From assembly GCA_963715195.1 (NCBI GenBank), contig CAVQRT010000017.1, positions 1-42,842 of the forward strand: a stretch of DNA of 42,842 nt, read 5' to 3'. This document shows positions 1 through 42,842 of this stretch, in pieces. The DNA comes from Thermodesulfovibrionales bacterium (GTDB lineage: Bacteria > Nitrospirota > Thermodesulfovibrionia > Thermodesulfovibrionales > SM23-35). Below the pieces are notes generated by a model. The model saw only the letters and a list, made by a program, of their open reading frames with translations. It made no database searches and was not told the DNA's origin. Position 1 is the stretch's first letter. Each line of letters begins with the position of its first letter. The position numbers and the translations under genes were made by a program.

Positions 1-2
1 AT

Positions 3-221
3 CACGATGAGTTCTTTGTAAATTTCAAAAATCCTGATTTTGTGAAACTCGCGGACGCATTCGGGGCGAAAGGCATACGCATCTCATCGGAGCATGAGCT
101 CCTCCCCTCCCTCAGACACGCATTTTCCGAATCCGTTCCTACAATCATCGATTGCCCGGTCGACTATTCTGAGAATCTCAGGCTCACCGAAAAGCTCGGG
201 CGGCTTATCTGTCCCACATAG
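3..221 (+). CDS. Acetolactate synthase large subunit (TPP enzyme), 3' end only
   Basis: Manual translation from base 3: HDEFFVNFKNPDFVKLADAFGAKGIRI...PTIIDCPVDYSENLRLTEKLGRLICPT*. NPDFVKLA.AFGAKG and IDCPVDY are typical of the TPP-enzyme C-terminal domain. The 5' part lies outside the window. Confidence 0.85.
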   Translation, partial: HDEFFVNFKNPDFVKLADAFGAKGIRISSEHELLPSLRHAFSESVPTIIDCPVDYSENLRLTEKLGRLICPT

Positions 222-236
222 GGATGCAGGTTTTCT

Positions 237-575
237 TTATTTTTTCCCGAGGATCTTGAGAAAAATAAAGCGTGAAATTATTTTCCCTTCCTCTTCCGTA
301 ATTTCTTTTTCTTCAAATCTCGGCATCGACCCTTTTGGATTTCTCATCGCGGTCAAAACATCCGCAGGTTCATGCACATTCTGAAGCCTGCTGCCTTCAC
401 GGTGACAAGGTATACAATGCTCATTGAACAGTTCCTCGCCCTTATCATCCTTTGTTGCTGCTTCCTGAATCGTCTCCGGCACTTCTGCCGATTTCTCCTG
501 TTGACTGCAGCCCGTTAAGCAACACAGAGCCATCATCAACAGCACTGAGAATAGAATTGTTGCCGTCTTTTGCAT
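237..575 (-). CDS. Monoheme c-type cytochrome, probable lipoprotein
   Basis: Hydrophobic N-terminus ending in lipobox LTGC, heme motif CIPCH, distal Met in GSMP. Confidence 0.85.
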   Translation of the reverse strand: MQKTATILFSVLLMMALCCLTGCSQQEKSAEVPETIQEAATKDDKGEELFNEHCIPCHREGSRLQNVHEPADVLTAMRNPKGSMPRFEEKEITEEEGKIISRFIFLKILGKK

Positions 576-680
576 CGCTTCTCCCCTTTCTCCATGTTTT
601 CCGCAGATGGGAATAATCTACACCTTTTCAGAAGATCCTGCAATGCACCGTTTCACTGTGGGGTTCACAGGCAGAACAGG

Positions 681-1224
681 CTAAAAGCCCGATACCCCGC
701 CTGACACAATGAACGTCATTACCTTCCCGCTGTCAATTGCGAGCGGGGTTACCCGTTCTCTGGGACACAATGATAAGATTCCCTGCAAAGTTGTAGGATT
801 GGGGAACATACACCGACACACTGCCTGCCATGCCGATGTCCTCAAGGCTCTCCCTCGTGACAAACCCGACAACCTGGACCTTTCCTTCAGCCACAAGGTC
901 AAGCAGTACCGGCTTATCAAACCGCTTTTTTTCGCCTACAAACGCATTCACGAGGTCTTTGATCGCCGAATAGACCATCTTCACAATCGGCATGCGGCTG
1001 AACAGATTGTCGATCAGCCTCGCAGCACCCCTCGCAAAAAAAGTCGAGACAAGAAACCCTGTGACTGTGACAAGGGTTAATGTGATCAGGAATCCTATTC
1101 CCGGAATTGAAACTCCGGAAACCCTGTCAACCGCTGAGACAATCAAATATAAGACGTACAGCGTCACGATGATCGGAGTAAGAAACAAAAGACCCTTCAA
1201 AAAGTATTTTGTGAGTGTGTTCAT
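681..1224 (-). CDS. DUF502 family membrane protein (one frameshift near 760)
   Basis: ORF 733-1224 has two TM helices, MPIVKMVYSAIKDL and VYVPQSYNFAGNL. The expected tail PRERVTPLAIDSGKVMTFIVSGGVSGF* is in the frame of ORF 681-920. Confidence 0.8.
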
Positions 1225-1319
1225 TCAGACTCCTCCGTTGTTTTGATATGATTTCAAGTATATTCTAGTTTTTTTTTCGGATACAAAACAATGCGTTGAG
1301 TGTTTTTATTCCTTAAACA

Positions 1320-1349
1320 TTGTCTCTGTGTATTCAAATAGCTTACAAT
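1320..1349 (+). promoter_or_regulatory. Putative sigma70 promoter of the phosphorylase gene
   Basis: TTGTCT-18 nt-TACAAT, ending 8 nt before the ATG at 1358. Confidence 0.4.
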
Positions 1350-1357
1350 ATCCAGTC

Positions 1358-3079
1358 ATGATATCCGCTTGTGTACCCGAACTGACGAAAGAAGCCAAGA
1401 TCGGAATATCTCTGATGGAAATAGGCATACAAAACGACATCCCGACTTACAGCGGGGACTCGGGGTGCTTGCCGGTGATACGATCAGGACAGCCGCAGAT
1501 CTCAAGCTTCCCATGGTCGCCGTGACCCTCCTTTGCAAGAAAGGGTATTTCAGGCAGCAGCTTGACAACCACGGAAAGCAGACAGAGCACCCTGTACAAT
1601 GGAACCCTTCCAATTATATGACACTTCTGCCTGTCGGGGTCACCGTTCAGATCGAAGAGCGGGATGTGCTGGTACAGGCATGGCAGTACAATCAAAAGAG
1701 TCTCACCGGCGGGCATATCCCAATTCTCTCTTCTCGATACGGATATCGAAGGGAATACCGCTGAGGACAGGAAAATCACCGCATATCTGTATGGAGGCGA
1801 CCTTGACTACCGACTGAAGCAGGAGGTTGTGCTCGGCATCGGCGGGGTGAGGATTCTCCATGATCTCGGCTTCGAGATCAAAAAATACCACATGAACGAG
1901 GGACACTCAAGCCTTCTTACCATCGAGCTCCTCAAAATGTTCAAAAGACAGATAGAAGACGTATGGGATGAAAAACTGATCTGGGATGTCCAGCGTGTCA
2001 AAGACCTGTGCGTCTTTACCACCCATACCCCTGTCGAGGCCGGCCATGACAAATTCCCCTATGACCTCGTTCGGAGAATCATGGGTGAACCACTTCCGTT
2101 GGACGTGCTCAAGAAGCTCGGGGGTGAGGATAACCTCAACATGACCCGGCTCGGGCTGAACCTCAGCGAATTCATTAACGGGGTCGCGAAAAAGCACGGG
2201 GAAGTGTCGCGTAACATGTTCCCCGGGTACGAGATAAGCGCCATCACGAACGGGGTCCATTCATTCACATGGACCTGTGACAGCTTCAAAAAACTTTTCG
2301 ATGAATACCTCCCGGGCTGGGCAAACGAACCAGAGCTTTTTGTGAGAGTCGGCAGAATCCCTGATGAGGACGTCTGGACTACTCACATGAAGGCGAAAAA
2401 AATCCTCCTTAAGTACGTAAAGGCACAAACCGGGGTTGAAATCAGCCCTGACATCCTCACACTGGGATTTGCGAGGAGAGCAACCGCATACAAAAGAGCA
2501 GACCTCATCTTTACTGATATCCAGAGGCTGCTCCGGATAGGGGAAGGGAAGATGCAGATCATTTTGCGGGGGAAGGCGCATCCAAAGGACGATCCGGGAA
2601 GCAGGTGATCGAGAAGATATTCTCTATCAGCGAACAGCTCAGGGAGAATATTTCTCTGGCATACCTGAATAATTATGACATGGATATTGCGCTCAGACTC
2701 GTTTCGGGGGTTGATATCTGGCTGAACACCCCCCTGCGTCCGCGTGAGGCATCGGGAACGAGCGGGATGAAGGCATCGCACAACGGGGTCATGAACTTTA
2801 GTGTGCTCGACGGGTGGTGGATTGAAGGTCATATCGAAGGCTTCACCGGCTGGTCAATCGGGCCAGCCCCGACAGAAACAATACTGGTCGAAAACACTGA
2901 CATCGCTGTTGATGCAGAGGACCTCTACAACAAGCTCGGAACAGACCATCATACCCCTCTATTACGAAAACCGGACCATATGGATAAGAATGATGAAGAA
3001 TGCAATCGGAAAAAACGCCTATTATTTCAACAGCCACCGCATGATGCGACGTTACGTCACAGAAGCATACATACGGTGA
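1358..3079 (+). CDS. glgP: Alpha-glucan (glycogen) phosphorylase, GT35, split by ~4 frameshifts (probably sequencing indels)
   Basis: Consecutive frames give MEIG...PTYSG|GLGVLAGD, HMNEGH, FTTHTPVEAGHD, ITNGVH, FARRATAYKR, GKAHPKD, EASGTSGMKA (PLP lysine) and FNSHRMMRRY. Frame switches near 1457, 1725, 2600 and 2940. Confidence 0.92.
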
Positions 3080-3091
3080 TATTTTTTTTCC

Positions 3092-4346
<1,255 letters not shown>

Positions 4347-4789
4347 TATTTACTCCGCAAAAAAAATGAATTTGTCATCTCCCTGCCCTTTCCCTTCACG
4401 GCACCCGCCATTATTCTAACGGTATCCACGCAAAAAAAACATCATACATGATCAGTCATATGCGTTGAATATTACCCTGACTCACGATGAATCCTCACGA
4501 AATTCCATTAGGAAGTCATTTAGGGGGTTAACCGTAAACTGGATTCTGCTCTGGATTTCTAAATATCTGTTTGATTTACAAGGCTTTTTTTATTCTGTAT
4601 TTTCCAATATATTCTGCTACAGTCGCATTCTAAGCATTGCACGGCAAAATACGCACTGCTTGGGGCTTTGATGAGAATGCATCCTACACATAGAAGAAAT
4701 CAGCAGGCTGAAAAATCCTGATGTCTGTTGATTCCTTCTTGCAGTCCGCAAAGCAAAATCCATAAAAGAATCTGCAGGTTAATAATAGA

Positions 4790-4802
4790 AATCAATAATT
4801 TA
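4790..4802 (+). promoter_or_regulatory. IHF-binding consensus
   Basis: AATCAA-TAAT-TTA matches WATCAANNNNTTR exactly. Confidence 0.5.
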
Positions 4803-4820
4803 AAAGTTTATCAACCCTCA

Positions 4821-4854
4821 GGACATAATGCCAATTGCATAGGGAGAAATGCCA
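4821..4854 (+). promoter_or_regulatory. Tandem candidate enhancer (bEBP UAS) sites
   Basis: GGACATAATGCCA and GGAGAAATGCCA, with the AATGCCA cores 21 bp apart, about 60-90 bp upstream of a sigma54 box. Confidence 0.4.
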
Positions 4855-4909
4855 TTATAGCCTCAATCTCCAGGTATGCAAATATCCATAAAAACAACAG
4901 GTTATATAC

Positions 4910-4925
4910 TGGCATCTGTTTTGCA
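4910..4925 (+). promoter_or_regulatory. Sigma54 (-24/-12) promoter
   Basis: TGGCAT-CTGTT-TTGCA with correct GG/GC spacing, upstream of the GGAGGT RBS and ATG at 4982. Confidence 0.7.
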
Positions 4926-4981
4926 TTTTATCTGTAACGGTGATTCATAAATATATATTTTGAAGCGAAAGGGAGGTAAAT

Positions 4982-5236
4982 ATGGAGTATAGAAAGATTC
5001 AATTGGAAAATAAAATCCATGAAATGTACCCAGAAATTTCAAAACATAGTATTAAGTCAAGTCTTGATTTCGATGAAAACAAGCATGCGTATATTCTGCA
5101 ATTCAAAAAAGATACACATAAACTGACAACGCACCTTAAAAAAAAGGATGCAGATGATTGTATGAACAATGTCAAATGTGTGTATCTTGGCGTACAAATC
5201 GGGCAATTCATAAAGAATTTCGAATCAACAGGATAA
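4982..5236 (+). CDS. Small hypothetical protein (84 aa)
   Basis: Strong RBS GGGAGGT. C-terminal motif ADDCMNNVKCVYLGVQIGQF. Function unknown. Confidence 0.75.
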   Translation: MEYRKIQLENKIHEMYPEISKHSIKSSLDFDENKHAYILQFKKDTHKLTTHLKKKDADDCMNNVKCVYLGVQIGQFIKNFESTG

Positions 5237-5438
5237 TAACCTTTATGTGAGTTTCAACTAAGCAGTATCTAAACGGAAAGAGGGCTGGAATATGTCCCTT
5301 TTATCTGAACGACAATATGTTCAGAAAACATATTCATCTAAGGAAGTCAGTATTGGACTCTTACCAGAATCTTTAGATAACTAAATGATTATTAGTTCAA
5401 TACTTTTAAATCACACAATACAAACAAAGGATTTGAAA

Positions 5439-5873
5439 ATGAGTAAGACAGACAGAACTTATAAAGAATTATTAGACCTCATTAATGAATTGCAATCCTT
5501 ACAACATAATAAGAATGAAACTCCAAAGAAAATGGTCAGAAAGCCACAGTCATCCCAGAATCATTATGAAATTAAGAAGAATAATGTACTGCAAAAAAGG
5601 AAGACAACAAAATCAATGGCAGATGCAAACACAAATTATATCAAAGGAGATGAGAATTCCTTTGAAGCAATCCTCCAATGCATGAAAACATTAGTGGATT
5701 TTTATCCAAAACATATTGAAAAAGAGGATAATCATTTTTTTCTCCCAGTAATGGAGTATTTTAGCGCAGAGGAGAAAGAAACAATGTTAGAAGAAGGATA
5801 TCTGTTTGACCAGAAGCTCATTCATGATAAATATAAAAATATGGTCTTACAAACAGAAGCGCTTTTTAAATAA
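5439..5873 (+). pseudogene. Hemerythrin (HHE) domain protein remnant, C-terminal half only
   Basis: LVDFYPKHIEKEDNHFFLP and LIHDKY give the second HxxxE motif. The first H/HxxxE motifs are absent and replaced by an unrelated N-terminus. Confidence 0.6.
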
Positions 5874-5900
5874 TAACTTTCAAAATCCTAAGGAGGTATA

Positions 5901-6470
5901 ATGAACCCGGTACTTGAGGCTATACATAAGAGACGTTCGGTAAGATCATATGAGTCTAAGACTGTTTCTAAAGACATTATAGAAACTATCGTCCAGGCAG
6001 GAAATGAAGCTCCTTCTTCGATGAACTATCAGCCTTGGAGGTTTGTTGTAGTAGAAGATAAGGAGATTCATCAGAAACTACTACAAATAGCACTACCGAA
6101 GGCAAAGAATCTTTTCGATACCATTAAAGCAAAAGACCCGACACGTTATGAATCAATCATGAAACGCTTTGACGAGTTAGAAGACCCGGTTTATTATGCT
6201 GCCCCTGTAATAGTATTTATAATTGGACAGGGAATATATGCAGACCATTCATGTCCTCTTGCCTGTGAGAATATAATGCTGGCAGCCTATTCATTAGGAT
6301 TAGGAAGTTGTTGGGTAGGTCTTGGATCAATGATTGCTGATAATGCGGAAGCAAGAAATATTCTTGATTTAAAGGACGATGAAAAAATATTTGGTCCCAT
6401 TATTATGGGCTATTCCAAAGCATATCCCGAAGCACCGCAAAAGAAGGACCCAGAGGTGAAGTGGCTTTAA
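5901..6470 (+). CDS. Nitroreductase family protein
   Basis: RRSVRSY, APSSMNYQPWRFVVV, ENIMLAAYSLGLGSCW. RBS AAGGAGGT. Confidence 0.93.
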   Translation: MNPVLEAIHKRRSVRSYESKTVSKDIIETIVQAGNEAPSSMNYQPWRFVVVEDKEIHQKLLQIALPKAKNLFDTIKAKDPTRYESIMKRFDELEDPVYYAAPVIVFIIGQGIYADHSCPLACENIMLAAYSLGLGSCWVGLGSMIADNAEARNILDLKDDEKIFGPIIMGYSKAYPEAPQKKDPEVKWL

Positions 6471-6497
6471 GCTTTTTCATAAATAGGAGAGAATTTA

Positions 6498-6596
6498 ATG
6501 GCAAACAATCAAAATTTGATTAAGATATTCGAATACGCATCAAATCAGGAGGAAACAGGGAAAAGTTTTTTTCAGGAATCCCTCTTTCAAAAGTGA
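6498..6596 (+). pseudogene. Truncated ferritin-like/rubrerythrin gene (first helix only)
   Basis: RBS TAGGAG then MANNQNLIKIFEYASNQEETGKSFFQESLFQK*. The A..QEE.G..FF pattern resembles helix 1 of rubrerythrin-like proteins. Confidence 0.5.
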
Positions 6597-6731
6597 TCGA
6601 TTCATTCAATAATCTAAGAAAAATGAGGTTCATCAATATTCACATGTTCCTAATATTTCCTTCTTCATATCTATATATTTTTCTTTTATTCTTAAATGTA
6701 AGAAAATCATTTTATCTCTAAAGGAGGAAAC

Positions 6732-7136
6732 ATGAAAACAAAAGTGGGATTGTGGATTGATCATAGGAAGGCTGTTATCGTAGCTGTTACAGACATAGGG
6801 GAAGATATAGGGCTGATAATATCGAAGGCTGAAAAACAGCTTCGCCGTTCCGGTGATTCACCTCTTAAAGGGTCCTATGAATCATTACAAATACCGGCAA
6901 GTGACAGGCGCCAAAGAAAGTTAACGGGACATCTCAACATTTTCTACGATGCGGTAATTGCGAGTATTCGTGATGCAGAAGCTATTCTGATTCTTGGTCC
7001 TGGTGACGCAAAAGACGAACTGAAAAAACGTCTTAAAAGAAACAACCTTGCTGGACGAATCGCAGGTATTGAGACAGTTGACAAGATGACTGATCGTCAG
7101 ATTGCTGCAAAAGTTCGGAAGTACTTTTTGAAATAG
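6732..7136 (+). CDS. Hypothetical protein, eRF1-domain-2/host-attachment-like family
   Basis: GLWIDHRKAVIV, ILILGPGDAKDEL, ETVDKMTDRQIAAKVR. RBS AAGGAGG. Confidence 0.65.
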   Translation: MKTKVGLWIDHRKAVIVAVTDIGEDIGLIISKAEKQLRRSGDSPLKGSYESLQIPASDRRQRKLTGHLNIFYDAVIASIRDAEAILILGPGDAKDELKKRLKRNNLAGRIAGIETVDKMTDRQIAAKVRKYFLK

Positions 7137-7182
7137 CTGGCTGGCGCAGTAATCCTGACAACTGTAGATGTGAGAAAGGTTA

Positions 7183-7338
7183 ATGATGAATATAAGCTTT
7201 CCGGAAACACCGTCATCAGAGGAATGTGCAAGTGACCTGCTCCAAATCATTGTACGACTTCTAAAGCAAGTCTTTTTGAAAAAAGTACTGAAAATCGACA
7301 GTATCATGAATGGGCGGGCCTCTCAGGTTAAGTCTTAG
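7183..7338 (+). CDS. Possible 51-aa small ORF
   Basis: GAAAGG upstream then MMNISFPETPSSEEC...SQVKS*. No recognisable motif. Confidence 0.2.
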   Translation: MMNISFPETPSSEECASDLLQIIVRLLKQVFLKKVLKIDSIMNGRASQVKS

Positions 7339-7637
7339 CTACTACATCGAAACAAAATGTATCCAATTGTTTAAGTTTCATTCACTGAAGCACTTTAAAT
7401 AGGCTATAAGAGCAAAGTTGATACTCACTTAAAAAATATTAACAGCAATAGAGCCTCAAGTATAGCTAAAAATTAGAACATATAATGATGGTGTCATTTT
7501 TCATTAATATCTTATCGTCTGGTCGTTCTTAGAACGAAACACTAAAAATTGACAAAAGAATAGGAGAAGCTGGAGGCAGCAACCATAATAGCAATATGGT
7601 GAGTTAAGACTTTGCTTCTAAAAAGGAGGCCTCAAAA

Positions 7638-10600
7638 GTGAAGGTGAGCAGTAAGACTATTCGTTGGAAATTATTCCATTTACGGAAAGGTCCTCGCGGA
7701 GACCACTTGACACAAAAGTATGCCCGAGAAGAACGACCGCTGCGATCGGAACTCTTCAGTAGCGATCAGATGGAACAGCATGGCAAAACACTGGCAGGCT
7801 TGCATAAGTTAGGTCTGGTGCGTGCACGGGGCAAGCTGCTGAAAAGGCTGGCTGAAAATGAAAGAATCCTAATTGAAGTCCGCAACCTACTGCAGGATGC
7901 GGTTAAGACATATCGCCGGATTACACCGGCTGGAGAATGGCTGCTCGATAATTTCTATTTAGTCGAAGAACAGATTCATACGGCCAGGCGACACTTGCCA
8001 AAAGGTTACAGCCGTGAACTGCCTCGCTTGCAGGACGGCCAATCGGCAGGGCTTCCACGTGTGTATGACATCGCTCTGGAGACAATCTCGCACGGCGATG
8101 GGAGGATAGATTCTGAAAGTCTCAGCAGCTTTGTTACAGCCTACCAGTCCGTCACTTCACTAAAGTTGGGAGAGTTGTGGGCGATACCTATTATGCTACG
8201 CCTGGCATTGATCGAAAATCTCCGCCGCATTGGAACACGCATTGCTGCTGATATAATAGACCGAAACCTTGCCGACTATTGGGCCGACCAGATCACGGAG
8301 ATTGCCGAGAAGGATCCGAAGAACCTGATTTTGGCAGTTGCTGATATGACACGCTCGAACCCGCCGATGGTGAGTTCATTTGTTGCAGAATTTGCACGCC
8401 GATTGCAGGGGCAAGGGCCCGTGTTAGCAATGCCTCTCACCTGGATTAAGCAGCGTCTCTCCGATCACGGACTGACGATTGAACAGTTAGTACAATCGGA
8501 AAGTCAGCAACTGGCCACCGACCAGGTTTCCATAAGGAACAGCCTCAATAGTCTCCGTTTACTTGGCGCGGTAGACTGGCGCGAGTTCGTTGAGCAACTG
8601 AGCGTTGTTGAGCAGATACTGTGTGAGGATCCAGCTGGTGTCTATCCCAAAATGGATTTTCTCACCCGCGACAGATACCGTCACGTTGTAGAAAAATTGG
8701 CAAAGACTAGCGAGCTATCCGAAAGCGAGGTAGCACGTAAAGCGATCCATCTGGCGCATAAAGCTGCAGACAGAAAAGGCAATAATAATCGAACGGCACA
8801 CGTTGGCTTTTATATTATAGATAAGGAATTGACAGAGCTCGAACGAATAGCCAAGGTGCGTCTTTCCCCCCTGAGAGCTTTTCAGAGAATGGGTCGCAAG
8901 TTTGCTTTGTTTTTCTATCTTGGCACGATCACTTTGACTACGCTGGCCTTCACCGGGGTTTTGTTGTCGGTAGCGTACAACAGCGGGTTGCATGATTGGC
9001 TATTTGCGCTGATTGGTATCCTCTCTCTGCTATGCTCAAGTCACATTGCAGTAGCAATGGCAAACTGGATGGCAACGTTAATGTCCAAGCCGCACGTGTT
9101 GCCTCGAATGGACTTTTCCAAAGGAATTCCTTCTGAATCGAGCACACTGGCTGTAATTCCCTCTATGCTCACAGGGGTTCAGAACATCAAGAAATTGATC
9201 GAGGCGCTCGAAGTCCGTTACCTGGCAAATCAAGACAAAAACCTGTACTTTGGTCTACTGACTGATTTCCGGGATGCACACGCGGAAACTATGCCGGATG
9301 ATGAAATGCTGTTAGAACTAGCCCGGGAGGGAATCACAGATCTGAATGAAAAGTACAGGAGTGTAGAAGGTAACATTTTCTTCCTTTTTCACCGTCCACG
9401 CAGATGGAATCCTCAGGAGCGGGTCTGGATGGGTTACGAGCGTAAGCGAGGGAAGCTCGCTGCATTGAACGAGCTTCTGCGAAGCGGTCCACATGGTACC
9501 TCTAATGATCACTTCTCACTCATCGTTGGTAATACGGACATCTTATCAAATGTGAAGTATGTGATTACCCTTGACACAGATACACAACTGCCGCGTGATT
9601 CTGCGTGGCAGTTTGTGGGAGCAATGGCGCACCCTCTCAATCGTCCGCGGTACGATAAAGACAAACAGCGTGTCTCCGAGGGGTATGGCATCCTTCAGCC
9701 ACGTGTTGCTGTGAGCCTTGTGGGCATGAACCAGTCGCGGTATGCGCACTTGTTCGGTAGTGAGCCAGGCATTGACCCGTACACGCGTGCCGTCTCTGAC
9801 GTTTACCAGGACCTCTTTCACGAAGGGTCGTTTATTGGTAAGGGGATTTATGATGTCGATGCGTTTGAGCGAGCACTCAGTGGGCGCTTTCCCAAGAATA
9901 GGATTCTCAGTCATGATCTTTTGGAAGGATGCTATGCAAGAGCAGGGCTACTTAGCGATGTACAGTTATACGAAGAATATCCATCTGACTACAGAACAGA
10001 TGTGAGCCGTCGGCATCGCTGGATTCGCGGGGACTGGCAGATTGCTCGCTGGCTGCTGTCAGCCGTTCCGGGTTTCAGTTGTCACCGCCAGAAAAATCCG
10101 CTATCCAACCTGTCGCAATGGAAGATCTTTGACAATCTTCGTCGCAGTCTCGTGCCTACGGCGCTTATACTACTTTTGCTGCTAGGCTGGACACTGTTGA
10201 CACCGTTTTCGATATGGACTTTAGCAGTAATCGGAATAATCCTGATTCCTTCGTGGATTGCCTCTTTAGTTGAATTACTTCAGAAGCCGAGCGATGTGCT
10301 GCTCAGGCAGCATCTGGCCACCGCGGTGCGCTCAGCTGGCCGCTACTCTGCTCAAGCGGCATTTACGCTCGCATGTCTACCCTACGAAGCCTTCTTCAGT
10401 CTTGATGCGATTCTGCGTACGGCATGGCGGCTCATCATTCGCAGAAGACTCCTGGAGTGGAATCCTTCGAGCCAATCCAATCGCATGAGACGTACAGAGC
10501 TCATTGCATTCTACCGAAGGATGTGGATCTCACCTCTTATTGCTTTTGCTGCGCTTTTCTATTTAACGCTTTTAAGACCGGACGCACTGGCAGTAGCCGG

Positions 10601-13600
10601 GCCAATACTGGCTATCTGGGGTACCTCTCCTGCTATCGCCTGGTGGATCAGTCGGCCACTTACCCGCCGCCGTGCAAGGCTGACGACTGACCAGACCATA
10701 TTTCTTAGGAGGCTTTCCCGAAAGACGTGGGGGTTCTTCGAGACGTTCGTCGGTCCGGAAGATCATTGGCTTCCTCCTGATAATTATCAAGAGTATCGTA
10801 TTGCAATGGTCGGACATCGCACTTCTCCGACCAATATGGGGCTTGCGCTGCTCGCGAATCTTTCTGCATACGATTTTGGCTATATAACAGCCGGACAGCT
10901 TATTGAGCGCACTGAGCATGCATTTCACACAATGAGAAAACTGGAGCGACATCGAGGTCATTTCTACAACTGGTACGATACTCTCACTCTGAAACCGCTT
11001 CCGCCTAAGTACATTTCGACGGTGGACAGCGGGAACCTCGCGGCCAGTCTGATTACATTACGCCCGGGGTTACTCGAACTTGCCGATCAGAAAATTATAG
11101 GAGCACGGTTGTATGAAGGGCTTAGCGACACGATAAGAATTCTTCTGGACGTTGAAGAAGGAGCATCTTCCGCTGAACTCGCTCGACTTCAGAAAGATCT
11201 GGCGTTTGCGTGCGATTCCCGGCCAAACACGCTCACGGCCACAAGACTCTGCCTCGACCGGCTGTTGACATCGGCTGAGGAGGTGGTAGTCAACTTTAAT
11301 GATAACTCTAAGAGTCTCACAAAGTCGTGGGCATCTGCCCTCATCAGGCAATGCCAAGACGCCCTAGATGAGCTGACGTTTCTCGCTCCGTGGACATCGC
11401 TGAAGAGTGTTCCAAAGAGGTTCAGCGACCTTCCAGACATCTTTGATATCCCCACACTACGTGAACTGGCAAAACTTGATATGGAGTTGATGCCTGCAAC
11501 CAAGCATCAACTCAAATTTGATACCACACCTGAGGAAAGGAAATGGTTTGATGATTTGCGAGCGCTCGTTACAGAGGCAAGCCAGCGAGCCAGAGCTAGG
11601 ATTGCGAAAATCGACCTTCTTGCCCAGCAATCCAGCGAATTAGCCCGTATGGAGTATGATTTTCTGTTTGATGAGACTCGGAATCTCCTAGCTATCGGAT
11701 ACAATTTTGGTGAGCGTCGCCGGGACGAAAGTTACTACGATTTGCTGGCTTCTGAAGCGAGGATATGCACTTTCGTCGCGATCGCACAGGAACAACTACC
11801 GCAGGAGAGCTGGTTTGCGCTAGGGCGCTTACTTACGACTGTCGGTGGAGGACCGATTCTCCTTTCATGGAGCGGTTCGATGTTCGAGTACCTCATGCCA
11901 CTCCTGATGATGCCAACCTATGAAAATACGCTTCTCGACCGCACCTGCAAAGCAGCGGTGAAGAGGCAGATCGAGTATGGAAGACAGCGCGGAGTACCGT
12001 GGGGGATGTCGGAATCGGGCTACAATATGGTCGACATTCGTCTCAACTACCAGTACCGTGCCTTTGGCGTGCCTAACCTTGGACTGAAACGTGGACTCTC
12101 CGAAGATTTGGTTATTGCTCCTTATGCTTCGGCTCTGGCACTAATGATGGAGCCCGAAGAGGCGTGTCTGAATCTGCAGCGACTCGCCAAGGAGGGGCTG
12201 GAAGGAAAATACGGCTTCTATGAAGCAATCGACTACACTCCCTCACGTCTACCCCACGGGCAATCGAGTACCGTTGTTCGCTCTTTCATGGCTCATCACC
12301 AGGGCATGACTATCCTCTCTCTGGCTTATCTGCTCCTGGACCGTCCGATGCAAAGACGATTCGAGTCGGATCCCTTGGTCCAGGCAACCACACTGTTACT
12401 CCAGGAACGGGTTCCAAAGGCTACGACGTATTATTCTCCCGCTGAGCTCTCTGATTTACATATGATTTCCGGTGGAGCGGAGACAAGAGTGCGAGTTTTC
12501 AGTAGCCCGAGCACGCCAATTCCTGAAGTGCAGTTGTTATCAAACGGCAGATACCACGTGATGGTCACGAATGCAGGGGGCGGTTATAGCCGTTGGCAGG
12601 ACATCGCTGTCACGCGCTGGCGTGAAGATACTACCTCAGACAACTGGGGCATGTTCTGTTACCTTCGCGATATAACGAGCGGGGAGTGCTGGTCGAACGC
12701 ATATCAGCCGACACTTAAGCACTCGGACAAATACGAAGCGATATTTTCAGAAGCGCGAGCTGAGTTCCGACGTAGGGACTACGACTTCGATACGCATACG
12801 GAGATTACTGTTTCGCCCGAGGACGATATAGAAGTCCGCCGAATCACCATCACCAATCGGGCAATGACACGCAAAGCTATAGAGGTCACAAGTTACGCGG
12901 AAGTCGTTCTCACATCGCCAACCGCGGACGCTCTGCATCCGGCATTTAATAACCTCTTTATTCAAACTGAGATTCTCCCTCAACGCAAAACGATTCTGTG
13001 CACTCGCCGTCCCCGTTCTTTCGGCGAATCCGTGCCTTGGATGTTTCATCGGATGGCCGTGCATGGGGCAGAAATCAGAGAAGTTTCCTATGAGACGGAT
13101 CGCTCGAGATTCATCGGCCGCGGAAACAGGGTCACCAATCCCCAGGCAATGAGGGAATCCGCTCCGCTCTCTGGGAGTCAAGGCTCCGTGCTTGATCCGA
13201 TTGTCGCGATCCGTCATCACATAATGATTGAACCGGAAAAAACGGCAACGATCTATATTGTCTCTGGAATCGGAGAGACCCGCGACGCTGTCTTAACCCT
13301 TGTTGAGAAATATCAGGATCAGCGTCTCGCGGATCGCGTCTTCGATCTGGCATGGACCCATAGCCAAGTTGTTTTGCAGCAACTCAACGCTACAACAGCC
13401 GATGCACAACTTTATGAACACCTTGCGGGTCCGGTAATTTACGCCAACTCCTCGCTACGTGCCGACGCGAGTGTTCTTATAAGCAACCGCCGTGGTCAAT
13501 CTGGGTTGTGGGGCTATTCCATTTCAGGCGATTTGCCGATCGTGCTGCTGCAGATTGGAGACCCGGAAAATATTGATCTGGTGCGTCAACTCGTCCAGGC

Positions 13601-16370
13601 TCACGCATACTGGCGCTTGAAGGGGTTGGCAGTTGATTTGGTGATCTGGAACGAAGATCACACGGGTTACAGGCAACTGCTCTACGAACAAATCATGGGG
13701 ATGATTGCAGGCATCGAGGCGAACATGACTGATCGACCGGGTGGCATCTTTGTGCGAGCTGTTGACCAGATACCGAATGAGGACCGCATTCTCCTCCAAG
13801 CGGTCGCCCGTGCCATCCTTACCGATAACCGTGGGACACTTTGGGAACAGATTCACCGTCGCCGCCTTCCAGAACTGAGCGTGCCGTATCTCACGCCGTC
13901 CACTATGCACCGTACCGAACCTTTGGAAAACTCAGGGCTGCCTCGACATGATCTGATCTTCTTTAATGGTCTGGGAGGATTTACTCCTGATGGGCGCGAG
14001 TACGTGGTTACGACTGCTCACGGGCAAGTTACGCCGGCACCGTGGGTGAATGTGCTGGCAAACCCGTATTTCGGAACCGTCATCTCAGAGAATAGCCTTG
14101 CCTATACCTGGAGCGAGAATGCCCATGAGTTCCGCCTCACCCCTTGGTACAACGACCCGGTATGCGATTCAAGCGGAGAAGCTTTTTATCTTCGTGACGA
14201 AGAGAGCGGTTACTTCTGGTCCCTTACGCCACTGCCCAGCCGTGGAGCATTTCCCTATGTCTGCAGGCACGGGTTTGGTTATAGCGTATTTGAGCATACA
14301 GAGGACGGCATTGTCTCTGAGCTGTGGGTGTATGTAGCCCTGGATGCACCGATCAAGTTCATCATGTTAAAGATCAGGAACAAATCAGGTCGCCTGCGCC
14401 GCCTCTCCGCCACGGGATACATTGAATGGGTGCTTGGGAACCTGCGTGCTAAGTCGGCAATGCATATAGTGACCAAAATTGACCCCAATATCGGTGCGCT
14501 TTTTGCGCGAAACTCATATAACCTCGAGTTCGCCGACCGGGTAGCCTTCTTCGATACGGACGATACAATACGTACCGTAAGCGGTGACCGTACTGAGTTC
14601 CTTGGCCGTAATGGCACGCTTCAGAATCCGGCTGCAATGAAACACTCAAGGCTTTCCGGAAAGGTAGGAGCTGCTTTGGATCCTTGCGCCGCTATCCAGA
14701 TCCCATTTGATCTGGCGGATGGGCAAGAGCGAGAGATTGTCTTTAGGCTCGGTGTAGGGCGAGATGCCAATGACGCCAGAAATCTAGTGCTTCGATTTCG
14801 TGGATCTGCCGCAGCACGCGGTGCTCTTGAGGAGGTATGGCAATACTGGAATCACACTCTTGGCGCAGTGAATGTAGAAACACCCGATCAGTCCCTCAAC
14901 GTTTTGACTAACGGCTGGCTCTTATACCAAACTATAGCGAGCCGTCTCTGGGCTCGAAATGGCTACTACCAGCCGGGAGGTGCATTCGGTTTCCGCGATC
15001 AATTGCAGGATGTGATGGCACTTGTCCACGCTGAGCCGCGTCTCATGCGCGAGCACTTGCTTCGCTGCGCAGCCCGCCAGTTTCCAGAAGGAGACGTACA
15101 GCATTGGTGGCATCCCCCTTCAGGTCGAGGCGTACGTACTCACTGTTCTGATGATTATCTGTGGCTGCCGTTGGCAACATGTCGCTACGTTCTGAACACA
15201 GGGGACACCGGGGTATTGGACGAGCCTATCCACTTCATTAAAGGCCGCCCGGTAAATGCGGGGGAGGACTCGTATTACGATCTACCCAGTCAGTCTGAAG
15301 AAACGGTCAGTTTATACGAGCACTGTGTGCGAGCCGTTCTGAGGGCTTTTACTACCGGTGAGCATGGCCTACCACTCATCGGCTCCGGTGACTGGAACGA
15401 TGGTATGAACGCTGTGGGGGAAAAAGGCAGAGGCGAAAGTATTTGGTTGGGATTCTTCCTTTATAAAGTGCTCATGCAGTTTACTGAGATTGCACGCTTG
15501 CATGGTGACATCTCCTTCGTCGAACGCTGCCAGAGAAAAGCAGCTCAACTGCGCCAGAACATCGAGCAACATGGCTGGGATGGTAAATGGTATCGCCGCG
15601 CTTACTTCGACGACGGCTCACCGCTTGGTTCGGCAAGCAATACTGAGTGCCAGATTGACTCGATAGTACAAAGCTGGTCCGTTTTATCCGGGGCGGGAAA
15701 CGTCGAGCGCTCTCGCATAGCAATGGAAGCGGTTGACAAGCGCCTTGTTGACCGGGATCACGCGCTAATCCGCCTCCTGACCCCACCGTTCGATAAGTCG
15801 AATTTAAACCCCGGCTACATTAAAGGGTACGTCCCAGGTGTTAGAGAGAATGGCGGACAATACACTCATGGAGCAATCTGGGCTGTGATGGCATTCGCTT
15901 CATTGGGCGACAACCGGCGTGCATGGGAACTTTTTTCGATGATCAACCCCTTAAACCATGCGCGATCTCCTGAGGAGATAGAGACTTACAAAGTAGAACC
16001 CTACGTCGTTGCAGCTGACGTCTATGCGCTCTCGCCACATACCGGTCGGGGCGGCTGGACATGGTACACGGGATCGGCTGCATGGATGTACCGGCTTATC
16101 GTGGAGTCACTCCTAGGGTTGATTCTTGAAAAAGAAAAACTGCGAATCGCTCCTTGCCTCCCTGCCGATTGGGAGATTTATAAGGTACACTACCGATACC
16201 GGGAAACAGTTTATCATATTATCATCATGCAAGAGTACGATGGGAATAAAGAGATGAGTGTGAAAGTCGACGGCGTTGAGTGCGCCGACCAAGCCATTTG
16301 CCTTGTTGACGATCATCAGGAACATTTGGTGGAGGTGAGAATACGCTCCGCATACAGTAACAGGGATTGA
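7638..16370 (+). CDS. ndvB: Cyclic beta-1,2-glucan synthase (NdvB/Cgs/ChvB type; GT84 + cyclisation domain + GH94 phosphorylase)
   Basis: 2910 aa. GT motifs [33 protein letters not shown] helices; [28 protein letters not shown]94 motifs [24 protein letters not shown]. Confidence 0.95.
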
Positions 16371-16764
16371 CCATTCGAAAAGTTCGATTGTGAAGTACGG
16401 ACTTTCAACTGATACTCACCAGCTCTATTCAAACCATTGACCGCGTTTGTTTAAGATATAAGGTGTAACCACAATTATACTTCTGACTGTATATTTTGAT
16501 GAAGTCCGTAATCCATGAGGGTTTTCCAAGGTACGCTGGATGAAAAACTAGAAAAATATTCTTGTTATGCTTCTTGAAAGATTACTTCAATGGGATTGAT
16601 GCTGATGACTACGCCGAAGGACATATCAGCACCAGAACCATTTAACCTGGTGTAGGTTCTCTCATTATTCTTTAAAATCAAGGTTTTTAGAAATACCTAC
16701 TCGTACAATTAATCACAATCAGTCACCAGAATAGTGACAAAAAGTACATGATAAATAAGGAAAA

Positions 16765-16821
16765 TGGTACCCTCTGAAGGATTCGAACCTGCGACACCAT
16801 GCTTTAGAAAACCGATTCTCT
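16765..16821 (-). pseudogene. Degenerate tRNA-Arg(UCU) 3' fragment (att-site-like)
   Basis: Minus strand reads AGAGAATCGGTTTTCTAAAGCATGGTGTCGCAGGTTCGAATCCTTCAGAGGGTACCA: T-loop GGTTCGAATCC, terminal CCA and a TTCTAA anticodon-like loop, but mispaired stems and no 5' half. Confidence 0.6.
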
Positions 16822-16926
16822 GATGCTTGTGTTGATATACTTTTTCAGGACTGATTATTTCACCACGCTCCGTTCACCGGACAGGCGGGGATTCGCCGCA
16901 CAGGATTCTTCACGGAAAATTACGTA

Positions 16927-16955
16927 TTGCTCAAAAAGGTTATGTGAGCTATACT
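16927..16955 (+). promoter_or_regulatory. Sigma70 promoter of the CBS-Nramp-mtnA operon
   Basis: TTGCTC-17 nt-TATACT, 35 nt before the ATG at 16990 (RBS AGGAG). Confidence 0.6.
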
Positions 16956-16989
16956 TTTTTAATCACTTTATTATTACACAGGAGAAATA

Positions 16990-18252
16990 ATGCCCTTTTT
17001 CGGTGAACTTTTCGCGAGTGAGATACTCAAAAAGCATGTGCTCGACCCCAAAGGCGAGGAACTCGGGAGAGTAAAGGACCTTATCGTGGTTAAGGGAGAG
17101 ACACTTCCCAAAGTATCCGCCGTTATCATCGCGAGAAAAAAGGACTATTTTCTGATTCACTGGAATCAACTGAGCATTTTCAACAAAAGGATCATCTCAT
17201 CAAAAGTATACAGCGATGCACTTCAGCCCTACGTGCTGAGCGAGGAGGACCTGCTGCTGGTAAGAGATATACTTGACAAGCAGATAGTTGACGCGAACGG
17301 GGCAAAAGTAGTGAGGGTGAACGATGTGAAGCTGGAAGGATATAAATCGAAAGCCGTTCTGATTGCAGTCGATGTAGGAATGCGGGGAATTATGAGGAGA
17401 CTGCACATCGAGCGGGGGGGGGAAGATTTCCTGAAAATCTTCAAGAAGCATCTCGCCTACAACCTTATAAGCTGGAATTACATACAGCCCCTCGAGCCGA
17501 AGTTGTCGACACTGTCCCTGACCGTTCCGAGACAGATGGTCTCGGAACTTCACCCTGCAGATATCGCTGACATCATCAGCCAAATCTCACAGAAAGAGGG
17601 GGAAGCCTTTTTCCAGGGTCTCGATATTGAAATCGCCGCGGAAGCACTCTCTGAACTCCAGTCCGATGTCCAGACATCTATCATCAGCGGCATGGACGCG
17701 GAAAAGGCAGCGGACATCATTGAAGAGATGCCACCGGATGAGGCCGCCGACATCATCAGTGAACTGTCCGCGGAAAAGGCGCGGGAGATCCTCATCCATA
17801 TCCACAAGGAAGAGGCAGAGGACATCCAGGAACTTCTGAATCACGAAGAAGATACCGCAGGCGGGCTTATGACAAATGTGTTTATCGCATATCACCCGGA
17901 AACTCCTGTAAGAAAGGCAATCGACAATTTCAAGAAAGATGCCGAGGAAGTTGAGACCGTCTATTATCTCTACGTGACAGATGAGCAAGAAAAACTCCTT
18001 GGCGTCGTATCTCTCAGGGACCTCCTCCTGGCTGACCTTGACGCCAAACTCGTTGATATTATGCGGACAAAGCTGAAAATGGTAACCCCTGAAATCGATG
18101 AACTTGAAGTGGCCGAAATCATCTCTAAATACAACCTCGTTGCCCTTCCTGTGGTCGACAACGAGGGGATTTTGCTCGGCATCGTGACAATCGACGATAT
18201 CGTTGACAGAATACTGCCGCCCGCTGCCAAGCGCAAGAGGAGAAAGGTATGA
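16990..18252 (+). CDS. Soluble PRC-barrel + MgtE N-terminal + CBS-pair protein
   Basis: RDILDKQIVDANGAKVVRVND, LHPADIADII, EEMPPDEAADII, EDTAGGLM, LPVVD...GIVTIDD. No MgtE membrane domain. Confidence 0.88.
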   Translation: MPFFGELFASEILKKHVLDPKGEELGRVKDLIVVKGETLPKVSAVIIARKKDYFLIHWNQLSIFNKRIISSKVYSDALQPYVLSEEDLLLVRDILDKQIVDANGAKVVRVNDVKLEGYKSKAVLIAVDVGMRGIMRRLHIERGGEDFLKIFKKHLAYNLISWNYIQPLEPKLSTLSLTVPRQMVSELHPADIADIISQISQKEGEAFFQGLDIEIAAEALSELQSDVQTSIISGMDAEKAADIIEEMPPDEAADIISELSAEKAREILIHIHKEEAEDIQELLNHEEDTAGGLMTNVFIAYHPETPVRKAIDNFKKDAEEVETVYYLYVTDEQEKLLGVVSLRDLLLADLDAKLVDIMRTKLKMVTPEIDELEVAEIISKYNLVALPVVDNEGILLGIVTIDDIVDRILPPAAKRKRRKV

Positions 18253-19493
18253 CCCGATGGAAAAGGATCGTCCTCTTTCTCTCGATCATGGGACCCGGTA
18301 TAATCTCGGCAAACGTTGACCACGATGCCAGCGGCATTACCACGTATTCTGTCGCCGGTGCACGGTTCGGCTACTCGATCCTCTGGATTCTTGTCCCCAC
18401 CACTTTTTCCCTCATCGTCATACAGGAGATGGTTGCAAGAATGGGTGCGGTCACAGGAAAGGGGCTTTCTGATCTTATCAGGGAAAACTACGGGGTGAAA
18501 GCCGCCTTTTACATGATGGGGGCCCTTCTCCTCGCAAACTTTGGCACTACCGTCGCGAATTTTGCAGGTCTCGCTGCAAGCATGGAAATTCTGGGGCTCA
18601 GCAAATACATCATGGTACCTGTTGGCGCTGTCTCCATCTGGATCCTTGTCACACGCGGGAGCTACAAGACAGTAGAGAAGGTGCTTCTTGTTGCCTGTCT
18701 TCTCTATTTCGGTTATGTCATTTCAGGCCTGATGGCAAAGCCTCACTGGCCGGAAGTAATAAAGAACACCTTCATGCCCCAGATTCAATGGAATCCGGAG
18801 TATGTTATCCTGAGCATCGCGATCATCGGCACCACGATCACCCCATGGATGCAGTTTTTCCTCCAGTCCTCTATTGCCGAGAAGGGCATAAGGCAGGAAG
18901 ACCTGAAGGCATCACGTCTTGACGTATTGATCGGGTGCGGTATTACAGAAATTATCGCCTTTTTCATTATTGTAACCTGTGCGGCGACGCTTTTCAGCAA
19001 CAGCATCCGTATCAACGAGGCCTCCGAAGCTGCAATGGCACTGAAACCCCTTGCGGGAAACTACGCCTTTCTCATTTTTGCCGTCAGCCTCGCGAACGCC
19101 TCGTTGCTCGGAGCAATTATCGTTCCCCTTGCCACCTCTTACTACATATGTGAAGCGATGGGCTGGGAGCGCGGGGTAAACAAGTCCTTTAAAGAAGCTC
19201 CTCAGTTTATGGGTATCTATACTTTTATGATCGCGCTTGCGGCCCTCCTGATTCTCACGCCCAATGCCCCGCTTGTGTTCCTTATGGTCCTGTCTTCAGT
19301 GGTAAACGGCATCCTGCTTCCCTTCGTACTCATATATGCAATCTCGCTTGTAAACAATAAAAAACTGATGGGTGACTACTGTAACTCGCGGTTTCACAAT
19401 ATTATCTCATGGGGAACAGTGGGAGGCCTCATACTGTTGACGATCTTTTTCGTAGTGACAATACTTTTCCCTTTGAGGACCGGCAATGGTTAA
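18249..19493 (+). CDS. Nramp-family divalent metal transporter (NRMT-like, probably Mg2+)
   Basis: GPGIISANVDHDASGITTYS, QEMVARMGAVTGKGL, GTTITPWMQFF, about 11 TM helices. Overlaps the upstream stop (ATGA). Confidence 0.88.
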   Translation: MTRWKRIVLFLSIMGPGIISANVDHDASGITTYSVAGARFGYSILWILVPTTFSLIVIQEMVARMGAVTGKGLSDLIRENYGVKAAFYMMGALLLANFGTTVANFAGLAASMEILGLSKYIMVPVGAVSIWILVTRGSYKTVEKVLLVACLLYFGYVISGLMAKPHWPEVIKNTFMPQIQWNPEYVILSIAIIGTTITPWMQFFLQSSIAEKGIRQEDLKASRLDVLIGCGITEIIAFFIIVTCAATLFSNSIRINEASEAAMALKPLAGNYAFLIFAVSLANASLLGAIIVPLATSYYICEAMGWERGVNKSFKEAPQFMGIYTFMIALAALLILTPNAPLVFLMVLSSVVNGILLPFVLIYAISLVNNKKLMGDYCNSRFHNIISWGTVGGLILLTIFFVVTILFPLRTGNG

Positions 19494-20559
19494 CGCAATC
19501 GAATGGATTGACGGAAAGGTGGTCATGCTCGACCAGAGCAGGCTTCCCCTCGAGGTCACGTTCATCGAATGCAAAGACTATCTACAGGTCGCGGAAGGAA
19601 TCCGGAAGCTCTGGATCCGTGGAGCACCTGCAATCGGGATCGCCGCGGCAATGGGAATTGCACTGGGCGCACAGGAAATCAGGGCTGCAGATTTTCATGA
19701 CTTCCTGAAAAAAATGGAACCTCTTTTCGATGAAATGCTCTCAACACGCCCTACCGCCGTGAATATCCGGTGGGTTGTTGAAAGGATAAAAAACGTCCTG
19801 AAAGACCACCGCAATGAAACGGTCCAGGGGTTAAAGGAATTACTCATACGGGAAGCCTGTTTGATCCTTGAGGAAGACAGGGCGGTCAACAGGGCAATTG
19901 GCGAATGGGGTGCCGGTTTTATCCGTGACGGGGACACCATACTTACTCATTGCAACGCAGGCGCACTTGCCACTGGCGGTTTTGGCACCGCCACTTCACC
20001 AATGCTCGTTGCGCTGGAACAGGGAAAGCGTATTCACGTGTTTGCGGACGAGACACGGCCGGTACTTCAGGGGGCAAGGCTCACTTCATGGGAGCTTATG
20101 CAGTCAGGAATTCCCGTAACCCTCATCACTGACAACGCTGCCGGCGCGCTTATGAAAAACGGTGAAATCGACCTCGCAATCGTGGGCACTGACAGGACAG
20201 CACGCAACGGGGACGTTGCAAACAAAATAGGCACCTATACTGTCGCAGTGCTCTGCAAAACCCATAAAATTCCGTTCTACGTGGCTGCTCCTCTCAGCAG
20301 CATAGACTTCTCCATACCGTCGGGTGATTCGATCCCTATAGAGGAACGGGGGCCCGAGGAAGTAACCCATATTTTCGGACAATACCGTATAGCTCCCGAG
20401 GGAGTACACGTGAGGAATATTGCGTTTGATGTGACTCCCCACCGATACGTAACTGCGATCATCACCGAAAAAGGGGCGTTCAGACCGGTACATTTAAAAA
20501 AACTCATGAAAAAAGACATTGACCTCCGGGAATTTCGTCTCTTAACGGCTAAAAAATAA
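19486..20559 (+). CDS. mtnA: S-methyl-5-thioribose-1-phosphate isomerase
   Basis: IRGAPAIG, RPTAVN, THCNAGALAT, DETRP..QGARLT, NKIGTY, FDVTP. Confidence 0.95.
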   Translation: MVNAIEWIDGKVVMLDQSRLPLEVTFIECKDYLQVAEGIRKLWIRGAPAIGIAAAMGIALGAQEIRAADFHDFLKKMEPLFDEMLSTRPTAVNIRWVVERIKNVLKDHRNETVQGLKELLIREACLILEEDRAVNRAIGEWGAGFIRDGDTILTHCNAGALATGGFGTATSPMLVALEQGKRIHVFADETRPVLQGARLTSWELMQSGIPVTLITDNAAGALMKNGEIDLAIVGTDRTARNGDVANKIGTYTVAVLCKTHKIPFYVAAPLSSIDFSIPSGDSIPIEERGPEEVTHIFGQYRIAPEGVHVRNIAFDVTPHRYVTAIITEKGAFRPVHLKKLMKKDIDLREFRLLTAKK

Positions 20560-20674
20560 TACCAGGGCACACTCCTCTTTTTTGACTCTCTCCTGAAAGC
20601 TCCCATATAATATTAATAGGTACGTACCGGGATATAAGGAATCGAACTGCAGACAAGAAAATATATATATTAAG

Positions 20675-23600
20675 ATGACCATGAACATACAGCTCATATA
20701 CGGAAATTTCCTAAAGGCCGCGATTTTTTTTCTCTGCCTTATCCTCTCATCTGTTGTCCCCATTGAAAGTATCTCTGCTGCTTCTCCTCCTGCAGATAGC
20801 ATAGGCACCCATATGAAAGGCCTGTCGCTTGTGCTGCCTTTCATCGAAAACAGGGGACAGGTAGAAGAGAAGGATGTCCTTTTCACCCTGACCACTCTGT
20901 CGGGTAATGTGCATGTCAAGCGGTCAGGGGAAATCATCTATCTGTTCCGCGATAAGAACCCCTCCCCTGATCAGGTGACTGTGACACTGAGGGAACGCTT
21001 TCTCGGGTCAGCGCCCCATGATGTGTGCGGGGAAAAACCCGGGGGGACACATATCAATTACCTGAGGGGTGCTTCTTCTCCTTCCCTGATACGTGACATA
21101 AAAACCTATCATGCAGTCAGCCTAGGAGAGGTGTACAAAGGGATACGTGTATCGCTCAAGGCTCATGGGCAGAGTCTTGAAAAATATTTCTATGTTGCAC
21201 CCGGCGCAGACCCCTCAGACATCATGATTGCCTTCGACGGCATGGACAGCGCAAGGCTATGTCCCGGGGGCGAACTTGAATTCCTTTCTGATGAAGGGAT
21301 CATACAATTCTCCAGGCCTGTCGCATATCAGGAAATCGACGGAGAAAAGAAGAACGTCGAGGTCTCATACCGTCTTACGGGAAACACATACGGCTTCGCC
21401 GTCGGAGAATATGACACGAAAAAGACGCTCATCATTGATCCTGTTCTTGCATCTTCCTTTCTCGGGGGGCGGAATGAAGACTACCCTACCAGTATCGCCC
21501 TTGATGCTTCCGGCAATGTGTTTGTTGCCGGCTGGGTCTACTCGCCCGACTTCCCCGGGGTCGATTCAGGCTCCGCTGACAGCACCTATACGGGTTTTGA
21601 CTCCGGCAGAACAGAGGGGTTCATCGCGAAACTGAATTCAGACCTCACCACGATCATCACCGCAACGTTCATCGGCGGGAGCTATGACGAAACATTCACC
21701 GAAATCGCGGTGGACAGCGCCGGAAACGTCTATGCCGGAGGGTTTACCGGCTCACCCGACTTTCCGGGAATCGCCTCTGATGCCGCGGACCAGACGTTTG
21801 AGAAAGGTGAAGCCTTCGTGGTGAAGCTCGACCCCTCACTCAGTACCCTCCTGGCCGCTACGTTCCTGGGCGGAAGCAATGACGAATCCATCCGGGACAT
21901 CGCCCTGGACAGCGCCGCGAATGTGTATGTCACCGGATATACCGGTTCATACGACTTCCCCGGGATCACAGGTGCGTCCGCTGACAGCCAGTTCAACAAC
22001 CCTGCAGGTGAATTCAAGGGACATTACGAAGGGTTCGTTGCAAAACTAAATCCAGATCTCACGTCTGTCCGCTCTTCCACTTTTCTTGGAGGAAACGACG
22101 ACGACATCCCGCTTTCTCTTGGACTCAACAAGAATGCCGTGGACGGCGATACCGGACAATTCACCTCTCTTGCCCTTGCCCCGGACGGGAGCCTTCATAT
22201 CAGTTACTATGATGCTGACAACGGGTATCTCAAATATGCGACAAATTCCTCCGGCTCATGGGTTTCCCAGACGGTCGACAGCAGGGGCGATGTCGGACTC
22301 TGGTCTTCGATCGCCCTCGATGCAGCCAACAACGTGCATATCAGCTACTATGACACCACCAACGGCGATCTGAAATACGCACAAAACACTTCAGGCTACT
22401 GGGTAGTCGAAACACTGGATGACTCTGCAGACGATGTCGGCCTTTACTCCTCGATCGCCCTCAATGCCGCCACCATACACATCAGCTACTACGACGCCAC
22501 CAACGGCGACCTCAAGTACATATCCTACGACGGCGCTGCATGGTCTGCACCCGCTGCGCTCGACTTCGCAGACGACGTCGGCCTTTACTCCTCGATCGCC
22601 CTCAATGCCGCCACCATACACATCAGCTACTACGACGCCACCAACGGCGACCTCAAGTACATATCCTACGACGGCGCTGCATGGTCTGCACCCGCTGCGC
22701 TCGACTTCGCAGACGACGTCGGCCTTTACTCCTCGATCGCCCTCAATGCCGCCACCATACACATCAGCTACTACGACGCCACCAACGGCGACCTCAAGTA
22801 CATATCCTACGACGGCGCTGCATGGTCTGCACCCGCTGCGCTCGACTTCGCAGACGACGTCGGCCTTTACTCCTCGATCGCCCTCAATGCCGCCACCATA
22901 CACATCAGCTACTACGACGCCACCAACGGCGACCTCAAGTACATATCCTACGACGGCGCTGCATGGTCTGCACCCGCTGCGCTCGACTTCGCAGACGACG
23001 TCGGCCTTTACTCCTCGATCGCCCTCAATGCCGCCACCATACACATCAGCTACTACGACGCCACCAACGGCGACCTCAAGTACATATCCTACGACGGCAT
23101 TGCATGGTCTGTTTCGATTGCTGACAATTCGGGACACGCGCACAGCTATGTCGCGGGATGGACAAAATCCGCAGATTTTCCGGGTATCGACCCGGTTCTT
23201 TCATTAGACAGCACGATTGAAGACTACGGGACAGAGGGCTTCGTCGCCCGTATGAACCCTGACCTGAGCGGGGCCGTTCTCGCTTCCACGTTTCTCGGTG
23301 GAAACGATGAGGATGTACCCGTGTCTCTGACCCTTGATACCGCGGGCATTCCCTATGTAACGGGATTTACATATTCCACGCAGGACTTCCCGGGCATATC
23401 AGGGGCCCCGTCCGGCCCCAACGACACGTTTGTCCTGAAACTGGCCCAGGACCTGGCTTCTTTCTCCGATGCCATCCTCCTCGGCGGCAGCAGCACCGAC
23501 GTCCCCTCATGCATCACGGTCAGCCCTTCCGGGAATGTATACGTGTCTGGCCTCACACAGTCAAACGACTTCCCGGGCATCACGTCCGATTCAGCGGACA

Positions 23601-24496
23601 GCATCTTCGGCCCTTATTTCGAAGGCTTTGTAACCGAACTGAATAACAGTATCGATACTGTTATTTCATCCACTTTTGTGGGGGGCGGAAACTACGACAA
23701 TGTCTCGTCGGTCTTAGTTGATCAGAACGGAACTATTTACGTAACAGGATGGACATTTTCGACAGATTTTTCTCTTACCGGGATCCCTGCTGATAAAACA
23801 TTCATTGGTTCAAATGAAGGGTTTGTCATTCAGATGGACTCCCTTTCGCTCACGCCGTCTGCCCCGCTCTCGGTGCCTTCCGGATTTCTTCCTTCAGGAT
23901 CTGCCTGTACCATCTGCTGGGAACCGCCATCGACTTCGGGAACACACTCCAAAAACTTCCCCTTCGCTACACAAATGAATGCAGAGTCATCCCTATACAC
24001 GCTCAAATATTCTGTAAATAACGGCCGTTCCTGGAAATTGATCGCTAAAGATATTTACAAAACATGCTATGCCTGGAAGACCCCTTTCCTGAAAAAAAGC
24101 AAGGGTCAATGCGTTCTGAAAGTCATCGAATACGATGCATCCGGCATAAAAACAGGAGAGACAATGTCATCGCACCCCTTCACGATCGGAATAGTAAGTT
24201 TCCTTTCCCCCCAGAGGACCGACACGTTCGACTCTGGTTCCGTACAGAGCGTGGTATGGAAAACTCATGATACATCCTTGCCTGTAGACAACGTCATTTT
24301 GTCATATAGCACGAACGGGGGAAGAAAATGGAAACACATCTCTACGCTAAACGGGAACCCTGGGAGTTACTCATGGACAGTCCCGCAGACAAAGACTGAA
24401 AAGAACAAATGCAAAATCAGGATTGTGCTGAAAGATGCGGGTGGAAAATCCCTGTGTAAATCCACAAACGATGGCTACTTCACTATACAGCCCTAA
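20675..24496 (+). CDS. Secreted SBBP-repeat beta-propeller protein with an inserted second propeller and two C-terminal Ig-like modules
   Basis: Signal peptide; FIENRGQ...LIIDP N-domain; repeated FLGG.....IALD..GNVYV.G.T.S.DFPG; HISYYD..NGDLKY repeats; two YS.NGGR.W modules at the C-terminus. Confidence 0.85.
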   Translation: MTMNIQLIYGNFLKAAIFFLCLILSSVVPIESISAASPPADSIGTHMKGLSLVLPFIENRGQVEEKDVLFTLTTLSGNVHVKRSGEIIYLFRDKNPSPDQVTVTLRERFLGSAPHDVCGEKPGGTHINYLRGASSPSLIRDIKTYHAVSLGEVYKGIRVSLKAHGQSLEKYFYVAPGADPSDIMIAFDGMDSARLCPGGELEFLSDEGIIQFSRPVAYQEIDGEKKNVEVSYRLTGNTYGFAVGEYDTKKTLIIDPVLASSFLGGRNEDYPTSIALDASGNVFVAGWVYSPDFPGVDSGSADSTYTGFDSGRTEGFIAKLNSDLTTIITATFIGGSYDETFTEIAVDSAGNVYAGGFTGSPDFPGIASDAADQTFEKGEAFVVKLDPSLSTLLAATFLGGSNDESIRDIALDSAANVYVTGYTGSYDFPGITGASADSQFNNPAGEFKGHYEGFVAKLNPDLTSVRSSTFLGGNDDDIPLSLGLNKNAVDGDTGQFTSLALAPDGSLHISYYDADNGYLKYATNSSGSWVSQTVDSRGDVGLWSSIALDAANNVHISYYDTTNGDLKYAQNTSGYWVVETLDDSADDVGLYSSIALNAATIHISYYDATNGDLKYISYDGAAWSAPAALDFADDVGLYSSIALNAATIHISYYDATNGDLKYISYDGAAWSAPAALDFADDVGLYSSIALNAATIHISYYDATNGDLKYISYDGAAWSAPAALDFADDVGLYSSIALNAATIHISYYDATNGDLKYISYDGAAWSAPAALDFADDVGLYSSIALNAATIHISYYDATNGDLKYISYDGIAWSVSIADNSGHAHSYVAGWTKSADFPGIDPVLSLDSTIEDYGTEGFVARMNPDLSGAVLASTFLGGNDEDVPVSLTLDTAGIPYVTGFTYSTQDFPGISGAPSGPNDTFVLKLAQDLASFSDAILLGGSSTDVPSCITVSPSGNVYVSGLTQSNDFPGITSDSADSIFGPYFEGFVTELNNSIDTVISSTFVGGGNYDNVSSVLVDQNGTIYVTGWTFSTDFSLTGIPADKTFIGSNEGFVIQMDSLSLTPSAPLSVPSGFLPSGSACTICWEPPSTSGTHSKNFPFATQMNAESSLYTLKYSVNNGRSWKLIAKDIYKTCYAWKTPFLKKSKGQCVLKVIEYDASGIKTGETMSSHPFTIGIVSFLSPQRTDTFDSGSVQSVVWKTHDTSLPVDNVILSYSTNGGRKWKHISTLNGNPGSYSWTVPQTKTEKNKCKIRIVLKDAGGKSLCKSTNDGYFTIQP
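22427..23111 (+). repeat. Intragenic tandem repeat, 141-bp unit, ~4.8 copies, essentially identical
   Basis: Units start at 22427, 22568, 22709, 22850 and 22991 (GCAGACGAYGTCGGCCTTTACTCC...). Each encodes the 47-aa DDVGLYSSIALNAATIHISYYDATNGDLKYISYDGAAWSAPAALDFA. Confidence 0.97.
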
Positions 24497-24721
24497 TCTT
24501 CCCGAACAAAACACATTTCTCCCGGCAACAGAGGCCATTTGATCCTCCTGCAGTTCAGACCGATTCCCTGCATATCATTTTCCACACCATACCGGACACG
24601 CGACAAATCCTGGTTCGTGTAGTGGGGTCCATCTTTGAGTGTAATCGCACATGGTGAATTACTCACTCATAAAACACCCCCACCAATACTTGACTTTAAA
24701 ACAGGGGCTATCCTACCATTA

Positions 24722-25696
24722 ATGATGCACCTCGACGAGATTTTCACCACATATGAAAAAGACCTTATGGTCGTGGAAGACAGACTTCGCGACCTTTTTC
24801 AAAGTCCGGTGATTACGATCCCACTCATAGGAAAATATATTCTTGGGGGGGGAGGCAAACGCCTAAGGCCTCTTATCGTACTGCTGAGTTCAGAGCTTGC
24901 GGGGTATAAAGGAGACGCACACTTCAGCCTTGCAGGTATCGTGGAATCGATTCATACTGCATCTCTCCTTCACGATGATGTCATTGACGGCGCTGATATC
25001 AGGAGGGGAAAGTCTCCCGCTCATACCCTCTGGGGCAACCAGACAGTAATCCTTGTCGGTGACTTCCTCTATTCGAACGCCCTGCGCCTTGCCGTGTCAC
25101 ACAAGAGCCAGAAAATCATGGAGGCGCTTTCGGAAGCGACCACGCGTATGACCGAGGGAGAAATACTTCAGCTGGCGAAAACAGGCGATCCTGATATTAC
25201 CGAGGATGAGTACATAAAGATTATTTCCGCAAAAACTGCTGTGCTCATGTCCGCTGCATGCAGGATTGGAGCCATCCTTGGTTCATTGCCGAAAAAAAAG
25301 GAGCACGCGCTTGCTGATTTCGGAATGAAGACAGGCATTGCATTCCAGATGGCTGATGATATACTTGATTATATGGCAGATGAACGTGAACTCGGCAAGC
25401 GGCTGGGAAAAGATCTGAAAGAGGGAAAGATCACCCTTCCCCTTATACAGCTCCTCAAATCAGCGGGAAATGACGAAAAGGCCGAGGTCAGGAAAATCGT
25501 AAAAAACAGCCATAAAAAATCCGGACTCACCCGGCTGCTGAAACTTTTCAAAAAATACAGCTCTATTGAGCAGTCGCTGAAAAAGGCAGAGACCCTTATA
25601 CGTGACGCAAAACACGAGCTTTCGGTCTTTTCTGATACACCTTCAAAGGAGTCACTCTTCACTATTGCTGACTATACATTGCGCAGAGGAAAATAG
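24722..25696 (+). CDS. ispB: Polyprenyl diphosphate synthase (IspB-like)
   Basis: GGKRLRP, LHDDVID...RRG, GDFL, ADDILD, GKDLKEGK. Start moved to the ATG at 24722/24725 rather than the upstream TTG. Confidence 0.88.
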   Translation: MMHLDEIFTTYEKDLMVVEDRLRDLFQSPVITIPLIGKYILGGGGKRLRPLIVLLSSELAGYKGDAHFSLAGIVESIHTASLLHDDVIDGADIRRGKSPAHTLWGNQTVILVGDFLYSNALRLAVSHKSQKIMEALSEATTRMTEGEILQLAKTGDPDITEDEYIKIISAKTAVLMSAACRIGAILGSLPKKKEHALADFGMKTGIAFQMADDILDYMADERELGKRLGKDLKEGKITLPLIQLLKSAGNDEKAEVRKIVKNSHKKSGLTRLLKLFKKYSSIEQSLKKAETLIRDAKHELSVFSDTPSKESLFTIADYTLRRGK

Positions 25697-26203
25697 ATGC
25701 ACCCCCTCGCTGAGCTTGCGAAAAAGAGCGTCGAGACGTATGTCCGCGACGGCAGGATCATCGAATTTCCATCAGCGCTTTCCCCGGACATGTCTCAAAA
25801 GGCCGGGGTATTCATATGCATCAAGAAAGACCGTCAGCTCAGGGGCTGCATCGGTACTTTCGTTCCAACCAAGGACTCCATTATGAGCGAGACCATCATG
25901 AATGCAATCTCTGCCGCAACAAACGATCCAAGGTTTCCACCGGTGCAGGAGAACGAGCTTGAGGCACTCGAGTATACAGTCGACGTACTTTCTTCTCCGG
26001 AAAGGGTTCCAGATCAATCCCAGCTCGACCCTAAAAGATACGGGGTTATTGTTTCATCCGGAAAACGGAGAGGGCTCCTCCTCCCTGATCTCGAGGGAGT
26101 GAATACCGTAGAAGAACAGCTCAATATCGCAAAGATGAAAGCCGGGATTCCTCCCGGGGAAGAAACAGAAATTTACCGATTCGAGGTGAAGAGATACCAA
26201 TGA
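25697..26203 (+). CDS. AmmeMemoRadiSam system protein A (AMMECR1 domain)
   Basis: GVFICI...[28 protein letters not shown]. Confidence 0.9.
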
Positions 26204-27630
26204 ATGAGATTCCGCTGAAAGGAAATATTCAGGAGGTGAAGCTTCCTCACCTTCTGGCCTCTCTGAACAGACAGAGGAAAACCGGGACCCTTATGATCAC
26301 CACCCCGGTCTTTACCAAAAAGGTGTTCCTGGTAAAAGGTGACGCCATCTTCGCTTCATCTTCATTTGAAGATGACAGGCTCGGGGAGATGCTCATCAAG
26401 GCCGGCAAAATAACGATGGAACAGTATGATAAATCAGTCGAAATGCTGAAGAAAACCGGCAAGCGCCAGGGTGCAATCCTGGTCGAACTCGGATATCTCA
26501 CCCCAAAAGACCTTTTCTGGGGAGTCAAATACCAGGTAAGGGAAATTATCTACAGCCTTTTTCAGCTCGAGCAGGCGGAATTTGAATTCATTGAGGACGA
26601 AATCCCCGAACATGAGGTCATCACCCTGAAAATGAGCATGGGGAACCTTATTTACGAAGGGGTGAAAAGAATAGACAACTGGACCAGGATCAAGCAGGAG
26701 ATGACGGATTCAGAGGCGGTACTGAAACTGAGTCATGACCCGGTTGCCATCTTCCAGGACATCGAACTCTCACCACAGGACAGGCAGATGCTTTCTTTTG
26801 TGGACGGGAAGATGACGACGAAGCAGCTTATTGACAGCTCTCTTGTGGGTTCGTTCGAGGCGATGAAGATTCTGTATGTCCTTCTGTCGATCGGGGTGCT
26901 TGAGGTGAAAGCACAGGAAACAACTGATACACGCGGCACGATGAGTCACGAAGAAGTGCTTCAGCCCCTTGCAGAAGAAGACGGCCTTTCCGGTGATCGA
27001 GTCGACCGTCTTTATTACAGCATTGGCAGCCTGGGCGACCGCGACCTGCTTGAAGTCGGCAAGGATGACGACACAGACGTCATCACAAAAAACTACTACC
27101 GGCTCTCGAGAGAATTTCACCCGGACAGGTACTTCTCATCAGACGACCCGATGATGAAAGACAAGCTCACCGCAATCTTCGATGCCATTACCGCTGCATA
27201 CAACAGGTTGCTGCAACCTGAAAAAGATGAGCGGCCGCAGGCTCCTGTGCAGGAAGCACCAAAGACAGCCTCTCCTTCGCAGGACGCTGAGCAGATCTTC
27301 AGAAATGCGGTTGACGAATTCAAGGGTAAGCGTTTTGAGCGTGCAATCGAACTTCTCAGGCAGGCGGTACGTTCTGACCCGAAAAAGGCAAAATACTGGA
27401 GTTCTCTTGCACTCTCCTACACAAAAGTACCGGACGGTCTGAAAAACGCCGAAGAAGCATTGCAGGAAGCAATAAAAATCGAACCGGCCAATGCTGACCA
27501 CTATGTGAATCTTGGGACAGTGTCACTGCTGTCTGGAAGGAAGAATGAGGCGTACAGTTATTATGAAAAGGCCCTTGCCCTCGACCCCGGAAACATAAAG
27601 GCAAAAAAGGGTCTTCAGAAGTCAGGCTGA
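26200..27630 (+). CDS. DUF4388 + J-domain + TPR protein
   Basis: LKGNI...LPHLL...KTGTL and [10 protein letters not shown] at the N-terminus, [13 protein letters not shown] (HPD), three TPR-like repeats. Confidence 0.85.
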
Positions 27631-28110
27631 TCAGCCTTTTCTCCTGTAAATGCCGCTCTTTCCGCCCATTTTTTCTCTGAGTGTTATTTCAGATATGAGC
27701 ATGTCCCTGTCGACGGACTTGCACATGTCATAAATGGTGAGTGCGGCAGCAGATACGGCCACAAGGGCCTCCATTTCTGCCCCTGTCTTTGCGAAGACTT
27801 TTGCCCTTGCCTCGATATCTATACTCTTTTTCTTCATGTTGAGACTGAAGTCCACAGAAAGTGAAGTGAGGGAAAGGGGATGGCACATCGGGATGATCTC
27901 TGCTGTCTTTTTGGCAGCCATCATTCCCGCGGTCCTCGCAACGCAGAATACATCTCCTTTCGGAATCTGCCTGTCGCTGATGAGCTTCAGTGTCTCTGTC
28001 TTCATAAATACCGAGCCGGTCGCCACCGCCTCCCGCTTCGACGATTTCTTTGCCGAGATATCGACCATTTTCGCTTCACCCTTATGAGTGAGGTGTGAAA
28101 GTCTTTTCAT
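27631..28110 (-). CDS. moaC: Cyclic pyranopterin monophosphate synthase
   Basis: KMVDIS.K, AAKKTAEIIPMCHPL, TGAEMEAL, TIYDMCKSVD. Confidence 0.96.
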   Translation of the reverse strand: MKRLSHLTHKGEAKMVDISAKKSSKREAVATGSVFMKTETLKLISDRQIPKGDVFCVARTAGMMAAKKTAEIIPMCHPLSLTSLSVDFSLNMKKKSIDIEARAKVFAKTGAEMEALVAVSAAALTIYDMCKSVDRDMLISEITLREKMGGKSGIYRRKG

Positions 28111-28434
28111 TCGCCCTCCATGCAGCCGAAAGGAGGTTATGCACCATGACGCACATGCCCCCTTGAACCTCCGGATTCATCTCTGTTGATTATAATAAAA
28201 ACCCGTTCATTATGAAAGATCATGCATAAGACGTGCATATCCTCAGTCTCAATCCGCAGGGGCTTCCCGTATCAAATGGCTCCGCTTTCTTTGTTGAAGC
28301 GGCAAGGCACCACGACGGCTGTGGTACAATGAGTAGGAACGGTTACCCCCAGTTACTCGTGTACGCATAGGGGGATAGGACGAAATGGTATCCTGGGAAC
28401 TCTGTGAAAGACTTTCATAAAGGAGGACCATCAG

Positions 28435-30090
28435 ATGCTGGACAAGATAAAGCCTACCGATACGGTTGCATGGAACAAACTGTCACGCCATTACAGAGTA
28501 ATGAAACGCAGACAGATGAGGGACATGTTCAGGAAAGACACCAAAAGATTTTCAAAATTTTTCCTTTCTTTCGAAGATATGACAGTCGATTATTCAAAAA
28601 ATATCCTGTCAGGCGCCACGATGAAACTGCTCATGGAACTCGCCCGTGAGTGCGGTGTCCAGGAGTCAATCGAAAAAATGTTCGCGGGGGAAAAGATCAA
28701 TGAGACTGAGCACCGTGCAGTCCTTCATGTTGCCCTTCGGAACAGTTCCCGCTCTCCCATGTATATCGGCGGCAAAGACGTAATGCCCGAGGTGAACGCT
28801 GTCCTGGCACAGATGAAAAGCTTCTCTGACAGGATCATCAGCGGCGAATGGAAAGGATACACAGGGAAAGAAATTACCGACATCGTCAACATCGGAATCG
28901 GGGGTTCTGACCTCGGTCCCCTCATGGTTACAGAGGCCCTCATGCCATACAGAAAACCTCGTGTTCGTCCTCATTTTGTCTCGAATATTGACGGAACCCA
29001 CATAACGGAGACATTAAAAAATGCTTCGCCTGAGACAACCCTCTTCATGATCGCCTCAAAGACATTCACTACACAGGAGACTATGACGAACGCACATAGT
29101 GCACGGCAGTGGTTCCTCGATTCCGCGCACGACGCGTCATTCATAAAAAAACACTTTGTCGCGATCTCCACAAATACCGGGGAAGTAAAAAGTTTCGGGA
29201 TTGACACAGAAAACATGTTCAGATTCTGGGACTGGGTCGGCGGCAGGTATTCCCTCTGGTCAGCGATCGGCCTGTCCATTGCCTGCACTATCGGTTTCGG
29301 GAATTTCATCGAACTGCTGGAGGGGGCCCATGCAATGGACCAGCATTTCAGGCAGACACCCCTGGAAAAAAATATTCCCGTGATCCTTGCCGTGATCGGC
29401 ATCTGGTACAACAACTTCTTCGGGGCAGAATCTGAAGCGATCCTTCCCTATGATCAGTATATGCACCGGTTCCCCGCATATTTCCAGCAGGGCAATATGG
29501 AAAGTAACGGGAAGTCTGCGGGAAGGGACGGTGAAGGTGTAACTTACAAGACAGGACCTGTCATCTGGGGTGAGCCGGGGACAAACGGCCAGCATGCCTT
29601 CTTTCAGCTCCTTCATCAGGGAACAAGGCTTATCCCCTGTGATTTTATTGCACCCGCGGTCAGCCATAATCCGGTAGGCGACCATCACCGCATACTGCTC
29701 TCAAACTTTTTTGCTCAGACAGAAGCACTCATGAAGGGCAAAACGTATGAGGAAGCTGCCGCCGAACTCAGGGCATCCGGAATGAGCGACGAAAATATCA
29801 GGAGTCTCGCACCTTTCAGAACCTTCCCCGGGAACAGGCCGTCCAACTCCATCCTCATCAGAAAGGTAACTCCGCGGGCCCTCGGGAGCCTCATCGCAAT
29901 GTATGAACACAAGATATTTGTCCAGGGCGTCATCTGGAATATTTTCAGCTTTGATCAGTATGGGGTTGAGCTTGGCAAGCAGCTTGCACAGAGAATACTC
30001 CCTGAGCTCCAGGGCCAAGAGCCTGTATTTTCGCACGATTCCTCGACAAACGGGCTGATGAACATGTACAAGAAACTCAGGCAACGTTGA
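28435..30090 (+). CDS. pgi: Glucose-6-phosphate isomerase
   Basis: [61 protein letters not shown]. Confidence 0.98.
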
Positions 30091-30139
30091 CCTTCCTTAC
30101 TTCATCACTCCACAGTTTACTGGGGAGTATCTTAATATT

Positions 30140-30165
30140 TGTCATTCCCGCGAAGGCGTGAATTC
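30140..30165 (+). repeat. Single degenerate REP-like palindrome
   Basis: TGTCATTCCCGCGAAGGCGTGAATTC resembles the widespread GTCATTCCCGCGAAGGCGGGAATCC hairpin repeat. It lies between convergent genes. Confidence 0.55.
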
Positions 30166-30259
30166 CTGTTTTCCAATGATGAATTGCCACTCTTTACGGA
30201 GTTCGTTGATACTTCCAAATATCACGTGGAGGAATTCAAGACGGGTATCAAGAAAAGGG

Positions 30260-31418
30260 TCAGCGTGAAAAGATCTTCTTTAAAAGTTCGGAAGACATGC
30301 TCTTCAGCACGGGGCTCTGATAAAGTTGCCCGTGCGTTGTATCATCGAATGCCCCCTCCCTTGAGAGTGCATCGAAGTATATCGGGAATCTGGCTTTCAA
30401 AGACGATAAACTCGCTTGTTTCACGATTGGGCGATATTTTCTGTGATTGTTCCCCGTTCAAATAGACGTGCCTGCATTTAGAGCTTGTCGCACCTTTCGC
30501 GCCCGCGCTCATTGCAACAGAGACAAGCTTTCTGGTCCTTTCTTCATTACAGATCAGGGTCAGGTTGATCAGGTTCTCTATATACATCTTTTTTCTCCCG
30601 GTACCGGAAAGGAGGGAAAAATCGCTGCGTCTCCAGTTCGTCCCTCCCTTTATTTCGTCAATCACTGCCACGACCTGTTCGATACTTGCGACGTGGCTCT
30701 TCATGCCTATATGGTACTTTGTATTGAGCAGTCCCATCTTCACGGGAGAAAGATACAAAAAGCCCCTCCCCGGCTCATCCAATGAACCCACATCTATCAT
30801 GATGTCCATGAGATGCCCGGCATCGTGCTTGTTCACCACGAAATTTACGATCTCCTTCTCTGCGGGAACGGTAATGCGCCACAGACCCATCTTGTCCCTT
30901 ACCCCGGTACCGATTCCATAAGTGATCGCGGGAATACCAGTCCCCGTATCCAGTGCGACACGTCCTATGGTGTTTCCCTTCCCAAGGTGCACCACACACG
31001 TGATTCCCAACAGGTCTGTCAGAAGCGCCCTGTGCAACACTTCGGGACAGGCTGCCGTGTTTTCAGGGCATGTGTCATGATGTGCGAGGAGTTCTACCAC
31101 CCTGCTGAATATACATCCCCTTCCGGGAACGTCCAGCGAACCCTTCTGTATAAGAAAATCGATCACTGACTGCTCATTTTCCTGGGATATCAGGAAGGAA
31201 ATGATCACGATCTGATCTTCGAACAGTGATTGTTTCTTTGCAAAGAGCCTCATAATACCCGCCTCTTCTCTCAGGAAAATCCTTCTCCCCGGTGAAGTAT
31301 TTATATACATCAGTCCGATTTCCTTCAGCGCATCAATAAGCGGGGCAGAAAGTTCCTTGCCCACCACGACCGTAACGAGCGCAACTTCTTTCCCTGAATC
31401 TCTTTTACCCGTCATCAT
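30260..31418 (-). CDS. Multi-domain PII-like protein (probable frameshift near 30355)
   Basis: Repeated PII-like motifs LDVPGRGCIF, GTGVRDKMGL...AEKEIV, LDEPGRGFLY, AMSAGAKGAT. The called ORF ends at 30342 after a G-run, and an alternative frame continues GAFDDTTHGQLYQSPV to a stop at 30260. Confidence 0.7.
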
Positions 31419-31424
31419 TGCTTC

Positions 31425-33527
31425 CTATCCTGCTTCACCCTGGAATTCCTTGATTCTTCTCTTCATATAGAGACCTACGAGCAGAAAAGTGAGAATGGGA
31501 TATACTGAAGCCATCGCCAGTATGCCAAATCCTTCAATCACATTCACCTGCCCGCTAATTCCGAGGCCCATCGCAAGCACCAGCGGGACAGTGATCGGCC
31601 CCGTGGTTACGCCGGCACTATCCCATCCGATATTCACGAACTGCTCACTCGAAACTTTTGTGAGGTAGAGCAACAAAATATACGGAGGGCCCAGCAACCA
31701 GATGAGCGGGACATCCCAGATTATCTTCACCACGCCACAGGTCATACCGATCCCGACGCCGATTGCGACAGCCTGTATCAGGACTGATTTCTTGAAGGTT
31801 CCAATCGTGACTTCCTCAACTTTGATGCCGAGCGCATTCAGTGCCGGTTCAGCCAGAGTTGCTCCATATCCCATGATAAACGCAAAAAGCAACACCACCA
31901 GGTACCCTCTCACGTTCTGCCTGCCGCCGAAGAGTGGTCCTTTTGTCGGGGTATAAAGGTACTGGTTGTTTGCTCTGTCATACTGCGATCCCTTAAAAGG
32001 TACCTGGACATATTCACCGTCAATATTTGCGATAAAATACTGTTCCTTGATCCCGGTATCGTTTATCGCCGTCTGCACAACATTCTCGTCAAATTTTGTG
32101 AATACATGCATTTCCTGGGGGAGATCGATTTTCGTGAACGATGAGGGCAGCTTGGAACCAACGTGGTTGCCCAATTTTGTCAGTCCGAGCTCGTTTCCAA
32201 TATTAAAGAGTGTCATGCCGACAAGAGCGACACAGATGCCAAGAAATACCTTGTCGGCCTCCGGAAGTTTTTCCCTCAGCATGAAGGTCAGCACAAGCAG
32301 AAGGAACAGGGTGAGCGGAATAATCGCCTGAAAGGCGGATATCCCGTTTCTGACGGTAATATCAGTAAAATTCAGAGTCGCATTCCTGGTGAAATATGTC
32401 CGGAAGGCCGATTTTAACTTTTCAGGATCTTCAAAGACCGCCATTCTCTGCTCTTCTGACCCCCTCTCGAGAACCCATTTCCTGAGTGTATCCGGATCGC
32501 CGGTTCCAAACACTGAAATCCTGAGATTTTCATCATTCTTCATCTGACGGATAAAATTCAGCATCCTTTCCCTGTCTCCTTCAAACATGGCTATCTGGTT
32601 GTGCGTATCAGCCTTTCGGAATGCATACCCTATCATTGCATCCTTGTCGTGAAACAGGGGGAGCACCCTATCCCTTGTCTCCTTGCGAAAGAACTCCTCC
32701 TGGCTCATAGGGGACGGCACCTTGTGAAGCTGAGATGCCCCCAGGATAAGTACTGCGATGACAGGGAAAAGAGACGCCAGGGTCACCACGCCGAATCCCG
32801 CGTTCTCCATTTTTGCTCCGCCGATTATCCTGCAGACGCCGATGCCGAGTGCGAGAACCAGGGGTACCGTGACAGGCCCTGTTGTTACGGCTCCGCAATC
32901 CCATGCGAGTCCTGTCATTGACCTCATGTTCGGATCAAAAAACGCCCAGACGGAAAAACCCAGGAGAATTCCTATGAGCAGATAAAGAAATGGCTTTAAT
33001 GACCATTCATATAAAAAGCGAAGCATCCCGAATATTACCGCGATTCCCACGCCCGCACCGACTCCGTAGACGAGATAATCTGAGTACTTGTTGAGAAGGA
33101 AAAACATGAGCGGCGCATCCCATGCACGAATGAATGATCCTGACGCCTTTAACACGCTGATCGCGGGCTCTGCATACGTGGCCCCGACACCGAGGATAAA
33201 CGAGAAGAGCAGTATTACCGGCAATTTTGATTTTTGGGGAAGTTGCACCCCGATCCTTTCACCGAGAGGCATGATCCCCAGCAGGAGTCCTTCCATAAAA
33301 AAGGCAAGCCCGATGATCACGGTCGATATCCCCAGCGCGATCACCCAGGCTGACTGCATCCTGATATCCAGCACTATTGTCTGGAACAATATCAAATAGA
33401 GCACTATAAGGATCACCGCTTTTATCTGGGCAACCACACGGCTTTTTACGTAAGGGACCAATAACCCGATCTTTTGCTGGAAACTTAATTGTATTTTCTG
33501 AGTTTTGTTCTGTTCTGAACTCAACAC
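31425..33527 (-). CDS. DUF1538 family membrane protein, two DUF1538 units fused
   Basis: Two copies of the AEPA and A.D.G.VTTGP.TVPLVLA.G.G motifs, separated by a soluble insert. Confidence 0.88.
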   Translation of the reverse strand: MLSSEQNKTQKIQLSFQQKIGLLVPYVKSRVVAQIKAVILIVLYLILFQTIVLDIRMQSAWVIALGISTVIIGLAFFMEGLLLGIMPLGERIGVQLPQKSKLPVILLFSFILGVGATYAEPAISVLKASGSFIRAWDAPLMFFLLNKYSDYLVYGVGAGVGIAVIFGMLRFLYEWSLKPFLYLLIGILLGFSVWAFFDPNMRSMTGLAWDCGAVTTGPVTVPLVLALGIGVCRIIGGAKMENAGFGVVTLASLFPVIAVLILGASQLHKVPSPMSQEEFFRKETRDRVLPLFHDKDAMIGYAFRKADTHNQIAMFEGDRERMLNFIRQMKNDENLRISVFGTGDPDTLRKWVLERGSEEQRMAVFEDPEKLKSAFRTYFTRNATLNFTDITVRNGISAFQAIIPLTLFLLLVLTFMLREKLPEADKVFLGICVALVGMTLFNIGNELGLTKLGNHVGSKLPSSFTKIDLPQEMHVFTKFDENVVQTAINDTGIKEQYFIANIDGEYVQVPFKGSQYDRANNQYLYTPTKGPLFGGRQNVRGYLVVLLFAFIMGYGATLAEPALNALGIKVEEVTIGTFKKSVLIQAVAIGVGIGMTCGVVKIIWDVPLIWLLGPPYILLLYLTKVSSEQFVNIGWDSAGVTTGPITVPLVLAMGLGISGQVNVIEGFGILAMASVYPILTFLLVGLYMKRRIKEFQGEAG

Positions 33528-33706
33528 GTCACCCTTTGCGTCATTGACCGTTTATCACACGCTCTGCGCGTTCCTGATCGGGTTTATTTCCGGAGAATTA
33601 ATATCGCCGATATGTTCACGCGAAATATTTTTTCGTGTACATATTATCAGTAATTTAAAAGATTGTCCATCAGGCAGCATATGGTGCGGTTCTGGCAAAG
33701 CTACTT

Positions 33707-33793
33707 TGGTGCCGAAGGCGGGACTCGAACCCGCACGGCCTTGCGACCACTAGACCCTGAACCTAGCGCGTCTGCCAGTTCCGCCACTTCGGC
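33707..33793 (-). tRNA. tRNA-Leu (anticodon CAG)
   Basis: GCCGAAGTGGCGGAACTGGCAGACGCGCTAGGTTCAGGGTCTAGTGGTCGCAAGGCCGTGCGGGTTCGAGTCCCGCCTTCGGCACCA: full cloverleaf, long variable arm, encoded CCA. Confidence 0.97.
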
Positions 33794-33912
33794 ATAGAGA
33801 TTTATTATACGTACCTTATCCAAAAAAATCATTACTTACCGTACTACGCAAAGGCGCACACTGGTTCCTCCGGTATTGAGGAAAGAAGTGACCCTGAAGG
33901 GGAAATAGGTGG

Positions 33913-34365
33913 TTACCAGTCAACGGGCAGGCCATCCGTGTTCACCACAAGCCATTTGGTCCGTTCCTTCTCAAGGGTGAACGTCAACTGCACGGGATTC
34001 GGGAAGTCTCCGAACACATATCCGGTATCCCTGCCCGTAGTCGCGATCACCCTCACCTCTATCTGTGCGATTGCGGTATCTCCGTCAATCTCGATCTGAA
34101 GATTCTCATAATCTACATTGATGTCCTGCATTCTCTGCAGAAGTGTTTTCATATATTCCTTGATATATAAATAGGTAAGTCCGTTCTCATCCCTGTAATG
34201 AAAGGAGACCTTGGACATGATGCCGTTGATATCTTCCTCTTCAACGTACCTTGCTCCTTCCCTGAAAAGCTTCTTTATTCTCGATTCATCTGTCGGCCAG
34301 ATTAGATAGATAATCAGGGGTGCGAGCACAGAAACGAACATGATTGTAATCGCCTTTTTACTCAC
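33913..34365 (-). CDS. Membrane-anchored hypothetical protein, possibly NTF2-like fold
   Basis: N-terminal TM, IEIDGDTAIA and terminal LEKERTKWLVV pattern. RBS AAGGAG. Confidence 0.65.
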   Translation of the reverse strand: MSKKAITIMFVSVLAPLIIYLIWPTDESRIKKLFREGARYVEEEDINGIMSKVSFHYRDENGLTYLYIKEYMKTLLQRMQDINVDYENLQIEIDGDTAIAQIEVRVIATTGRDTGYVFGDFPNPVQLTFTLEKERTKWLVVNTDGLPVDW

Positions 34366-34476
34366 CGTCCTGCCCTCCTTTTACGTACACCGTCATTCAT
34401 GGTGGGCACAGCGTCATTTTTAAATTTCAGCAGACCCATCCTGGTGCTGGCCGCGCATGCAAACCGCTGTATCATC

Positions 34477-35361
34477 TCAAGACGCTGCCTTTGCAACAAG
34501 TACTCTCTTGATACCGGAAAAATCCTCACGTATAGAACGCACCTCGAGCCCCGCCGCTTCAGCCATCTCTCTCACTGCCCCTGCCTGACCAATGCCGATT
34601 TCGAGAATGAGATGCCCGCTGCTGCACATGTGTTTGCACGCACCGTTAATGATCTTCCTGTAGTATTCAAGACCATCGGGTCCTCCATCAAGGGCTCCGT
34701 GCGGTTCCCAGTCCTTTATCTCCGGCTGAAGCTCCTTTATCTCTGGCCCTTTTATATACGGTGGATTCGAAACTATCAGTCCGAACCTCAGCTCGTCTAC
34801 CGGATCATATAAGGAACCGCGCAGGAACCTGGTATTGCCTTTCCCGTACATTTCCGCATTCTTCTCCGAGTACGCTATCGCAATTTCCGAAAGGTCAGTG
34901 CCGTACACAACTGAGCCTGGAAATTCCATGGCAAGCGCAAGCGCAATGCAGCCGCTGCCTGTGCAAAGATCAAGGATATTCAGCGCATCTTCTCCCCTGC
35001 ATCTCTTTTCATCGTTTTCTGCTTTCTGACTAAAAATTCTTCTGGCCTCCTCGACCAGAAACTCTGTTTCTGGCCTGGGGATAAGCACACCCGGACCTAC
35101 CTGTATCCTGAGCCCGCAGAACTCGGAATATCCAAGCAGGTACTGGAGTGGCTCCCTTAATGATCTTCTCTGTATCAATTTATCTATTTTTGTTTCCTTT
35201 TCGCCCTTTATGACAGGATTGTCCCTGTAAATGGCTGTTCTGTCCGTATTCAGGACGTGTGCGATGATCTCCTCGGCCTCCCTTCCCGCGTGTTCGATGC
35301 CGGCCTTCTGCAGGATTTCCTGTGCGTGTCTCATCTTGATCAGTGTGTCAACTGGATTCAC
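34477..35361 (-). CDS. prmC: Release factor glutamine methyltransferase
   Basis: REPLQYLLG, VLIPRPETE, LDLCTGSG, SNPPY, ALDGGPDGL. Confidence 0.95.
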   Translation of the reverse strand: MNPVDTLIKMRHAQEILQKAGIEHAGREAEEIIAHVLNTDRTAIYRDNPVIKGEKETKIDKLIQRRSLREPLQYLLGYSEFCGLRIQVGPGVLIPRPETEFLVEEARRIFSQKAENDEKRCRGEDALNILDLCTGSGCIALALAMEFPGSVVYGTDLSEIAIAYSEKNAEMYGKGNTRFLRGSLYDPVDELRFGLIVSNPPYIKGPEIKELQPEIKDWEPHGALDGGPDGLEYYRKIINGACKHMCSSGHLILEIGIGQAGAVREMAEAAGLEVRSIREDFSGIKRVLVAKAAS

Positions 35362-35394
35362 TCTGTTTCTCCGTCTACCTCATAATAATGGATT

Positions 35395-36263
35395 TCAGGG
35401 TGCAGTCACAATCAGGACAAACCCGGCACACATGAGTACCGTGCCGGTCAGCCTTTGTGCAACGTGCGTTTCCCTGAAAAGCAGATAGCCGTAAATAACC
35501 CCCATCAGAAGGCTTGTTCTTTTTACCGAGATCATGTACGCAACCTTTGTCTGACTGATGGCGATCATATGAGTCAGAATCATGACTGAAAACAACATTC
35601 CCGGGACGACAAGTCGCAGGTAGCTCTTCCTTCCGACGAATCCCTTAAGAGATTCCCTCCCCTTCCAGAGGGCAATCGGGGTGAACAGAAGCGCAAGCAC
35701 GATAAAATAACTGGCCCCGAAAAAAAGCGGGGATGAATGTTCTATCGCAAGCTTGCCCAGAGAAGAAGTGAAACTGTAAATAATCGCGGCCCCGATCATC
35801 ATGACTGAACCCCGTTCCCTTGCAATCGCCATAAGGGCTCGAAAATGCCTTTTTTCATCTCATGCCTGTTCAGGGTATAGCTGCCTGCTGCAAGAACCAC
35901 GATCCCTATCGCTCCCTGGAGAGAAACCTTTTCCCCAACAATAATATATGAGACACCTATCAAAAAGATGGGAGTAAAGGCAAGAAAAGGGAGGGTGAGT
36001 CCCATCGGGGAAACCTTTAACGCCTTTGTGTATAAGATGAGCGCGATAATTTCGAGTGGGACCGCGCATCCGAATGCCATATAAAACTGCATATCCAGCA
36101 CAGGAACCGGGACTGTATATATTAAAGCCACAAGGACAGGGAGTGCAAAAACAAGTCTTGAAAGTGCGACGAGATATTCATCGTTTTGTGAGAGCGCCTT
36201 CTTCGTGAACGCGTCGCTCGTTGCAAGCGTAAATGCCGAAATAAGAGAGAGAAAAATCCACAT
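35395..36263 (-). CDS. EamA/DMT family transporter, frameshifted near 35830
   Basis: ORFs 35799-36263 and 35395-35832 are the two halves of a 10-TM DMT protein (ALKVSP...PFLAFTP; ISVKRTS...LFRE). Confidence 0.85.
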
Positions 36264-36315
36264 ATGGTTTACAGGTATTCCCTTCTGTGGATTGTTTCCG
36301 AAAAGTAGTCGCTAT

Positions 36316-36344
36316 TTGACACGATTGTCTCCTCCTTATAGAAT
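36316..36344 (+). promoter_or_regulatory. Near-consensus sigma70 promoter, probably giving a leaderless mRNA
   Basis: TTGACA-17 nt-TAGAAT, 6 nt before the ATG at 36351. No SD sequence. Confidence 0.7.
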
Positions 36345-36350
36345 ATCATC

Positions 36351-36668
36351 ATGAGCTCGATACGGAAACTCCGTTCTCTTTCTTTGTTGATTGTAGTCAC
36401 ACTCCTCATGCTCGTCTCGTGCGACAACAAGCCCAGAACCGCATTTGACGACTACGGAGATGCACTCATCGGGAGTTACGTGAAGGGACAGCATGCGGGA
36501 AAGACGGGCAATCTCGATGCGGTCAGGAAGGCAGTCGCAATGTACCATGCAGAGCACGGCGTTTATCCCGACACACTTGAGGACATAGAGGAGTCTATCA
36601 GGCTCGACGTGGATATGTCACAGTTCGAGTACAATCCTGAAAACGGGGAAGTCACTCTTGCAAGGTGA
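36351..36668 (+). CDS. Hypothetical lipoprotein with a pseudopilin (GspG)-like segment
   Basis: Lipobox LVSC; AVRKAVAMYHAEHGVYPDTLEDI; FEYNPENGEV. Confidence 0.65.
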   Translation: MSSIRKLRSLSLLIVVTLLMLVSCDNKPRTAFDDYGDALIGSYVKGQHAGKTGNLDAVRKAVAMYHAEHGVYPDTLEDIEESIRLDVDMSQFEYNPENGEVTLAR

Positions 36669-36711
36669 TCAACCCTCTCCCTGCCTTCTGCTCAATTGAC
36701 AAAACAAGACT

Positions 36712-37001
36712 TCGGCGGCCACATTCAGGCCCACGTGTTTCATGCAGACCAGAGCTCTGGCTCCGGCCATCGACGCCCCTATGCCCACCTCCATGGCCAC
36801 CTTCTCGTTGGGCGACCACTCGCAGTAGACCTCGTCGAACTTGGCAAGCTCTTCGAGGATCTCGGTACTCGGGGTGCCCGGATACGCGGCAGCCAGTTTG
36901 ACGCCAGCTTCCCAGGCCCCACGGGCGATCGCCTCGTTCCCGGAAAGAATCACCGCTTCTTCCAATTCAACTGCTTTCCCCGACTCGACCACAGGTGTCA
37001 T
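36712..37001 (-). CDS. iorA: Indolepyruvate/arylpyruvate:ferredoxin oxidoreductase alpha subunit, N-terminal ~96 aa, truncated at a junction
   Basis: LSGNEAIARGAWEAG, AYPGTPSTEI, EWSPNEKVAME, MKHVGLNVAA, then similarity is lost abruptly. RBS GGAGGAG. Confidence 0.9.
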
Positions 37002-37019
37002 TTCTCCTCCACCCGGTAG

Positions 37020-39202
37020 CTAGGTTTGCGTTCCCGTCCTGCGCCGAAAGGCACCATACCATTCCATCCTGTCCAGAGCACGTGCCGCCGCCTGCGGTGA
37101 CGCAAGCACTATCGGGCTGTACCGCTTCCCCCGGTCGAAAAGCGACCCGCGGATGGGCGTATCGGGCACGTTGATTATGGGCTTTCCGGTCTTCTCCATG
37201 AGCTCCGCGACCAGATCAACAAAGGCGGTCTCCCAGGGACTGAGCCCTGCGTATTCACCGGTCTCCGATCTCTCCCGGACCTCACTGCCGCTGCTGGGCA
37301 CCCCCAGTACGGAGAGCACGATGACGGCGTCGACCGTATCGCATTCCGCAACCAGCTTGAGCACACGCGGGCCTACGTCTCCACCCGCGGTGGCTACCAT
37401 GTCGAGGGGGTTGTGCTTGCTCCAGAACGGGGGAAGGATCTCGTTCAGCGCAGCGTAGAGCTCGGGCGGGAAGTCCGCCAGCACGAGACCGTGCCGGGCC
37501 ACTTCGTCGGCCGCGAGGACGCCTGCCCCGCCCCCATTGGTCACCACCGCAATCCGTCGGCCCTTGGGCAGCGGATTGTAGGTTAGGCAGCTCACCCAGG
37601 TCCGCGACTTCCTGAGTGGTGGTGCAGGTGACCACCCCTGCCTGCCGAGCCGCCGCCTCCCAGACATCCGCCGAGCCGGCCATCGCTCCGGTGTGAGAAG
37701 CGGCCGCCTTGACGCCGTATTCCGTCACGCCGGCGCGTACCACCACCACGGGCTTCACCGCCGCCGTGCGTCGCGCCACTTCGAAGAAGCGCCGTCCGTC
37801 GTCGAGACCTTCGATGTACATCATGATTCCGGTGGTGCCGCTGTCACCCCTGAGGTAGTCGAGTACATCCACGGCGCCGATCTGGGCTTCATTCCCGACG
37901 CTGGCGAACTTGTCGATGCCGATGCCTCTCAACTGACACGCGTCGGTGATCTGGACACCCATGTTTCCCGATTGCGAGACCAGACTGAGCGTGCCCTTCG
38001 GTGGATGCAGCACGACGAAGCCGATGGCATGGAGTCGGACCTCGTTGGAGATAAGCCCCATGCAATTCGGTCCCATCAGGGTAACCCCGCCGCCGCTGGC
38101 GATCCGAGCGATCTCATGCTCGGCCTCGGCTCCCTGCTCACCGGTCTCGGAGAAGCCCGCGGCGATGGCGATAGCCGCCGGGATACCCTTGCGGCCGCAT
38201 TGCTCCAACATAGCCGCCACCTGATGCCCGCCGACAGCGAGAAGGGCAAGGTCGGGCGCTTCGGGCAACTCCTCCAGGCTAGCGTAGGCTTTGAGACCGA
38301 AGAACTCTCCACCTTTGGGATTGACCGGATAGACCTTGCCCGCATAGCCACCGTCGAGGATGGTACGAAGGGCGGACCCACCCCATTTCGTGACATCGCC
38401 GGACGCTCCAACCAACGCCATGGAACGAGGAGCCAGAAGAGCCCGCAGATTGGGGACAAAAGTGCCGCGGCTTCGCCCCAGTTCGGGTGGCACCCCCGCC
38501 GAAAGCACGACGAGAGCGTCGGCGGCCACCGGGCGATCGCCCTCGATGAGCAGGGGATTGATGTCCAACTCAGCCACCTGAGGGTGATCCACGGCTATCT
38601 GCCCTATCGCCTGGATGATCTCCGTCAAAGCCGCCATGTCTACCGGCGGGTAGCCGCGGAACGTGCCCAGCAGACGCTTGGCCTTGATCAAGCCGGGCAG
38701 TTCGGCCGCGTCGTGATCGTCCACAGGCGCCAGGGCCAAAGCAATATCCCCAAGGGCCTCGGTCAGTACTCCGCCAAGGCCGAAGGCCACAACCGGACCG
38801 AAAAGGGCATCGCGCTTCATGCCCACCATGAACTCACGGTTGCCGGGTACCATCCGCTCTATGAGCACGCCCTCAAGCGCATCTCCGGCCCGCTCTGCTA
38901 GTAGCTGGTAGCTCTCAGCGGATGCTTGCGCCCCCTCGATGCCCGACACGCCAGACCCAGTTCGGTCTTGTGCCGGATCTCTCCGCCCACCGCCTTCATG
39001 GCCAGCTTGCCCCCAGACGAGCGGCGGCGTCCGCGGCCTCCGCTCTGCTCTCTACCAGGGTGCTCTCGGGGACGGGGATACCATAGGCCGCCAGCAAGGC
39101 TTTGGACTGGTGTTCGTCGAGCGCCGACCTCCCTGCCGCCAGCGCAGCCGCGATGATCCCCGCGGCGACGTCGGGCTCCATGGGAAGTGATGGCCGGTAC
39201 AT
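37020..39202 (-). CDS. ADP-forming acyl-CoA synthetase (acetate--CoA ligase family), ATP-grasp then CoA-binding domain order, ~3 frameshifts
   Basis: LDEHQSKALLAAYGIPV, HKTELG, REFMVGMKRDALFGPVV, ELDINPL, MGPNCMG, SQSGN, AAASHTGAMAG (phospho-His), TNGGGAGVLAAD, NPLDM. Frame changes near 39010, 38955 and 37595. Confidence 0.9.
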
Positions 39203-39291
39203 GGTCTTGCCGGTCTCCCTTTGAGACGAAGGAGTTGCCGCCGAGGCCTTGCGGCACGGGGTCGTTCCCGGTCCGCGCCTCTGCGGTCTAT

Positions 39292-39320
39292 ATGATAGAT
39301 GTTTATACCATTTTGGTCAA
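39292..39320 (-). promoter_or_regulatory. Sigma70 promoter of the acyl-CoA synthetase-iorA unit, with a GntR/FadR-like box in the spacer
   Basis: Minus strand TTGACC-17 nt-TATCAT in an AT patch within GC-rich DNA. The spacer contains TGGTATAAACA. Confidence 0.6.
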
Positions 39321-39351
39321 GAGGACTTCGGTCTGGGACGGCGCGGACCCT

Positions 39352-39504
39352 GCACCGAATACATCCTGGCCCCGGTGCCGGCACAGGACTCTCCGCGTGC
39401 CGCGGAAGCGATGCAGGTCCATCCTCGAGTTCACGGAGCGGATGTTCTTCCATCGCCTGGAGGAACTGGGGCTCAACCCGAGTGGCCCATCCGCTGGGGC
39501 CTGA
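39352..39504 (+). pseudogene. C-terminal remnant of a GntR/FadR (FCD) regulator
   Basis: Joining frames gives (H)EYILAPVPAQDSPRAAEAMQVHLEFTERMFFHRLEELG*, matching the H..I..A....D...A..AM..HL end of FCD domains. No HTH upstream. Confidence 0.5.
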
Positions 39505-39554
39505 CCCGGCGCCGTTCGGCGCCCGCTACCTCCCTCATCATCGCGCCTGCGATC

Positions 39555-40883
39555 TCACACGGTGCAGCGCAGCACGTATAGCCCGTCGTGGAAGGTATCG
39601 ATGAAGATGTTGCCTCGGTTGTCAACCAGGACGTCTTCGGTGGTCGCGATGCGAGGCCCAGGGTACAGGTCGCCGGTCTTGTTGTTGAAGAGCCATTTGG
39701 GCGGGTCGGCCGGGATGAAGTAGGCGATCTCCCGGGGCACGAAGGGGTCGCTGATGTCGTAGATCCGGAGCCCCGCGTGGAAATAGCAGCAGTAGACGCG
39801 GTCGTTACGATCTTCCAGGGCCGGGTGGTAGTGCGGCTCGTGGATGTTGTGCGGCCCGAAGGGACCCACCCCTACCCCGGGAATCTCGTTGAAGTTCTTG
39901 TGAGGCCAGCCCTCGGGGATCTCCGGGTAGGGGAACAGCGAGACGAGGGTCGGGTCGGTGGGGTCGGAGATGTCCACCATGCCGATGAAATTGAGGGGCT
40001 GAGCCCCCGACGCGCTCGTGATCTTCTCGTTGAACACTGGGTAGCGCTCCCCTTCGCTGGTCATCACGGCATAGTCGCGCCGGGAGAGAGGGAGCACCGT
40101 GTGGCACCGGGCCCCGGCCACTTTGCCGGCAAAGGGCGGGTGGTGCCTGAGTTGCCCCACTAGCTGGGGCAGGGTGATGTCGGATATGTCGAGGACGACC
40201 ATGCCGGCTCCGCCCCAGCTCACATAGGCCAGATCGCCTTTGGGATAGGCCGGACCATGCATGACCGCGCTGTGGGACGCATGGCCATCTCGGGGTCGAA
40301 ATCGGGGCCGGGCTTGATCTCGATCTGGCCCGCCAGCCACTGGTCGGGCATCCACCAACGCCCCGCTTCGACCGGGCTGGTCGGGTCGGGGATGTCGAGG
40401 ATGCGGTAGATGAAATTCCGGAATCCTTTGCAGGTGGAGGAGAGGTGAACGTAGCGGCCACCGCCATAGAAGAAGCGATGGACCCCTCCGTGGCCCCCAC
40501 AATCCCACTGTGAGAGCTTCTTGGGGTTGACCGGGTCTTTCACGTCCCAGATGATGACCCCTTGCTCGAACGGATCCCCCCACTCATTGCCGTGCAGCCG
40601 GGGCAGCGTTCCCCCCAAGGCGGTGATCATGATCCCATCGGCCACCTGGATCTTGGGAGTACCTTGCCCGGGAAGATCGGGACCGGGGATGAACTTGAGG
40701 TACTCCGGCTTCGCGGGATCGGTCACGTCGACGACCGCCCAGCCGGGATGCTTGAAATGGGAGCCATAGGAGGTAGTACCGGCCGTCGACTTCCTGCATG
40801 GCCATCTGGAACCAGGGCTTGCCCTGCAGGTCGTGATAGCCGAGCAGTTCTACGTTCTTCGAGAATGCTCCTTTGCCTGCCAT
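39555..40883 (-). CDS. Cytoplasmic LVIVD-repeat beta-propeller protein (~440 aa), two frameshifts
   Basis: Repeats AVVDVTDP, IIWDVKDP, RILDIPDP, VVLDISD, GMVDISDP, RIYDISDP across ORFs 40584-40883, 40220-40726 and 39555-40583. No signal peptide. RBS AGGAGAG. Confidence 0.88.
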
Positions 40884-40993
40884 TATCTCTCCTGTGTCGA
40901 TCCTCTAGGGATGCGTGCTTATGACCATACCCGGTCGAGCCCGCCGGTCGCTCCGGGGGGCGGTCCGCCCGCGTTCGCGCAGGATCCGAGCGC

Positions 40994-41835
40994 TCACCTG
41001 GTGGTGATATACCCTTGCCACTGCTGGAGGTGGTCGGAGTCGGGGCAATAGAGGATAAAGACCCCCACGAAGTCCTTGAAAGGCTCAAAGAAGGGGAGCT
41101 TCTCCCACGCTGCCCAGGACGGCCTGGTGTACTGAGCGGCCTTCTCCAGGACGGCCCGCCGCCAGCCTTCCGAATCGTCGAACCAGACCTCGGAGATGCG
41201 CTGGAAGGGGTTGATCCGGGGGTCGTCCAACTGTCGGCTGGAGATAAAACGGTTCACCTCAGGGTTTGCACACACTTCGGGAGCGAAGACCCCCTTGAAC
41301 CAGGCGTCACCTTCGTCGATGGAGACCTCGTCGGGGTACTTGAGTAGGAACAGCCAGCGGTAGTTTGGCCCCGCGTCCGTGAGCCGGCCGGCTCCCTTGA
41401 AGTCGTCCTCCCAGAAGACAGGCGCGAAAGAGAAAACCACCGGATGATAACCCTCGCGGCTTCCCCTGCCAGTCCCGACTGGCGCAGCTCCTTGCTGGGC
41501 GGCTGACAGGTCATCTCCATGAAGTCCTCGGGAAACTCCTCGCCGAAGGCGATGCCGGTCGGGTGGCCGGTGCCCCTGCTCTGGAATATATTGAAGAGCC
41601 GGTAGTGCTCGGTCATCATGCCGTTATAGGTGCCGAAGCCGAGGGCCCCTTCGGGGAGCGGCAGCGCATGGTACGTGCAGTACTTGGTGCAGTAGGGCAT
41701 GAACTGAGAGATGCTCTCCGGAACGTGTTGCTTGTACAGCCAGCGCCATATCTTGGGCCGGTCGTTGTCGGAGCGGAAGTTCTGGAGGATGAAGCTACGC
41801 ATGGGGCGGAATTCAGGGAAATAGGCCTTCGCCAG
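40994..41835 (-). CDS. Bacterial chalcone isomerase-like protein (Eubacterium ramulus CHI family), frameshift near 41450-41475
   Basis: PMRSF...RPKIWRWLYKQHVPESISQFMPYCTKY...MTEH, WEDDFKGAGR...GPNYR, EVWF, RPSWA...PFFEP and terminal GYITTR. These align with the E. ramulus CHI sequence as I recall it (PMRSL, RPKLQRWIYKVHIPDSISQFEPYVTKY, LTEH, WEKDLKGKGR, GYITMR). Confidence 0.8.
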
Positions 41836-41842
41836 CCCCTCC

Positions 41843-42842
41843 TCACTCCCCGCCTTCGCCTGGGGCGACTCCGCCGGCCCCGTCTTCCCCGCCGGGGCGC
41901 GCTCTGGCTTGGCGGGGGTCAGGTATTTCTGGTATTTGAGGGTCTTCGCCCCCAGCTCATCCATGCCGGCCGGGGCCTTGAGGGAGACGTTGACCAGCTC
42001 GTCAAGGTGCTCGAACTTGCCCGAGAGCAACATGTGGGAATGGACCCGGTCCTCGTCTGTGACCTCGAAGCCGACCTTGCCGTCTGCCACGCTCAAGGTT
42101 CCCCGCACCCCGCAGACGCCGCAGATCGCGGGGTAGGCATCGCCGTCGTTGCGCACTTCGACGAGCTTGGAGTGGCAGACGGGGCAGAGGCCCGGCTCGC
42201 CGATGTACTCGGCCTCTTCCAGGGGCTTCTTCAGGGTCTCCGCTACGTGCCGGCCGGAGCGGTGAGCCCGCTCCAGAAGGTCCTCGCGCAGCGTGACGAC
42301 CTTGGGCAGAGCGACCCAGTTGACCAGGATCCTGTCCACCACCTCGATCTGCATAGGGAGCGCGAAGAGACTCAGCATGGGGAGGGCGAGGGTGTCCCAC
42401 TCGCTGCCCCCGACGGCGATGAGCGAGGCGGCCCGGGGCTTGAAGGCCCGCTCGTCAGGGCCCTGGCCCGGGTGATGCCCCGCTCGGCCCGCATCTTCTT
42501 GGCGGCCAGGCGGAAGGCCTGGTCGTGCGAGGGCCCCATGCGGTCGTTCAAGCTCTTGAGCTGACCGCTGGGGGACTTCTCGTAGATCGGGGAGCCGACG
42601 ATCAGGCCGTCGGCCTCCATGATCTTCTCGTCGATGAAGGGGAAGTCGTCGTTCTTGATGACACATCGGCCCGGACCGCATTTCTCGAAGAGGTCGATGA
42701 CGCAGGAGTTGCAGCCCGTGCAGGGCTTGATGTTCAGGTCGTGCAGGTGGATGAGCTCGACCTCGGCTCCGGCTTCCTCCGCCCCCATCAAGGCTTCCTT
42801 CACCAGGATCTCGGTGTTGCTCAACCTCCTGCCGCATGAGAT
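41843..42842 (-). CDS. Flavodoxin-fold FMN reductase, flavone reductase (FLR)-like; 5' end off-window, frameshift near 42470
   Basis: ISCGRRLSNTEILVKEALMGA, CTGCNSC, SPIYEK, DRMGP, AVGGSEW, RAHRSGR, CPVCHS, CGVCG, LSGKFEH. These match the Flavonifractor plautii FLR layout as I recall it. Confidence 0.75.

Follow-up and report, generated by a model that had tools for sequence, protein, structure and literature searches.

Which enzyme cleaves alphitonin into phloroglucinol and an arylpyruvate during the breakdown of flavonols? FLR reduces flavonols, CHI turns taxifolin into alphitonin via a proposed chalcone and a di-keto (1,2-diketone) tautomer (PMC9694015, in part), and an arylpyruvate has been hypothesised as the intermediate behind both the arylacetate and the aryllactate end products (PMC11170127). 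The accessible part of a 2025 paper termed the enzyme cleaving alphitonin unknown, with a 2001 study as its source for this reaction (PMC12203004), and the accessible part of a 2026 review named the ring contraction by CHI without mentioning a cleaving enzyme (PMC13515148). This question is raised by a gene for an LVIVD propeller protein at 39555..40883 of the window, by which we mean the whole stretch of DNA that was analysed (42,842 nucleotides; the complete contig C17 of genome G000, assigned to a Thermodesulfovibrionales bacterium). An earlier note, made from the sequence alone, had proposed the propeller as a candidate ring-cleaving hydrolase from its place among genes for flavonoid degradation. 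No published assignment of function to the propeller was found in the literature searched, the coverage of which left out most subscription journals and bioRxiv supplements.

An LVIVD propeller gene with probable sequencing errors

The propeller gene runs on the minus strand, as do all of the genes, codons and sites of the window described below, from an ATG at 40883 to a stop codon at 39555. Its C-terminal piece matched PF08309 (LVIVD) at 42.5 bits, compared with a gathering cut-off of 20.2, and the earlier description of an LVIVD gene at this place was therefore borne out. Its presentation as a single open reading frame was not, as intact homologs are ~441 aa long and the assembled copy consists of three pieces (~40883-40770, 40768-40280 and 40270-39555) that use two frames and are 84%, 90% and 86% identical to the intact homolog P0004 (441 aa). 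DNA alignment to four of four intact relatives placed one extra base at 40769 (frameshift 1) and two extra bases at approximately 40274..40278 (frameshift 2).

The gene was also compared with short-read contigs, 98-99% identical to it, that came from four studies and four sequencing runs on estuary or sediment material. The two extra bases at 40274-78 were missing in the contigs of all four runs and the extra base at 40769 was missing in both of the runs that cover that position (X2 and X4; 2 of 4 runs), while a single short-read contig covers 39530-41016 with 15 substitutions. Since the frameshifts are absent from near-identical contigs, they are most likely sequencing errors, and the real propeller gene is most likely intact. 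A pseudogene reading was rejected both because the frameshifts have no counterpart in the short-read contigs and because similar indels occur in three other genes on the same part of the contig (flr, chi and acd, see below). The best-matching short-read run could be the source sample of this metagenome-assembled genome (MAG).

The N-terminus of the propeller (MAGKGAFSKNVELLGY) has no hydrophobic signal stretch, residues 11-17 form a strand in the predicted structure, and a 10-residue hydropathy >1.8 within the first 40 residues was seen in only 2 of 322 homologs. These results agree with the lack of a signal peptide that had been claimed, and the six motifs that had been listed with it (GVHR, VMHGP, RCHT, GPHNIHE, TSEG and TTED) are all present in the sequence.

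Gene neighbourhood and a probable chimeric join

On one side of the propeller gene lies chi, which encodes a bacterial chalcone isomerase (40994..41829; profile match to Chalcone_N) and is frameshifted near 41466. Its product retains a His, in KQHVPES, that matches the catalytic residue His33 of CHI (PMC9694015, in part). Next to it is flr, a gene for a flavone reductase-like flavodoxin (41905..42842), which has lost its 5' end at the end of the contig, is frameshifted near 42470 and is homologous to the flr of L083, a Flavonifractor plautii-type locus (41% via L001). On the other side of the propeller gene are acd, encoding an ADP-forming acyl-CoA synthetase (ACD; 37020..39200, 5' end approximate, frameshifted near 37593, 38948 and 39009), and the first ~97 codons of iorA, encoding the alpha subunit of indolepyruvate:ferredoxin oxidoreductase (36712..37001). 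The place between chi and genes on the arylpyruvate side, on which the earlier proposal had rested, was thus confirmed. A sigma70-like promoter match (TTGACC-17-TATCAT, 39292..39320; a consensus match only) stands ahead of acd-iorA, with 2 sigma70-like sites found vs 0.4 expected in shuffled sequence, which suggests that acd-iorA may be transcribed apart from flr-chi-propeller.

The iorA gene is cut at 36711..36712, where the host contig, with a GC content of ~0.49, meets a Thermoleophilia-like fragment of GC ~0.64 in what is probably a chimeric join. Each contig of the genome had a GC content of 0.39-0.51, compared with 0.62-0.65 over 36.7-42.8 kb of the window, and the tetranucleotide distance of this tail to the genome was 0.050 (median 0.012), beyond that of any of 443 6.1-kb windows; its distance to Thermoleophilia-type loci was 0.011-0.016. 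DNA homology to Thermoleophilia-type loci, at 70-86%, ended exactly at 36712 inside iorA, and the short-read contigs of X1, X2 and X4 (3 of the 4 runs) had loose ends at 36712 with other sequence beyond. None of the short-read contig pieces listed for the four runs bridged 36711/36712, the host flank being barely covered there, and the listed contamination of the genome is 6.57%. Judged by composition and homology, the 6.1-kb GC-rich tail is very probably a chimeric mis-join. True horizontal transfer into the host was not favoured, given that iorA is cut mid-gene, homology stops at 36712 and the contigs diverge at that point.

Because of the join at 36711/36712, the assignment of the gene cluster to its assembled genome is probably wrong. 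The pathway of the tail most likely comes from an actinomycete related to 'RBG_16_64_13' and to Thermoleophilia MAGs rather than from the host. In a study of peat, RBG-16-64-13, Chersky-299 and CTSoil-080 were among the MAGs that expressed fcr, phy and/or chi on catechin (PMC12203004, in part), and the same three names recur among the propeller loci that we found. It had been stated earlier that no Phy (phloretin hydrolase) or Fcr gene is visible in the window, and this holds for the window itself; only 6.1 kb of the donor is present, however, so their absence says nothing of the donor organism. A search of the host genome for Phy gave no match, and no control matched either. More generally, a contig of a MAG that probably carries a foreign pathway through mis-assembly calls for caution.

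Conserved residues and predicted fold

Conservation was assessed over 322 full-length homologs of 400-520 aa, with residues numbered as in P0004, and over a distant set of 53 relatives with <40% identity. For comparison we used Sb-PTE, the phosphotriesterase/haloalkylphosphorus hydrolase of Sphingobium sp. TCM1 (5HRM, 5IOJ), the metal ligands of which we take to be the His/Glu residues 258, 317, 389, 407 (bridging Glu) and 475. Three candidate metal ligands were present in all 322 homologs, namely His135 in GVHR (40478..40480), His208 in MHGP (within VMHGP; 40257..40259) and His260 in RCHT (40101..40103), and the same was true of Glu276 in TSEGER (40053..40055), a candidate bridging ligand. 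In GPHNIHE (39837..39851), the candidate ligand His344 (codon at 39849-51), Asn345, His347 and Glu348 were conserved in 321, 321, 318 and 322 of the 322 homologs, respectively. HMMER directly paired H135 with H258, H260 with H389 and E276 with E407 of Sb-PTE; H208 and H344 correspond to H317 and H475 by blade position only.

Outside this set, Lys77 (40652..40654), Arg279 (40044..40046) and R136 were invariant (322/322), Gln26 (40806..40808) was conserved in 321 of 322 homologs and Glu415 in TTED (39636..39638) in 319 of 322; the remaining His residues were variable. H135, H208, H260, E276 and H344 persisted in 50-53 of the 53 distant relatives, among which Q26, K77, R279, E348 and E415 varied (position 415 was Glu in 10 of 53). 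This pattern suggests a common metal core combined with clade-specific substrate residues, with Lys77, Gln26 and Arg279 as a candidate substrate-binding set.

The fold was predicted with AlphaFold for P0004, using 107 aligned homologs, and the resulting model (pLDDT 95.8, pTM 0.93) has seven four-stranded blades with inner strands that begin near residues 24, 78, 133, 212, 261, 343 and 414. Q26, K77, H135, H208, H260, H344 and E415 are located at or just ahead of these starts and E276 comes after the second strand of blade 5, so that, by propeller topology, all of them would share the central cavity. The check by AlphaFold that the earlier note had suggested therefore put the invariant His residues at inner-strand starts of successive blades, and their predicted convergence on the cavity is read from these strand positions.

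Sb-PTE was the top Foldseek match (5HRM, E 3.6e-18; next entry 4e-9) as well as the only significant sequence match in the PDB (E 5e-9), and the PDB title of 5IOJ names a binuclear manganese centre. With a binuclear-metal propeller hydrolase as the best Foldseek match, the model favours the central metal site that had been proposed. In a wide VIA search, 5IOJ (Z 27.9, rmsd 3.2, 358 aligned residues, 21% identity) gave the longest alignment and the highest identity among the best 50 rows, and was 39th by Z-score, and another VIA-align list contained only WD40-type propellers (Z 29-30) among its best 50, 5HRM not being one of them; VIA Z-scores do not separate propellers and are thus uninformative on function. 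No Glu was found in the homologs at the place of Sb-PTE E201, presumably a terminal Glu metal ligand, since P76-K77 occupies this part of blade 2 and no Glu is conserved there; its role may be taken by E348 or E415. Overall, the conserved residues argue with good confidence for the propeller being a metal-dependent catalyst.

Co-occurrence of the propeller with chi

Linkage to chi was examined genome-wide, with chi counted at PF18232 E ≤ 1e-15 and the propeller counted by profile at E ≤ 1e-20 or 1e-30. Over all 763 genomes, the propeller was present in 63 of the 64 genomes with chi and in 16 of the 699 without it, a contrast that Fisher p-values make look too strong, since the sampled genomes are incomplete and related and so are not independent trials. 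In the donor's order (all 61 genomes), 28 genomes had chi, 40 had the propeller and 28 had both, and full chi was found in none of the 21 propeller-negative genomes; ten genomes with weak chi-like matches, nine of which have the propeller, were counted here as chi-negative. Of 401 genomes sampled from the family of G067, 11 had chi, 12 had the propeller (one match partial) and 11 had both. The corresponding numbers for 301 genomes sampled from the family of G004 were 25, 27 and 24, the one exception having only a partial chi match. When four Firmicutes genomes that were first found via the propeller were left out, 31 of 32 chi genomes had the propeller, and the two genes were ≤6 kb apart in 32 of the 64 genomes. 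The co-occurrence with chi genes that had been named as a check was thus found, and the propeller very likely belongs to the chi branch of flavonoid degradation.

Loci in other genomes and in known flavonoid degraders

A scan of GTDB returned 318 related stretches among 336 pattern matches, of which the best 80 were kept, giving 79 loci with ≤10 kb on each side. Among these loci from the best 80 of 318, full chi was present in 19 of 79 (22 when short chi-like genes are counted), an flr-like gene in 18, ACD in 21, iorA in 22 and Vor in 3, and at least one of the latter two lay ≤10 kb from the propeller in 24; in 36 of the 79 the stretch covered contained no chi, flr, phy, ior or vor marker, many loci being short. 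Within a single clade, the propeller was linked to chi in Actinomycetota, Bacillota, Acidobacteriota and Chloroflexota, so that the linkage of homologs to flr/chi, on which the earlier note had made its reading depend, extends over four phyla. In a quick IQ-TREE run, from which 4 of the 79 loci (best 80 of 318) with short matches were omitted, the propeller clade stood well apart from the outgroups (SH-aLRT 100, stem 1.04).

Some copies were found in other surroundings, either with PanB-like and FAD oxidoreductase genes or with an OYE gene and a glycyl-radical enzyme gene, and several genomes had 2-6 propeller matches each. Given these multiple copies and other gene contexts, not every copy need act on auronols. 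An EthD-domain neighbour was considered as a hidden paralog of CHI, but its comparison with CHI gave an hhalign probability of 0.7%, from shallow alignments.

A cluster of 1,209 sequences included the F. plautii protein WP_226916368.1, which is 54% identical to P0004. Metagenome loci with this protein have the order flr-chi-small membrane ORF-propeller, with genes for a 2-oxoacid oxidoreductase (Vor) and PTB divergent from them, and the flr product of the F. plautii-type locus L083 is identical to crystallised FLR (PDB 7D38). In F. plautii itself, flr is A4U99_05915 and chi is A4U99_05920 (Yang 2021, PMC7862272, in part), and A4U99_05925 and _05930 were among the STRING partners tested on apigenin, on which flr alone was active (source data of Yang 2021, PMC7862272, in part). 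From the order of these tags, A4U99_05930 is probably the propeller. Clostridioides difficile, for which chi and flr matches have been reported (PMC8398226, in part), has the order propeller-flr-small ORF-DUF1097-chi, preceded by a separate LysR gene. Gene order thus apparently places the propeller in one operon with flr and chi in both F. plautii and C. difficile.

The CHI of genome G277 is identical to that of Eubacterium ramulus at 277 of 279 positions, and the propeller of this genome is unlinked to chi. The 90% cluster of the G277 propeller includes a protein of Eubacterium oxidoreducens, and another cluster includes records of Catenibacillus sp. E. oxidoreducens, which has an intact homolog of the propeller under WP_090174418.1, degrades quercetin.

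Proposed reaction and alternatives

The propeller tracks chi, it resembles hydrolases with two metals and genes for 2-oxo-acid oxidoreductases are repeatedly found next to it, and for these reasons it fits the missing alphitonin step. We propose, with a probability of about 0.6, that it is a metal-dependent C-C hydrolase that releases phloroglucinol and an arylpyruvate from an auronol (alphitonin or maesopsin). We also lean towards regarding the clade as auronol hydrolases, that is, as binuclear-metal seven-bladed propellers that hydrolyse an aryl-carbonyl C-C bond. The protein is predicted to be cytoplasmic and likely has a two-metal site. Gene linkage does not discriminate which bond is cut, nor which product of CHI is used (auronol vs chalcone).

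As an auronol hydrolase, the propeller would act directly after CHI on alphitonin or maesopsin. H135, H208, H260, E276 and H344, and perhaps E348 or E415, would hold a pair of divalent metals (Mn, Zn or Fe) that bind the diketone or hemiketal oxygens of the substrate, and a metal-bound hydroxide would attack the carbonyl attached to the phloroglucinol ring, which would depart after protonation of its ipso-carbon (a retro-Friedel-Crafts deacylation) while K77 and R279 hold the 2-oxo-acid end. The net reaction would equal that of phloretin hydrolase, on a different fold. The arylpyruvate would then be converted by IOR/VOR to arylacetyl-CoA, from which ACD or PTB/BUK would release arylacetate and ATP, or it would alternatively be turned into aryllactate by a 2-hydroxyacid dehydrogenase.

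A first alternative, which we consider unlikely, is that the propeller acts on the product of CHI by other chemistry and that another enzyme frees phloroglucinol. It might cut between the two carbonyls, giving trihydroxybenzoate and an arylacetaldehyde or similar products, or catalyse a benzilic-acid-type rearrangement or the hydrolysis of a lactone. Linkage to chi would be expected to be identical in this case, the nearest solved relative hydrolyses ester-type bonds rather than C-C bonds, and a VOC/glyoxalase gene found near the propeller in 17 of the 79 loci (best 80 of 318) could take part. However, the 2-oxo-acid oxidoreductase neighbours in 24 of these loci and in F. plautii-type loci fit an arylpyruvate, as does a 2-hydroxyacid dehydrogenase in 4 of the 79 (best 80 of 318), and the end products of C. 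scindens (3,4-dihydroxyphenyllactate) and C. decagia (3,4-dihydroxyphenylacetate) were both traced to a hypothetical arylpyruvate (PMC11170127).

It is more doubtful that the propeller is an alternative phloretin hydrolase, releasing phloroglucinol and a cinnamate or arylpropionate, for activation by ACD, from a chalcone or an (alpha-hydroxy)dihydrochalcone. CHI also yields chalcones from flavanones (PMC9694015, in part), ACD comes after the propeller in 21 and an Fcr-like flavin oxidoreductase lies near it in 9 of the 79 loci (best 80 of 318), and four genomes of the G067 family sample that have chi and the propeller gave no Phy match. Nevertheless, the propeller co-exists with Phy in 35 of its 40 genomes in the donor's order (where 4 Phy genomes lack the propeller) and in 8 of its 12 genomes in the G067 family sample, and Phy and the propeller occur within one 20-kb locus in 5 of the 79 loci (best 80 of 318). 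Phy served as a control in the same family sample, where it was found in 18 of 401 genomes, and 10 of these had neither chi nor the propeller. These counts indicate that the propeller goes with chi and is no substitute for Phy, and IOR would stay unexplained if the propeller were a second phloretin hydrolase. By the same 35 of 40 genomes, the absence of Phy, which had been offered as an argument for the propeller, fails as one.

Still less probably, the propeller resembles Sb-PTE in being an esterase, lactonase or phosphotriesterase of broad range, carried along with genes for polyphenol degradation and performing no core step. Such a role would be in keeping with the fact that no solved structure other than Sb-PTE gave a significant sequence match, with the large size of the superfamily (269 representatives at E ≤ 1e-30) and with a relative on a Haloarcula plasmid that has no annotated chi neighbour. 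Against it stand the near-complete match with chi over three lineages (63/64) and a well-separated clade (SH-aLRT 100) without a signal peptide, in which Q26, K77, R279, E348 and E415 are conserved as features of its own. Finally, it is very improbable that the propeller is a non-catalytic partner of CHI or FLR, serving as a scaffold or binding a ligand, or that the copy in this genome is a dead pseudogene. In favour of these readings, propellers are frequently scaffolds, WD40 proteins equal or exceed Sb-PTE by VIA Z-score and the assembled copy has two frameshifts, but the invariant His4/Glu set points to catalysis and the frameshifts are missing from 98-99% identical short-read contigs, with similar indels in flr, chi and acd.

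If the propeller is indeed an auronol hydrolase, a five-step flr-chi-propeller-IOR-ACD/PTB route would lead from dietary and plant-litter flavonols to arylacetates, and would be common to gut Firmicutes (F. plautii, E. ramulus, E. oxidoreducens and C. difficile) and uncultured sediment Thermoleophilia. Metagenomes from gut and wetland could then be screened with the gene as a marker of the flavonol-to-arylacetate branch. The end products, 3,4-dihydroxyphenylacetate and 4-hydroxyphenylacetate, are formed in the gut from quercetin and kaempferol, and host effects have been reported for them (PMC9860326, in part). Alphitonin, the likely substrate, is commercially available (PMC11170127), and a single candidate in cultured, already-studied strains together with a purchasable substrate makes the question open to direct assay.

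Comparison with known systems

Like Sb-PTE, the propeller homolog is predicted to have seven blades. Unlike it, the propeller clade (17-21% identical to Sb-PTE) has the additional conserved residues K77, R279, E348 and E415, is found in a flavonoid gene context, and would cut a C-C bond where Sb-PTE cuts P-O. If the propeller cleaves auronols, the reactions of metal-propeller enzymes would extend to C-C hydrolysis, and the superfamily from which Sb-PTE arose would have an indicated natural function. The accessible parts of PMC9371700, PMC11277490, PMC13202482 and PMC13770598 contain nothing on ligands or alphitonin cleavage.

The family of LVIVD proteins was described from cell-surface proteins (PMC2447325, in part), and in contrast to these the propeller clade is single-domain, is made without a signal peptide and is invariant in its His/Glu centre. 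The match to TIGR04312 (choice-of-anchor B) was below threshold, at 22 bits vs a curated cut-off of 100, and the nearest ESM Atlas clusters held LVIVD or hypothetical proteins only. In the wider superfamily, the relative on the Haloarcula plasmid is 35% identical.

The net reaction proposed for the propeller is of the same type as that of Phy/PhlG (PF18089), namely the hydrolytic release of phloroglucinol from an acyl-phloroglucinol. The propeller nonetheless belongs to another family with another fold, PF18089 (DAPG_hydrolase) gave no match in the three window pieces or in P0244, and the distributions of Phy and the propeller differ, although the two are co-present in most genomes.

The locus shares its flr and chi families with the pathway of F. 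plautii and E. ramulus, and the propeller lies two genes past chi in F. plautii-type loci. The published four-gene flr-chi-fcr-phy scheme, in the accessible part of its source, does not include the propeller and uses Fcr and Phy even for 4-hydroxyphenylacetate (PMC9860326). With the propeller, a second branch, flr-chi-propeller-IOR, would be complete beside flr-chi-fcr-phy.

Assembly features of the contig

The host part of the window encodes a 2,910-aa cyclic beta-1,2-glucan synthase-type protein with GH94/glucoamylase assignment (7638-16370, + strand) and a tRNA-Leu (33707-33793, - strand), both of which are ordinary. Besides the join at window 36711/36712, a terminal stretch at 0.67-0.70 GC was observed in another contig of the same genome (C36 of G000, 26001-29272) and is possibly a second foreign tail. 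At window 41254-42837 (- strand), the C-terminal part of flr (flavone reductase-like) and the N-terminal part of chi (chalcone isomerase) share one stop-free open frame as assembled. Since flr and chi are separate genes in the relative locus L001, this shared frame is either a further indel error or a fusion; the spot is covered by none of the short-read contig pieces listed.

Genomic contexts of the propeller

Within flr-chi-propeller clusters, genes for URO-D-family methyltransferases and corrinoid proteins were often found (L001-L004, L014, L024, L031), which suggests that these clusters O-demethylate methoxylated flavonoids. Among the 79 loci drawn from the best 80 of 318 related stretches, 16 contained URO-D, 8 contained B12-binding and 11 contained EthD genes. 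Loci of the last type represent a second conserved context, in which SDR, DUF3237 and EthD-domain genes lie upstream of the propeller, followed by ADP-forming acyl-CoA synthetase and iorAB genes (L010, L013, L015-L018, L021, L022, L030, L032, L052); most lack a full chi nearby, and MFS and VOC genes are frequent. The EthD protein may be a further isomerase; its comparison with chalcone isomerase gave an hhalign probability of 0.7%, with shallow alignments.

Other propeller copies adjoined genes for a PanB-like protein and for an FAD oxidoreductase, with BKACE in some (L020, L023, L025, L026, L074), and may be paralogs with another substrate. In a further group, the propeller adjoined MFS, OYE-type flavin oxidoreductase and VOC genes (L039, L045-L048, L050, L054), three of these loci also containing a glycyl-radical enzyme. 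Holophaga foetida and Parasporobacterium paucivorans (G005, G067) each carried two propeller copies (L044, L068, L061, L062), and their full chi was located elsewhere in the genome. Propeller matches were present in 82 plasmid records, and relatives at ~36% identity were common on Sinorhizobium and Rhizobium megaplasmids (e.g. NZ_CP104144.1, NC_009621.1).

Comparison with F. plautii and C. difficile clusters

In loci of the F. plautii type, a small hydrophobic ORF (L083:9418-9936) lies between chi and the propeller, and a Pfam search of this ORF gave no match. A DUF1097 gene adjoins chi in C. difficile and in genome G397. The C. difficile cluster (L185, NZ_CP149720.1 63814-67858) is LysR-flanked and has the order propeller-flr-DUF1097-chi. 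This arrangement, together with a flavone reductase (FLR) that shares 64% identity with its F. plautii counterpart, suggests a so far unrecognised flavonol-degrading capacity in C. difficile.
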